A stretch of 64,000 nt of DNA from Bdellovibrionota bacterium (GCA_050952645.1 JBMNLI010000010.1:285644-349643); one strand, 5' to 3'; positions 1 through 64,000 are shown, counted from the first letter of the stretch. The notes: generated by a model from the letters alone, not told the origin. Made by a program: numbers and translations.

Positions 1-287
1 CCAAGGAAAAGACGGCTGTAATGCTTATGCTTTTGCTCAAATTTGAGCGAAAGTGGTATTAAATTTAAGAAGGCTGAATGTTATAACTTTGCCTTTGGTT
101 TTACAAATAGACTTACAGACATTTTTGTCTAAAAGTATTTATTTAAATAAAAACAAAAATAAAGGCATACACAACTATCATTATCTTTGTTAACATTGTA
201 AAATTACTTCACAAACACAGAATTATCATGTTATTTTTGAAGAAAATGTGCTATAATGGAAAAAACATATATAAAGAGGTGACCAAG

Positions 288-509
288 ATGACCGTTAGCT
301 ATAAAAAGCTTTGGAAATTGTTGATAGACCGCGATATGAAGAAGAAAGATTTACAAGCTGCTGCGGGAATAAGTCCATCGTCAATTTCAAAGCTTTCTAA
401 AAACGAATATGTCAGTATGGACGTTCTTGTAAAGGTTTGTACGGCACTTGGCGTTGATTTTAAAGATATCATGGAATTAGTGCCTAATATGGTTGAAGAA
501 AGGGAGTAG
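288..509 (+). CDS. Cro/C1-type (XRE) helix-turn-helix regulator upstream of type I RM genes
   Basis: [22 protein letters not shown]...[16 protein letters not shown] is a typical small HTH. The ATG at 288 has RBS GAGGTG; an extended -10 (TGCTATAAT) lies at about 249-257. Confidence 0.85.
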
Positions 510-513
510 AGTT

Positions 514-2083
514 ATGGAGAATAACAGAAAAGAACAGGAACGGGCGGAATTACACCGCACGATATGGAATATGGCAAATGATCTAAGAGGCAGTGTAGAT
601 GGATGGGACTTTAAGCAATATGTTCTAGGAATGCTGTTTTACCGCTACATATCTGAAAATATTACTGCCTATATTAACGCCGGAGAATGGGAAGCTGGCA
701 ATACGGAATTTGATTATGCTAAGCTATCCGACGAAGAAGCAGAACAGGCACGAGAGGATTTAGTTAAGACAAAAGGCTTCTTTATCTTACCCAGCGAGCT
801 TTTTGAAAATGTCCGAGCTCGTGCAAAGGACGATGAAAACTTAAATGAAACACTAGAACAGATTTTCAGTAATATAGAAGCATCTGCCCAAGGAACAGAG
901 AGTGAAGATAATTTCAAAGGTCTGTTTGACGATATTGATGTTAACAGCAATAAGCTAGGTAACACTGTAGTAAAGCGTAATGAAAAGCTGGTTAAGCTAA
1001 TGAATTCTGTTGGAGAAATGAAGCTGGGAGATTACAAAGACAATACCATAGATGCATTCGGTGATGCTTATGAATTTTTAATGGGTATGTATGCATCCAA
1101 TGCCGGAAAAAGTGGTGGTGAATACTATACGCCGCAGGAGGTTTCTGAACTCCTTACCCACTTAACATTAGTAGGAAAAACTGAAGTCAACAAGGTATAT
1201 GACCCCGCTTGCGGTTCTGGCTCTCTACTGCTAAAGTTTGCAAAAATCTTAGGAAAAGAAAATGTACGTCAAGGTTTCTTCGGTCAAGAAATCAACATTA
1301 CAACCTACAACCTGTGCAGAATTAATATGTTCCTGCACGATATTGATTATGACAAATTTGATATTGCCCTTGGGGACACACTAACAGATCCGCAACATTG
1401 GGATGATGAGCCTTTTGAAGCCATTGTATCAAATCCACCTTACTCTATTAAATGGAAGGGCGACAATGATCCTATTTTGATTAATGATCCCTCGCTTTTC
1501 TCCAGCGGGAGTATTGGCTCCTAAATCCAAGGCAGACCTTGCTTTTATTATGCATAGTCTCTCTTGGCTTGCAACAAACGGAACAGCGGCTATCGTTTGT
1601 TTCCCCGGTGTAATGTACCGCGGAGGCGCTGAAAAGAAAATCAGGCAGTACCTGATTGACAATAACTATATCGACTGTATCATTCAGTTACCGGATAACT
1701 TGTTTTATGGTACCAGCATTGCTACCTGCATTATGGTGCTGAAGAAGTCTAAATCAGAAAATAGCACCTTATTTATCGATGCATCAAAGGAATTTGTCAA
1801 GGTTACGAATAACAACAAGCTGACACAGGAAAATATTGAGACCATTCTTAACGCATTCAAAGATAGAAAAGATATAGAGCATTTTGCTAGGCTTGTGCCA
1901 AACAGTGAAATAGCTGAACAAGATTATAACCTGTCTGTTTCAACATATGTGGAACAAGAGGATACGAGAGAAAAGATTGATATTGTTGCCCTCAATGCTG
2001 AGATAGAAAAGATTGTGGCGAGAGAGCAGATTTTACGGGAAGAAATAGATAAGATTATTGCGGAAATTGAGGTGGGCAAATGA
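514..2083 (+). pseudogene. hsdM: Type I RM methyltransferase subunit, split by a +1 frameshift
   Basis: Motifs [10 protein letters not shown] and NPPY are in ORF 493-1524; the C-terminal half is in ORF 1484-2083. Removing one C from CCC at 1489-1491 restores ...INDPRFSPAG.... Could be a sequencing error. Confidence 0.9.
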
Positions 2084-3240
2084 GTAAGTTAGATGAATTG
2101 ATTGCTGAACTTTGCCCTGATGGGGTGGAGTATGTTCGACTTGCGGAATGTTGTGATATAGAGGACAATAAACGGAAGCCTGTTAAATCATCATTACGCA
2201 TACCAGGTGACACTCCGTATTATGGTGCTAACAATATCCAAGATTATGTTGAGGGATATACGCACTATGGACAATATGTACTAATTGCAGAAGATGGCTC
2301 TGCAAGTCTTGAAAATTATTCTGTACAATATGTAGATGGTTTCTTTTGGGCTAACAACCATGTCCATGTTATAAAAGGCCGTAAGGATCTAGATACCAAG
2401 TTTTTATATTACTACTTAACAAGTTTTAATTTTATCCCCTTCTTGACCGGAGGAACAAGAGCTAAACTAAATAAGGGGAATATGGAGGAAATCCCAATCC
2501 CCCTTCCCCCTCTACCTGTGCAGCAGGAAATTGTCCGTATTCTGGACAATTTCACAGAGCTTACAGCAGAGCTTACAGCAGAGCTTACAGCAGAGCTTAC
2601 AGCAAGAAGAAAGCAGTATGAGTATTATAGGGATTTTCTGCTTACGTTTGGTAATAACCCCGATATCAAGTGGATGACATTGGGGGAAATTGGACCTGTT
2701 TGTATGTGTAAGCGTATTATGAAAGCAGAAACAAGTCCAGTTGGTGATGTTCCATTCTTTAAAATTGGGACATTTGGAAAAGAACCAGATGCTTTTATTT
2801 CACAGGAAAAATATGATGAATACCGAAAAGCATTTTCTTTCCCTAAAAAAGGCGATATTCTTATATCTGCTGCTGGAACAATCGGAAGAACAGTAATTTA
2901 TGATGGAAAACCAGCTTATTACCAAGATTCTAATATTGTGTGGATTGATAATGATGAGAGTAAAGTGTTAAATAAATATCTATATTATTGCTATGCGATG
3001 AAGCCTTGGTCAATATCTACTGGGGGAACTATTGCAAGGCTATATAATGACAATATTTCAAAGGCTAAAATTCCTGTCCCACCCTTAGAAGAACAAGAAC
3101 GCATCGTCGCTATCCTCGATCGCTTTGACGCTCTCTGCAACGACTTAACCAGCGGCATTCCGGCCGAAATCGAAGCACGGCAAAAGCAATATGAATATTA
3201 CAGAGATAAACTGTTATCTTTCAAGGAGGTGACGGCATGA
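2080..3240 (+). CDS. hsdS: Type I RM specificity subunit (type IC-like)
   Basis: Two TRDs separated by conserved PLPPLPVQQEIVRILDNFTELTAEL... and ending PPLEEQERIVAILDRF...ARQKQYEYYRDKLL. Confidence 0.95.
   Translation: MSKLDELIAELCPDGVEYVRLAECCDIEDNKRKPVKSSLRIPGDTPYYGANNIQDYVEGYTHYGQYVLIAEDGSASLENYSVQYVDGFFWANNHVHVIKGRKDLDTKFLYYYLTSFNFIPFLTGGTRAKLNKGNMEEIPIPLPPLPVQQEIVRILDNFTELTAELTAELTAELTARRKQYEYYRDFLLTFGNNPDIKWMTLGEIGPVCMCKRIMKAETSPVGDVPFFKIGTFGKEPDAFISQEKYDEYRKAFSFPKKGDILISAAGTIGRTVIYDGKPAYYQDSNIVWIDNDESKVLNKYLYYCYAMKPWSISTGGTIARLYNDNISKAKIPVPPLEEQERIVAILDRFDALCNDLTSGIPAEIEARQKQYEYYRDKLLSFKEVTA
2555..2602 (+). repeat. 12-bp tandem repeat x4 (CAGAGCTTACAG) encoding the TAEL spacer of HsdS
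   Basis: Four exact copies read directly from the sequence. Confidence 0.95.
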
Positions 3241-6200
3241 GCATTTACAACATCGTTGCCAGTACTGACGAAGCAACGGTTGTTGCTGAATATGCAGCTG
3301 AATATAATGTCCGTCCTGAAAAGTATCAGAGCGAGGCAGAACTTGAGCGGGAGTTTATCAGGCAACTGACTTCCCAAGGATATGAATATATTTCAGTGCA
3401 CAATGAAGCTGCATTGATAGAAAATCTCCGAAAGCAACTTGAACTGCTTAATGACTTCACATTTACTGACAGTGAATGGGATAGATTTTTCACAGAATGT
3501 ATTGCCAATACAAATGAGGGTATTGTTGAAAAGACCAGAAAAATTCAGGATGACCATATCCAGATTCTAAAACGTGAAGATGGAACAACAAAGAACATAT
3601 ACCTTTTGGATAAGAAGAATATCCATAACAATCGCTTGCAGGTTATTAATCAATACGAAGAAGCGGTGGCAAGCATGAAACCCGATATGATGTAACAATC
3701 CTTGTAAATGGACTTCCACTAGTTCATGTGGAGTTAAAGCGTCGTGGTGTTGCTATCCGTGAAGCCTTCAACCAGATAAAAAGATACCAACGTGACAGCT
3801 TTTGGGCGGCTTCTGGTTTATTTGAGTATGTGCAAATATTCGTAATCTCAAATGGCACCCATACAAAGTATTATAGTAACACCACAAGAAATGCTCATAT
3901 CAAGGAGCAAAGCAGCAGTGAACGTCGAAGAAGCAAAAAAACAAGCAACAGCTTTGAGTTTACCAGCTTTTGGGCAGATGCAAACAACAAAATTATTCCT
4001 GACCTTGTGGACTTTACTAAAACATTTTTTGCCAAGCATACCCTCTTAAATATACTAACAAAATATTGTATCTTTACATCTGAAGATCTGCTCCTTGTAA
4101 TGCGTCCTTATCAAATAGCTGCTGCAGAACGTATATTATCACGTATTGTAGTATCAACCAACTACAAGAAGATGGGCACAACTGCAGCTGGAGGATATAT
4201 TTGGCATACAACAGGCTCTGGTAAGACATTGACCAGTTTTAAGACAGCCCAATTAGCTTCTGCCTTGCCTTACATAGACAAGGTACTGTTTGTCGTTGAC
4301 CGTAAAGACCTAGACTATCAGACTATGAAGGAATATGACCGTTTTGAAAAGGGGGCAGCTAACGGTAATACGTCCACAAGAGTTCTTCAAAGACAATTGG
4401 AGGACAGGGACGAAAAAGGAAATCCTCATGAATACAAAATCATTGTAACCACTATTCAGAAGCTGGATATATTTATACGTAAAAACAAACAGCATGATAT
4501 TTATAAGAAACACGTGGTACTGATTTTTGATGAGTGCCACCGTTCCCAATTTGGTGAAATGCATCAAGCTATCACGAAGAGTTTTAAGAACTACCATATC
4601 TTCGGCTTTACGGGAACCCCGATTTTTGCTGCCAATGCTAGTTCAGGAGGTAACCCACTGCTTCGCACAACCGAGCAGGCTTTTGGAGAAAAACTGCATA
4701 CTTATACCATTGTAGATGCCATCAATGATGGGAATGTTCTGCCTTTTAGAATAGATTTTATCAATACCATTAAGATGCCTGATTACGTTAATGATAAAAA
4801 AGTCTATAGCATAGATAGAGAAAAAGCCTTAGCAGATCCACAGCGAATCAGTGAAATTGTTTCTTACGTTCTTGAACACTTTGATCAGAAGACGAAGCGC
4901 AATAGTTATTACACATTCTCTGCGAAATGGGAAGAAGCAGATAAGCACAACCCTAAAAAGATGATTGAAAAGCGTGAAACAAGGCGAGTTGCCGGTTTCA
5001 ACTCCATATTTGCTGCTGCATCCATCCCAATGGCAATCAGATACTATAATGAGTTTAAGAAGCAGATAGCGGAAAAGAACCGTAACCTTACCATTGCAAC
5101 TATTTTCAGTTTTAGTGCAAATGAAGAAGAGCCAGATGGATTGCTTCCTGAAGAGGATTTTAATATGGAAAACCTTGACCAGAGCTCCAGAGATTTTCTT
5201 GAGGCGGCTATCCGAGATTACAATTCCACATTTAACACGAATTACGATACTTCCTCGGATAAGTTCCAGAATTATTATAAAGACCTCTCTCTTCGTGTAA
5301 AGAATCGGGAGATTGATATATTGATTGTTGTTAATATGTTTCTTACAGGCTTTGATGCAACAACCCTGAATACGCTATGGGTAGACAAAAATCTGAGACA
5401 GCATGGACTGATTCAGGCTTTTTCAAGAACTAACCGCATCCTAAACAGCGTTAAGACCTATGGTAATATCGTTTGCTTTAGAGATTTGAAAGAAGAAACA
5501 GACAAAGCTATTGCACTATTCGGCAATAAGGATGCAGGCGGTATTGTACTGCTAAAAACATTCGATGAATATTATAAGGGATATGATGAAAAAGGTGAAC
5601 ACAAGCCGGGCTATGCTGAACTGATTGCAACCCTTACAACACAGTATCCCCTTGGACAACCTATTCTCGGAGAAGAAGCTGAAAAAGAATTTATCAGGTT
5701 ATATGGAGCAATACTTCGACTCAGAAATATTCTTACTTCCTTCGATGACTTTGAAGGAAATGAGATTTTATCTGAAAGGGATTTTCAGGACTATCAGAGC
5801 ATTTATATTGACCTGTATCAGGAATACAGAAAAGGTGCTGATGGTGACAAAGAAACTATCAATGATGACATAGTTTTCGAGATTGAACTGGTCAAACAGA
5901 TAGAGGTAAATATTGACTACATCCTTATGCTTGTAGCCAAATATCAACAATCCAACTGCAAGGATAAAACCATTCTTACGACCATTGATAAGGCTATCAA
6001 TTCGAGTATTGAACTTCGAAGTAAGAAAGAACTTATCGAGCGTTTTATTGAGCAAGTCAATGTATCGACCAAAGTGGATGAGGATTGGCGTAAATTCCTC
6101 CATGAGCGTAAGGAAGCGGATATTACAGCAATTATAGAAGAAGAAAGATTAAAGCCTGAAGAAACCCGCCGTTTCATCGACAATGCTTTCCGAGATGGGA

Positions 6201-6337
6201 TACTTAAAACGACCGGTACAGCTATTGATAAAATCATGCCACCTGTATCTCGCTTTGGCGGAGGCAGAGCCGCGAAAAAGCAAGGAATTATCGAAAAACT
6301 AATGTTATTCTTTGAGAAGTATTTAGGATTGATATAG
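3237..6337 (+). pseudogene. hsdR: Type I RM restriction subunit, split by a -1 frameshift
   Basis: ELK nuclease motif, GSGKT Walker A, DECH and LTGFDA motifs. Adding one base near 3664-3666 restores NQYEEAGGKHETRYDVTILVNGLPLVHVELK. Could be a sequencing error. Confidence 0.9.
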
Positions 6338-6380
6338 ATTAATATCAATCGCTAATTCAAAAATAATATCTTTATAAAAA

Positions 6381-6428
6381 ACCAGTCACTTCAAGCATTC
6401 ATGCCTGATTGTGACTGGTCTCTTTTTG
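6381..6428 (+). terminator. Probable intrinsic terminator after hsdR
   Basis: ACCAGTCAC...GTGACTGGT inverted repeat with a downstream T-tract and an upstream A-tract. Confidence 0.6.
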
Positions 6429-6507
6429 CTCCGCTTGAAGCTGTTCATTTAAGTTTTTCTTCAATCCCTAAGTGAACGCTTCTTTGGGAAGTGTGGTTTT
6501 ATTTCAT

Positions 6508-7521
6508 TTAACGCGGAACTTCGACGTCACCGTCAGTGTAGGCAATTTCGTATTTCTTATCCCACTTAGTGCCAAAGAGTTCGGAATAAACTTCGATCTC
6601 ACCCTCGGGCATCTTAACTACACCAGTTTCCGAACTATAATCGGGAGCATAGATAATGCCATCAAGGGGACTTGCCTTGCTAAGAAAACGCTTGCCACCT
6701 GCTTTGCCCTGTTCGCCATTATAAACTTCAACAAGCACATTATCGATTAATTGAGATTCGGAAGATGCAATAGCACACTTCCTCAAATCAATTTCAACGG
6801 TAATGATTTCAATCGCTTGCAAATTCATGAAGCGAGTATCAAGAAAGCATCTGCAAGTTTCTTCTCTAGCAGTATTAGGTTCGAAGGTAACATCCATCGT
6901 ATGAAGCCAGTCAAGATTGCCCTTATAGATTTTAGCATGCAAGTATTCAGGGAAATCTTTTCTTCCAAATACTGGATAGTTAGCACCATTGTCACACTTG
7001 ATGCCAACAAGCTGTCCTTGCGTATTAATAACCAACAACTCTTGACGAACCTCATTAAGCATCGTAAATCCGATAGGATTATTAGGAGCTCCTGCTTCCC
7101 TTGCGTCGATATTGTTTACTTAGCCAGAGATACCACTAGCCCATAAAATGCTTTTTTTATTCCCTGCACTATCAAGAATTTTTTTCTTTTGCGTATTTAC
7201 AATAATACCTTCTTCCTCTTCTCCATTCTTTAAAATGAACTCGCCTCTAACTAATGCCGTCGTTCCAACACCAGAAATGCGGACACAACCATTGGCTTCT
7301 AATTGCTCGCGACAGGGAAATTTGCCATATTCTCCCCGTGCATCTTGAAGCGTTTTAAAGTCTTCATTTTCCTTATCAGGCGTACAAATCCAACCGTTTT
7401 CACCAACCTCCAATCTATACTGAAAAGAATTATGTGCTGGACTGCCTTCATTCATACAATAAAGACCGTCTCGCTTATAGACACTACCATCGTTAGGTAT
7501 TATAATAATGTTGTTAGGCAA
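6508..7521 (-). pseudogene. Hypothetical ~337-aa gene interrupted by one in-frame TAA (7120-7122)
   Basis: ORFs 7120-7521 and 6508-7062 are in the same frame and the 19 codons between them are open (...ISG*VNNIDAREAGAPNNPIGFTMLNEV...). Confidence 0.65.
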
Positions 7522-7752
7522 CTTACTGCCCTAACCTTTCTAGCACCAGATTAATCAGTGCCTCTAAAACCCAATAAGTAAAATCTAATTACAAAGTTTT
7601 TTACTTTTAAATTTCATCATTAATACTAATGAATGAAATATTTTTACCTTGCATTAAATTCACTCATAAAACTAAAAATATCTTAAAGGTAAAATACCTA
7701 TAAGCAAATTATACAAATAAACCACTCCATCTACTCAAAACATATTGATACC

Positions 7753-7964
7753 AAAACTTGTAATTTTAAATAACACTACGTAACAAATAAATCACACTCT
7801 TTTTAGTTCATATAACATAACAGAGTTTGATTTAACAGTCAAGCTTTCAGCTTAACTAAAACTTGTAATTTTAAATAAAACTACGTAACAAATAAATTAC
7901 ACTCTTTTTAGTTCACATAATATAACGGAATTTGATTTAGTAGTCAAGCTTTCAGCTTAACTAA
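7753..7964. repeat. Imperfect 105-bp tandem duplication, non-coding
   Basis: AAAACTTGTAATTTTAAATAA...GTCAAGCTTTCAGCTTAACTAA occurs at 7753 and 7858. Confidence 0.9.
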
Positions 7965-8034
7965 TTTAGCCCTTAAATTAAGGTTCTTCACTTTTAAAGG
8001 CGGGATTTAAATTCTAAAAAATTAGCATTACTAA

Positions 8035-8141
8035 GGAAACACTGATTAATGTCTAAAATTTCTAAAAACTGATATAAAAAGCTAATCTTTTCAAGATGTT
8101 TAAAAAAAACTCTTAGAGTTATACTGTTCATCAGTGTTTCC
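8035..8141. mobile_element. 107-bp mini element with IS5-like terminal inverted repeats, nested in the MITE
   Basis: GGAAACACTGAT...ATCAGTGTTTCC interrupts the TTACTAACCCCCATG motif that is intact in the neighbouring repeat units. Confidence 0.55.
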
Positions 8142-8150
8142 CCCCCCATG

Positions 8151-8590
8151 AACCCTCAAAAACAATTTTTCTAACTCACCTAAAACGTCAAAAACGTGAA
8201 AAAATTAGCATTACTAACCCCCATGAAGCCCAAAAGAAAATCTCCGCAAGCTTTAGCTAGCTCCGATTTTCTTTTAAGCTAACCCTCAAAAACAATTTTT
8301 CTAACTCATCTAAAACGTCAAAAACGTGAAAAAATTAGCATTACTAACCCCCATGAAGCCCAAAAGAAAATCTCCGCAAGCTTTAGCTAGCTCCGATTTT
8401 CTTTTAAGCTAACCCTCAAAAACAATTTTTCTAACTCATCTAAAACGTCAAAAACGTGAAAAAATTAGCATTACTAACCCCCATGAAGCCCAAAAGAAAA
8501 TCTCCGCAAGCTTTAGCTAGCTCCGATTTTCTTTTAAGCTAACCCTCAAAAACAATTTTTCTAACTCATCTAAAACGTCAAAAACGTGAA
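8151..8590. repeat. 130-bp tandem repeat, about 3.4 near-identical copies
   Basis: Units start at 8151, 8281, 8411 and 8541; each full unit has an AAAAGAAAATC...GATTTTCTTTT hairpin. Confidence 0.95.
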
Positions 8591-8664
8591 GAACCTATTT
8601 AAAGGTGTAAATATCGATATAAATTTACCTTTATTATCTCTTTCTATCGTGATATCTATAACTT

Positions 8665-9846
8665 ATGTCTATTTATAATCAAAAATACATAGCCCTTATC
8701 GATTGCGATTCTTTTTTTTGTAGTTGTGAAATAAAATCAAACCCAAAATTAAAAGGAAAAGCACTTTGCGTTACGACGGGAGAGAGAGGTTGCATCGTAT
8801 CTAGAACTAAAGAAGCTAAAAAAATGGGCATAAAAATGGGAGCCCCAGTATTTCAAGCTATAAAAGAATATCCAAACTGTATCTATATAAAGGCTAACCA
8901 CGAAAAATATATCGAAATATCAAAAAAAGTTATGCAGATTTTAAAAGATTTAAGCCCGACAGTCGAAGTATACTCGATAGATGAGGCATTCATGGACTTA
9001 ACAGGACTTTTAAAAGTATATAAAAAAAATTATTTTGATTTTGCAAAATATATACAAGAAAAGATTTTAAACGAAGCTAATATTCCTGTAAGTATTGGAA
9101 TAAGTCGCTCTAAAACATTAGCGAAAATCGCTTCCTATAAAGCAAAGACTAGCAAAGAACGAATAGTTTTACTAGGTAAACTAAAAATCAAACGCTTCTT
9201 AAAAGATATCGACGTTTCTGAGGTTTGGGGAATAGGACGAAAACTTAGCACAAAACTTAAAAGCTTAGGCGTCTTTACAGCAGACGAGTTTACTAAAAAA
9301 GAAGATTGGTGGATAAAAGCTAATTTTGGGAAACACGGACTCGATACTAAATATGAACTACTAGGACAAGCTATAAATTTAGTCTCTGATGCATACACTC
9401 CCCCTAAATCGATAATGCATTCACAAGCATTCTTAATTTTTACTAACGACTTAAATTATATAAAAAACGAATTGTTAATCCATATTCACATTACATGTTT
9501 AAAATTAAGATACGCAAATTGTAAGTGCAAAAAAATAGGAGTTATGTTAAAAAGAAAAGATTTTAAATGCGATTTATTACAAAGCAATCTTTCATACCCG
9601 ACAAATCTAGAGTTAGATATTTCAGATATAGCTTTTAATCTCTTAAATACCATGTATGAAAAAAATATTTTATATAGAAGTGTAGGAATAGTATTAGAAA
9701 ATATAGTTAAAGAAAATAACGAACAATTAGATTTTTTTATAGACATAGACAAAAAAGAAAAAAGAGATAATCTTGGAAAAACTATAGATAAACTAGAAGA
9801 AAAATTCGGAAAAAATATCGTTAAAATAGGTGGCATACTTCCATAA
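8665..9846 (+). CDS. Y-family DNA polymerase (DinB/UmuC-like)
   Basis: LIDCDSFFCSCE, YSIDEAF, SKTLAKIAS and VWGIG motifs. Confidence 0.93.
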   Translation: MSIYNQKYIALIDCDSFFCSCEIKSNPKLKGKALCVTTGERGCIVSRTKEAKKMGIKMGAPVFQAIKEYPNCIYIKANHEKYIEISKKVMQILKDLSPTVEVYSIDEAFMDLTGLLKVYKKNYFDFAKYIQEKILNEANIPVSIGISRSKTLAKIASYKAKTSKERIVLLGKLKIKRFLKDIDVSEVWGIGRKLSTKLKSLGVFTADEFTKKEDWWIKANFGKHGLDTKYELLGQAINLVSDAYTPPKSIMHSQAFLIFTNDLNYIKNELLIHIHITCLKLRYANCKCKKIGVMLKRKDFKCDLLQSNLSYPTNLELDISDIAFNLLNTMYEKNILYRSVGIVLENIVKENNEQLDFFIDIDKKEKRDNLGKTIDKLEEKFGKNIVKIGGILP

Positions 9847-9946
9847 TAAAAATTTTCACATCAACTATTTTTAGAGCAAAAATTTATATAGTAAAAGCTA
9901 ATTTTTTAGATTTTCTTAATGGGTAAAACTTTATATAATACTTTAA

Positions 9947-10116
9947 AGTTCTTCACGTTTTAAGGTGGTTTAAGATCTTAAGAATTAGTATCACCAACCT
10001 TACGAAGACCAAAATAAAATTGACTTTTTAAAAATTTGCATAAAACAAATTAACTTTTAATATAGCTAGTTTTCTATAAAAGTAAATTTTCTCCACCCCC
10101 TAAAACATGAAGAACC
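9947..10116. mobile_element. ISL3-ended MITE (~170 bp)
   Basis: AGTTCTTCACGTTTTAAGGTGG...CCTAAAACATGAAGAACC, flanked on both sides by ATACTTTA. Confidence 0.75.
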
Positions 10117-10160
10117 ATACTTTATATAATAATTGATGAACCTATAAATAAAGATATAAA

Positions 10161-10530
10161 ATGAAACAGATAACATTTGCAGATATAGAGCATATTGGTG
10201 GTAAAAAACTAAAAAAGCCAAATTCTTGGAAAAAATGGATGAGACAATACCTTGGAGCGATTGGGTTGAAATGATAAGGCCACATTATAATAATGAATTA
10301 GGTCGTGATACTAAAAATATAGAAGTTATGTTGAGAATGTATTTACTTCAAAATTGGTATAATTTATCAGATGAAAATGCAGAAGAAGAAATAATTGAAG
10401 GTTATTCTTTTAGAAAATTTGTGGAATAAATTTATTAAAAGAATCGGTTCTAGACGCAACGACGTTATTAAAGTTTAGACACATTATTGAAGAAAATAAT
10501 TTAGGAGAAAAATTTCTTAATTATATTTAA
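10161..10530 (+). pseudogene. IS5-family transposase N-terminal remnant
   Basis: MKQITFADIE...FLEKMDETIPW...MLRMYLLQNWYNLSD...*...DATTLLKFRH, with a frameshift, a stop and a truncation. Confidence 0.85.
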
Positions 10531-10551
10531 AGAAAAAGAAAGAATTAAAAG

Positions 10552-10659
10552 AAAAGCTGGCCCAAAAGAGAAAGCTGGCCCAAAAAAAAGCTGGCCCAAA
10601 AAAAAGCTGGCCCAAAAAAAAGCTGGCCCAAAAAAAAGCTGGCCCAAAAAAAAGCTGGC
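10552..10659. repeat. ~16-bp tandem repeat (A8-GCTGGCCC) x6 abutting and reiterating the tRNA-Thr 3' end
   Basis: Read directly; the AGCTGGC core equals the last 7 nt of tRNA-Thr. Confidence 0.9.
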
Positions 10660-10725
10660 AAAGAGACTTGAACTCCCAACCTACTGATTACAAATCAGTT
10701 GCTCTACCAATTGAGCTATGCCAGC
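10653..10725 (-). tRNA. tRNA-Thr(TGT)
   Basis: Cloverleaf GCTGGCA...ACTGA-TT-TGT-AA-TCAGT...TTCAAGT...TGCCAGC-T; CCA not encoded. Confidence 0.95.
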
Positions 10726-10764
10726 AAAAAAAAGATATTTACAAAATATTTGATTCTTTTAAAT

Positions 10765-10847
10765 TGGCGAGGATTGGATTTGAACCAATGTAGGCGTAAG
10801 CCAGCGGATTTACAGTCCGCCCCCTTTAACCACTCGGGCACCTCGCC
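10765..10847 (-). tRNA. tRNA-Tyr(GTA)
   Basis: GGCGAGG...GCGGA-CT-GTA-AA-TCCGC, long variable arm, TTCAAAT, CCTCGCC-A. Confidence 0.95.
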
Positions 10848-10916
10848 CCATAAAAAAAACGCTCTCTTTAAAAAAAACCTCATATAAAAAAACGACTAAA
10901 ACGAGTAAAAAAAATA

Positions 10917-10989
10917 AGCGGGAAACGAGACTCGAACCCGCAACCTCCAGCTTGGAAGGCTGATGCTCTACCAATTGAGCTATTCCCGC
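10917..10989 (-). tRNA. tRNA-Gly(TCC)
   Basis: GCGGGAA...TCAGC-CT-TCC-AA-GCTGG...TTCGAGT...TTCCCGC-T. Confidence 0.95.
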
Positions 10990-11099
10990 ATGCCACATAC
11001 AGAGGCACCGTTTTTGATAAATCGAATGCCAAAAACAATACCCTAACAATATTCCATAAATTTACAAAAAAGCCAAGTGTTTTAGTAAAAATTTTTACT

Positions 11100-11433
11100 T
11101 TTAAAGCAAATAGAAGAAATTTGTTTCCCTAAGATAAGTTCAAAAGAAAATTGACACAAGCGAAGCGATGGCAATTTTCTTTTGGGCTAGGAGGTTTGTA
11201 CAGAGCTTAAAAGAAAATTGGAGCTAGCTAAAGCTAGCTGAGATTTTTGCTTTTTCACGCTTTAAAGCAAATAGAAGAAATTTGTTTCCCTAAGATAAGT
11301 TCAAAAGAAAATTGACACAAGCGAAGCGATGGCAATTTTCTTTTGGGCTAGGAGGTTTGTACAGAGCTTAAAAGAAAATTGGAGCTAGCTAAAGCTAGCT
11401 GAGATTTTTGCTTTTTCACGCTTTAAAGCAAAT
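11100..11433. repeat. 161-bp tandem duplication carrying two hairpins related to the MITE family
   Basis: Units start at 11100, 11261 and (partial) 11422; contain CAAAAGAAAATTG-acacaagcgaagcgatgg-CAATTTTCTTTTG and a reverse-complement match to part of the 130-bp unit. Confidence 0.9.
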
Positions 11434-11561
11434 AGGAGAAAATAATAAAATCTCGAATCGCTTCATTTTATTATTAAAAAATGTTAATTTAAAATAAAAC
11501 GGTTTGATATTGCCAAGTTTTAAGCTTATATATATTTAATATTTTTAAAAGATGTAAAAAA

Positions 11562-12638
11562 ATGAAAATACTTTATTGTTGCACTTCTATAGATAATTGT
11601 GAGCATGCTTATCTTAGTGGATTAAGCAAAAGAGGCGTTGAATATTACGTCGTGGCACCAGATGTAGAAAACTTTAGAAAATTAAAAGAAGAAAATATTG
11701 TAAAGCGTTTAACTTTTAAAACGAGATCTAAACTCTCGATAGGTGCCATCGCTAAATTTTATGAACTTATAAAAAGCTTTAAACCAGATATAGTCCATTG
11801 CATAGATGGGAAAAGCTTATCGTGTGGTATTATAGCTCTAAGATTATTAAAATCAAACATTCCTCTTATTGCTTATAGGGGGACTATGGGGAATTTATCA
11901 AAGCTAGATGTTGGCACTTGGCTTGCTCATAGAAATCCAAGAATAACGAAAATTACTTGTGTTTCAGATGCAGTAAGACGCTCGCTTATAGAAAATGGGC
12001 TTCCTAAAGAAAAGCTAATAACTATTCACAAAGGACATAGCATCGATTGGTACAAAGAAAAATATTCTATCGATAAACAAATGCTAGGAATTAAAGATAA
12101 TGATAAACTTATATCGTGCGTAGCTAACGATAGACCTCATAAAGGTTTGCATATTTTAATACAAGCTTTTCATAATGTAAAAAACAAAAACTCTCACTTA
12201 CTTTTAATTGGAACTATACAAAGCAAGAAGATTTTAAATCTTTGTAAAAATGGAAAAAATGCTGATAGGATTCACATCTTAGGTTATATTCCAAACGCTT
12301 GGATGGTTTCAGGTGCGACGGATATTTTCGTTTTACCCTCTACTGCTAGAGAGGGACTCGCTAAGTCTGTAATCGAGGCTATGGCTCAAGGCGTGCCAGC
12401 TATCGTATCAGATGTTGGAGGACTTCCAGAGATAGTTAGAAATAATAAAGATGGATTAGTAGTAAAAGGAAGCGATATTGCCGCTCTTTCAGCTGCGATA
12501 GATAAACTAGTTTTAAATGATGAGTTATTAAAAAAATTCTCTAAATCTGCTAAACAAAGAATAGAAACCTCATTTAATACTTTAGAAACTCAAGAAAAAA
12601 TACTTAGACTTTACAAAATGCTTAGTGGGAAAAAATAA
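11562..12638 (+). CDS. Glycosyltransferase family 4 (GT-B)
   Basis: HKG motif; DIFVLPS..REGLAKSVIEAMAQGVPAIVSDVGGLPE (EX7E). Confidence 0.92.
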   Translation: MKILYCCTSIDNCEHAYLSGLSKRGVEYYVVAPDVENFRKLKEENIVKRLTFKTRSKLSIGAIAKFYELIKSFKPDIVHCIDGKSLSCGIIALRLLKSNIPLIAYRGTMGNLSKLDVGTWLAHRNPRITKITCVSDAVRRSLIENGLPKEKLITIHKGHSIDWYKEKYSIDKQMLGIKDNDKLISCVANDRPHKGLHILIQAFHNVKNKNSHLLLIGTIQSKKILNLCKNGKNADRIHILGYIPNAWMVSGATDIFVLPSTAREGLAKSVIEAMAQGVPAIVSDVGGLPEIVRNNKDGLVVKGSDIAALSAAIDKLVLNDELLKKFSKSAKQRIETSFNTLETQEKILRLYKMLSGKK

Positions 12639-12662
12639 AAATATTTTTAAACAAAACATTTT

Positions 12663-12873
12663 GCTTCTTCGGCGTTTTAGGTGGGGTAGTTTAAAAGAAA
12701 ATTGGCTTTTTAAACTAGATATATTAAAAGTCAATTTTCTTTTGGACTTTGCCAAGGCTTAGTAATACTAATTTTTTTTGCTTCTTTAACATTTTAGGTG
12801 AGTTAGAAAAATTGTTTTTTTAGGTTAGTTTAAAAGCCAATTTATTTTATGCAAATTTTAAACATGAAGAGCT
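12663..12873. mobile_element. Degenerate ISL3-ended MITE between convergent genes
   Basis: GCTTCTTCGGCGTTTTAGGTGG...AAACATGAAGAGCT with an internal AAAAGAAAATTG/CAATTTTCTTTT hairpin. Confidence 0.6.
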
Positions 12874-12886
12874 AAAATGTTTTCTC

Positions 12887-15800
12887 TTAAAACTTAGCTC
12901 CGATAGAAAAATGCACTCTAAACGAGTCATCATAAGATTCTTTATTTAGTGGCACTGCAAAATCAAATCCTATAGGACCTATAGGCAAGTTAAATCTAAA
13001 ACCTACTCCAGTAGAATATTTTAAATCGCTAAGTTTAACACCCTCATCTCTTAAGAATACATTACCAACATCTAAAAAACTATGAATACTAAAGGTTTCT
13101 AATATAAAATAATTAAGCTCAAAATTATTAGCAAATAGCACATCTCCGCCTATTACCGCTCCATCGCTTCCACGCCTACCAAGAGAGTTTTCTCTATAAC
13201 CTCTTATAGAGTTAGCGCCTCCTAAATAATACCTATGAGCGATAGGCACTTGACTAGTATCTCCATATGCAAACGATGCACCCACGATATTATTTGATGA
13301 GAAATTAAAATCTTCCCAAAATGGAAATATAGAATTTACGTGCAACTCGAGCGAATGAAACTCTGCATCAGATAAAAATAACTTGCTTGCTAACTTGTGT
13401 TCTAAGCTCATTGCATAACCGCTAGTAGGATTAAGCATATCATCTCTTTTATCATACTTTAATGATGCAACTAGAAAAGATAAATTATAATTTCCATCAT
13501 CGTAATTTCCTATAATCGCACACTGCGATACGTTATCTAAAGACTCAACACTAAAATTTTGTCCAAAATATAATGATAAATCGTTTTCAAATGGCATATA
13601 TATCGATACGCCATCTACGTATCTACTTAAATCAAACTCATAAGTACTCGTTGTAAATCTTTGATACCTATAATCTTTTGAAAATCCAACATTAGACCCA
13701 AATACGCTTGGTTCTATAAATCTTAAATCTGCACTCCCCTGGCTTACGCTTCCATGCGTTATATTATCATAGAACAGGTCTGCTCCTAAACTAATAGTTT
13801 TACCATCTTTAAATAGCGACTTATTAGCAGCTCTAGTCAATAGATGTAAACCATACTCAGAGTTCACACCTATTCCCACATCTAAATTATTAAAAGCTTT
13901 TTCTTCAACTTCTATAAGCAAAGTTTTTTCAAAATTATTTTCTTTATTATCTATTAACGAAAATGAGATTTTATTAAATAACCCTAATTTTAAAAGTGCA
14001 TTTTTACTTTCTATAATTTTATCTTCTAAATAAACATCGCCTTTATTTATTTTTAAATTTTTTAATATAGTAAATTCTTCAACTTTTGAATTGCCTATAA
14101 TTTTTATATCACTTACCTTTACTTTTTCATTAGGTATTATGGTAATAGTCAATGAATCAGTTTCTTTATCTATTTTTTCTATAAGTTCATAATTTAAATA
14201 ACCAGCATTTTTAAGGCTTGATTTTATTTTTTCAACTAATCTTAACTTTCTAGGAACGGTAATTTTTTGAGTATATTTTATCTTTAACTCCTCTGGCAAA
14301 CCATTTACTGCTACATTTGTAATATAATGTTTTTCTCCCTCTTTAATATTATATACTATGGAAACATCATTATTATCTAAAATATTTAAACTATGCTTAA
14401 CCTTAACCCTTGTATATCCATAATCTCTATAAATTTTCTTTATTATATTTTCAAGCTCTATAATATCTTCTTCGATAGCAAATTTTGGATTTAAAAATTT
14501 CTTATAATTATCTTTATCTATACTTTTTATTTTCTCATAAATTTTTTCAGTGCTAAGTTTTTCATTTCCATTTAACACTACACTAGATACTTTAGAGATA
14601 TCTTCATCTTTAACACTTATTATATACGTTTGCGTATCATCTTCCTTTATCAGCTCGTAATCGATAGTAGTAAGAAGATATCCGTTTTCTCTATAAAGCC
14701 TATCCATGCCTTCAATTAAAAGCTGCACAACATTTAAACCAAAAGGGTACGATCTTTCTTTAAAATTTATAGTCTTTAAAAAATCTTCCCTTGAAAATAC
14801 TCTGCTTCCTTTAAACTCAAATACGTATTTTTTAAACGATTCGATATTTATATTAACAATAACTTTATTCTTTCCTGTAAGAACGAAATCTTCGGAGATT
14901 CTAGCGCTTAAATACCCTTCATCTTTTAAAATATTTATTATTATTTTTTGTATTTCCTTTCTATTGTCTTCTGAAAAAGCTTTCCCCTTAAAGTGAGATA
15001 CGGCTCTCTTTATTTTAGAAGCAATTTTTTCAGATGAAATATTTATATCCTTAATAGAAAATTTTTTATCTTCATTTATTATAAAAACTACTTTCTTAAC
15101 GAAATTATCAACCGACCTAATCCTACTTTTAACTCTAACATTTAAATAACCTTGCTTTATATAAAATCTCTTTAAATTTCTTCTTATCTCTTTTACTTTC
15201 TCTTTGCTTACAACTTTTCTTTCATTGATGTATAAAACACTTCTAAGTTTTAACTCAGAGTAGTTATCATTTCCTTCAAAGCTATAATCCGTTAATTTAT
15301 TACTCGAAGAAATAACATTGTAGTTTAAATCTATCCCTACCGCTGAGGTAGAAGCAGTTTCAAAATAGGTGTCGATGTAGGCCTTTTGTGTTAAATAATA
15401 AAACGTAGATATCTTAGTGCTTCCTGCACTTCCTCCTACTATACTTTCCCCAGAGATTACGATTTCATCTGTAAGTTTTTTTTCAGCTATAATTGCTGGC
15501 TCTGACGTACCAGTTCGTTTATTGTACTTTGATGTAATGCTTAAACTATCGATACTAGTAATGGAATTGAAAATATTCTTAAGCCCTGATATAGATGGTG
15601 ATGATAAGAAGCTACTAATAGAGTATAAAAAAGCTTGCGAGTTCGAGTCGCTTAAAGCTCCATTAGAAAACCCTTCTCCTGAGGCTAGCAAGTTAAATAT
15701 TTCCTTTTGAGAAAGCCCTGCATCGCTCATAAGATTAACTTTTGGCGAATTTAAATCTCCAGTTATATCGACTATTACTAACGAATTATCTCCAGCAGAA

Positions 15801-18601
15801 TTTCTTAAATACGCCTCACCCGTGATATCTAGCACGGGAGAAGCGTGTTTTTTAAAAATAATATCTGCATGATTTATTAAAAACTTTTTATTTCTTAAAC
15901 CAAAAAAACCTTCAGAGCCTTGAATATTACCCGTTATAATTGGAAACTTACTTAGCCCTGTTAAAGAAAGGTCGCAACCTAAAAGAGCATCGACCCAGTC
16001 CATTTTTATTCTTATATTATCATCGCTCTTTATATTTACATCTAGCTCAATATTTATATCATCTTGTTTTTTAGAATTTAACTGAATGTTTTTTTCATAA
16101 AAAAACACGCTATCTTTTATAAATCCTAAAATTGCATCAAGCGTAATATTTTTAACAAACTCTAGGCTATCTATCTTAATATTTCCTTGTAGCTTAGGAA
16201 GAAATTTACCTTTTAATAAATCTAAATTACCACTTAACACAAAGCTAGTATTATTATCAACATAAAGGTCTACTTTTCTAAAATCTATCTTAGCATTCGA
16301 CTTTTCAAAATTTAAAATATCGATATTTCCAGAGGCTTTTGCTCGTCCTCCATTTATTCTTGCGACTATCTCTTTTATTTCTACCCAGAATCCTTTTAAG
16401 ATAAAATCTCCTCTTAATTTTTGAATACTAATATTGCTCGATTCTAAATAGACATTTCCATCAGTTATTTTTGCACTTCCATAAATTTGAGGCGATGAAA
16501 CTGGCCCTTTTATATTTATATTTGTTATTATTTGCCCAGATAACTCATCTAAAAAGGGAGCGAAATCTGCAAAAGAACTTACATTAAAATTACCATCAAG
16601 GTGCATATCGATGTTTTTTGAAAAATCTACATTTCCACTTATCGTTATATTATTTTTACTGCTTTGTCCCCGTAAAACTATTGGTTTAATATTTAAAATA
16701 CCATTATTTATAGGCAGAGTAGTCGGAGTTTTTAAAAGCAAATCGTGTGGAGCGCAACCTAGCACGGTTTTAGGAATATCAACTTTGCCGTTTCCTTTTA
16801 GCATATTTTTTATATTAAAAAAATATTCTACATCGGCGCTTAATCTTGCACATTTTACTTTCGGGCTATATTGGTTAGGATTAAAATCTTTTAACTTTAA
16901 AGTAAATTTACTTTCATATTCTTCATTAAGATTTAAATTCAAGTTTGTTTCTATCGATTTTAAAGGATTAGATAAACTTACTAGCACTTTGCCATTTTCT
17001 AAACTTGCTCTTCCGCTAAGTGCAGACTCGCCGCAAAAATCCTTAGACGTAAGACCTATAGTGCCACTTCCTTTAAGTGTATAAGGCGACAGCCCTCCTC
17101 TAAGAGAAATATTTGAAGTTAAGAACCAATAAGTTTTATCGTTTATATTTTGTAAAGGTAGTTTATTTATATCGATATAAAAATTTTCTACAAAAACTTT
17201 TCCATCTTCATTAAATTTTATTTTCCCTTCTCCTTGGATATAATCTTTAGAGTTTATTTTAAACTCAAGCTCGTCGTTATAATATAATAGTGATAAATTT
17301 TGTTTAGGCGTTTTAAATGCCAAACCGTCGATAGAGTTTATTTCACTTTCAAGCTTTATTTTATAGTCGCTAGGAGTTCCAAAAATTCCCACAGTCCCTA
17401 AAACATCTTTTAGCTTAACCGAGGAGTAATCGAGTTCATCAATCTTAAATTTTAATTTCGTATTAAATTTATCATCATCTATTATTAAATCTTTTATAGA
17501 AGAAACGTTTATACCATCACCAGTTAGAGAAATATTTTTTAATTTAAAGTAAGCTCCATCTAAGTTTATACCAGTTTCTAGTGTTGCTAAAAATTTATCG
17601 ATAGTGATAGGAGTTTTTGAGATAAATGCTTGAGTTAAAATATCTTTGTTATATTCTAAGTCTACATCTCCTTTTATTATAATATTATCGATATCTCCTT
17701 TTACTACTCCGTTAGTTTTTAAATTATACGTAAAATAATCTGAAAAAGATTTATCTAAAAAACGGTTATCGAAACTTCCTCTCCACGCTCCATTAGCAAA
17801 CGAGTTATCTTCCCGGATATCGAGTTTTGCAGCGACTTTACTACCTAGGCTATTTAGCAAAATGTTTTTTATTATCACGTCGTAGCTATCGTGTGGAGAA
17901 AGTATGCTTAAATTTAAACTTCCAAGAGCTATTTTATTTTTTTTATTATTTATTTTATCGTTTAGTTTGTAATTGTTTTGATTATAATTATTTTTGTTAT
18001 GATTCTTTTGTTTGTAAAAGATAGCTACATTATCTACATCTGTATCGATTAAAAAATCTTTATTTTTATCTTGAAAAACTCTAAGGAAAAGCCCTTGTCC
18101 GTTTAGCACGATAGAGTCCGTTAGCCACTCATTGAATGATGTTGAATATACTAGTAGCTCTTTTAGCAATACTTTTATAGCAGAGGTTTTATAATTTGGG
18201 TCGGGGTTTTCACTAATTAAATAATCTATAAATTTATAAGTTTCGCTTTGAGGTAGTATTCCTTTTGAATGTCCCGTATCTAAAACTAATCTTTTTAAAA
18301 TAATAGTTTTATCAAATATTTTTGCTAACGATACTTTTACTCTAACTTGTTTAAAAGATAAGACTTCCCCTTTATTATCGCAAACGATTCTTGGATTATT
18401 TACATACGCATTTAATCTAATAAACGACACGTGGTGTTCATCAGTTTCTAAGTGGCACTTAGGCAAGCTACTTTTTATTTCATCATCTAACAGCTCTATT
18501 ACTAGTTCTCCGACGTAATTCTGCAAAGCTAGAATGCCTAATCCGCCTAGAACTCCTATACAAAATCCAATAAATAGTAATAGAATATATTTTTTAAACA
18601 T
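12887..18601 (-). CDS. TamB(AsmA-like)-POTRA-Omp85 (TamA/BamA-like) fusion protein
   Basis: N-terminal TM anchor, long beta-rich TamB/DUF490-like region (GDLNSPKVNLMSD.GLSQKEIFNLLASG), repeated POTRA motifs (FEGND..., GYLNVRV), YYLGGANSIRGY loop and C-terminal FSIGAKF beta-signal. Confidence 0.88.
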   Translation of the reverse strand: MFKKYILLLFIGFCIGVLGGLGILALQNYVGELVIELLDDEIKSSLPKCHLETDEHHVSFIRLNAYVNNPRIVCDNKGEVLSFKQVRVKVSLAKIFDKTIILKRLVLDTGHSKGILPQSETYKFIDYLISENPDPNYKTSAIKVLLKELLVYSTSFNEWLTDSIVLNGQGLFLRVFQDKNKDFLIDTDVDNVAIFYKQKNHNKNNYNQNNYKLNDKINNKKNKIALGSLNLSILSPHDSYDVIIKNILLNSLGSKVAAKLDIREDNSFANGAWRGSFDNRFLDKSFSDYFTYNLKTNGVVKGDIDNIIIKGDVDLEYNKDILTQAFISKTPITIDKFLATLETGINLDGAYFKLKNISLTGDGINVSSIKDLIIDDDKFNTKLKFKIDELDYSSVKLKDVLGTVGIFGTPSDYKIKLESEINSIDGLAFKTPKQNLSLLYYNDELEFKINSKDYIQGEGKIKFNEDGKVFVENFYIDINKLPLQNINDKTYWFLTSNISLRGGLSPYTLKGSGTIGLTSKDFCGESALSGRASLENGKVLVSLSNPLKSIETNLNLNLNEEYESKFTLKLKDFNPNQYSPKVKCARLSADVEYFFNIKNMLKGNGKVDIPKTVLGCAPHDLLLKTPTTLPINNGILNIKPIVLRGQSSKNNITISGNVDFSKNIDMHLDGNFNVSSFADFAPFLDELSGQIITNINIKGPVSSPQIYGSAKITDGNVYLESSNISIQKLRGDFILKGFWVEIKEIVARINGGRAKASGNIDILNFEKSNAKIDFRKVDLYVDNNTSFVLSGNLDLLKGKFLPKLQGNIKIDSLEFVKNITLDAILGFIKDSVFFYEKNIQLNSKKQDDINIELDVNIKSDDNIRIKMDWVDALLGCDLSLTGLSKFPIITGNIQGSEGFFGLRNKKFLINHADIIFKKHASPVLDITGEAYLRNSAGDNSLVIVDITGDLNSPKVNLMSDAGLSQKEIFNLLASGEGFSNGALSDSNSQAFLYSISSFLSSPSISGLKNIFNSITSIDSLSITSKYNKRTGTSEPAIIAEKKLTDEIVISGESIVGGSAGSTKISTFYYLTQKAYIDTYFETASTSAVGIDLNYNVISSSNKLTDYSFEGNDNYSELKLRSVLYINERKVVSKEKVKEIRRNLKRFYIKQGYLNVRVKSRIRSVDNFVKKVVFIINEDKKFSIKDINISSEKIASKIKRAVSHFKGKAFSEDNRKEIQKIIINILKDEGYLSARISEDFVLTGKNKVIVNINIESFKKYVFEFKGSRVFSREDFLKTINFKERSYPFGLNVVQLLIEGMDRLYRENGYLLTTIDYELIKEDDTQTYIISVKDEDISKVSSVVLNGNEKLSTEKIYEKIKSIDKDNYKKFLNPKFAIEEDIIELENIIKKIYRDYGYTRVKVKHSLNILDNNDVSIVYNIKEGEKHYITNVAVNGLPEELKIKYTQKITVPRKLRLVEKIKSSLKNAGYLNYELIEKIDKETDSLTITIIPNEKVKVSDIKIIGNSKVEEFTILKNLKINKGDVYLEDKIIESKNALLKLGLFNKISFSLIDNKENNFEKTLLIEVEEKAFNNLDVGIGVNSEYGLHLLTRAANKSLFKDGKTISLGADLFYDNITHGSVSQGSADLRFIEPSVFGSNVGFSKDYRYQRFTTSTYEFDLSRYVDGVSIYMPFENDLSLYFGQNFSVESLDNVSQCAIIGNYDDGNYNLSFLVASLKYDKRDDMLNPTSGYAMSLEHKLASKLFLSDAEFHSLELHVNSIFPFWEDFNFSSNNIVGASFAYGDTSQVPIAHRYYLGGANSIRGYRENSLGRRGSDGAVIGGDVLFANNFELNYFILETFSIHSFLDVGNVFLRDEGVKLSDLKYSTGVGFRFNLPIGPIGFDFAVPLNKESYDDSFRVHFSIGAKF

Positions 18602-18807
18602 ACGAAAGTTATTATATTATATAATAAGAACATTATGCAATTAGTTAAGGTTATAAGCTTATAGAAAATATTCTTAAACAAATTCTTAAACAAAATGACT
18701 AGATTAAAGATTAGGTAGAGATTAGATAGGGATTAGAAAGAGATTAGATAACGATCAGATAGCAATTAGTCTCCATCTCTCTACGAAGCGTAAAAGAACC
18801 TAAAAAT

Positions 18808-20031
18808 TTAAAATGTTGGGGTAGGTGTTATTGTAGGTGTTATTGTAGGTGTCATAGTAGGTGTCATTGTAGGCGTTAGAGTAGGAGTTGGAGTGGGTGT
18901 TTGAGCGAGTGTTGGCATTGGAGTCATTGTAGGAGTAGGCGTTACCTCTGGCGTTATTTCAGGCGTTATTTCAGGCGTTATAGTAGGAGTAGGAATTATC
19001 GGCAGATCTTCTGGGTCTAGAGGATTAGTTCCATTGCTTATCTCTTCACCGTCGCAAACACCATCGCCATCGGTATCAAAATGATTAGGGCTAGTTTCAT
19101 AAATAAAAAGCTCATCGTAATCAGAGAGCCCATCGCCATCGGTATCTTTCTTTTTTTTATTCGTATGATATCTGTAAGTTTCAAATAAATTAGGAATGCC
19201 ATCTAAATCAGCATCAGGTCTCTCGGTTATCATAAGAGATTGAAGCCCAGTGTTTCTATTTCTTAATTGTTTTAAAAGACCGTTAGCTAGAGCGTCGTAT
19301 CCTCTAGAAGATGGATGCAAGCCATCGCCAGATAATAAATTAGTGCTAAAACTAGGGCGAATTTTAGTATAACTTAAAGCTCTTAAATGTTTATTTAACT
19401 CATTTATAAATTTAATTTGGTATGAACGTTTAGTTGGGATTTGTGTGCTAATGCTTATATAAACTAGAGGCTTATTATTTAGCTTTGGCAGTATCTCATA
19501 AAGATAATCTACCGTACGTCTAATATTATTTGCTGTATACAAAGCGGGCTTCTTTTCCCAATAATCGTTTCTTCCTGCATCTATTACGATTATATCCGCC
19601 CTATTTAGCTTATTAAAATCTCTTTTCGTTTTATTTTTTCTTCTATTATAAATATACTTAACTTTTGCTAGCAGCGCTTGACTTTTTATGCCTGGATAAC
19701 CTAAAGCGTTAAATCTTACTTGCCTAGGTTTAAAATTTGGAAATTTTTTTTGAAGCCTTACGACGTATCCTCCTTTGTTGCCATTTGCGGAGTCGCCTCT
19801 TCCGTAGACGATGCTATCTCCTAAAAACGTTATCTCTAACTTTTGATCGCAATTATAATCGATAAATTTTCTCTTTGCTTTTTTCCCTCTCTCGGAAGCA
19901 AAATTTATCATAGTGCGAGGTCTTTTTTTATCGAAAGGCACTAAAGGGCAAGCTTGCACATTTTGGGCATAACTAGCTAAAATTAAAGCAAATAATAACA
20001 CTATATGTTTAAATCTTAAGTTTACTTTCAC
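18808..20031 (-). CDS. Secreted SGNH/GDSL hydrolase with Ca-binding DxDGDG repeats and a Pro/Thr tail
   Basis: Signal peptide; FLGDS, GRND and DGLHP blocks; DTDGDGLSD repeats; (TP)n tail. Confidence 0.88.
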   Translation of the reverse strand: MKVNLRFKHIVLLFALILASYAQNVQACPLVPFDKKRPRTMINFASERGKKAKRKFIDYNCDQKLEITFLGDSIVYGRGDSANGNKGGYVVRLQKKFPNFKPRQVRFNALGYPGIKSQALLAKVKYIYNRRKNKTKRDFNKLNRADIIVIDAGRNDYWEKKPALYTANNIRRTVDYLYEILPKLNNKPLVYISISTQIPTKRSYQIKFINELNKHLRALSYTKIRPSFSTNLLSGDGLHPSSRGYDALANGLLKQLRNRNTGLQSLMITERPDADLDGIPNLFETYRYHTNKKKKDTDGDGLSDYDELFIYETSPNHFDTDGDGVCDGEEISNGTNPLDPEDLPIIPTPTITPEITPEITPEVTPTPTMTPMPTLAQTPTPTPTLTPTMTPTMTPTITPTITPTPTF

Positions 20032-20396
20032 AGAGCATTAATTTTAACATACTATATGCTTTTGTAAAGCTAGAGAATCTTAAACAGCGTTTGCAAAGAT
20101 ATTTTACCTTGTCTCTTATTTTTTATATTTTTTATAATTTTTTATTTTTAAGTGTTTAGCTCCTATTTTTTAGCTCTTAATGTAAATAACCCTTATTTTC
20201 TCCATATAAAAACAACATTCAAGAAACATTAGCCTATATTTTAGCATCAAAATATTTGTAGTGCTGTTTAAATTCTTACATAGGCTATTTTTTTAAATTT
20301 AAGGTTTTTAAAAAAATTAAGTTTAAGAAAAATAAGATAGGTATATTTTTAAAAATTTTAAATATTTTTTTAATTATTTTTTGTAGTTTTTTATTT

Positions 20397-23300
20397 ATGA
20401 GTTTTCTAAAAAAGAAATATCAAAAACGAGAAATACGCTATAAAACTATATATATATGTTCACGCATAAAACTACATTATAAAAATTCATACTATAAAAA
20501 ACCATGCTATGAAAAATTTAAATATATTTTACAATCGTTCTTTTTAGCATCCTTTTTATTATTCTCTTTATTTTTTATCACATTATTTTTAAGTAGCACA
20601 TCATTTGCATTCGAGCCTATATTAGATAGCGTAAAACAGGTAGCGAGTAATAGGAGTACTACTTGCGCTATTTCCGCAAGTGGGGAGCTTTGGTGCTGGG
20701 GGAATAATAATTATAGCCAAATAACTACATCATCAGATACTTACGTAACTGCGCCTACAAAAATTACTGAACTAGTAAATGTTAGTGCGGTTAGTATAGG
20801 GACTTATCATGTATGTGCTATCTCAAATAAAAAGCTTTACTGTTGGGGAAGAAATAGCCATGGACAATTAGGAGTTGAAAATACAGACATCACTACCACT
20901 CCGCAATTAATACTTTCAGAGTTTAATATAAGTCAAGTTGCCGCAGAGTATATTAATACGTGCGCTTTAACTACATCAGGTAAACTTTTTTGCTGGGGCT
21001 ATAATGAATATGGTAATGTTGGAGTAGGTAGCCTAGCTTCTATTATAACGACTCCTACTCAAGTTTTAACAGATGTAAGCTTTGTATCATCTACACAAAC
21101 CACCACATACAATGGCGGCGCTAGATGTGCTATTAAGACTAATGGTGAGCTTTGGTGTTGGGGAGGAAATAGTTACGGGCAAGTAGGAATTGGAGATTTA
21201 AGTATTACTAAAGTGCATACCCCAAGAAAAATATTGGAAAACGTTCAAAGTGTTAGTCTAAGTGAATTTCATACTTGCGCTATAAAAACTAATGGAAAGC
21301 TTTATTGCTCGGGGAAAAATAATTCCAACCAAATCATTACTAGCACTGAAAATAACATTCCTTCTCCAATAGAAATATTTAACAATGTTAAACAAGTAGC
21401 AATAGGACGTAATCACACGTGTAGTATTACTAAAGACGATGAGCTTTACTGTAGAGGGTCGAACAGTGCAGGGCAAATAGGAAAAGGAAACAGCACTTCT
21501 TCTAGTTCGTTTTATAAGGTTTTAGATAATATTTCTAGCATATCACTTGCACCACTTTCTACTTGTGCTATAGCAAGCAATGGCGACCTTTACTGTTTCG
21601 GGAATAATAATTTTGGACAGATAGGAAATAACTCTACTACTGATCAAAAAACTCCATATTTAGTTTTAAGCAATGCAAAGCGAGTTATCAATAATGAAAC
21701 TAACACGCACGTAATAGATACAGCTGGAAAACTTTATAGTATTGGAAATAACACTTCAGGACAAATTGGAAACGATAGAATATTGGTACAAGAAAATAAA
21801 ACTCAAATTTTAACTGGAGTAAAAAATATTTCTCCTATTGGTACTAGCGTTTGTGCAAGTAAGCTAGATGGAAGCACTTATTGTTGGGGATTAAACGCTT
21901 ACAGACAACTTGGAAATGGAAGTGGTGTAGAAAGCTCTACGCCAGTTTTAGTAAGCATTTATAGCGATAAAGGAGGCATTACTAATATTAAATCTTTTTC
22001 AAGCAATACTGCTACTAATTGTGCTGTAAAGGAAAATGGCGACCTTTTTTGCTGGGGTAATAATTGGTATGGTAATACAGGTGCTACAGTGCCAGTGCTA
22101 ACAGGTGCTACTAGCGTTAAAGGTGGAACTAATCATAACTGTGCTTTAAAAGATGAGTTTTTATATTGCTGGGGGAGAGGAGAGGAAGGACAAATCGGAA
22201 TAGGGACAAATGATAATATTACTACTCTACGCCAAGTTTCTACATTAGGAGAGATTAGCGATTATAGCCTTGGTTATAATTCGACTTGCGCCATAAAAAA
22301 GGAAGATAAAACTCTTTGGTGTTGGGGCGATAATTCATATGGTCAATTAGGAATAGGAAATACTAATAATCAAAAGTTACCAACAAGGGTTCAAGGATTA
22401 ACTAATGTTAGGTCGGTAGTAATGGGTAATTCTTACGCTTGTGCTACAACTGAAAGTAATAATCTTTATTGCTGGGGCTTAAATAAAAGTAGGCAATTAG
22501 GCATAGGCACAACAGAAGATAGCTCCGTGCCAGTATTTGTTAAAAGCAATATAAAAAGCGTAGCATTATCTTACGACCATACTTGCGCTATAGATTTATC
22601 TGATGAGCTTTGGTGTTGGGGAAATGGCTTTGGTGGAAAGCTTGGAAATGGAGATACTTCAAACAGAGATACACCTCAAAAAGTCTTAAATTTAACTGAT
22701 GTTCAAAAGGTTAGTTTAGACACTTCTTATTCTTGTGCAAAAACTGGAAATATAGATGGAAACAAACTTTATTGTTGGGGGTTAAACAACTACTACCAAC
22801 TAGGTCTAGGCAATAACACTAATCAAGACACCCCTCAGCTAGTCTTAAGCGGAATAAAAGATTTTACTGTAGGACAAAATGCTACCTGCGCTATAGATGG
22901 CGAAGATAATCTTCTTTGCTGGGGACTAGATAACTATGGACAAGTAGGAGATGGAGTAGAAATAAGAAAAGAAACCCCGACGCAAATTTTTGCTGGTGGC
23001 ATAGCTCCTACTTACCCTACTAACTGCTCTACGCACTGGAACTATGGAAATTTAGGAGAAGCTTGCGATAATGGCTTAAGTAATAATTGTTTGCAAGCAG
23101 GAGTGCTTGCCTGCTACAATAGCGAGACCGATAGCCCTACCATAGTTTGCAACGCTGAAACGCCTCCATGCTGCAAAGATAACCTATACTCTTCTATCGG
23201 CTTAAGCTGCTCTGATGGCGTTGGCGTCTGCTTAGAAAATGGAAGCTACTACTGCTCTGGGCTTATCTCCGATAGCGCCGTTTTATGTAGCGCGGAAGCT

Positions 23301-24491
23301 AACACCGATGCGCAAACTGAGGAGCTATGCGATGGCTTAGATAATGATTGCGATGGCGAGATAGATGAAGATTTTTTTATAGGGCAAGATTGCACAGAAA
23401 AAACCGGAGAGATTGTAGTAGATGGCACTACGCACGATATTATAGGAAAAGGCGTTTACGAATGTAAAGATACTACTCAAAATTATTGCGACATTTACGA
23501 TACGGATGGAGATGGCGTTATAGATAGCCAAGACTTATGCCCTAACTTAGATGATAACGCTACTTTTACTTATTACGGCGTGCAAGCACAGTATTACGGG
23601 AAAACTTATAAAAACACTGATGATATGGACGGCGATGGAATAATAAACTGCCTAGATGAATGCGTAGACGATGAGCCTGAAGACGATCCTTTCTCAGATT
23701 TTAACATTAAAAGATTTAATGCATTAGAAAACGGTTGCGATGAAACTCCTAAAGGATACTCATGGACTCTAACTCCAACTCCTACTCTAACTCCCACACT
23801 AACGCCTACTAAAACTCCTAACCTTACTCCTACTCTTACAGCTACCGCTACTTTTACACCAACTCCTACTTTAAATAATACTAATACATATACTTTCACT
23901 CCTACTAATATTATAACGTCAGAAAATACTAGCACGCCAAGCTTTACTTATACTTATACATCTATTCCTACTAAAACTAATACGCCTACTATAGAGCCTA
24001 CTAGCACGATAACTTTTACCCCTACAAACACGCAGACTTTTACTCCTACTCTTACTCCTACTTTTACGCCTAGTTTTACTCCAAGTTTTACGCCTACCGC
24101 TACACCAACTAAGACGCCGAGGAACTCTAATGCGATAAAGCTTGCATATCCAAGAATGGAAGTGCCAAGACCAGAAATTAAAAAATTAAAAAATAGGGGT
24201 GCTCTACTTATAAAACTTCCTAAAGTTTTAAAAGCTACCATTAGAAAGAATAAAAAAAGAAATAATGCGAGATTTAAATATTTAATACATATAAGAAAAT
24301 TAAAAAGGCTTGGCATTAAAGATAATTTTTTCAAACTTGGAAAAAAGATTTTAACTTATCAAAGTAGCGTTAGATACAAAACTAAAAAAATGGACAAAGG
24401 CATTTACTCTATTAGGTATAAGATAGTTATAACTAAAGGAAATAAAACTAGGCATACTAAATGGAGTAAAAAAGCGTTAGTAGAGATTTAA
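20397..24491 (+). CDS. Secreted RCC1/BLIP-II-like repeat protein with Cys-rich/Ca-binding repeats, a Pro/Thr linker and a basic C-terminal domain
   Basis: Many TCA...LxCWGxNxxGQLG repeats; ELCDGLDNDCDGEIDED; DTDGDG; (TP)n. Start position uncertain. Confidence 0.88.
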   Translation: MSFLKKKYQKREIRYKTIYICSRIKLHYKNSYYKKPCYEKFKYILQSFFLASFLLFSLFFITLFLSSTSFAFEPILDSVKQVASNRSTTCAISASGELWCWGNNNYSQITTSSDTYVTAPTKITELVNVSAVSIGTYHVCAISNKKLYCWGRNSHGQLGVENTDITTTPQLILSEFNISQVAAEYINTCALTTSGKLFCWGYNEYGNVGVGSLASIITTPTQVLTDVSFVSSTQTTTYNGGARCAIKTNGELWCWGGNSYGQVGIGDLSITKVHTPRKILENVQSVSLSEFHTCAIKTNGKLYCSGKNNSNQIITSTENNIPSPIEIFNNVKQVAIGRNHTCSITKDDELYCRGSNSAGQIGKGNSTSSSSFYKVLDNISSISLAPLSTCAIASNGDLYCFGNNNFGQIGNNSTTDQKTPYLVLSNAKRVINNETNTHVIDTAGKLYSIGNNTSGQIGNDRILVQENKTQILTGVKNISPIGTSVCASKLDGSTYCWGLNAYRQLGNGSGVESSTPVLVSIYSDKGGITNIKSFSSNTATNCAVKENGDLFCWGNNWYGNTGATVPVLTGATSVKGGTNHNCALKDEFLYCWGRGEEGQIGIGTNDNITTLRQVSTLGEISDYSLGYNSTCAIKKEDKTLWCWGDNSYGQLGIGNTNNQKLPTRVQGLTNVRSVVMGNSYACATTESNNLYCWGLNKSRQLGIGTTEDSSVPVFVKSNIKSVALSYDHTCAIDLSDELWCWGNGFGGKLGNGDTSNRDTPQKVLNLTDVQKVSLDTSYSCAKTGNIDGNKLYCWGLNNYYQLGLGNNTNQDTPQLVLSGIKDFTVGQNATCAIDGEDNLLCWGLDNYGQVGDGVEIRKETPTQIFAGGIAPTYPTNCSTHWNYGNLGEACDNGLSNNCLQAGVLACYNSETDSPTIVCNAETPPCCKDNLYSSIGLSCSDGVGVCLENGSYYCSGLISDSAVLCSAEANTDAQTEELCDGLDNDCDGEIDEDFFIGQDCTEKTGEIVVDGTTHDIIGKGVYECKDTTQNYCDIYDTDGDGVIDSQDLCPNLDDNATFTYYGVQAQYYGKTYKNTDDMDGDGIINCLDECVDDEPEDDPFSDFNIKRFNALENGCDETPKGYSWTLTPTPTLTPTLTPTKTPNLTPTLTATATFTPTPTLNNTNTYTFTPTNIITSENTSTPSFTYTYTSIPTKTNTPTIEPTSTITFTPTNTQTFTPTLTPTFTPSFTPSFTPTATPTKTPRNSNAIKLAYPRMEVPRPEIKKLKNRGALLIKLPKVLKATIRKNKKRNNARFKYLIHIRKLKRLGIKDNFFKLGKKILTYQSSVRYKTKKMDKGIYSIRYKIVITKGNKTRHTKWSKKALVEI

Positions 24492-24531
24492 TATATCTTA
24501 AGCTAGCATAATATTAAATTTTTCTATAATT

Positions 24532-24801
24532 TTACAACATAGTTCCCTTAGAAAGAATATCGACATATTTTTTATATACGTATTGTCTATATCTTTTTTT
24601 CTCCTCTACGAGTTCTAATATACCGAGCTTCCTTAACTCATCTAAAATCTTATTTACGGTAGGCTTGCTAAAACCTAGTAAATCTTTTACATCATCAGCT
24701 TCTATAAACGGATGTTTAAGTAAATAATCATATACTAAAAGAAAACTTTGAATATTTCCTTTAGAAGACGAGCGAATCTTTTCTATATCATTCTTTTTAA
24801 G
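24532..24801 (-). pseudogene. C-terminal winged-helix fragment resembling Fic-family protein ends (no start codon)
   Basis: Own translation: LKKNDIEKI...YDYLLKHPFIEADDVKDLLGFSKPTVNKILDELRKLGILELVEEKKRYRQYVYKKYVDIL...*; in-frame stop immediately upstream. Confidence 0.65.
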
Positions 24802-24935
24802 TTAAAGTTATTTTACTTAGAGTAAGGATACACTTTCTAAGTAAAATTTTTAGGCTTTTATTTTACTTAGACATAAAATTTTAAAGATTTTAGAGAAATT
24901 TCTCATTCTCTCTTATACCTAAAAGAAATACAACG

Positions 24936-25001
24936 CTTTAAATATTCACTTTAAATATTCACTTTAAATATTCACTTTAAATATTTACTTTAAATATTTA
25001 C
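24936..25001. repeat. 13-bp tandem repeat x5 (CTTTAAATATT[C/T]A)
   Basis: Read directly, just downstream of the flagellar operon. Confidence 0.9.
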
Positions 25002-25814
25002 TTAGTGAGTTACGAGCATTTTACTCATTTTTAAAGCTTTCTCTTGATCCATTAAGGAAAGGATTTGACCTATTCTTTTTTCACTCATCTTTTGCATAAG
25101 TTCTAGGGCTATAGAAACATCTAAATCCTCCATAAGCCTTGCCGACTCTTCAGGGGACATCGAAGAATATATTTTTGCTAACTGCTCGACTTGTAAATTT
25201 CTTTTTTGATCTACACCCTCTCTATTAGTTTTTAACTTAGATGTAAGCTGTCTTAACTCTGCAAGTTTTATCTCAAGCTCATTTTCCCTAGCTTCTAAAT
25301 CTATCTCTCTTAAATCCATTTTTTTACCCCTTTCTGAAAGCTCGGCACGTCTAGCATCTAACGATGTAAGAACTTTCTTGTCTTCTCTAGTAAAATTTCC
25401 ACTCTCCTTAATTTGAGCTTCAATACTTGGAACATCTGCCGATACTTTCGTAGCAGTCGCAAAACCAACGGCCTCTAATGCACTAAAAAATACTTTTATC
25501 ATCGCAAAACTAATTATTAAAATAAGACATATTGCTTGCCCTCTATCCATAGTCTTTAACGGAGGAAGAGCTAAGCTTATAGCACTTCCATTTATAGAAG
25601 AATTGATATTAGAATTATAATTTTGATTATTTGAAAACTCTTGAGAGTCCCCTCTTAAACCTTGACGAATGCTTTCAGCAATCTTCTTAGGGTCTACCTT
25701 TTGCTTGCTACTTTGCCCCTTAGCTTCTTTATTTGCCATCCATTTAGTCATAGACTTATGTAAATTTTCATATAACACCTTAGCCTCTTCTCTAGTCATT
25801 CCATTTTTAGCCAT
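25002..25814 (-). CDS. MotE/FlbB-like flagellar protein (MgtE-N-like C-terminus)
   Basis: TM segment, coiled coil, LAKIYSSMSPEESARLME...MSEKRIGQILSLMD; located after fliJ. Confidence 0.75.
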   Translation of the reverse strand: MAKNGMTREEAKVLYENLHKSMTKWMANKEAKGQSSKQKVDPKKIAESIRQGLRGDSQEFSNNQNYNSNINSSINGSAISLALPPLKTMDRGQAICLILIISFAMIKVFFSALEAVGFATATKVSADVPSIEAQIKESGNFTREDKKVLTSLDARRAELSERGKKMDLREIDLEARENELEIKLAELRQLTSKLKTNREGVDQKRNLQVEQLAKIYSSMSPEESARLMEDLDVSIALELMQKMSEKRIGQILSLMDQEKALKMSKMLVTH

Positions 25815-25872
25815 AAATATTTCCCCTTTTATAAATCCTTATATAAAAATCCTTAACTTTATATATTTAACC

Positions 25873-26307
25873 TTAAACTCTTTCTAAAATCTTAAATCTT
25901 TGCGTCGCTATATTATCATTTTCTTTCTCTTCTTCTTTTAGAAGATTTTTTTTGTATTCCGTTTCTTTTTTTTCTTTTAAAAGTTGTAAGCTTTTAGCAT
26001 CTTTTGAAGCTTCAAGGTAAGCCTCTTTAGCCTCATTTACTTCAATCTTTATTTCCTCTATAACCTCTTTTTGCCTCTCTATCTCAGAAAGCAAATAAGC
26101 TCCATAATCACCCGTTAAAATCAACAGATTTATATTTACAATCCCACTAGGAATTCCATTATTTATTACAGCCTCTTCTAAGTTTTTTAATCTTTCTTCA
26201 GCATTAAATAGTTTTTGATTTTTTAAAATTAAAATTCTCTTTCGCTCATCTTTAATAGTTTCTCTATAATTTAAAATTCGCTGTAATTTAAATGCAAATT
26301 TTTTCAT
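25873..26307 (-). CDS. fliJ: Flagellar export protein FliJ
   Basis: MKKFAFKLQRILNYRE N-terminus, coiled coil, follows fliI. Confidence 0.88.
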   Translation of the reverse strand: MKKFAFKLQRILNYRETIKDERKRILILKNQKLFNAEERLKNLEEAVINNGIPSGIVNINLLILTGDYGAYLLSEIERQKEVIEEIKIEVNEAKEAYLEASKDAKSLQLLKEKKETEYKKNLLKEEEKENDNIATQRFKILERV

Positions 26308-26428
26308 ACAATCTTTTTTAAAAAATCATTCACCATTAAAATTTTTTACTAAGGGATCCTAGGGCAAAAAAACCATCTCTCACACAGCGTTGCCCAAAAA
26401 ACCTACTCCCGAAAACTTACTCTAAAAC

Positions 26429-27745
26429 CTACTCCTCCATATCCCCCACAATCTTACTAAGCATATCAAACGCCTCTTCTTTAGTGCATTTAACATTAGC
26501 TTTCTGCTTTAAAAATTTATTTATATCATCATTTAAAGATACCGCCCTATCTACCTTTATATTTTGTCCTTCCTTATAGGCACCTATGGTAATTAAGTCT
26601 TCATTATCTCTATAAGTAGCTACAAGGTCTCTAAGCATACTCGCATTTTGCACTACCTCATCTCGCACCACATCTGGCATCACCCTAGAAACGCTCTGCA
26701 AAATATCTATCGCTGGAAAATGCCCCCTACCCGCTAATTTTCTATCTAACACTATATGCCCATCTAAAATACCTCTAGTAGCATCGGCGATAGGCTCATT
26801 CATATCATCTCCCTCAACTAAAACGGTATAAAGCCCTGTAATCGAACCCTCTTTATCACAAGTTCCAGCTCTTTCTAAAAGCTTTGGAAGCATCGCAAAT
26901 ACTGACGGCGTATACCCCTTAGTGCTTGGTGGCTCTCCTGAGGCAAGTCCTATTTCCCTTTGAGCCATCGCTAAACGAGTGACTGAGTCCATCATTAAAA
27001 CCACCTTTTTTCCTTGCTCCCTAAAATACTCTGCAATACTCGTAGCTAAAAACGCAGCTCTAATTCTTAAAATCGCAGACTTATCTCCCGTTGCTATCAC
27101 CACCACCGAACGCTCTAAGCCCTCCTTTCCTAAATCTTTTTCTATAAACTCTCTTACCTCTCTTCCACGCTCACCGATAAGAGCAATAACATTCACATCA
27201 CTTTCAGAGTGCCTAGCTATCATACCTAATAGAGTAGACTTTCCTACACCTGAACCAGCCATAATACCTATACGTTGCCCTTGCCCTATCGACAAAAGCC
27301 CGTTTATAGCTCGCACTCCAGTATCAAAACAATCCCTTATCCTACTTCTCGTAACTGGATTAGGAGGAGCATTGTATAAAGAAACTTTCTCGCCAGTTAA
27401 AATCGCCTCCTTTTCATCCATAGGATTTCCTAAGCCATCTATTACTCGGCCTATTAATTTATCAGATACCAAAACGCCATTTAAAGAGTCTTTTGATATG
27501 ACTTTAGTTCCTAATGTAATGCCCTCTACTAAATCGTAAGGCATTATTAAAATATTACTATTTTTAAATCCTACGACTTGCGCTAAACACTCTTTGCCTT
27601 GCGCTAAGATCGCAACGTGCGAACCTACGGGAACCTTAGGGCCGTTCGCCTCTATTAAAACTCCAGCAGAACTTACCACACTTCCTATAAGCTCAAATGG
27701 CGATATTAAATTTAGTGCTTCATTAGCCTTATTTAATAATCCCAT
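26429..27745 (-). CDS. fliI: Flagellar export ATPase
   Basis: AGSGVGKSTLLGM, LIGERGREV, MDSVTR, GEPP.TKGY. Confidence 0.97.
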   Translation of the reverse strand: MGLLNKANEALNLISPFELIGSVVSSAGVLIEANGPKVPVGSHVAILAQGKECLAQVVGFKNSNILIMPYDLVEGITLGTKVISKDSLNGVLVSDKLIGRVIDGLGNPMDEKEAILTGEKVSLYNAPPNPVTRSRIRDCFDTGVRAINGLLSIGQGQRIGIMAGSGVGKSTLLGMIARHSESDVNVIALIGERGREVREFIEKDLGKEGLERSVVVIATGDKSAILRIRAAFLATSIAEYFREQGKKVVLMMDSVTRLAMAQREIGLASGEPPSTKGYTPSVFAMLPKLLERAGTCDKEGSITGLYTVLVEGDDMNEPIADATRGILDGHIVLDRKLAGRGHFPAIDILQSVSRVMPDVVRDEVVQNASMLRDLVATYRDNEDLITIGAYKEGQNIKVDRAVSLNDDINKFLKQKANVKCTKEEAFDMLSKIVGDMEE

Positions 27746-28526
27746 TTACTATCCTTTCAAAAGCACTATCTAAATCAAAATTAGCATCTCCTAACGAAGA
27801 CTCTACTATGCAGCCTTTATTTATAGTTTCATCACTTACGAATTCAAAGCTATCCTCTACGTTAGAAAACTCTTCTTCCTTATTTATAGTTTTTAAAAAT
27901 TCAAAACTTTGCTCACTTACCCTAATTTTTTTTATACTTGCGCCCTTTATGCTATCTAAAGCCGTATGAATAATTTTTAAAATATACTCAGGATTCTCTT
28001 TTATATTATTATTTAAAATTTTCTCAGAAATTTTTATACTAAGCTCTAACGCTTCTTTTTCTAAATCTTTTTTATATAAATTTATTTGCCCCCTTAAATC
28101 TTCTAATGCGATATGCACTTCTTCTTTTAACTCGTTTTCTATTTTTTCCTTTTCTTCATTCGCTTTATTTAAAGCTTCATCGAAGCCTTTTTTGAAAAAC
28201 TCATTTTGAATTTCTTCTAACTCTTCTATTTTTAATTTTACTAGTTTACTATCTTCTTCTTCATTTTTTTGTTCTTTACTATCATCGTATTTTTTAAAAT
28301 CGAAAGCCTCGTTAGTAGGAAGATGAAGCCTTTTATCGCCTATGTTTTCTATTCCACCATAATCTGCAAATACTGGGTCTACGGCGAGACTACCTTCATT
28401 AGTTATTATATCTAACGTCATTGGCACAAAACCTTTATTTGGGTTATAGTCGTTTACTATCTCCCATGTAGTAGCTTCGTAGGGCATTTCTTTATAATTT
28501 ACTTGTGAACTAAATTCTTTTTTCAT
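27729..28526 (-). CDS. fliH: Flagellar assembly protein FliH
   Basis: Between fliF and fliI; helical middle and C-terminal D.TINKGCIVES..G motif. Confidence 0.8.
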   Translation of the reverse strand: MKKEFSSQVNYKEMPYEATTWEIVNDYNPNKGFVPMTLDIITNEGSLAVDPVFADYGGIENIGDKRLHLPTNEAFDFKKYDDSKEQKNEEEDSKLVKLKIEELEEIQNEFFKKGFDEALNKANEEKEKIENELKEEVHIALEDLRGQINLYKKDLEKEALELSIKISEKILNNNIKENPEYILKIIHTALDSIKGASIKKIRVSEQSFEFLKTINKEEEFSNVEDSFEFVSDETINKGCIVESSLGDANFDLDSAFERIVNGIIK

Positions 28527-28561
28527 AAATTAAAAAATTTTATAAAAAAAATTATTTAAAA

Positions 28562-30214
28562 TTATAATCTACCATCATTTAACCAATAACGAATTAGAAG
28601 TGCTGCTTGTTGTGGATTTTCTTTAACTAGTCTAGAGTTTTCAGCGAGTAAATCTTCTAGCTGGTCTAAATCGACTGCAGGTTCATACGTCGGTATTTTT
28701 ACTTTAGCTTTTTCTTGCTCAAGCTCTTGCTCGAGTTCTTCAAGTCCCGATGGAAGTAATCTAGATAGATCTACCTCTGCATCGGTTGGAGTAACTAAAA
28801 ATTTTATCATCGGTCTAACTACTATAAAAAAGAAAAGCAAAATAAATAAGATTGGCACCGATTTCGTTATAGATTTAAATATAAAATCTTGATTTTCTTT
28901 TTTCTCCATTATCTCAACGAAATCATCGCTAGTCTCATAAAAAGGAATGTTTTCTACCGTAACTACATCACCTCTATTTAAATCGTATCCTACGGCACTT
29001 TTTACTAACCCCTCTATCCTATTCATCGTTTCTTCTGGAAGTGGCACAAACTCTTTTTGTTCTGGTGTTTCCGCAGTTGCTGGAGCTATAACCTTATAAG
29101 TTCCATCTACTAACACTGCGACTGAAAGTCTTAAAAGTTTTCCTTTAGGAGATATGCTCTTGCTAATAGATTTAGAGATTTCATAGTTTTTTACATTCTC
29201 TGCTCTATTACTGCTCTCATCTCCTATGCCTTGAGGGGAAAGAAGCGCCGTGTCTCTAGTAAGATTAGAAACAACCCCCGGCACTCCTCCCCTTTGGGTA
29301 GAGCCAACCCCCTCTTCAATAGATTTTTCAGAACGCACTACACGTCCTGCTGGGTCGAAGCTTTCCTCTTCTTTTTGTGATGATGTAAAATCTAGCTCCG
29401 CAGTTACTTTAGCTACTACTTTCTCTGGCCCTATAACACGAGAAAGCATTTGCTCTATTCTATTAGCATACGCTTTTTCTAGGCTTTGTTGATAATTTAA
29501 TCTTTCAGAATCTAAATCGAACTCATCTTTAATATCATCTTGAGAGGTTAAGAGTTTTCCAGATGAATCAACTATAGTTACGTTTTCAGGCGTCAACCCC
29601 TCGACGCTTCCAGACACTAAATTTACGATACCTCTTATCTGATCTTTTGAAAGTCCATTTCCCACATTAAGTTTCAGCATAACCGATGCAGTCGTAGGAA
29701 TTTTATTTTTCATAAAAACCGTTTTTTCAGGTTGTGTAATATGAACTTTTGCAGAAGAAACGGAATCGAGTGAGCTTATAGTTCTTTCTAGCTCACCTTG
29801 AATAGCTCTAACAAACTTTAATTTTTCTACAAAGCTAGTCGTTCCAAAATTAGTATTATCAAAAATTTCAAAACCTACTACGCCTCCCTTAGGAAGTCCA
29901 TCAGATGCTAGTGCTAGCCTTAGCTCATGAACCATCTCTGGAGGACTTACCGCTATAACATCTCCATTACCACGGATTTGGTATTTTACCTGTTTTTCTT
30001 TTAATTTTTCTACTATTGCAGCAGAGTCTACTTTTTGCAAATCTGAAAACAGCACTGCATAATCGGGAGCGCTCGCCCATTTTGACACGAATACTATTCC
30101 TACGACTGATGCTACGATTAAGACAGGAAATAAAATCTTTTGAATTAAAGGTAGCTTTAAATACCCTTCAAAAAGATGACCTAATATTGCACTTGGATCT
30201 AAAGATGTTGCCAC
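28562..30214 (-). CDS. fliF: Flagellar MS-ring protein
   Basis: GFEIFD..FGTTSF, RAIQGELERTI, GGVPGVVSN, LSVAVLVDG, RGD. Confidence 0.97.
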   Translation of the reverse strand: MATSLDPSAILGHLFEGYLKLPLIQKILFPVLIVASVVGIVFVSKWASAPDYAVLFSDLQKVDSAAIVEKLKEKQVKYQIRGNGDVIAVSPPEMVHELRLALASDGLPKGGVVGFEIFDNTNFGTTSFVEKLKFVRAIQGELERTISSLDSVSSAKVHITQPEKTVFMKNKIPTTASVMLKLNVGNGLSKDQIRGIVNLVSGSVEGLTPENVTIVDSSGKLLTSQDDIKDEFDLDSERLNYQQSLEKAYANRIEQMLSRVIGPEKVVAKVTAELDFTSSQKEEESFDPAGRVVRSEKSIEEGVGSTQRGGVPGVVSNLTRDTALLSPQGIGDESSNRAENVKNYEISKSISKSISPKGKLLRLSVAVLVDGTYKVIAPATAETPEQKEFVPLPEETMNRIEGLVKSAVGYDLNRGDVVTVENIPFYETSDDFVEIMEKKENQDFIFKSITKSVPILFILLFFFIVVRPMIKFLVTPTDAEVDLSRLLPSGLEELEQELEQEKAKVKIPTYEPAVDLDQLEDLLAENSRLVKENPQQAALLIRYWLNDGRL

Positions 30215-30231
30215 TTAATATAAACTCCTTG

Positions 30232-30300
30232 TTTAAAATTCCTTACTTAAAATTCCTTATTTAAAATTCCTTATTTAAAATTCCTTATTTAAAATTCTTT
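30232..30300. repeat. 14-bp tandem repeat x~5 (TTAAAATTCCTTAT) between fliE and fliF
   Basis: Read directly. Confidence 0.85.
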
Positions 30301-30345
30301 TTCTAAAACTCTTTAGCTAAAACTCCCTAGCAAATAAAAATAAAA

Positions 30346-30693
30346 TTATATTTGCATTCTCATTACCTCTTGATACGCCTGAACGATTCTCGTTCGGACG
30401 GTATTCATAAGTTGAAAAGCCACATCGGCTTTTTCTAATGCTATCATTGCTTCGTGAGGCGTAATATTTTCTTTCTTTAAAACTAAATCTTCGATTTTTT
30501 TATCAGCTTCTAATTGAAGTGAGTTAACGCCTTTCACAGCATCTTTTAAAAAGCTTGCAAATGATTGTCCCTCGTCATTGTCTTTATTATTATCTTTCAC
30601 TTTAAATGGATTATTATTTAAATTATTTAAAGATGAGATCTTTTCCTTAGGACTAATTGTAGAAAAACGATTATATATTTCATCTATAGACAT
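30346..30693 (-). CDS. fliE: Flagellar hook-basal body protein
   Basis: SFASFLKDAV.GVN.LQ...HEAMIALEKA...VRTRIVQAYQEVMRMQI. Confidence 0.95.
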   Translation of the reverse strand: MSIDEIYNRFSTISPKEKISSLNNLNNNPFKVKDNNKDNDEGQSFASFLKDAVKGVNSLQLEADKKIEDLVLKKENITPHEAMIALEKADVAFQLMNTVRTRIVQAYQEVMRMQI

Positions 30694-30710
30694 TTTTAAT
30701 TCCCTTTAAT

Positions 30711-31139
30711 TTACATTCTAATTGCTATTTCACGAGCTTGTCTTAACATTTCCTTTGCAGTATCGAGCGCAGTTGCGTTTGCTTGGTATAACCTAGACGC
30801 CGTCATTAAATCGGTCATCGCAGATACTACATTTATATTTGGATATGCTACGTATCCATTTTCATCAGCATCGGGATGCCCTGGCTGATAAACCATTTTT
30901 GAAGGCCCTTGGTCTTCAACTACTGCTACCGCTACGGGTTTTGCTAAACTCATTTTATCTAGCGATGAGCTAAAGCTTCCTTTCATCGTTTGTGCTACTT
31001 GGACTAATTGTTTAGGCTTATACGGTGTGCCATCTTCAGTCTTAGTAGTTTCAGCGTTTGCAATATTTGAAGCTAGCAAATTAACTCTAAGCCTATTAAC
31101 ACTTAAGCCACTCGACAAAACCTCCATACTGTTAAACAT
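30711..31139 (-). CDS. flgC: Basal-body rod protein
   Basis: SNIANAETT, YQPGHPDADENGYVAYPNIN, ASRLYQAN. Confidence 0.96.
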   Translation of the reverse strand: MFNSMEVLSSGLSVNRLRVNLLASNIANAETTKTEDGTPYKPKQLVQVAQTMKGSFSSSLDKMSLAKPVAVAVVEDQGPSKMVYQPGHPDADENGYVAYPNINVVSAMTDLMTASRLYQANATALDTAKEMLRQAREIAIRM

Positions 31140-31224
31140 ATTGTATCTCCATTTTAAAAAAAATATTTTTTATAAAATTAAAATAAAAAATTAAAAAAAA
31201 ATTACGTAAATAAATTATTTAAAA

Positions 31225-31644
31225 TTACGTTTGTGCGTATCTAATTGCGTTTCTTAAAATTTGTAATTTTTTACGCACGAGTGCTGCAGAAAGGTTATAG
31301 TCTGCGGCATTACTAGCTAATTTTCCCATTTGGATATCTATATCTACATTATTACCATCGCTTTTAGTTGCACCTGAATAATCGGGAGTTATAAAAGCGC
31401 TAGTATTACGAGAGGTATCGAGATGCCCAGCATTAGTTTTAGATATATTTTGTTTATCCTCGTTAAATACTTTTTCTAGTTCATTTGCGAAATTAACATC
31501 TATCGATTTATATCCTGGAGTTTCAGCATTACTTATATTGCTCGTTATTGCTTGTGAGCGAAACCAATACAAGTCCATTGCCTTGCTTAATCCTCCAATG
31601 CTTTGGTCGAACAATTTATTTACATTTTTTATTTCAGTCATCAA
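31225..31644 (-). CDS. flgB: Basal-body rod protein
   Basis: SNISNAETPGYKSIDVNF, DGNNVDID. Confidence 0.96.
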   Translation of the reverse strand: MMTEIKNVNKLFDQSIGGLSKAMDLYWFRSQAITSNISNAETPGYKSIDVNFANELEKVFNEDKQNISKTNAGHLDTSRNTSAFITPDYSGATKSDGNNVDIDIQMGKLASNAADYNLSAALVRKKLQILRNAIRYAQT

Positions 31645-32091
31645 ATAAAACCTTTTTTAAAAAAGTTCCTTTTAAAAACATTTACAAAATATTTTTTCAC
31701 AAAAAAGAAACCTAGAGTTATAAATAAAGAATTTACATAAAAATACCCTTGCAATTTATATGCTAATTATCAAAAAAAGTTTTGCATTATTTTTCAATAG
31801 GTTAGAAATTTATTTTTAAGTATTTATGACAAAATTTTGACTATATATGTTTTTTTATAAGATAAAATTTGTAATTTTTTGTAATTAAAAGTTTTTTAAA
31901 AGAAATTATCTAGCCTAGGAATTTAGGGATTATTAGCTAGAAGAAAAGTTTAAAATAAAATAATTTTTTTAGGGCGACGTTTAGTGTGAAAAACAAGTTT
32001 TATAAATAACTTACCATATAAATAGGCAAAAAATCTATTCCATCTTTATGCATAATTATAGTCTTTATATATATACATAATATATACATAT

Positions 32092-32175
32092 CGACATTTC
32101 CTTAAAGTTATTATAGCCTAAAATCGACGTTTCCTTAAAGTTGTTTTTTGCTAAAAACGACGTTTCCTTAAAGTT
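32092..32175. repeat. Three 18-bp direct repeats (CGACRTTTCCTTAAAGTT) at a 33-bp period
   Basis: Copies at 32092, 32125 and 32158 with dissimilar 15-bp spacers. Confidence 0.85.
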
Positions 32176-32211
32176 TTTAAAGAGCGTTTTAAGCGCCTAA
32201 GTCGGGCTTTT

Positions 32212-33624
32212 CTACTGACGGCTGTTCGTATTGCCTAACATGGACATTAAAGAATTTGAAGAACTTTGAAGCTTCGACATTAAAGACTCAAACCTTGAAT
32301 ACATAGCCCTTAAATTATTTTCTTCTCTTACAAGCATAGCCTCATACTTTGCAATCCTATCATTATAATCCGAAATTTGATTAGCATTATTATTAACTAC
32401 TACATCTAATAAACCACTAAACCTAGTATATTGATCTATAGTCCCACCAGTCGCAGATAACGTATCTGAAAATTTAGTAAGAAGCGAATCTATAGAACTT
32501 GGCTCCTTTGAAAATGCTTCCGAAAACTTTTCAATATCGAAATTTAAAGTGCCATCTCGAGAATTAGTAGTAATTCCAAAATCTGCAAAAATCCTAACCT
32601 GCGTCCCTTCACTTTCCTTTGTAGCTACAAGCGCTGCTTTTATCGATTGCACCGCATTGTTATCTACCTTAGTTTTAGATAGAGGTGAAAAAATATTTTC
32701 AACATTTTCCCCCTCCTCCCTTCTTTCAACTTTATTATTATCTGATACGAATTTAAAAATATCATTTAAAACATCTACTATCTCCTGAACATTCGCCTGC
32801 GTGCTATCTAAATCATTAGAAATAGATATCGTAGCACTTCCTACGGATTGTAGAGCAAACGTAACTCCAGGGATCGTATCTGAAATAGTATTCGTATCTC
32901 TCTCAATATCCGACGCTAAGCCAGATATCGAAAATATAGCGTTTTGTGCTTGAGAAAGCGTTCCATTATCTACTAAAGCTATTATATCCGTATCAGTAGA
33001 ACTAGTGCTAATATCCACAAACCCCTTAGTCTTTCCCTCATTTAAAGCTGAAAGCATAACTGTGTAAGACGGCACCTCACTAGTTCCCACATTTACACAT
33101 ACTGCTTCGCAGCCTATATTTGAGGCGTTTATCTTATCTACTAAATCTGACAAAGTAGTATCGCTGTCTATCTCTAACGTATAGCTTTTTTTATTATCAC
33201 CTAACCCTATCGAAATCGATATCTCTTGCACTTCCGTCGCATCAGGGGCAACCTTATCATGCTGCGAACTATACCTAGTGCCAAAAGTAAAAAGCCCTCT
33301 CTTAGCTAAAGATGAAACTTGAATATCATAACTACCTTGATTAGAAATATTTGAAGCGATAGCACTTATAATAGTCTCATCACTAGATATCGCACCCTTT
33401 TTTATAGCACCACCAGATAAACTATTATACTTCGATAACTTATTTTTAAGATCTAAAAGCTTGTCTTTTAACGTCTGTATTGCACTAGACTCATCTTCCG
33501 TCTCTGAAATCTTATCTTGAAGCGGCTCCACTCGAAGAGCCCTTTTAGAACTAATCGCTACATCTATAAGAGCATCGGTATCTATACCAGATGCTATACC
33601 TGAAAAACTTACACTAGCTGCCAT
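32212..33624 (-). CDS. fliD: Flagellar filament cap protein
   Basis: SFSGIASGIDTDALI, QAQNA.F, NTISDTIPGVTF.L, C-terminal YSRFESLMSKLQS. Confidence 0.93.
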   Translation of the reverse strand: MAASVSFSGIASGIDTDALIDVAISSKRALRVEPLQDKISETEDESSAIQTLKDKLLDLKNKLSKYNSLSGGAIKKGAISSDETIISAIASNISNQGSYDIQVSSLAKRGLFTFGTRYSSQHDKVAPDATEVQEISISIGLGDNKKSYTLEIDSDTTLSDLVDKINASNIGCEAVCVNVGTSEVPSYTVMLSALNEGKTKGFVDISTSSTDTDIIALVDNGTLSQAQNAIFSISGLASDIERDTNTISDTIPGVTFALQSVGSATISISNDLDSTQANVQEIVDVLNDIFKFVSDNNKVERREEGENVENIFSPLSKTKVDNNAVQSIKAALVATKESEGTQVRIFADFGITTNSRDGTLNFDIEKFSEAFSKEPSSIDSLLTKFSDTLSATGGTIDQYTRFSGLLDVVVNNNANQISDYNDRIAKYEAMLVREENNLRAMYSRFESLMSKLQSSSNSLMSMLGNTNSRQ

Positions 33625-33668
33625 TTTTTGCCTACTTTTTAATAAAAAAACACTTTTTTTACTAAAGA

Positions 33669-33685
33669 TGCAAAATATATACCAA
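33669..33685 (-). promoter_or_regulatory. Candidate sigma-54 (-24/-12) promoter for fliD
   Basis: Minus strand TTGGTATATATTTTGCA gives GG-N10-GC, about 45 bp upstream of the ATG. Confidence 0.6.
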
Positions 33686-33843
33686 GAAAAAAATAAATTA
33701 AACTACTCACATTTTAACCCAAACTTTCCCCCACACTACGAAACCTAAGAAAGGACTAATGGCACTAACACTATGGGAGCTTCTAACAAAGTGGCATTAA
33801 CAATCACAGCATTAACATCACAGAATTAACATCAAGGGGGGCA

Positions 33844-35640
33844 TTAACGCTTTGATAAAATTTTGCTATGAAGCTTTAATAAACTTTTATACATTTCTTG
33901 AACTGTAGAAAACTCTTTAGTTTCTTTCCCAATTATATCTGGGTGTATTTGCTTAATCTTTTTTCTATATGCAGACTTTATTTTCTTTATATCGTAAACA
34001 TTTTCAGATAAATCAAAATATTTTAAAATTCTTTGATACTCTTTTATCTCGTTAGTTAAATCTACTTTTTTTTCACCATTGCTTTTTTCACTCACTTTTT
34101 CATTAGCACTCGGCCTTTTAACATCTCCCTTGCTCGCCTTTAACATCGATATATATATAAAGACAAATGCCGTAGCAACAGCAAAAAACATCCATAAATA
34201 TCTTTTACAAAATAAAAAAAGACCTCTGAAACTTATTAAATACGAAAACTTATTGTTTACAGTCGATAAAATTTGATTTGATAACCCCTTATTATTAAGG
34301 CTCAGCGCCTCAAAAGCTAGAGAGATTTTTAAACTATCATTTTTAATACTAGCATTAGGCCTTAACTCTAAAAGCATATTAAAGCCATTTACAAAATCAT
34401 TTTTATTAAAATTCTTTATTAGACTAGAAAGGTAAGCTTCCTCGAAAATTATAACCTTTTCCTTTAACCAATCATTGTTTTTTAAAATAGATTTTAATTT
34501 ATTAAAATTACTAGTAGTTAATAATTTAATATTCTTAGGAGAATGCTCAAAAATATTTTGAATATACATTAAAGTTTTTTCACTAACTTTATTTTGAGGA
34601 ACTAACATCAATGTATTTAAAGCATCGCTATATAGCTTTCCTTTTAAGCTTTCATCTACTAAAAAATATACTCTTTCTAAAAACTGCTCTTCTATAAAAT
34701 CAAAAAAAGAAACCTGCTTATAATTAGATAGTAAAATATCTTCTAACTCTGCTTTCGACTTAGCTTTCTTTATGCTGCCTACTATACGCTTAGTCTTATT
34801 TAAATCTGCTATATGTTTTTGATAAAAACTACTAGAAAATCCTAATAGTTTTTCTTCTAAATTTATTAAATCATTAGCTTCATTAAGTGAATTGTCGAAT
34901 AAAACGCTCTCTTTTAACAATCTATCAAACTCTAAAGCTACACTCTTTTCATTCTTTGCTACAAAACCTAATACACTTGCAGAAATATTCGCACTATCAT
35001 TTAAAGATAACTTTATACAATATTCGCTTAATTTTTTATTAACATTTTCATTTTGTAAAAGTTTAGTCGGAAGTTCTTGAGAGAATAGATATTTGTAAAA
35101 CTCTAAAACATCTAAATTATCTTTGCTCTCTAAAAAAATATCTTGTAAATTTATAAACTTCTCATCTTTGTTTACTAGGTTTACTAGTAAAATATACGAT
35201 AAAGAAGATAAATTAAAATCTTTTTGATTAAATGAACTTTGAAATATATTACTTAAGCACTCACTGCCACAAATCTTATAAAACTCATCTAAAGCATTCG
35301 CCTTTACTAAATTTTCAAAAACGTAAAAATCGGATTTATCTTTTTCTACTATGGCACTCTCTTTGCCCTTAATCGTAATATTTACTAAATCACCATCTAA
35401 GTATTGCGCACTCTCTACGGGAAATTTATATCCAAAAATATCATACTTTAAAGTATTCTTAGAAGTATCCCCTAAAGTATCCTCTAAAGTATATTCAGTA
35501 GCATTAGCAGGAAAATTTGTAAAAGCAAATACAAAAGTAAATACAAAAGTAAATAAAGCACTAGCTAGCAGTGCCTTGCGGACAGCAAACTTGCGCACTT
35601 TAAAAAACATAGATGGTAAAAATATATTTCTTTTAAACAT
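33844..35640 (-). CDS. Membrane protein with C-terminal DnaJ (J) domain
   Basis: Signal-like N-terminus, late TM segment, IKSAYRKKIKQIHPD. Confidence 0.75.
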   Translation of the reverse strand: MFKRNIFLPSMFFKVRKFAVRKALLASALFTFVFTFVFAFTNFPANATEYTLEDTLGDTSKNTLKYDIFGYKFPVESAQYLDGDLVNITIKGKESAIVEKDKSDFYVFENLVKANALDEFYKICGSECLSNIFQSSFNQKDFNLSSLSYILLVNLVNKDEKFINLQDIFLESKDNLDVLEFYKYLFSQELPTKLLQNENVNKKLSEYCIKLSLNDSANISASVLGFVAKNEKSVALEFDRLLKESVLFDNSLNEANDLINLEEKLLGFSSSFYQKHIADLNKTKRIVGSIKKAKSKAELEDILLSNYKQVSFFDFIEEQFLERVYFLVDESLKGKLYSDALNTLMLVPQNKVSEKTLMYIQNIFEHSPKNIKLLTTSNFNKLKSILKNNDWLKEKVIIFEEAYLSSLIKNFNKNDFVNGFNMLLELRPNASIKNDSLKISLAFEALSLNNKGLSNQILSTVNNKFSYLISFRGLFLFCKRYLWMFFAVATAFVFIYISMLKASKGDVKRPSANEKVSEKSNGEKKVDLTNEIKEYQRILKYFDLSENVYDIKKIKSAYRKKIKQIHPDIIGKETKEFSTVQEMYKSLLKLHSKILSKR

Positions 35641-35716
35641 TTTATCTTTAAGTTTTTACCTTTAATAACCTCTTTTCTAAATTATTCTAAATTATTATAG
35701 TTCTTGCAAAGCGTTT

Positions 35717-36736
35717 CTAACGAGCTAACCCATAAACGCTAAGTTTTAGCTCTTTACAATCTTCTATATTAGTAAATACTCTAACTATCGCCTTTATATC
35801 TTCTTTAATTTGGGCTGAGTCGACACTTAGCACTAAATCATAACTTTTGCCAGCTTCCGTTTCATTTACTCTTAATTTTATTTTTTTATTAGAAGTTTTT
35901 AACTTCTCTATTTTTAAATATTTATTAGTTAAATTATTTATTTTTACAACACGCTCCTTAACTCCCCCATCTAGCACTCCAAAAGACACCGCTATGGGCG
36001 TTAAATATACATCGCTTTGCACTCTTGCAAAAACGGGAATGTCGATACTCTTTTTATTGCTCCCTTTTAAATCTACCACTATTCTATCTCTAAACTCTCC
36101 GACTGGAATAGTATCTTTTAAAAACACTCTTAACTTTAAATGGTTATCAGTCTTTTCTAGCACATCTACATCTAAATATTTAGACATTCTATAAGAGTCT
36201 AAAATTTTTACGTCTTTAGCGGTATCTATCACTACATCGCTATAAGCCTCTCTATCTCTAATATTCTTATACCACTTTACGCCAAAGCTTAACCTAGTAG
36301 GCATAACTAAAACATCGGTTATAACGTTGCCTTTTAAAATAAATAATTTTTCAGGAGCGCCTAGAGCGTTAGTATACAATCTTATAGCCTTAGAAACATT
36401 GCCAGAGAAACCCGTTGTTCTAAAAACTACTTTTAAATTAGTCTTTTCTCCAGGCTTTAAAACTTTTTTAGCGGTGTCTGCTACTGCACAACCACAAGAT
36501 GAGACTGTCTGCTTTATATGTAAATCATCATTACCAGTATTTTGAAGCTCGAAAGTATGCTCTACTCTACTTCCTTCAGAAAGCGAACCAAAATCATACG
36601 TAGCATTTTTTACATAAAGCTTAGGAGTGCCTTTAGGTATAGCAAACGCACTAGATACAAAAAATAAGAAACAAACTAAGGCGATATTAAATATAATACC
36701 AAACGTAATATTAAGTTTTTTTAAATTCATTTGCAC
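35717..36736 (-). CDS. DUF1573 Ig-like domain exported protein
   Basis: YDFG...HTFELQNTG..L.I....SSCGC motif; three Ig-like repeats. Confidence 0.85.
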   Translation of the reverse strand: MQMNLKKLNITFGIIFNIALVCFLFFVSSAFAIPKGTPKLYVKNATYDFGSLSEGSRVEHTFELQNTGNDDLHIKQTVSSCGCAVADTAKKVLKPGEKTNLKVVFRTTGFSGNVSKAIRLYTNALGAPEKLFILKGNVITDVLVMPTRLSFGVKWYKNIRDREAYSDVVIDTAKDVKILDSYRMSKYLDVDVLEKTDNHLKLRVFLKDTIPVGEFRDRIVVDLKGSNKKSIDIPVFARVQSDVYLTPIAVSFGVLDGGVKERVVKINNLTNKYLKIEKLKTSNKKIKLRVNETEAGKSYDLVLSVDSAQIKEDIKAIVRVFTNIEDCKELKLSVYGLAR

Positions 36737-36763
36737 CTCTACAAAAAAAATTTAGAAATTTTA

Positions 36764-38110
36764 TCAAGCTAAATTTTTTTCTTCTAAAAATTTCGTATAA
36801 ATATTAACATCAAGAAAATCTTTATCCGTTAAAATTTTTCTATACATATCAATATTAGTTTTAATACCATCTATATAATACTCATCGAGAGCTACTAAAA
36901 GTTTTTTAATGCAATCTTCTCTAGTTTTTCCATATGCTATAAGTTTTGCTATAAGAGAATCGTAAAAAGGCGGTATCGTATAACCTTGATACATCGCAGA
37001 CTCTACCCTTATACCCATTCCATTTGGTTGATGATAAGACGTAATAGTCCCAGGAGAGGGCATTCTCGTTATGGGGTCTTCAGCATTTATTCTAAGTTCT
37101 ATGGCGTGCCCAGAAAAAGAAACATCTTTTTGTTCAAAAGAAAGCTCTTTTCCCATAGCAACATTTATTTGTTCTTTTACTAGATCTATCTGGCTTACCA
37201 TTTCCGTTACGGGATGTTCAACTTGAAGTCTCGTGTTCATTTCTATAAAATAAAATTTATTATTTTTAACATCTACTAAAAACTCCATAGTGCCTAAACT
37301 AGAGTAGTTTACAGATTTAGCTAATTTTACACTAGCCTCTTCTAGCGCCTCTATCAAATCACTAGGCAAGTTTGGAGCTAGCGCCTCTTCTAAAACTTTT
37401 TGATAACGTCTTTGCAAAGAACAATCCCTAGTGCCTATATGCACCACATTAGCAAACCTATCGCCTATAACTTGAACCTCTACATGCCTTACTTTTTCTA
37501 AAAACTTTTCTACTAAAAGTGTTCCATCCCCAAAAGCGTTTTTTACCTCACTCGTCGCAGTATTAAAAGCTTGAGTAAAATCGTCAGCATTATTTACAAT
37601 TTTCATCCCACGCCCTCCGCCTCCTGCGCAAGCTTTTAGCAGAACTGGGAATCCGATACTTTTTGCTACCTCTAAGGCCTCACTAGCTTCTAAAAATCCT
37701 TTACTATCTCCAGGGATAGTTGGCACGCCCGCTTTTTCTGCCATTCTTCTAGCTTTTGCTTTATCACCCATTAGGCGAATATGTCTTACTTGTGGGCCAA
37801 TAAAAGTAAATCCACAGCTTCCCCCTATTTCTGCGAACTCTGCGCTTTCACTTAGGAAGCCATACCCTGGATGAATAGCATTAGCCTCGGTTGCTTCCGC
37901 TACTGCGATTAGTGCTGGAATATTTAGATAGCTTTCTAAGGGAGCAGGTCCCCCGATACAAATACTTTCATCCGATAATTTCGTATGGAGTGCTTCGCTA
38001 TCTGCCGTGGAATATACAGCTACTGTTTTTAATCCGAGCTCACGACAGGCACGTATTATCCTTACCGCAATCTCTCCTCTATTTGCTACTAAAACTTTTT
38101 CTATCGTCAT
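36764..38110 (-). CDS. accC: Biotin carboxylase
   Basis: ANRGEIAVR, HPGYGFLSE, GGGGRGM, EMNTRLQVEH. Confidence 0.97.
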   Translation of the reverse strand: MTIEKVLVANRGEIAVRIIRACRELGLKTVAVYSTADSEALHTKLSDESICIGGPAPLESYLNIPALIAVAEATEANAIHPGYGFLSESAEFAEIGGSCGFTFIGPQVRHIRLMGDKAKARRMAEKAGVPTIPGDSKGFLEASEALEVAKSIGFPVLLKACAGGGGRGMKIVNNADDFTQAFNTATSEVKNAFGDGTLLVEKFLEKVRHVEVQVIGDRFANVVHIGTRDCSLQRRYQKVLEEALAPNLPSDLIEALEEASVKLAKSVNYSSLGTMEFLVDVKNNKFYFIEMNTRLQVEHPVTEMVSQIDLVKEQINVAMGKELSFEQKDVSFSGHAIELRINAEDPITRMPSPGTITSYHQPNGMGIRVESAMYQGYTIPPFYDSLIAKLIAYGKTREDCIKKLLVALDEYYIDGIKTNIDMYRKILTDKDFLDVNIYTKFLEEKNLA

Positions 38111-38285
38111 AAGTAAATCTTTTTTTATTAAGTTTTTATTATTTAACTATTTAACTTTAACTATTTAATTATTTAAATATTTATCACTTATTATACATTT
38201 TTATTTTATTATTTTATTTTTTTTATACTTTAATTCTGTTCTATATTTTATATTTTAACATTTTATTTTTTTATCTTTGATATTT

Positions 38286-38744
38286 TTACTTTATCTTAAA
38301 TAAAACTTGTGAATACTCGACTATCTCTTGATTATTTACGCAAACCTCTGAAATGATACCATCTGCCGTCGACTCTATCTCGTTCATCACTTTCATAGCT
38401 TCTATAATGCAAAGCACTTGTCCTTTTTTGACCCTATCTCCTACTTGCACAAAAGGCTCAGCATCTGGGGCTGGTTTACTATAAAAAGTTCCAACTATTG
38501 GAGACTTTATTAAAGTTAAATCCTTATCATCTTCTATTTCCTTTTCTTCTTTATGTTCTACACGCTCTGTTACCGCTTTAGTAGTTTTTTCAACCACACT
38601 TGGCTTTGTTAAAACACGCTCCGCTTGTTTTTCAAAATCTGCTAAAGATAACTTTATATGCCTTCCATTCTCATTAGACTCGAACTCGGAAACTCCATTC
38701 TCTCTTAAAAAATCTATAAGCTCTTTTAACTCACTAATATTCAT
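38286..38744 (-). CDS. accB: Biotin carboxyl carrier protein
   Basis: SPIVGTFY, EAMKVMNEI. Confidence 0.97.
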   Translation of the reverse strand: MNISELKELIDFLRENGVSEFESNENGRHIKLSLADFEKQAERVLTKPSVVEKTTKAVTERVEHKEEKEIEDDKDLTLIKSPIVGTFYSKPAPDAEPFVQVGDRVKKGQVLCIIEAMKVMNEIESTADGIISEVCVNNQEIVEYSQVLFKIK

Positions 38745-38834
38745 AAAAAATCCTATCCTTTTATCTTAAAATTACATTTGCACATTATATAATAAAGTTT
38801 ATAAGTTTAAAAGATGGCTCTTAAAGGTTTATTC

Positions 38835-39986
38835 TTACTGAACTGTCCCTACAATCGTATAACATACACCCTCTTTAACGGTCGCATTATTAGAGCGAAA
38901 GTTAAATTTGATACTTTTAGATAGGTTATCTTCTCTTATTTCATAAGCTATTTTTTTGTAAGCTTCATTTGCCACTTCATCTTTTTGAAAAGTTACGCCA
39001 GAGCTCATAGTTAGCACCTTTGGAAAATTTTCTACATTTTCTATAAGAATTTCAAAATCGTTTGGATTATTTGGCATGTAAGATGCAGACACGGAAACCA
39101 TAGTTCCTTGATTTTCTTTTATGATTGCACTCTTATTGCAATCTTTGCTAAATTTTATATAAGACGATATTTTTGATGGAGTAAATACGCTTATAGCGAT
39201 AGAGGTATTTGAATAAGTATTGTTTAAAATATTATAAAGCTTCCAATTATTATCGACTAACTCGTAATCTTTATCATCTTTTTTAACTAACATTCTAGGG
39301 CATAGCACGACCGATTGAATTTTTTCTTCACCAAAATTAGGAGCCATAATAAATAAGCCATTTCTCATATTATCTAGGGGCAAAAAAGTTTTTAAAAGTT
39401 TAGACTTTTCATACTTATAAAATACTTTACGACTAACAGCATTTTTCTTATCTCCTAACCTAGCATCTAAGGATAGACCTTTCCTAGTAAAATTTAAGAT
39501 AATATCTTTTAATGTTGGGTCAAAGTATTTCTTGGCATTAGCATCGAGAAAAGAAAGTCCTATATCGAAACTATGATCTATCAAATACACGACGCCTTCA
39601 AAATTTTTCTCAAGCTTATTTATATTTTTTTGTAAAATACTTATCGCTTCATTTTTTAGTATCTCATCTAGTTTCTTATCTTCATTATAGACTTGCGCTT
39701 TTATATTACTAAAAATTTGCCTAGGAAATGGACTTTCTTCTACATTTTCTTTTGTTTTTTCTTTTTTATTATCATCTTTATTTTTTTTAGTGTTATTATT
39801 TTTAACATTATCGCTTAGCACATTTTGATTGTTTAATTCACTTTGATTATTTACTGCACTTTGATTATTTAGCGTATTTTGCGTATCGGTTGCGTATAAG
39901 TTTTTAGTAAAAATAAAAAATAAACTTATAAAAACATTTACGAAAATTGTGTAAATAAAATATTTTCTTTTCATATTATCAACCAT
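38835..39986 (-). CDS. Hypothetical exported protein
   Basis: Long ORF with a signal-peptide-like N-terminus, co-oriented with lgt. Confidence 0.7.
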   Translation of the reverse strand: MVDNMKRKYFIYTIFVNVFISLFFIFTKNLYATDTQNTLNNQSAVNNQSELNNQNVLSDNVKNNNTKKNKDDNKKEKTKENVEESPFPRQIFSNIKAQVYNEDKKLDEILKNEAISILQKNINKLEKNFEGVVYLIDHSFDIGLSFLDANAKKYFDPTLKDIILNFTRKGLSLDARLGDKKNAVSRKVFYKYEKSKLLKTFLPLDNMRNGLFIMAPNFGEEKIQSVVLCPRMLVKKDDKDYELVDNNWKLYNILNNTYSNTSIAISVFTPSKISSYIKFSKDCNKSAIIKENQGTMVSVSASYMPNNPNDFEILIENVENFPKVLTMSSGVTFQKDEVANEAYKKIAYEIREDNLSKSIKFNFRSNNATVKEGVCYTIVGTVQ

Positions 39987-39990
39987 ATTA

Positions 39991-40770
39991 CTATTTTGTC
40001 TTATAACTATACTTATTTTTAAAATAATAAAAACAAAAAATGCCTGAAACGAGCATAATAATCGAAATAAACTGGCTAGTAGAAATTACATTTTCTATAA
40101 CAAAACCTCTAATGCCATCTCCTCTAAATTCTTCCATTATAAAGCGAATAATCCCATATAGTATAAAGTATAGCGAGAGAATTTTTCCATCGAAATCTCT
40201 TTTTTGGTATAGTTTATATAAGATTATAAAAAGGATAAAAAGCGAAAACGACTCGTAAAGCTGCACTGGGTGAATAGAAACGCTCTTTAAACTAGGCTCT
40301 ACGATATCTGAATAAAGCTTTACGCCCCAAGGCATATTAGTAGGTTTCCCATGGCAACATCCAGCTAAAAAGCAACCTATACGTCCTATCGAATGGCCTA
40401 AAGGCAAAACTACCATAAATATATCTAAATATTTTAAAACTGAAAATTTATATTTTTTCCCTACGTATATTAAAAATGGTATAATAGTAAGTAGTGCTCC
40501 GTAAAAAACAAAGCCACTAGTTATGTAATACTTAAGAACGCTAGGATTTAAAAATATTTCATCTAGTCTAGTAATTAAGTATAAAAGCTTAGCTCCTAGA
40601 AGCCCTACAAGGAGCCCCCAAATAGCGATATCTTCATACTGTTTAGGGGAAATACCATTTTTGCTAGCTAATTTTTTAGCGACAGATAAGCTTACGACAA
40701 ACGCTATAAAAATCATCACTCCGTAACTATAAATATTTATTGGACCTATGGACAATAATAAAGGATGCAT
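39991..40770 (-). CDS. lgt: Prolipoprotein diacylglyceryl transferase
   Basis: IYSYG, GRIGCFLAGCCHG, HPVQLYES, RFIMEEFRGD. Confidence 0.95.
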   Translation of the reverse strand: MHPLLLSIGPINIYSYGVMIFIAFVVSLSVAKKLASKNGISPKQYEDIAIWGLLVGLLGAKLLYLITRLDEIFLNPSVLKYYITSGFVFYGALLTIIPFLIYVGKKYKFSVLKYLDIFMVVLPLGHSIGRIGCFLAGCCHGKPTNMPWGVKLYSDIVEPSLKSVSIHPVQLYESFSLFILFIILYKLYQKRDFDGKILSLYFILYGIIRFIMEEFRGDGIRGFVIENVISTSQFISIIMLVSGIFCFYYFKNKYSYKTK

Positions 40771-40849
40771 ATAAAATTTCCTAAAAATAATAAAAATAAA
40801 AAGATTAAAACTCTAAACTTATAACTCTTAAATTATTATACACTTTAAT

Positions 40850-41590
40850 ATGAAAATCAAAACTCAAATATTTGAAAATATCGAGCCTTTACCTAATATT
40901 AACGATATTATTTGCGTCTTAGAAAAAAATCAACACCATTTAAAAAATGTTTTAAGAATAAAAAATGGGGAGATTATAAAAATTATTATAAATGAAGAGT
41001 TTGAAGCGATAGGTAAAATCGTAGAGACAGAGAAAGCTTTAAGCTATAAAATTATGGATATAAATAAAATATCTAATAAAACTAATCTAAATATAACTAT
41101 ATGTTTTGCTATATGTAAATCGGGTCAAAATGAGTTAGTTGCAGAAAAACTTACGGAGCTTGGAGTTAAGAACATTTATTTTTGGGTATCTAAGCACACA
41201 TCTTATAAAGTAGCAAAATTTAGCGATAAGCTTGAAAGGTTAGAAAAAATTATAGAGGGGGCTAGTAGGCAATCAAAGCAAACATTTATTCCAAGATGTA
41301 AAATATATAACTCTCTTAACGAGTTATTACGGATAATCGATATAAGAAATGATATCGCCCTATACTGCTCACTAGCAAGTAAGAGGCAAAAAATAAAAGA
41401 CTTAAGATTTAATAAAGATATAAAAAATATCTATATTTTTATAGGGCCAGAGGGAGATTTTTCTAAAGATGAATACGAAGCGTTAGGTAAAATGCAAAAT
41501 GCTATTCCTATAACTTTAGGCGATAGTATTTTAAAATCTGAAACTGCTGCGATTGTAGCTACTAGCCAACTTATTGGAATGCTACTGTGA
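40850..41590 (+). CDS. rsmE: 16S rRNA m3U1498 methyltransferase
   Basis: HHLKNVLR, EKLTELGV, IGPEGDFS, LGDSILKSETAA. Confidence 0.92.
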   Translation: MKIKTQIFENIEPLPNINDIICVLEKNQHHLKNVLRIKNGEIIKIIINEEFEAIGKIVETEKALSYKIMDINKISNKTNLNITICFAICKSGQNELVAEKLTELGVKNIYFWVSKHTSYKVAKFSDKLERLEKIIEGASRQSKQTFIPRCKIYNSLNELLRIIDIRNDIALYCSLASKRQKIKDLRFNKDIKNIYIFIGPEGDFSKDEYEALGKMQNAIPITLGDSILKSETAAIVATSQLIGMLL

Positions 41591-41611
41591 TGATTTAACA
41601 AAAAGAAGAAA

Positions 41612-41684
41612 TGCCCAGAGACAGAATCGAACTGCCGACACGAAGATTTTCAGTCTTCTGCTCTACCGACTGAGCTATCTGGGC
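41612..41684 (-). tRNA. tRNA-Phe(GAA)
   Basis: GCCCAGA...GAAGA-CT-GAA-AA-TCTTC...TTCGATT...TCTGGGC-A. Confidence 0.95.
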
Positions 41685-41914
41685 AAAATATAGAAAATTT
41701 TATAAGACAATTTTTAGAATATACCAAAAAAGAAAATATTTTTCAATAGAGTTATTATAGAATAAGGATAAAAACGATTTGGCGATTTGGCTCATAATTA
41801 GATGGCACCTAAATGGTCATTCTAATATGTAAAAAAAATAAAAATGAAGCGTTAGCTCATAATAAATGTCACTTAAAATATATAAACCATGTTTTTATTA
41901 TACAGGTGGTGTCT

Positions 41915-41995
41915 ATGGAAAAGTATGAAAGAGAATTATATTTAAATTCGATTAAGGCTCGTTATCATAAACTTGACTATTTTTTTATAATATAA
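41915..41995 (+). pseudogene. Possible N-terminal remnant of an rve/ISNCY-type transposase
   Basis: MEKYERELYLNSIKARYHK resembles recalled N-termini of such transposases; very short. Confidence 0.3.
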
Positions 41996-42072
41996 CATAG
42001 TTTTGTAAATCAATTAAAAATGAATTTGCCCATTTCCGTCTGAGGTAGGACATTAGAAGAGCATATAGCATT

Positions 42073-42103
42073 AAAAAAAAGAGCTCCTTAAAAAAAGGAG
42101 CTC
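42073..42103 (-). terminator. Intrinsic terminator of partner paralogue 3
   Basis: GAGCTCCTT/AAGGAGCTC hairpin followed by T8 on the minus strand. Confidence 0.8.
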
Positions 42104-42134
42104 AAATGTACCGAGCAATCACCGCTGACCACGT

Positions 42135-42980
42135 CTACGGAATGTTGCCGTTATTACGGTTGTCGTTTGGCGCTACTGCCTCTGGTATTTCGGCAGTGCC
42201 TCCTCTCTTCCCCATAACATAAGCTTTCCGTTTTCCATTTACTGACTCGTATAAGTAAACTGCTTTTGGCTTACCCATACCATATTTTTCTTGCAAATAC
42301 TCTTTGTGCCTAGGAACGGTCTGCACGCAAGTAGCTTCGCAAACCTTGATTATTTCCCATTGCAAGTCTATTAACTCATCTATAAGCTTAAGCGCTTCAA
42401 CGTTTTTTGACTTTGTCTTTGATTTTAATATATCAAAAGAGTTTGCAGAAGTCATACAATTACGCTTAATAGTAGCAAAAGAAATGGGAATTTGAGGATC
42501 GTTTAGTAAATTCCTTTCTATTTGCTTCTTTGACAAGTCTTTAGGCATTTTAGACTTGAGAATCTCTAAATGCTCGAGCATAGTTGGAAAGATATTTTCC
42601 TTTTTACTCATACACCCATTCTTGATCATGGGATCATTGCCACTAATAGACAAAACTTCATCTACCATCTCTTGGTAAGTAGAAATATATTCGTCAAGTA
42701 AGTCAATCCTTTCATTCAAAGGCATCTTAAGCATCTTTTTATAAGCAGGATCATTTTTATCGACAACCTTGCTTAACATAGCTTTAAAAACAAGTGAGTC
42801 TTGATTGCTTTTTAATTCCGCTTCAGAAATAACCTGCTTCTTTTGCGGAACTTCTACTTTCTCAACCTGCCCTCCGCCTCTAGGAACAGGGTTCCCATTT
42901 TGCCCCAAGCAAGTCTGTAAAGTGCCAAAGAAAATAATGCACGCCAAAACACAAGTGGCAACACGAATTTTTTTATTCAC
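42135..42980 (-). CDS. Secreted helical hypothetical protein, paralogue 3 (divergent core)
   Basis: Signal peptide...CLGQNGNPVPRGG; shared C-terminus GMGKPK...SVNG.RKAYVMGKRGGT.EIPEAV. Confidence 0.85.
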   Translation of the reverse strand: MNKKIRVATCVLACIIFFGTLQTCLGQNGNPVPRGGGQVEKVEVPQKKQVISEAELKSNQDSLVFKAMLSKVVDKNDPAYKKMLKMPLNERIDLLDEYISTYQEMVDEVLSISGNDPMIKNGCMSKKENIFPTMLEHLEILKSKMPKDLSKKQIERNLLNDPQIPISFATIKRNCMTSANSFDILKSKTKSKNVEALKLIDELIDLQWEIIKVCEATCVQTVPRHKEYLQEKYGMGKPKAVYLYESVNGKRKAYVMGKRGGTAEIPEAVAPNDNRNNGNIP

Positions 42981-43256
42981 AACCTTCCCTCCTCTCTTCT
43001 AGAAATTCCTAGAAAAAGAGATGAATGAAAAACATAAAAAGCTTAAGCTAAAGTTTATTAACTAAGCTTTGAAGCAAATTATGCTTTTTTAAAAAAACAT
43101 AATTACTCCTAAAAACCGACTATAAAAATAACATATCTAGGCTTTTGAATCAATTAAAATTTTAAATAGACAAACAGACAAAGCAAATATATTAACTTGT
43201 ATTTTTTTAAAACTTTCTAAATTATACTAAACTACTTTAAACTTATCCGCTTTCTT

Positions 43257-43419
43257 TTAAGGTGTTATCATTCCATTATCTTCACAAGAACCACAAAGAG
43301 GCGCCATATAAGTAGAGCCATCATCTCTAATGCATCGTGTTATAGGACACTTAAGAAACTACACACCTGCCACTTTCACACTTTAGTCTATAATTATCAC
43401 AATCTACATCATTTTCGCA
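43257..43419 (-). pseudogene. Two fused orphan 3' ends of Cys-rich genes
   Basis: Own translation: 43419-43351 CENDVDCDNYRLKCESGRCVVS*; 43349-43257 CPITRCIRDDGSTYMAPLCGSCEDNGMITP*. Confidence 0.65.
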
Positions 43420-43631
43420 TAGATAAGCGTCAGATGATTATAGTTAACTTGTTCTTGCGTCAGTGGAAAACCATCTGCTTGGGCAACCTTAGGAGCATTA
43501 TCCTGCGGGACAACTTTCTCAATCTTCTCTCCGCCTTTAGGGGCAGGATTTCCTTTTTGCCCAAAGCAAGTAGCACCAAAGAAAATAGTACACGCCAAAA
43601 ACCAAACGGCAACACAAAGTTTTTTATTCAC
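43404..43631 (-). pseudogene. Truncated 5' part of the secreted paralogue family
   Basis: Same N-terminus as the full paralogues; ends at LIYAKMM* where the full copies continue IYAEMM... Confidence 0.85.
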
Positions 43632-43769
43632 AACCTCCCCCTTTCTTCTAGAAATTCCTAGAAAAAAAGATGAATGAAAACCATAAAAAGCTTAAGCTAA
43701 ATAGAAAAGCTTTAATAAATTATGCTTTTTAAAAAAGCGTAACTTTTTCTAAAATACGAAACAATCAAT

Positions 43770-43806
43770 AAAAAAGGAGTTCCTTGATATATTATTAAGG
43801 AACTCC
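43770..43806 (-). terminator. Intrinsic terminator of partner paralogue 2
   Basis: GGAGTTCCTT/AAGGAACTCC hairpin plus T-tract on the minus strand. Confidence 0.8.
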
Positions 43807-43816
43807 AAATGATCAA

Positions 43817-44683
43817 TCACCGCTGATCACGTCTACGGTTATTGACGTTCTTACGGTTGTCGTTTGGCATTACTGCCTCTGGTATTTCGTCAGTGCCTCC
43901 TCTCTTACCCATAACATAAGCTTTACGTTCTCCATTTACTGACTTGAAGTAGTAGACTGTTTTTGGCTTACCCATACCAAGCTTATTTCCCCAGTAAGCT
44001 TTACTATCTTCGGAAAATTGCATACAAATGCCAGTGCAGATATCTTTTATCTGCCCAAGTACTTTGTCCGCTTTATCTATCGGCTCTTTTATCTCATCTG
44101 CTGCTTTTCGCGAGTACTTTTTTGTTATTTCCCAACCCCGAACAGAACATTCGCAAAAAAACTTTATTTCTGCAACAATATATAGAATCTCAGGGTCGTT
44201 CCACAAACTCGCTTCTAGTTGCTCCCTTGCAGACCGTCTTTTAGGCACGCCTTCTGGCATTCTAGTTTTAAGTTTTTCGGCAACTTTAAACAATTTCGAT
44301 GATTTCTCGCTCTCGCAATCTTTTTCAACTACGTTATCACCGTTCTCTATACCGATAGCTTGTATCTCATCTATCTTCTCTCGATATCTGGCAATACCCT
44401 CTTGAATAAAGCCAAGCCTTTTAAGCAAAGACCTATCCAAATACATAGTGTCTTTAATAGGCTCTCTCTTCATCATTTCAGCATAGATAACCGTCAGATA
44501 ATTATAGTTAAGTTGTTCTTGCGTCAGATTAGTATTCGGAGCGTTATTCTGAGCGTTATCCTGCGGGACAACTCTCTCTACCTTCTCTCCGCCTTTAGGG
44601 GCAGGATTTCCTTTTTGCCCAAAGCAAGTAGCACCAAAGAAAATAGTACACGCCAAAACGGCAACACCAAAAATCCTTTTCAT
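43817..44683 (-). CDS. Secreted helical hypothetical protein, paralogue 2
   Basis: Signal peptide; near-identical to 45318-46205. Confidence 0.85.
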   Translation of the reverse strand: MKRIFGVAVLACTIFFGATCFGQKGNPAPKGGEKVERVVPQDNAQNNAPNTNLTQEQLNYNYLTVIYAEMMKREPIKDTMYLDRSLLKRLGFIQEGIARYREKIDEIQAIGIENGDNVVEKDCESEKSSKLFKVAEKLKTRMPEGVPKRRSAREQLEASLWNDPEILYIVAEIKFFCECSVRGWEITKKYSRKAADEIKEPIDKADKVLGQIKDICTGICMQFSEDSKAYWGNKLGMGKPKTVYYFKSVNGERKAYVMGKRGGTDEIPEAVMPNDNRKNVNNRRRDQR

Positions 44684-44799
44684 AATCCTATCTCTCCTTT
44701 CTAGTAGAGATTAGGTGAAGAATTTGCAACTCAATTAAATCTTAACTGAACTGCAAATCCTAAAAAAAACCGTCCCTTAAAGGACACAATATAAGTTTT

Positions 44800-44828
44800 A
44801 TTATACTAAAAATAAGCTTTTTAGACAA
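44800..44828 (-). promoter_or_regulatory. Sigma-70-type promoter for paralogue 2
   Basis: TTGTCT-N17-TATAAT, duplicated at 46339-46367. Confidence 0.65.
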
Positions 44829-44850
44829 GAAAAATATATAATAAAAACAC

Positions 44851-44919
44851 TTAAGAAATTACACACCTGCCACTTTCGCACTTTAGTCTATCATTATCAC
44901 AATCTACATCATTTTCGCA
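44851..44919 (-). pseudogene. Orphan 3' end of a Cys-rich gene
   Basis: Own translation CENDVDCDNDRLKCESGRCVIS*; followed by the same promoter-containing DNA that follows the Cys-rich ORF stop at 46418. Confidence 0.65.
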
Positions 44920-45125
44920 TAGATAAGCGTCAGATGATTATAGTTAAGTTGTTCTTGCGTCAGTGGAAAACCATCTGCTTGGGCAACCTTAGGAGCATTA
45001 TCCTGCGGGACAACTTTCTCAATCTTCTCTCCGCCTTTAGGGGCAGGATTTCCTTTTTGCCCAAAGCAAGTAGCACCAAAGAAAATAGTACACGCCAAAA
45101 CGGCAACACAAAGTTTTTTATTCAC
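44904..45125 (-). pseudogene. Truncated 5' part of the secreted paralogue family (duplicate of 43404-43631)
   Basis: Near-identical sequence at a 1500-bp offset. Confidence 0.85.
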
Positions 45126-45260
45126 AACCTCCCCCTTTCTTCTAGAAATTCCTAGAAAAAAAGATGAATGAAAACCATAAAAAGCTTAAGCTAAATAGAA
45201 AAGCTTTAATAAATTATGCTTTTTAAAAACACAAATTTTTCCAAATACAAAACAATCAAC

Positions 45261-45304
45261 AAAAAAAGAGCTCCTTTAAAATACAGATGTATAAAAAGGA
45301 GCTC
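45261..45304 (-). terminator. Intrinsic terminator of partner paralogue 1
   Basis: GAGCTCCTTT/AAAGGAGCTC hairpin plus T7 on the minus strand. Confidence 0.75.
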
Positions 45305-45317
45305 AAATGTTGGATCA

Positions 45318-46205
45318 TCACTGATCACGTCTACGGTTATTGACGTTCTTACGGTTGTCGTTTGGCATTACTGCCTCTGGTATTTCGTCAGTGCCTCCTC
45401 TCTTACCCATAACATAAGCTTTACGTTCTCCATTTACTGACTTGAAGTAGTAGACTGTTTTTGGCTTACCCATACCAAGCTTATTTCCCCAGTAAGCTTT
45501 ACTATCTTCGGAAAATTGCATACAAATGCCAGTGCAGATATCTTTTATCTGCCCAAGTACTTTGTCCGCTTTATCTATCGGCTCTTTTATCTTATCTGCA
45601 GCTTTTCGCGAGTACTTTTTTGTTATTTCCCAACCCCAAACAGAGTCTTCGCAATGAAGCTTTATTTCTGCAACGATATACAGAATCTCAGGGTCGTTCC
45701 ACAAACTCGCTTCTAGTTGCTCCCTTGCAGACCGTCTTTTAGGCACGCCTTCAGACATTCTAATTTCAAGGCTCTCAGCAACTTTAAACAATTTCGATGA
45801 TTTCTCAGTCTCGCAATCTTTTTTTACTACGTTATCATCGTTCTCAATACCTATAGCTTGTATCTCATCTATCTTATCTCGATAGATGGCAATACCCTTT
45901 TGAATAAAGCCAAGCCTTTTAAGCAAAGACCTATCCAAATACATAGTGTCTTTAATAGGCTCTCTCTCCATCATTTCAGCATAGATAAGCGTCAGATGAT
46001 TATAGTTAACTTGTTCTTGCGTCAGTGGAAAACCATCCGCTTGAGCATCAGCCTTATTATGAGCGTTATCCTGCGGGACAACTCTCTCTACCTTCTCTCC
46101 GCCTTTAGGGGCAGGATTTCCTTTTTGCCCAAAGCAAGTCTGCAAAGTGCCAAAGGAAATAATGCACACCCAAAACCAAACAGCAACATGTTTTTTTTTA
46201 CACAT
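45318..46205 (-). CDS. Secreted helical hypothetical protein, paralogue 1
   Basis: Likely start MCKKKH (ATG 46205, RBS GAGG); signal peptide...CFGQKGNPAPKGG. Confidence 0.85.
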   Translation of the reverse strand: MCKKKHVAVWFWVCIISFGTLQTCFGQKGNPAPKGGEKVERVVPQDNAHNKADAQADGFPLTQEQVNYNHLTLIYAEMMEREPIKDTMYLDRSLLKRLGFIQKGIAIYRDKIDEIQAIGIENDDNVVKKDCETEKSSKLFKVAESLEIRMSEGVPKRRSAREQLEASLWNDPEILYIVAEIKLHCEDSVWGWEITKKYSRKAADKIKEPIDKADKVLGQIKDICTGICMQFSEDSKAYWGNKLGMGKPKTVYYFKSVNGERKAYVMGKRGGTDEIPEAVMPNDNRKNVNNRRRDQ

Positions 46206-46338
46206 AACCTTCCTCCTCTCTTCTAGAAATTCCTTGAAAAAGAGAGCAGATGAAAACCATAAAAGAATTTGCAAGTCAATTAAATCTTAACTGTAAATCC
46301 TAAAAAAACCGTTCTTTAAAGAACACAACATAAATTTT

Positions 46339-46367
46339 ATTATACTGAAAATAAGCTTTTTAGACAA
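46339..46367 (-). promoter_or_regulatory. Sigma-70-type promoter for paralogue 1
   Basis: TTGTCT-N17-TATAAT. Confidence 0.65.
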
Positions 46368-46417
46368 GAAAAATATATAATAAGAACACTTAAAAATTAG
46401 CACTTAAAAACATCTTT

Positions 46418-49400
46418 CTATTTTCTTTGACAAGTCCTAGTAGCGCCATTGCAACTAGCCCCTACACATAATTCACAAGTTAGACCTTCACAACATATCG
46501 TACCGCCTTGAAAGTTATCTCCTTCATAAAAACAAGACATCCCTTCACTATAACAGGAGCCAAAGCCACAGCAATATTTATTATCGTACTGGCATAAATA
46601 ATACTTATATTGCGTATTATGCTTACTACAAGAATTAGCATCACAATCTTCTCTTATACACCCAGGATGTATATCTTCACAAACATTATTTTTACATTCT
46701 TTTCCATCTTCGCAACATACGCCATTACATAAATCTTGAGAGCAACAATATTGTTCGTTATATATTCTACCAGTTTTACAACACGCTTTTTTACCGCTAC
46801 TATCTGTATACTCTGTTTCATCGCTAGAACAACCACACCTAGCACCACCACCTTCGCCTATACATCTATTTACAGGACAACATTGCCCTTCACCGCCACA
46901 CATTATATCTAGCTCTCCAGGGCAACACGCTCCACCAGCTCCATAATTACTACCCTGATTTTTGGTTTCTGTATAATTTGGAGCATCTACACTACAACAT
47001 TGACCTAAATATTCATTATAATCTACATTTGTAGGGCAACAAGCAAATTCTTTTGTATCCCAATTACTGTATGCACAATGCTCATTATTTTTACAACAAA
47101 AATCACCACACATTCCACCACTATTTTCTTCTGCAAGTGGATTGCAACAAACTTCTAAATATTCACCCGTAGAACTATTTACATTTCGCCCAAAATGCCA
47201 GCTATTTGGATTAGCACAACAGCCTTGCGAGCCGCCTTCTGGTTTCTCATAAACTTCTCCATCACAACAAGCTTGAGTGCCATCGTCTTCTTTATTATAA
47301 ACTTTACCATCTCCACAGCATAAGTAAGCACTAGCTGCGAAATCGCTACTATAATTTCCCGGCTTCTCTTCTCGTTCAGACACTAGCCTTGCACATTTAT
47401 TAGCATCACAACATGCACCACCACAATGAACTTGTCCCTCTTTTCCGCAACACGTTTGAACCGCTAATCTTTCGAATTCTATCTCCCCAGTTTCTTCATT
47501 TATTCCAACTTTAAAAGATCTTATTGTGCCTTTTATATCGGTGCAATATTGATCCTTTTCACAACAAGCAGCGCGGCAGAGAAGTTCTTCTTGGTCATCA
47601 CAACAAACTTCATCGCCTTGCATATTATAACCTGTAAATTTAGGAGAATTATCTGGGCAACAAACCGTCTTAGGATAACTTTCGCCTTCATCTTCTATGA
47701 TCTCTCCCGTCTCATTTCCAACACTATCTTCAGGGCATTCCGAATCACATACAAAAGATTTGTTATCATATACATCTATTACATACCCTGCCGTCTGTCC
47801 ATCTTCACAGCATAATTTTTCATCATTATTTCCTTCAAAATAATTATCTTCTTTGCAACAACTATCTCCTGGTTCTCCATTTTCTTTATCACAACACCCA
47901 TTATTTTCGCCACCACTAGGATCATTTTCTCCACTAGGATCTAACATGCACACATAACCGCTAGGACATAAACACCCAGACACACTTAATGACGAACTAC
48001 TAGAATATTCTTCAGGATTTTCTCTAGAACTAAGAAGAAGATTTAGATGACTCTAAGCTAGATTGACTACTAATATAAAAATTACTTCGAGACGAACTAC
48101 TTTTACTAGATGACGCAGACACTCTACTTAACGAAGACGAAACACTTCCTAGAGATATAGAAAAACTACTAGGTGCCGAAGAATAATTGCTAGACTTACT
48201 AGACAATGAAGAACCACTAAATAAAGAACCGCTAGATATACTAGATACAGATGATATAACACTACTTAAGCTACTAAAAGAACTACTACTAGGTGATAAA
48301 CTTTTACTACTTAAAGAACTTAAGCTACTACTACTAGGCGATAAACTATTTTTGCTAGATGACGATGAACTCTTACTAAAAGAACTACTACTAGGTGATA
48401 AGCTGCTTTTGCTTGATGAACTGCTCTTACTACTAGAAGATGAACTCTTACTAGAACTACTACTAGGTGAACTACTCTTGCTCGAACTGCTTTTACTAGA
48501 ACTACTTGACGATGAACTCTTACTAGAACTTAATGAAATAGACGACGAACTACTCTTACTACTAGAAAATGAACTCTTACTAGAACTACTACTACTTAAT
48601 GAACTCTTTGAACTGCTGCTAGGTGAAGAACTCTTACTAGGTGAACTACTAGAACTACTTTTACTAGATGAACTTGATAAGCTACTTTTACTACTTAACG
48701 ATGAACTCTTATTTGAACTAGAACTTAAAGAACTGCTACTAGACGAACTGCTCTTACTAGAAGAAGAACTTAAACTTAAAGAACTGCTAGATGAACTACT
48801 CTTATTTGAACTAGAACTACTCTTGCTACTAGACGAAGAACTCTTACTAAAACTTGAACTTAGAGAACTAGAAGAACTACTCTTACTTGAACTAGAACTA
48901 ATAGACGACGAACTCTTACTACTAGATGATGAACTCTTGCTAGATGAGCTACTACTTGGCGAACTACTCTTACTTAATGATGAACTCTTACTAGAAGAGC
49001 TAGACGAACTACTACTACTTGGCGATAAGCTTGAACTTAGAGAACTAGAAGAACTACTCTTGCTAGAACTTTTGCTACTAGATAATGAACTTGAAGGTGA
49101 ACTTAAAGATGAGCTAGAACTACTTAAACTACTACTACTAGAAAAACTTGAAGAAATGCTACTACTAGATGCACTGCTACTAGATAAACTGCTTCTACTA
49201 GACGATGAACTGCTAGATGATGAACTACTACTAGACGAACTCCCCTTAGGTGAACTAGATGTATCGAAAATTTGCGCAGTCCTAAAAAAACCTACATGAA
49301 ACGAATCTGCTATGAGAGGCTCATCATCTAACAACTTAAATATATCTAATATTATACCAGACTTAATAAAAATCTTCCCTCCCTTCATTGTCCTAAGTTT

Positions 49401-50007
49401 TATCGTCTCACTTTCTTTATCAACGGGAACAAAATCTACATATTTTTCCTTCCTCCACAAACTCCCAGGGAGTTTAGTAGTCTTTATACTATCATTATCT
49501 AATTTTATACCAGGAATTAAAATACCATACTTAGCTATACACGGCTCCCCTCTTAACTCAAAATATTTAAAGCCTAGTTGCTTAGGTGTCGCCACCTTTT
49601 TCGATAATGCTAAATTATAAGCCGTAATCCAAAATTTACATATAGTAGGACAATCTTTAGATAGAGCTTGCACCTCAGGCACTTCGCATACTTCATCTAT
49701 TTCACTTCGAGTTTTCCCCCTTACAGACTCACAATTAGGAACGTCTGTATCTCTTAAACCGTCTAGGCAATACTCTCTTAAGGCTACCATAAAATGAGGT
49801 GAAACATCGACTACAAATTGCACTGGCCTATTTTCTACAGCTATTAACAAGTCTAGATTTCTCTCATTTAAACATACTATATGAAAAACAAATACGAAAA
49901 CATGCGTCACTACCCATGTAAGTGCAAAATAATAAAAACAAACTATAGCCTGTTTCTGTTAAAATACTACCACGACTCGAATGAGACTTTTTATATTTAT
50001 TTTTCAT
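46418..50007 (-). pseudogene. ~1195-aa TadE/pilin-like N-terminus, Ser-rich stalk and Cys-rich tip, split by two +1 frameshifts
   Basis: ORFs 49864-50082, 48030-49910 and 46418-47983 join by deleting one base near 49949 and one near 48032, giving MKNKYKKSHSSRGSILTETAIVCFYYFALTWVVTHVF... and ...SKSSSSSRENPEEYSSSSSLSVSGCLCP... Confidence 0.75.
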
Positions 50008-50485
50008 CAAATTTTTATTTTGAAAGAAATTTTTAAAGAAATCTTTCAATCGACTGTTTGAGGTTAAAAAAAACTTTAACATAAGAAGATTTTTTACTTT
50101 TTTTATATATTATATTAAATTTATAACCTTTCACTTTTTAAGGTGAGCAAATTATGTACTATACGACAACTACACGATATAAGTCTAAAATCAAGCCTCG
50201 CAAAAATTTTTATTTTCGCTAGCAAAATTTTTCACTCTTTACGTTTTAAGGTGGCTTTAAAACTCCACTAAATAATATAAATTTTATAACACTTACATAC
50301 AAATAACAAGATTAAAAATCTTTAGTCTCTACAAAGTTTTGATACTCTCTAATTGTTATCACCTTCGGAGTTTTTAGTTTCATTTATTTTTATTTTTTTT
50401 AATTCTTATATTTTTTAGCAAATTTTAACATAGCAGCTAATTTAAAAGCTAATAGGTAAAAAAAAATTTCGGGGTTTTAAATTTT

Positions 50486-50767
50486 AGCTCTTCACGTTTT
50501 GAGTGGGTTAAAGTCTATCTTCTAATAAATTGACAAAATTATTTTGTTCTTCACTTTTAAAGGTGATTTAAGACCTTAAAATTAGTACCATTCACCCCAT
50601 GAAGCCCAAAGAAAATTGACTTTAAAGGAATTTGCATAAAATAAATTACTTTAAATATAGTTGTAATTTTTCTTTAAACTATAGATAGTTTTCTATAAAA
50701 GCCAATTTTCTTTTAAGCTAACCCTAAAAAAACTATTTTCCTAAGCCCACTTAAAACGTGAAGAACC
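50486..50767. mobile_element. ISL3-ended MITE (282 bp) with 8-bp TSD TAAATTTT
   Basis: AGCTCTTCACGTTTTGAGTGGG...CCCACTTAAAACGTGAAGAACC; identical 8-bp flanks. Confidence 0.85.
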
Positions 50768-50779
50768 TAAATTTTTCTC

Positions 50780-52921
50780 TTAAACTTTTACTATTTTAGT
50801 TTTTGAAAATTTATCGTGAATAGAGTTTTGCCCTAAAAGACCTAACGTTAATAATATGCTAATAGGAGTGCAAAGAACTCTTACTAAAACTTGCCTAATT
50901 TTAGGAAGAGTGCCATCTGCGCTCTTTAACTCATATGATAGCAATTTTAGCCCTATAGTAGTTTGAAAAATTGAATAAGCTATAGCATAATAAATAAGCG
51001 ATATCACTATTAAGGATTTAATAAAAACAAAACTAAGCTCTATAAAATGTATAGGATTATCTAAGAGTGCTCTAAAGCCGCTAATATCTTTTCTTATTAT
51101 AATCAAAGAACAAACTAGACATACGAAACATAAAAAACTAATATCGATAAAAAATGCACCATACCTAACTAATAGTGTAGCGTCTCTTTGTGGAGTAGTA
51201 AAAAATCCCTGCTCTTCTCTTAGAGTGCTCTCTTTGCTATTTTTAAAAGCATTTTTCGCATTTATCTTTTCTTCAAATTTTTCCAAACCTTTTTTTACAC
51301 TATTTCTTATATTTTCAAAAATACTTATATTCTTTTTTTCTTCATTCTTAAAAACTCTTTTTTCCTTTTCACTTCTCTCTTTTGCTCTAATACTACTGTA
51401 ATCCCTGCGACCTTTCTCGTAATCTTTCCTATAATCTTTGCCGTAATCTTTGCCGTAGTAATCCTTATTGTAATCTTTATAATAATCTTTACTGCGGTCT
51501 TTTTCGTAATAAAACTCATCTGCCGAGGATTTTAGCATTTCATTTCTCATATCTTCTAAGTCTAAATCATTATTTATTTTATTTTGAGATATAATATCCT
51601 CTCTTATATTTTGTTTTAAACTTAAAACTTGCGATAAAATGGCATCTTCCATGCTACGCGTTAAACTTTCATCTGCTAGCTCGAAAAGGTCTTCTATCCC
51701 TTCGGGGTCATCGATAATTAAAGCATCTTCATCTATATCGACATCTTCTTCAGGGATTGATACATCTGAAAAAGCTGCAAGGTAAAGTTTATCTATTTCA
51801 GATAGCTCAGTTTGTTGTTCGCAATGTGATTTATGTTTTTTTCTTTTAAACCTATCTGGTAAAATGTTTCGCCCTAAGACCAAATTAAAATGGCTTATCT
51901 TAAGTTCTAACTGTTTTATATTATCGTTATATGCAGAAAAATTTAAAGGCTGGTATACTCGCATTATATCTTTCGTTTCGCTTTGCTTATCTTTTGAATC
52001 TACCCATTTAACATCTTGTATATCTTCGAGGTCATCACCTAGAAAAGCATCGTTCGTTTTATTTTCTACTCTATTATTTGTTAAATTATTTGTTAAGTTA
52101 TTTGTTAAGTCGCTTGCTAAACCATTTGTCAAGTCGCTTAAAGATTCCTCTATTTGCTCTTTAACTATTCTTTCTTTTAATGTTTCTTGCGTTAATGTTT
52201 CTTGCGTTAATGTTTCTTGTTTAAATGTTTCTTGTTTTAAAGCATCTTGTTTAAACGTCTCTTGAAGCTCTCCTATATCTTTCAAAGGGGCGTTTATAAT
52301 TTTCGTTTTTTGTTTTTTATCTTGTGATAGTATAAAGTTAGCTTTCTTTCTTAGCTCTTCTCTTTGCTTAGCTTCCTGTTTTTTAATTAACTCTTTTTCT
52401 GCTTTACTTAAACCAAAAATTTTTGCTAAGAAAGGATGTCTTCTTTTTATATTGCCTTTTACATTATCATTTATATTATTATTTATATTACCGCCTAAAT
52501 TACCGTTTAAATCATTACTTAAATTTTTACTTAAATTATTGTTTAAGTTATTACTAGAAGCGTTTGGTCTTGCGTTATTTTGGGTATTTATATTTTGTGT
52601 ATTTATATTTTGTGTATTTAATTGCTCGCTTTCATTATCGGTATTTTCTAATGGGATTGATATATTTAAGTCGCCCTCTTTAGCTTCTCTTAAAGATGAT
52701 TTACTATTAGCTGATGGATTGTTTATAAATTCTCTTTGATGGATATTATCGTTTACTCTTTTAATTTCTTCTAATAGTTCATCTTCATTAAAAGAAAAAC
52801 TATCAATTTTATTATTATTATCATTATGCTTTAAGTCTGAATTACTATTAGTCTTAGCAGAGCCCTTTAATAATTGCTCCTCTAGTGCTAAAAGCAAATC
52901 ATCATTACTAGCTATCGACAT
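50780..52921 (-). CDS. RDD-family membrane protein with long low-complexity N-terminus
   Basis: C-terminal ATLLVRYGAFFID...QTTIGLKLL...R...IHDKFSKTKIV. Confidence 0.8.
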   Translation of the reverse strand: MSIASNDDLLLALEEQLLKGSAKTNSNSDLKHNDNNNKIDSFSFNEDELLEEIKRVNDNIHQREFINNPSANSKSSLREAKEGDLNISIPLENTDNESEQLNTQNINTQNINTQNNARPNASSNNLNNNLSKNLSNDLNGNLGGNINNNINDNVKGNIKRRHPFLAKIFGLSKAEKELIKKQEAKQREELRKKANFILSQDKKQKTKIINAPLKDIGELQETFKQDALKQETFKQETLTQETLTQETLKERIVKEQIEESLSDLTNGLASDLTNNLTNNLTNNRVENKTNDAFLGDDLEDIQDVKWVDSKDKQSETKDIMRVYQPLNFSAYNDNIKQLELKISHFNLVLGRNILPDRFKRKKHKSHCEQQTELSEIDKLYLAAFSDVSIPEEDVDIDEDALIIDDPEGIEDLFELADESLTRSMEDAILSQVLSLKQNIREDIISQNKINNDLDLEDMRNEMLKSSADEFYYEKDRSKDYYKDYNKDYYGKDYGKDYRKDYEKGRRDYSSIRAKERSEKEKRVFKNEEKKNISIFENIRNSVKKGLEKFEEKINAKNAFKNSKESTLREEQGFFTTPQRDATLLVRYGAFFIDISFLCFVCLVCSLIIIRKDISGFRALLDNPIHFIELSFVFIKSLIVISLIYYAIAYSIFQTTIGLKLLSYELKSADGTLPKIRQVLVRVLCTPISILLTLGLLGQNSIHDKFSKTKIVKV

Positions 52922-53134
52922 AAAACGCCTTTACAAAAATTTTAAGATAAAAAACATCACAGATTTACAAAATGTTATGATATTTTACCAATAATTTCAA
53001 TAGAATATTTAATGGTCTACTAGTTTTGTTTGAAAGTAGAATTCACACCTCACACAAAGCCAAAATACCTTCTGTTGTTTATATCAAAAGATAAGCTATT
53101 TTAAATATACCTAAATTCCCATTTTTTATATAGT

Positions 53135-53729
53135 CTACACTTTAGTATTTATTATTTTGTCGATAAAAATCTTCTGGTCAATTTCTAATGCATCTAAAAT
53201 ATCCTTTTGTTTTTTTGTTAATGGCCGTAGTAGTATGCTTAAATTTTTATTATCTATACGTCTAATCATTTTAAGTGCCTCTAAAATTCTATGAATAGTT
53301 TTTTCTACTTTTTTATTATTCTTATTTATAGTTCTTTGTAAGTCTGACCACATAATTAAGCTAAGAAAAGAAATAAAGCTTTTGCCGTCAGTAGTTTTTT
53401 CATTATGCGTTAGCATACGATCATTATCTAATTCATTTTTTAAATTATCAAAAGCTTTCTCTGCAAAGTCTCGTCGCGAATAAATAAGAAGTGCTTCTTG
53501 TGGTGTCATTGCAGAGCGGTTGCTTAAAAAAGCAAAAACTCCTAGCATAGGTAAGATATCTGTAATTTTTTCATGATCTTTTTCATAGCTTTTTAACTGT
53601 GCTTCTTTATTAGTCTCTATTTTATAATATTTAGAGTAGCGACTCATGCTTGCAGGCTTTTCCTTTTCTGTCTTTTTTATACGAAATCCTTTTTTTTGGA
53701 ATTGGAATTGAAATCTTTAATAAAGCCAT
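53135..53729 (-). pseudogene. IS1634-like transposase with large internal deletion
   Basis: N-terminal MALLKISIPIPKK... is joined out of frame to C-terminal YSRRDFAEKAFDNLKN...GKSFISFLSLI...PLTKKQKDIL. Confidence 0.85.
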
Positions 53730-53836
53730 TTTGCCTCCTATTTTATTATCAAAAAGTTAAAATTGTCTCCTTTTCTGTAGACTATAGAAGTGTAGTCACA
53801 AAGCAAAAAATGCCAATAGTTTTTGTTTAAAAATTT

Positions 53837-55696
53837 GGTTCTTCACGTTTTAGGTGGGTTGGCATAAGTTAAACATTGTTCTAGTTTAATGATAATAACT
53901 AAGAAAAAAAGGGGAAAAAGAAGATTGTTAAGATAATTGGTTTAAAATATTTTTGAAATGAGGTAAAACAGGACATGATATCATAATATTTATGATATTT
54001 ATTATTTATCCTCCAACCTTATTTTGAAAGGAGTAAACCATGTTCTGTGAAGAGTATAGTAAACTTTTTGATTATTTTATTCAAGCTAAAAATTATAAAT
54101 ACATAAATATTATTAAAGAAAAAATAGTGCGACAATAGTTGTTGAGGAACCAAGTGATTTAGCTCAAAGAGTCTGCAAACATTGTGGTAGTCGTGATGTA
54201 ATAATACACGATACAGACGAAATAACATTGAAGGATTTTCCTAGGATTCCTTATATCCGACAATACGTTAAAGTGCTCTATAAGAAATTTAAGTGTAAAT
54301 CTTGTGGTTGTGTGCATTCTAGTCCTATACAGTGTAGGTATTGTAATCTAATGATAACTAAGACGGCAGCGATTGCTATAAAACTTCTATTAAGAATGGA
54401 TATAAGTGTAAGAAAGATACAATCTTTTACAGGAATTCATTGGGACACTATAAGGAAATTACATGAGGAAGAAATATCAGAAACTATAAAAGCACGTCAA
54501 GAAGAGATAAGATTAAGTGGCTATAAGCCACGCTATCTTGCGGTTGATGAGTTTGCAATTCTTAAGGGTCATATTTATGCTACGTGTGTTATGGACATAG
54601 AATTAGGAGATGTTTTGTGGGTTGGTAAAGGCAAGAGTATTAAGGATTTTAGTAAGTTTTTTGAATCAGTTGACAAGGATTATTTAAGTGAGGTTAAGGC
54701 TGTAGCAATTGATATGAATGCCTCTTATAATTATTTAATTAACAAATATCTTCCTAATAGTAAAATAATTTATGATAGATATCATATGCAGTCTCAATTT
54801 GGAAGAGAAGTGATAGGGTCTGTAAGATTATCCGAAGCTAAAAAACATAAAAAAGAAGCGACGAAATTGAATGATTCAGCGAGTAAAATAGAAGATAAAT
54901 CTCAAAAGAAAGAAATTAAAAATAGAGCTAAGGAAGAGCAGCTAAAGTACAGAGAAATAAAAAAAAGCAGATGGACTCTACTAACTAGTAATCATAAATT
55001 ATCAGAAGATAGCAAAGATGCTTTAGCTAATATATTATCGGAACATAAAAATTTATCTACTTGTTATGCGATGAAAGAGGAGATGATAAATCTTTTTAAC
55101 CTAACAGCCGAGAAAGGTTGGTTTGATTGGTTTAAGGCAGCTCTTTCAAGTGATATTGAACAATTAGAAGACTTTGCGAAAAGAAAAGTTAATCGTTTAG
55201 TTGGACTTATTAGTCATGCCATACACAATATCAGCACTGGAAAATTAGAGGGATTTAATAATAAAATAAAAGTTTTAAAAAGAATTGCATATGGATACAG
55301 AAATATTAATTACTTTTTTAATCTCATAAAATTTATTTCAATTGGTGAAAAGATTCCTATTAAACGCACTGCTCTAGCTAGAACTTAGCATTGCCTTTTG
55401 CGTAAAAATTACCAACATTAAACTAGCATATAAATTTCAATTTGTTGCTAAAGTCTCAAGATTGAAGAGCTAAGAACAGTCTTTGTGAAAGTTATCCACA
55501 GCCTGACAGCTTGACCTTTAGCTTTTAATTGCTAGGCCTTGCTATCAGTTATGGATAACTTTCCCTAACAACTCTAATGTTTATTTTTGCAAATAAAATT
55601 AACTATTATTTTAATAAAACAGCAACAGTTTTATAAAATAATTTTGAAAATTCACATTATAAAAAAGACTCTAACCCACCCAAAACGTGAAGAGCC
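53837..55696 (+). mobile_element. ISL3-family insertion sequence
   Basis: IRs GGTTCTTCACGTTTTAGGTGGGTT / AACCCACCCAAAACGTGAAGAGCC; 8-bp TSD AAAAATTT. Confidence 0.93.
54040..55388 (+). pseudogene. ISL3 transposase with a -1 frameshift at the A6 run (54119-54124)
   Basis: CKHCG and CKSCG zinc finger, LAVDEFA, AIDM, YDRYH, LEGFNNKIKVLKRIAYGYRN; the ATG at 54040 (RBS AAGGAG) is out of frame with ORF 54228-55388. Confidence 0.85.
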
Positions 55697-55841
55697 AAAA
55701 ATTTTTAAAATTTTTATAAAAAAACTTAATTAAATAAATATGTTAGGGAAAATATAATATTAGGAAATCTAAATGTAGAATTAGTTTTTCGATGTAGACT
55801 ATATAAAAAATGGGAATTTAGGAAATATAACAACATCTTGC

Positions 55842-56987
55842 TTATTCCATTCCAAATATACGCTCTATTAAATCACATTCTCCATTTATAAAAATAGAAT
55901 CGCAATAATCTGTTAATTTTAAAATTTGCCTTTCTCTTTGATTTTTGAGAACTTTAGAATTATGCCATAAATCAAACAATGACTTGTATGAATAAAAATA
56001 ATCATCAACTTCTAAATCTTTTCCTAAAAATGGACAAGCCTTAATTCTGCCAGATGGCAAAATAACCAAACTACGTATTGCTGCCAAGCAACCTAAGCCA
56101 TTTGAACCTTGTAGCAATACTCCTAAAGAACAATCAACGCTAACACATTCATAAGATAACAAAATTTTGTTTAATTTTTCTTTGTTATTATTCGATGCAA
56201 AATCAACTTTGTTCTTTTTATACCAATCATTATTTCCTTCTGACGGCTTTACCATTAATAGCTTAATGTTATAAGGATTAAGAAGTAATAAATTATTTAT
56301 TATCTCTTCAATATTATTAAAAATATATTTCGTAAGAATTACATTAAATCCATATTTTATGCCATTGTCAGCAAGGCATTGAGTCTTTTGTGGTAAATTT
56401 TTATTACTCATAATATCATCATAACTAGGGTTATTAAGACTTAATTGTATATGCCCAATTCCACTTTGAGAACATTTTATTATTGATTCGTTGTTCAATA
56501 ACGTTCCATTTGAACAAATTGAAGTAAAAATATTGTTATCATAAGCAAACTTTATCACATCATAAATATGTTTATATAAAAAAGGCTCTCCACCTCCAAG
56601 TTGTATTCTACAAACACCAATTTTGGATGCATCGCTTATAATATTCTTGACCATTAAAAAATCAGTGTCGACTAAATCATCTTTTTCCTGATAGCAGCCG
56701 ACACAATTTAAATTACACCTATTTGTTAAACGGATAATAATCGACTCGGGAGCTGATAAAAATTGCTTACTATAATTATTATGAATTATCATCGGAGCAA
56801 ATTTTAACTGCTCTCTACTAATGTGAAAGGTTTTTTCCAAAAACAATAATTGATTTTCTTCTAATTGCTCACAAGAAATAATATAAGTACTAATAATATT
56901 TAATGCATCTTTATTGACTTGCCAAATATCACCAGAACGACAATCCCAAACAATTGCACCAAAGTATTCTTCTCTCACAAATAACAT
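55842..56987 (-). CDS. Radical SAM protein with MftB/RRE-like N-terminus and twitch/partial SPASM domain
   Basis: CNLNCVGC, GGGEP, SNG; GCLAAIRSLVILPSGRIKACPF; N-terminal VREEYFGAIVWD. Confidence 0.9.
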   Translation of the reverse strand: MLFVREEYFGAIVWDCRSGDIWQVNKDALNIISTYIISCEQLEENQLLFLEKTFHISREQLKFAPMIIHNNYSKQFLSAPESIIIRLTNRCNLNCVGCYQEKDDLVDTDFLMVKNIISDASKIGVCRIQLGGGEPFLYKHIYDVIKFAYDNNIFTSICSNGTLLNNESIIKCSQSGIGHIQLSLNNPSYDDIMSNKNLPQKTQCLADNGIKYGFNVILTKYIFNNIEEIINNLLLLNPYNIKLLMVKPSEGNNDWYKKNKVDFASNNNKEKLNKILLSYECVSVDCSLGVLLQGSNGLGCLAAIRSLVILPSGRIKACPFLGKDLEVDDYFYSYKSLFDLWHNSKVLKNQRERQILKLTDYCDSIFINGECDLIERIFGME

Positions 56988-56999
56988 ACAATAATTCCT

Positions 57000-58088
57000 T
57001 TATTTTATTAAAGAAGATATTCTCTCTCTCATATTTTCTGGTAAAATTGGCAAAACTTTCTCTTCTAATACACCCATTAAATAACATGCAATCGGATCAA
57101 AATCATATAAAGATCCTTTTTCTGCCAGTGCATCAGCACGACACCCACCACCACAAATATTAACATACTTACAATTGGGACATTTATTTAAATCTTGTAC
57201 TTTGATTGACAATAGCGACTCTCTTTCTTTAGATAAGAAAATATCCTCAAGGGATTGCTCTAGTATATTTCCACAAGATAGTGCTAACGTTGGACATATA
57301 GCAACATTTCCATCAGAACGAATAGTTACACCATCACTAATATATGAACATACACCACTATTCAAATCAAAACGAAAACATTGTTCATTAAGCATCTGAG
57401 ACTTAAATAAATTTTGAATTTCTAAAACAAACTGTGGCAACTCATCTAAGTATCTTTTTATAATATTGCACAATACTTCAACTACTAAAAAATTAGGGGC
57501 TAACGATTCCCAAAAACTCTCTGCTCTTCCTTGTTTAAATGGAATATCAATAAGCCATTTTTGAATATCGAGATTTTTAAAGTCATCAAACATATTATTA
57601 AAATCTTGATAATTTATTGTAGTTGCAAGCGTATTAATAACAACGGGATAATTATACAACCTGAGTAAACGTAACGAATCGATAATCTTCTTATACGATG
57701 AACCTACTCGGATAGCATCTGCTTTTGAATATCCGTCGAAACTTATTCTAAACTCCAACTTAGGCTCAATCAAAGAAAAGTTTTTACAAAACTCCTCATT
57801 GATATTCATTGCATTTGAGAAAACTGCAATTCTTTCAACATTTTTATTAGCAATATAATTTAACATCTCCTCACAATAAGGATAAATCAAAAATTCACCA
57901 CCTGAAATCGAAAAATCCCTACATCCAAGAGCATACGCTTCATCTATTACACATAACCACTTTTCAAAAGATATTTTGTTTAAAGACACATCATCTACAA
58001 ATCTACTATTGTAACAATATTTACACCTTAAATTACACAGACCACTCGGCTCTATATGAACCGAACTTAAAATTTTATTTTTCTTCAA
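57000..58088 (-). CDS. Radical SAM/SPASM protein
   Basis: CNLRCKYC, SGGE, SFDG; full SPASM pattern C...DGNVAIC...GNI...CPNCKYVNICGGGCRA...DPIAC. Confidence 0.93.
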   Translation of the reverse strand: MKKNKILSSVHIEPSGLCNLRCKYCYNSRFVDDVSLNKISFEKWLCVIDEAYALGCRDFSISGGEFLIYPYCEEMLNYIANKNVERIAVFSNAMNINEEFCKNFSLIEPKLEFRISFDGYSKADAIRVGSSYKKIIDSLRLLRLYNYPVVINTLATTINYQDFNNMFDDFKNLDIQKWLIDIPFKQGRAESFWESLAPNFLVVEVLCNIIKRYLDELPQFVLEIQNLFKSQMLNEQCFRFDLNSGVCSYISDGVTIRSDGNVAICPTLALSCGNILEQSLEDIFLSKERESLLSIKVQDLNKCPNCKYVNICGGGCRADALAEKGSLYDFDPIACYLMGVLEEKVLPILPENMRERISSLIK

Positions 58089-58206
58089 CTTATTTCTTCA
58101 ACAAAAATACTATACATTAAAATAAGACAAAATGCCTATAAAAAACAAATTTCTAAGTATTAACAAATGTTCTTTTTAATAATAGACAATTACTGCTAAG
58201 ATAACA

Positions 58207-58344
58207 TTAAGAATAGCCACAATCTGCCATATGACCTTTAAAAGCTTTAGGCTTGGCAAACTTTTCAACATTTTTTTTGTTTTGATTTGTTAAACGATCT
58301 CTATTTTCTGAATTAGAAACTACTCCGACATCTTTAATTATCAT
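58207..58344 (-). CDS. Putative RiPP precursor peptide (45 aa, not in the ORF track)
   Basis: Own translation MIIKDVGVVSNSENRDRLTNQNKKNVEKFAKPKAFKGHMADCGYS*; co-oriented directly upstream of two rSAM genes; GGAGG RBS at 58376-58380. Confidence 0.7.
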   Translation of the reverse strand: MIIKDVGVVSNSENRDRLTNQNKKNVEKFAKPKAFKGHMADCGYS

Positions 58345-58599
58345 ATTTTTTTTTCATCATAATTATCATACCACCCCTCCAAGCATCTTAAAATTTATTT
58401 ATTCAATTTTTTTAATAAACCAACTATAATATTAACACTCAAACCAAACTACCTACTAATCAACTACGCTTCACATTACATGCATTAAATCACTTCGTTG
58501 AACGGGAAAACACTCAACATAACTCGCGATACCATATGCAACGCCATTAAGACACCTCTACGCTTAAGACATCTCCACAAGAAGATAAACGACGAGATG

Positions 58600-60225
58600 T
58601 TAAAACAACCTAGAGAATAAAGGTTCGATCTCTTTTACAATTATATCAAAACCTTTCTCATTTAAACCACTAAAATCTTGGAGTATTATATCACAATTAT
58701 CAATATTGAGCAACTCTAAAACTTTCGAAGTTGCTTCAGGCATTACTGGCATCAAAAGTATTGAGCAGCACCTTAGTGATTCTAACGTAACGTATAAACA
58801 CTCATTTTCTTCTTTTGTTTTCCCCTGCTTTGCTAAACTCCATGGCTCCATATCTCCAAAATATTTGTTCGCATCTTTTAAAATATGTATAACACTTAAA
58901 ATCGCTTCATCTACTCTTAATTCATTAATTTTCTCTTGCACACCACTAGTTAAATTATAAACTTTAGTTAAAAGTTCTTTACTGCTTTCATTTTTTAAAT
59001 TTACCACAGGAACTTTCCCATCAAAATCTCTTATTGCAAGCTTATGCACACGACTTACTAAATTTCCATAAGTATTAGCAAGCTCATCATTTAACCTTTC
59101 TTTCATTTTTTGAGTGTCAAACGTAATATCATTTCCGAACTTCCCCCCAGTGCAAATAAAATATCTAAAAGAATCCACTCCTATCTTATCTGCTAAGTTT
59201 GTAGGAGATACTACATCACCTTCAGATTTACTCATTTTTTCCGATTGAGAATTTAACCACCAGCCATGAGCAAATATTTGCTTAGGCATACTTAATCCCA
59301 TAGCCATTAACATCGTAGGCCAATAAACTGCATGCGTTATTAAAATATCTTTCCCGATTAAATGATGACACTCACTCCAAAATTTATAAAAATCATTACT
59401 CTCCTTATTCTCATAACCAATCCCCGAAACATAATTTAAAAGAGCATCAAACCAAACGTAAGTTACGAAATCTTTATCAAATGGTAGCTCAATACCCCAA
59501 TTCACTCGGCTCTTAGGTCTACTAATACATAAATCTGAAATAGGCTCTCTTAAAAATCCTAAAACCTCTTGCATTCTTTTAGGGGGGTTAATAAAACCAT
59601 CATGTGTTTTAATATAATCTACTAATCTTTCTTGATATTTTGACATTCTAAAAAAATAATTCTCTTCAGTCACTAAAGCGACCTCTTTTCCAGTTGGGGT
59701 TTTACCATCAACTAAATCTTTTTCAGTATAAAAAATTTCCTCACTTACACAATACCAACCCTCATAATCTTTCTTATAAATATCTCCATTTTTATAAAGC
59801 ATATCTAAAACTATAGTTACTACTCTTTTATGACTAGGGTCTGTTGTTCTCATGAAATGATTAGGATTAACTTTTAACTTATCCCACGAAGTTTGAAACT
59901 CAGAAACTATTTTATTTACATATTCAATAGTAGGCACACCTTGCTTTTCGGCAGCTTGATAAACTTTTTGACCATGCTCATCGGTTCCTGTCATAAAAAA
60001 ACTTTCTCTACCAAAAAACTTTTGATACTTATTTACTACATCTGCAACTATCGTCGTGTAGGCATGCCCTAAATGCGGAACTGAATTTGGATAATAAATT
60101 GGAGTTGTAATGTAAAATGGTTCGTGATTTAAATTCACACTTGAATTTTCTATAGATACAGATACAGGATTTTTATCTTTTTCAAACATTTCAATCTCCA
60201 TATAAAAGAAACAAGCATGATACAA
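58600..60225 (-). CDS. metG: Methionyl-tRNA synthetase (short form)
   Basis: YITTPIYYPN..PHLGHAY, GTDEHGQK, YVWFDAL, KMSKS. The true start is probably slightly downstream. Confidence 0.97.
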   Translation of the reverse strand: MYHACFFYMEIEMFEKDKNPVSVSIENSSVNLNHEPFYITTPIYYPNSVPHLGHAYTTIVADVVNKYQKFFGRESFFMTGTDEHGQKVYQAAEKQGVPTIEYVNKIVSEFQTSWDKLKVNPNHFMRTTDPSHKRVVTIVLDMLYKNGDIYKKDYEGWYCVSEEIFYTEKDLVDGKTPTGKEVALVTEENYFFRMSKYQERLVDYIKTHDGFINPPKRMQEVLGFLREPISDLCISRPKSRVNWGIELPFDKDFVTYVWFDALLNYVSGIGYENKESNDFYKFWSECHHLIGKDILITHAVYWPTMLMAMGLSMPKQIFAHGWWLNSQSEKMSKSEGDVVSPTNLADKIGVDSFRYFICTGGKFGNDITFDTQKMKERLNDELANTYGNLVSRVHKLAIRDFDGKVPVVNLKNESSKELLTKVYNLTSGVQEKINELRVDEAILSVIHILKDANKYFGDMEPWSLAKQGKTKEENECLYVTLESLRCCSILLMPVMPEATSKVLELLNIDNCDIILQDFSGLNEKGFDIIVKEIEPLFSRLF

Positions 60226-60253
60226 TTATATAACAATCATTATTACTATTCAA

Positions 60254-62083
60254 CCTAAATTCCCCAAATTTTATCTTTTCCCCATTTTCAAATAAAACAC
60301 TGTATTTTTTATTGATATTTTAAATAGTTATATATTTTTTTATATTGATATTTCTTTTTTGCATGGTATAATTATACTATACATATTAAGGAGGTTTTTA
60401 TGAAAAAAACAATAAAAATAATCGACTTACCAAGCAAGCAAATTGGACGCAAGAAAAATAAAAATGGGACTACTTATATTTATTACAGGTATAATTTTCT
60501 TCGTGAAAACGGGAAAACTACGTTTGACGAGACAGGTATAGGGAAGTTAGATGAGAGTGGTAAAAAATTAATTCCTAATAGGAATTACTATGATTTTTTT
60601 CCAGATGATTCTGATAAGTATATTGTAAGCAATAAATCTTTTGGTCTTACTTATGTTTTAAATAAGATTGTAAAAGCTTTAAGACTAGACAAGACACTGT
60701 CTTCAATTTTTGGAAATGATGCATACGATATTTTAACTTTAGCATTTTATATTTTAGCAAATGGAAATGTAGTATCGAATGCTCAAAGTTGGATAGATGA
60801 GAGTGTTTTACCATATAAAATTTCTAAATTAACAAGTCAAAAAATAAGCCGTCTATTTGAACGAATTGACGATGAAAAAAGACTTGATTTTTTTAAGAAA
60901 TGGACGAAGCAACATTTAGCTCAAGAATGTTGGTATTATGACGTAACTTCGATATCTTCTTATAGTAAAAAAATAAGCATATTAGAGTTTGGTTATAATA
61001 GGGATATGGATAAATTACCACAAATAAAATATAGGTATGTGCTATGGCTCTACGACGAAGCTTCCTTTATTTTATCAAGTTTATAATGGCAGTATTACAG
61101 ATAAGACGTATTTTAGTTTTCTTTTAAGAGACTTTCCGCTTATTAGTCCTAATAATCGCATTAACCTTGTTACGGATCAAGGTTTTGTGACGCAAGATAA
61201 TTTAGCGCAAGTTGCAAATGAAGAAGGACAAAAGTTTGGACTACTTTGTCCTTTGCCATTACATTGGAATGACGCTAAAAGAATACTTGAAAATCACACT
61301 GCATTTATTAAGCAAGATGCTAATTATATAAAAGATAGCACTACTTTTGGTTGTTCTGTAACAGATATTGTTATGGGTCAACCTGTAAAGATTTATATTT
61401 ATTATAATATGGAAAAGGTGTCATATGAGATAGTTCAATTTTATGAGAAAATTTCTAGAATGGAAGAAGAATTAGAAGAGTTAAAAAAATTAAAATACTC
61501 TTTGCTAGATTATAAAAAATATAATAAATATTTTGATATTAAAATAACTAAAGAGAGTTTCACTTATGAAAGAAAATCAAAAGCTATAGATGAATACTTA
61601 AAAGATTGTGGCTTCTTAATTTTGATTAGTATTGATTGTGATTTAACTCCAAGTGAAGCACTTTGTCGTTATCGTCAAAAAGATATAATCGAAAAAACAA
61701 TTTTACCAATTAAAAAATGAAATTGATTTCAAAAGACTTAAAAACGCATAATCTTCAAACCACAGAAGGAAAACTTTTTGTTGGATTTTTAGCTCTTATT
61801 CTTAGAAGTTATATTCTTAATCTACTCAAAAATGATACAAAGCAAAAGAATTTTAATATACCTGATATCATTAAAGAGCTTCAAAAGATTAAAGTTGTAG
61901 AAACTAAAAGTAGTAGTAAGTTAATGGTTCCGTTAACAAAAAAACAAAAGGATATTTTGAAAATTTTTAATATCAAAGAAGATGATTTTTTAAAAAATAT
62001 TTTTAAGAAAAAGTAGAATTATAATGTTTATATACCACTATTAAAAACGCGTTTGTATGCGTATAATTTTATGGGAATTTAGG
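60254..62083 (+). mobile_element. IS1634-like insertion sequence
   Basis: IRs CCTAAATTCCC / GGGAATTTAGG; 6-bp TSD ATTCAA. Confidence 0.88.
60400..62016 (+). pseudogene. IS1634-like DDE transposase split by two +1 frameshifts
   Basis: YYDVTSISSYS...GYNRD, TDQGF, YRQKDIIEK and GKLFVGFLALIL across three ORFs; an extra A near 61028 and near 61700. Confidence 0.88.
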
Positions 62084-62098
62084 ATTCAACAAAAAAAG

Positions 62099-64000
62099 CT
62101 AAAACATATCTTGTGGGTCTATATCGACTACTAACTTTGTTTTACTGCGTAGCTTAATGTGTTTGTTTAAAAACGATAACGATATATTTAACTCTTTTCT
62201 ATTATCAGATTTTAAAATTATATTCCACCTATATAAATTTCTAATTTTTTCTATATACGCTGGTGCAGGCCCTAAAATTTGAATTTTTAAACCTTGCTTC
62301 GATATAACTTTTTCAAGTAATTTTCTTACTAAAACTATATCATTATAAGCTATCTCTTTTACACTATGCGATACTATTAGCCTTGCTAAAAAACTAAATG
62401 GTGGATAATTCATCTCCTTTCTTAACGAAAGCTCCTTGCTAGCAAAGCCTTGATAATCAGATTTCACAGTCTGCTCTATCGCTATATTATCTGGATTTCT
62501 CGTTTGCAAAATAACCTTACCTGCCACATCTCCTCTTCCTGCTCTGCCCGCTACTTGAGTTAAAAGCTGAAACGTTTTTTCCGTCGCTCTAAAATCTGGA
62601 AAGAAAAGACTTATATCACAATAAACTACTACTACTAAACTCACATTTGGAATATCATGCCCCTTTGCTATCATTTGAGTTCCAACTAAAATATCTACTT
62701 TGTTTTCCCTTACGTCCTTTAAAATCTTTTCATACTTTGCTAACGTCGCTGCCTCATCTCTATCTAATCTTGCTATGCTCGCATCTGGAAAAAGTAGTTT
62801 TAACTCATCGTATATTTTTTCAGTCCCTGCTCCTTTTAAAACTAGCTTCCCCTCTTCTTTATTTTTCTTGCATTCTAGGCAATCGTAAAAAACTTGCGTC
62901 TTATAATCACATTGGTGGCACTTAAGGACGTTTTCTTTTTGATGGTAAGTAAGCGTAATACTACAATTTGGGCACTTTATGGCTTCGCCACAATTTTCGC
63001 ATTGAAGAAAACTAGCAAACCCTCGCTTGTTATAAAGAATAAATATTTGCTCGCTCCTTTGTAAGGTCTCTTTTATAGCCTCGTAAAGCTCTGACGTTAT
63101 ATTGCTTGAAATCATATCCGCCCTTTTAATCTTATTTAAATTTATAATTTCAAAATTTAAATTTTGATGTCTAGCAAATCTATTTTTTAAACTTAATTTT
63201 CTATATTTTTTTAATATAACATTATAATAAGTTTCTAAAGATGGCGTTGCAGAACCTAAAACTATCGGACAACTCGAAAGCTTAGCACGCATAATCGCAA
63301 CATCCCTAGCATTATACCTAAAAGAGTCGCTCTGCTTAAAAGATGCATCATGCTCCTCATCGACTATAATTACTCCTATGTTCTCGATAGGAGCAAATAC
63401 CCCAGAGCGAGCCCCGATTATAAACGGACATTTGCCGCTTACTAAACCTGCCCAAAAAAGAGAGCGTTTGCCTTGGCTTAACCCACTATGAAGCACTGCA
63501 ATATTATCCCCTAGCCTTAACTTAAACCTATCTAGAAGTTGCGGAGTAAGGGAAATTTCAGGCACTATAAGCATCGCCGTCTTATTATTTTTTAAGGCTA
63601 CCTTTATAAGCTCTATGTAAACCTCCGTTTTACCGCTTCCAGTAACGCCATGAAGAAGGTAGGTGTTAAAATGGCTTTCTAAAATATCTTTCGAGATTAC
63701 GGCTACCGCCTTTTCTTGTTCTAACGATAAAGTTATTTCCTCTCCAAACTGCAAAGCCTTACTTTTAAAACAAGCATCGCTTTCTTTAGTCTCATTTATC
63801 GTTATTAAATTTCTTTCTTCAAATTGATTTATATTTTTAGAAATATTTTTTATTTTCTCTGAAAGCTTATCATAGGCTATCTTATTATTATTTTCCTTGA
63901 TAGTTTCTAAAATTTCTAACTGTTTTTTCCCTCTAACGCTAGAAAAATCATCGGTATTTAGCACGATTTCTTTTATCGTTTTTTCTTTTACGTATTTTAC
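62099..64000 (-). CDS. priA: Primosomal protein N' (5' end runs off the window)
   Basis: GVTGSGKTEVY, VPEISLTPQ, DEEH, CxxC zinc motifs, GTQMIAKG, QVAGRAGR; the frame is open to the window edge. Confidence 0.97.
   Translation of the reverse strand, partial: VKYVKEKTIKEIVLNTDDFSSVRGKKQLEILETIKENNNKIAYDKLSEKIKNISKNINQFEERNLITINETKESDACFKSKALQFGEEITLSLEQEKAVAVISKDILESHFNTYLLHGVTGSGKTEVYIELIKVALKNNKTAMLIVPEISLTPQLLDRFKLRLGDNIAVLHSGLSQGKRSLFWAGLVSGKCPFIIGARSGVFAPIENIGVIIVDEEHDASFKQSDSFRYNARDVAIMRAKLSSCPIVLGSATPSLETYYNVILKKYRKLSLKNRFARHQNLNFEIINLNKIKRADMISSNITSELYEAIKETLQRSEQIFILYNKRGFASFLQCENCGEAIKCPNCSITLTYHQKENVLKCHQCDYKTQVFYDCLECKKNKEEGKLVLKGAGTEKIYDELKLLFPDASIARLDRDEAATLAKYEKILKDVRENKVDILVGTQMIAKGHDIPNVSLVVVVYCDISLFFPDFRATEKTFQLLTQVAGRAGRGDVAGKVILQTRNPDNIAIEQTVKSDYQGFASKELSLRKEMNYPPFSFLARLIVSHSVKEIAYNDIVLVRKLLEKVISKQGLKIQILGPAPAYIEKIRNLYRWNIILKSDNRKELNISLSFLNKHIKLRSKTKLVVDIDPQDMF

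Follow-up and report, generated by a model that had tools for sequence, protein, structure and literature searches.

The 64,000-nucleotide stretch of DNA analysed here (hereafter the window), from a Bdellovibrionota bacterium, carries one member of a conserved unit of three genes, which encode a short peptide, a radical SAM/SPASM enzyme (rSAM-A) and an aminoacyl-tRNA synthetase (aaRS). One residue of the motif peptide, which we call X, is usually the very amino acid for which the neighbouring aaRS is specific; in the window X is methionine and the neighbour is the methionyl-tRNA synthetase gene metG. A family of such peptides accompanies rSAM-A, aaRS genes lie nearby, X matches them, and many hosts possess an extra cognate aaRS. 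Among radical-SAM RiPP systems the cassette is an undescribed variant, and its target code can be tested. Our preferred explanation is tentative, at slightly short of an even chance: the cassette may encode a microcin-C-like aaRS inhibitor, with the target encoded by X and the aaRS gene acting as immunity.

Locus layout and the two radical SAM enzymes

The sequence-only reading of this DNA had placed a small peptide ORF ahead of two radical SAM genes, and the coordinates confirm all three ORFs, with their positions and their common minus strand (Table 1). The peptide ORF and the rSAM-A gene are separated by 118 nt and the genes for rSAM-A and the second enzyme, rSAM-B, by 12 nt; metG is directly upstream of the peptide gene on the same strand. 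Copies of IS1634 flank the block 55840-60250 on both sides, with an ISL3 element inside the left copy, and the left remnant stops 2 nt beyond the rSAM-B stop codon. In run X1, possibly the origin of this DNA, the block lies on a single contig. A strong Shine-Dalgarno sequence at 58380-58371 opens an out-of-frame 11-codon ORF, and the same sequence is present in two other runs. The sequence-only reading had missed the aaRS link, metG as a part of the system, the IS1634 borders, and this Shine-Dalgarno sequence with its 11-codon ORF. Contigs of two sequencing runs that belong to other studies span the greater part of the peptide gene, start included, and show zero differences (run X2 covers 58232-58382, and run X3 covers 58212-58408). 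A promoter and terminator scan gave no more than chance-level results, and there is no exporter or peptidase gene in the window and none conserved across the family loci.

Table 1. Features of the cassette and its borders, in window coordinates
Feature	Position	Strand	Remarks
Putative precursor peptide, 45 aa	58207..58344	-	Variable leader of about 34 aa, then a conserved C-terminal motif
Core F-K-G-H-M-A-D-C-G-Y-S	58207..58242	-	Met after His is the amino acid of the adjacent MetRS
Strong Shine-Dalgarno and 11-codon ORF with three Met codons	58334..58380	-	Stop overlaps precursor codons 3-4
rSAM-A, radical SAM/SPASM, 362 aa, family-defining enzyme	57000..58088	-	Lacks an RRE; SPASM domain with seven invariant cysteines
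rSAM-B, accessory radical SAM enzyme, 381 aa	55842..56987	-	Predicted N-terminal RRE fold; degenerate second auxiliary-cluster motif
metG, short-type methionyl-tRNA synthetase	58600..60225	-	aaRS that matches X of the cassette; intact catalytic motifs
IS1634 remnant, inverted ends 53093-53139 / 55793-55839	53093..55839	-	Interrupted by ISL3 element 53829-55704
Frameshifted IS1634 copy	60253..62085	+	Upstream of metG; 96-98% identical copy on another contig

rSAM-A has the CxxxCxxC radical SAM core and matches PF04055 and PF13186 above the Pfam cut-offs, and its SPASM cysteines (C247, C265, C303, C306, C312, C316 and C335) are invariant across 44 sequences. Its predicted structure folds like SuiB and anSME, and the lack of an RRE fits precursors that are nearly leaderless. 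Among the best 25 matches, neither rSAM-A nor rSAM-B reaches a curated NCBIfam enzyme-family cut-off. The best structural matches of both models are SuiB/StrB (streptide), SkfB, CteB and anSME (TM 0.62-0.72, 15-21% identity); unlike these, rSAM-A has no RRE and scores under every curated cut-off among its best matches.

The proposal that the second enzyme has an RRE-type N-terminus is borne out by its predicted structure, in which the N-terminus of rSAM-B adopts a three-strand/three-helix RRE fold, and by Foldseek, whose best matches over the full length are the RRE-bearing SuiB and SkfB. Only two PqqD-family models match its N-terminal 75 aa, and weakly (E 0.075 and 0.19). rSAM-B is without three distal SPASM cysteines that are retained in its homologues, the best of which shows only 33% identity over part of the length, and no orthologue was found among 40 relatives. 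We considered rSAM-B as a family marker and dropped it for this low, partial similarity and the missing orthologue. Second radical SAM genes are present in 6/33 family loci, at 22-29% local identity to rSAM-B and without being its orthologues, and the earlier view of the two enzymes as a unit falls with this count. Since these second genes are so infrequent and belong to unrelated groups, we regard rSAM-A as the core enzyme and rSAM-B as accessory.

The pair had also been likened to MftB-MftC, a comparison that leads to a mycofactocin- or PQQ-like cofactor or to a Cys/Tyr/His cross-linked peptide; on the present evidence such a product is barely credible. Like mycofactocin (MftA/B/C) and PQQ (PqqA/D/E), the locus combines a peptide, an RRE and a SPASM-type enzyme, although for rSAM-B only, and the predicted RRE fold, the presence of MftC among the top profile matches of rSAM-B (E 2e-17) and the Cys-Gly-Tyr-Ser C-terminus of the peptide are in keeping with the comparison. 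The scores, however, are far under the cut-offs, at 63.4 and 48.5 bits versus 265 for the MftC model and 58.5 and 50.5 bits versus 381 for the PqqE model; the MftB model has no match to the N-terminal 75 aa of rSAM-B at E<=10, and rSAM-B is missing from the 33 homologous loci. No MftA-type precursor was recognized, the peptide having no NCBIfam match, and the creatininase-family peptidase MftE gave 0 matches in the 94%-complete genome (control positive in 6/14). PqqC gave no match in the genome, in a search whose control was positive nowhere, and the downstream tailoring genes of mycofactocin and PQQ were not found. The F-x-KP-x-x-F leader and the DCGY C-terminal feature to which the sequence-only reading drew attention are not conserved in homologous peptides, in which the conserved part is KGH-X.

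The peptide family and its distribution

A motif peptide lies next to rSAM-A in 31/33 homologous loci, a recurrence that exceeds chance and upholds the earlier suggestion of an unannotated precursor belonging to an undescribed radical-SAM peptide system. The two loci without one are L107, where the contig ends 37 nt upstream, and L117. Three motifs can be distinguished with patterns that were written post hoc, once the data had been inspected. The main (His-type) motif, [LIFV]-[KR]-[GD]-H-X followed within 3 positions by an acidic residue, is found in 18 loci and the window; the second, L-K-N-K-Q-P-S, in 11 loci plus one in which it ends F-F; and the third, L-K-C-R-D-G-S, in 1 locus. As background, 862 kb of 106 control loci contain 1 match to the His pattern and 2 to the second pattern, and the 1.95-Mb genome contains 4 pattern matches, this peptide ORF among them.

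Codons at the conserved residues vary synonymously, with all four Gly codons, both Lys codons, both His codons and both Ser boxes in use; selection therefore acts on the protein, and a DNA or RNA motif is excluded. Many precursors start 3-6 codons ahead of the motif behind a Shine-Dalgarno-like sequence, which gives peptides of 9-13 aa. The peptide of the window matches no NCBIfam or Pfam family, and a protein search with it returned only itself. Position 11 of rSAM-A (alignment A4) is His in 15/15 His-type enzymes and Arg in 11/11 Pro/Asp-type enzymes, a covariation with peptide type that could come from phylogeny alone.

The homologues of rSAM-A include four close ones (47-53% identity; P0122-P0125) and about seventeen full-length ones at 28-34%. 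An alignment-based scan of species-representative genomes yielded 55 loci, 29 of them full-family (L090-L118), whose hosts, as named in the record titles, include Patescibacteria, Woesearchaeota, Clostridia, Bacteroidales, Victivallales, Anaerolineaceae and others. Searches of small genomes (401, 401 and 401 genomes) added 10 new matches, 4 of them above 330 bits and 6 in a longer sister family, a 330-bit split that was set after the scores were known. The sister family comprises these six matches, at 215-285 bits, and G1647; its proteins are longer and without the motif. Two more order-level searches gave no additional family member, a search of the window's class (123 genomes) yielded 0 other members, and in the two closest relatives that share this metG no cassette lies beside it. 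The distribution is patchy, at about 1% of sampled small genomes. Viral contigs, plasmids and phages gave no match above about 30% identity, the ESM Atlas gave generic radical SAM clusters only, and no second Met-type locus occurs among the matches listed.

Residue X and the neighbouring synthetase genes

An aaRS gene lies within 4.5 kb in 28/33 family loci versus 1/6 sister-family loci, 0/26 control loci of the same scan and 0/46 metagenome control loci, all counted against a reference set that was drawn in part from family loci and had no enzymes for His, Gly, Phe, Glu and Gln and no bacterial one for Tyr. The control loci have flank lengths similar to those of the family loci; the 46 from metagenomes are distant SPASM loci of at least 5 kb among the matches listed (3/64 parts). 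Pfam profiles run at E<=1e-22 on 83 control proteins gave no aaRS either. In 18 loci the aaRS is only 8-204 nt from the rSAM-A match.

Sixteen of the 19 His-type peptides have a nearby aaRS, and X is its amino acid in 14 of these (Cys 7, Trp 2, Leu 2, Tyr 2, Met 1), with the matching enzyme scored where two aaRS are nearby; scoring the nearest only gives 13/16, the nearest in L115 being an AlaRS. The mismatches both have Leu at X, beside an AsnRS-like gene and AspRS in L099 and beside SerRS in L105. At L090, L093 and L116 the surrounding 4.5 kb are free of aaRS genes, and the wider flanks of L116, L105 and L099 contain no LeuRS nearby. L100 has Asp at the X position and is beside a non-discriminating AspRS, while 12 ProRS loci encode a different nonapeptide with Gln at X and Pro one position later (Pro is absent in L112).

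When loci are grouped by a quick tree of rSAM-A, residue and aaRS match in 8/10 clade units (exact permutation p 7e-6), or in 6/8 units if three Cys clades are merged (p 1e-4); these units omit L116 and L117, which have no aaRS, and fold L105 into the Leu clade. The residue rule, fixed beforehand, was then obeyed by 3/3 new His-type loci, once as Trp/TrpRS and twice as Tyr/TyrRS. The Tyr/TyrRS pair is new, and its motif variant was missed by the pattern and spotted by eye; a fourth held-out locus nearly duplicates a Pro locus that was already known. Loci inside clades are not independent and mismatches are present, as would suit an ordinary cross-linked RiPP cassette that inserts near aaRS genes by accident, with a phylogenetic residue match. 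Such an accident is nevertheless very unlikely, given a match that extends over these clade units and six amino acids and includes three loci found after the prediction, and given controls without a nearby aaRS.

The agreement of the X codon with the aaRS could also be that of an attenuator, in which the small ORF would be a translational sensor of X-tRNA charging and the peptide itself would stay unmodified; in the window, moreover, the ORF that overlaps the start of the precursor contains three Met codons. We judge this extremely unlikely, because there is a single X codon, because the ORF is upstream of the cognate aaRS on the same strand in 3 loci only (L092, L096 and L098) and comes after rSAM-A in about half of the loci, and because residues besides X are conserved at the protein level. 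RNA folding, too, gave nothing significant around the start (z 0.56) or past the stop (z 0.74).

Two full CysRS genes are present in 8/9 Cys-type genomes versus 1/55 control genomes having any CysRS (one order, 60 genomes), a difference for which the Fisher p of 2e-8 is overstated, since relatedness makes the genomes non-independent and all controls come from a single order. In each of the two Trp-type genomes CysRS is present once. A second cognate aaRS is found in 1/2 Trp-type (by ORF length), 0/2 Tyr-type and 0/3 Leu-type genomes, and 3/5 Pro-type genomes have a second, shorter ProRS-like ORF below the model cut-off; as a control for ProRS, the PF03129 count is too coarse, with 5/40 genomes having 5 or more. 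A single gene for the cognate aaRS was counted in G056 (Trp), G219 and G370 (Tyr), G051 and G053 (Leu) and G060 (Cys), and G054, of the Leu type, has two TrpRS. The genome of the window has a second, long MetRS besides the adjacent metG, as do G001-G003, which are without the cassette, and both MetRS types occur in relatives without the cassette. metG itself is order-typical and vertically inherited, with its invariant columns intact and no odd catalytic residue.

The cassette CysRS of L091, L097 and L102 form one supported clade across lineages; the remaining cassette CysRS are outside this clade, and that of L092 is of the native type. The comparison of CysRS motifs covered two motif regions. 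Taken together, the copy-number and CysRS-tree data give a strong apparent immunity signal for the Cys type and a mixed one for the other types.

Proposed function and relation to known systems

Aminoacyl-tRNA synthetases are validated antibacterial targets. If the cassette does encode an inhibitor of one of them, rSAM-A would modify the short peptide, its putative substrate, at or beside X to give an inhibitor of the X-specific aaRS (here MetRS), and the neighbouring or duplicated aaRS gene would shield the producer. The shared reaction may be backbone-directed, with a C-alpha radical at X or X+1, and the radical could end in cleavage, rearrangement, or capture of a SAM-derived 5'-deoxyadenosyl group; for the His type, a Lys/Arg-to-His ring would be an alternative. 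We favour a backbone-directed reaction over a thioether because the side chains that occur at X (Cys, Trp, Tyr, Leu, Met or Asp) have nothing in common and because several precursors are without Cys or aromatics. As in microcin C, the N-terminal residues would serve as a carrier to be trimmed by a peptidase, and X would enter the amino-acid pocket of its aaRS. rSAM-B may add a second modification on the Cys/Tyr tail, binding the long leader via its RRE. A more far-reaching version appears somewhat unlikely: that one radical-SAM family builds aminoacyl-adenylate mimics without an ATP-dependent nucleotidyltransferase, a single codon on a scaffold of 9-10 residues setting the target among at least seven aaRS, which represent both classes and belong mostly to ultra-small bacteria and archaea. 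Such a class of aaRS inhibitors would be genetically programmable and would involve new radical chemistry.

The closest parallel is microcin C, in which, as described in a review (PMC8323819), the last residue of a short carrier peptide becomes an aminoacyl-adenylate mimic and immunity is provided by GNAT enzymes, S66 enzymes or an extra aaRS. Like microcin C (MccA/MccB, with MccE2 and MccF for immunity), the cassette has a very short ribosomal precursor, one residue of which corresponds to an aaRS; many precursors, at 9-13 aa, are near the microcin C size range, and aaRS genes, GNATs and S66 peptidases occur in the clusters, as they do according to that review (PMC8323819). Unlike microcin C, the cassette is without ThiF/MccB or MccC and its maturase is a radical SAM/SPASM enzyme. 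The residue is internal and represents at least six amino acids, whereas the microcin C compounds studied hit AspRS; and 0/32 cassette peptides have the C-terminal Asn in which microcin C-like precursors end. ThiF or another nucleotidylating enzyme is found neither in the peptide-bearing loci nor in the window, which counts against the inhibitor reading; among 79 scanned neighbours, ThiF occurs in L117 only, a locus without a motif peptide. The albomycin and agrocin 84 clusters carry resistant aaRS, and where a cassette has an extra cognate aaRS in or near it, this enzyme resembles their AbmK and AgnB2, which serve immunity (PMC8323819). Unlike the cassette products, albomycin and agrocin 84 are not ribosomal peptides; each has one target, and many more biosynthetic genes are involved.

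The radical SAM/SPASM enzymes that are structurally closest, SuiB/StrB, SkfB, CteB and anSME, need Cys or Trp in the substrate. Unlike their substrates, the cassette precursors have no common Cys or Trp, and they are without the conserved core Cys donor of sactipeptides and ranthipeptides; there is no Cys within the motif of the Pro-type, the Tyr-type and two Leu-type precursors.

The absence of a ThiF enzyme would be explained if the aaRS were a biosynthetic partner, supplying activated X as adenylate or aminoacyl-tRNA, or activating the peptide at X, for an X-containing metabolite. The tight gene order, with its short distances from aaRS to rSAM-A, points the same way, extra aaRS copies would fit a dedicated enzyme, and AbmK of albomycin is both biosynthetic and an immunity factor (PMC8323819). 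We consider such a partnership unlikely, since it leaves unexplained why X is already encoded in the peptide, since no conserved transferase is there to accept the activated amino acid, and since hosts with a single copy use their housekeeping aaRS.

It is decidedly unlikely that the modified peptide stays in the cell to bind or regulate the cell's own aaRS, in dormancy, translation control or an addiction module, instead of being exported as a weapon. Minimal cassettes without an exporter, an adjacent aaRS that is often native and single-copy, the position of the window's block between IS1634 copies and the patchy spread, including the absence of other members from the window's class, are all consistent with internal regulation. 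This role alone, however, does not predict the second cognate aaRS of the Cys-type genomes, and general systems could serve export.

The literature search returned no description of the rSAM-A family or of the residue-to-aaRS rule, although large radical-SAM precursor atlases or their supplements might list the cluster. Such atlases have been published in subscription journals. The available parts of PMC13149037, PMC8939145 and a sinefungin preprint (10.64898/2026.05.21.726688) do not describe the system. The rule allows a target to be predicted for each cluster directly from its sequence, as is seldom possible with an orphan RiPP, and the minimal system, one enzyme of 360-390 aa and a peptide of 9-10 aa, is hence cheap to test. 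If the inhibitor reading is true, a scaffold whose target is switched by one codon would add a new source of inhibitors, and the ultra-small CPR/DPANN lineages would gain a concrete secondary-metabolic function. If the aaRS is instead a biosynthetic partner or a regulated target, the cassette would still connect tRNA charging with radical-SAM peptide chemistry in an undescribed way.

Several further neighbours, chosen by eye and without a control, were seen in the family loci: a GNAT in L097 and L105, encoded within the operon or as a fusion with rSAM-A, further GNATs near L194, a HIT protein near L108, and an S66 peptidase after the peptide in L116.

The precursor start and unusual rSAM-A loci

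The start of the window's precursor gene is overlapped by a second, very short ORF (see table); the region also has a 10-nt direct repeat and a run of nine A residues. This ORF could link translation of the precursor to the supply of Met; alternatively, the region could be a small duplication that has weakened expression.

Among loci encoding the radical SAM/SPASM enzyme rSAM-A, L118 has an intact proS and peptide, and its rSAM-A gene (L118:4997-5776) is apparently frameshifted or internally deleted. The L117 locus contains neither an aaRS gene nor a motif peptide; its gene complement suggests that it is possibly a hybrid with microcin-C-type adenylation.

Features of the window and related loci
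Location	Strand	Feature	Remark
window:12887-18601	-	very long ORF	1904 aa
window:20397-24491	+	very long ORF	1364 aa
window:48030-49910	-	626-aa ORF	long Ser/Lys low-complexity repeat
window:58334-58380	-	11-codon ORF	three Met codons; strong Shine-Dalgarno upstream; overlaps precursor start
G000:C17:305378-307447 (L169)		second MetRS, long-type	beside the short type
L099:4232-5620		AsnRS-like gene	below family cut-off; matches mainly catalytic domain
L117:5650-9008		family rSAM, ~60-aa upstream ORF, ThiF protein, methyltransferase

The sister rSAM family

The longer relatives of rSAM-A (L195, L196, L197, L198, L199, L180 and L225; 460-500 aa) carry an N-terminal extension, often have a methyltransferase-like ORF downstream and, in L195, L197 and L199, have short upstream ORFs of their own.

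Additional and possibly altered aaRS genes

A Leu-type peptide directly follows the AsnRS-like gene of L099, which may be an aaRS paralogue of changed function. The long-type MetRS of L169 is common to all four searched genomes of the taxonomic family; two MetRS types constitute an unusual redundancy in genomes of 1.5-2.3 Mb. The 0.8-Mb genome G054 has a Leu-type cassette peptide and two TrpRS genes. Ser/Lys repeats like those of the window's 626-aa ORF also occur at L169:15412-16998.
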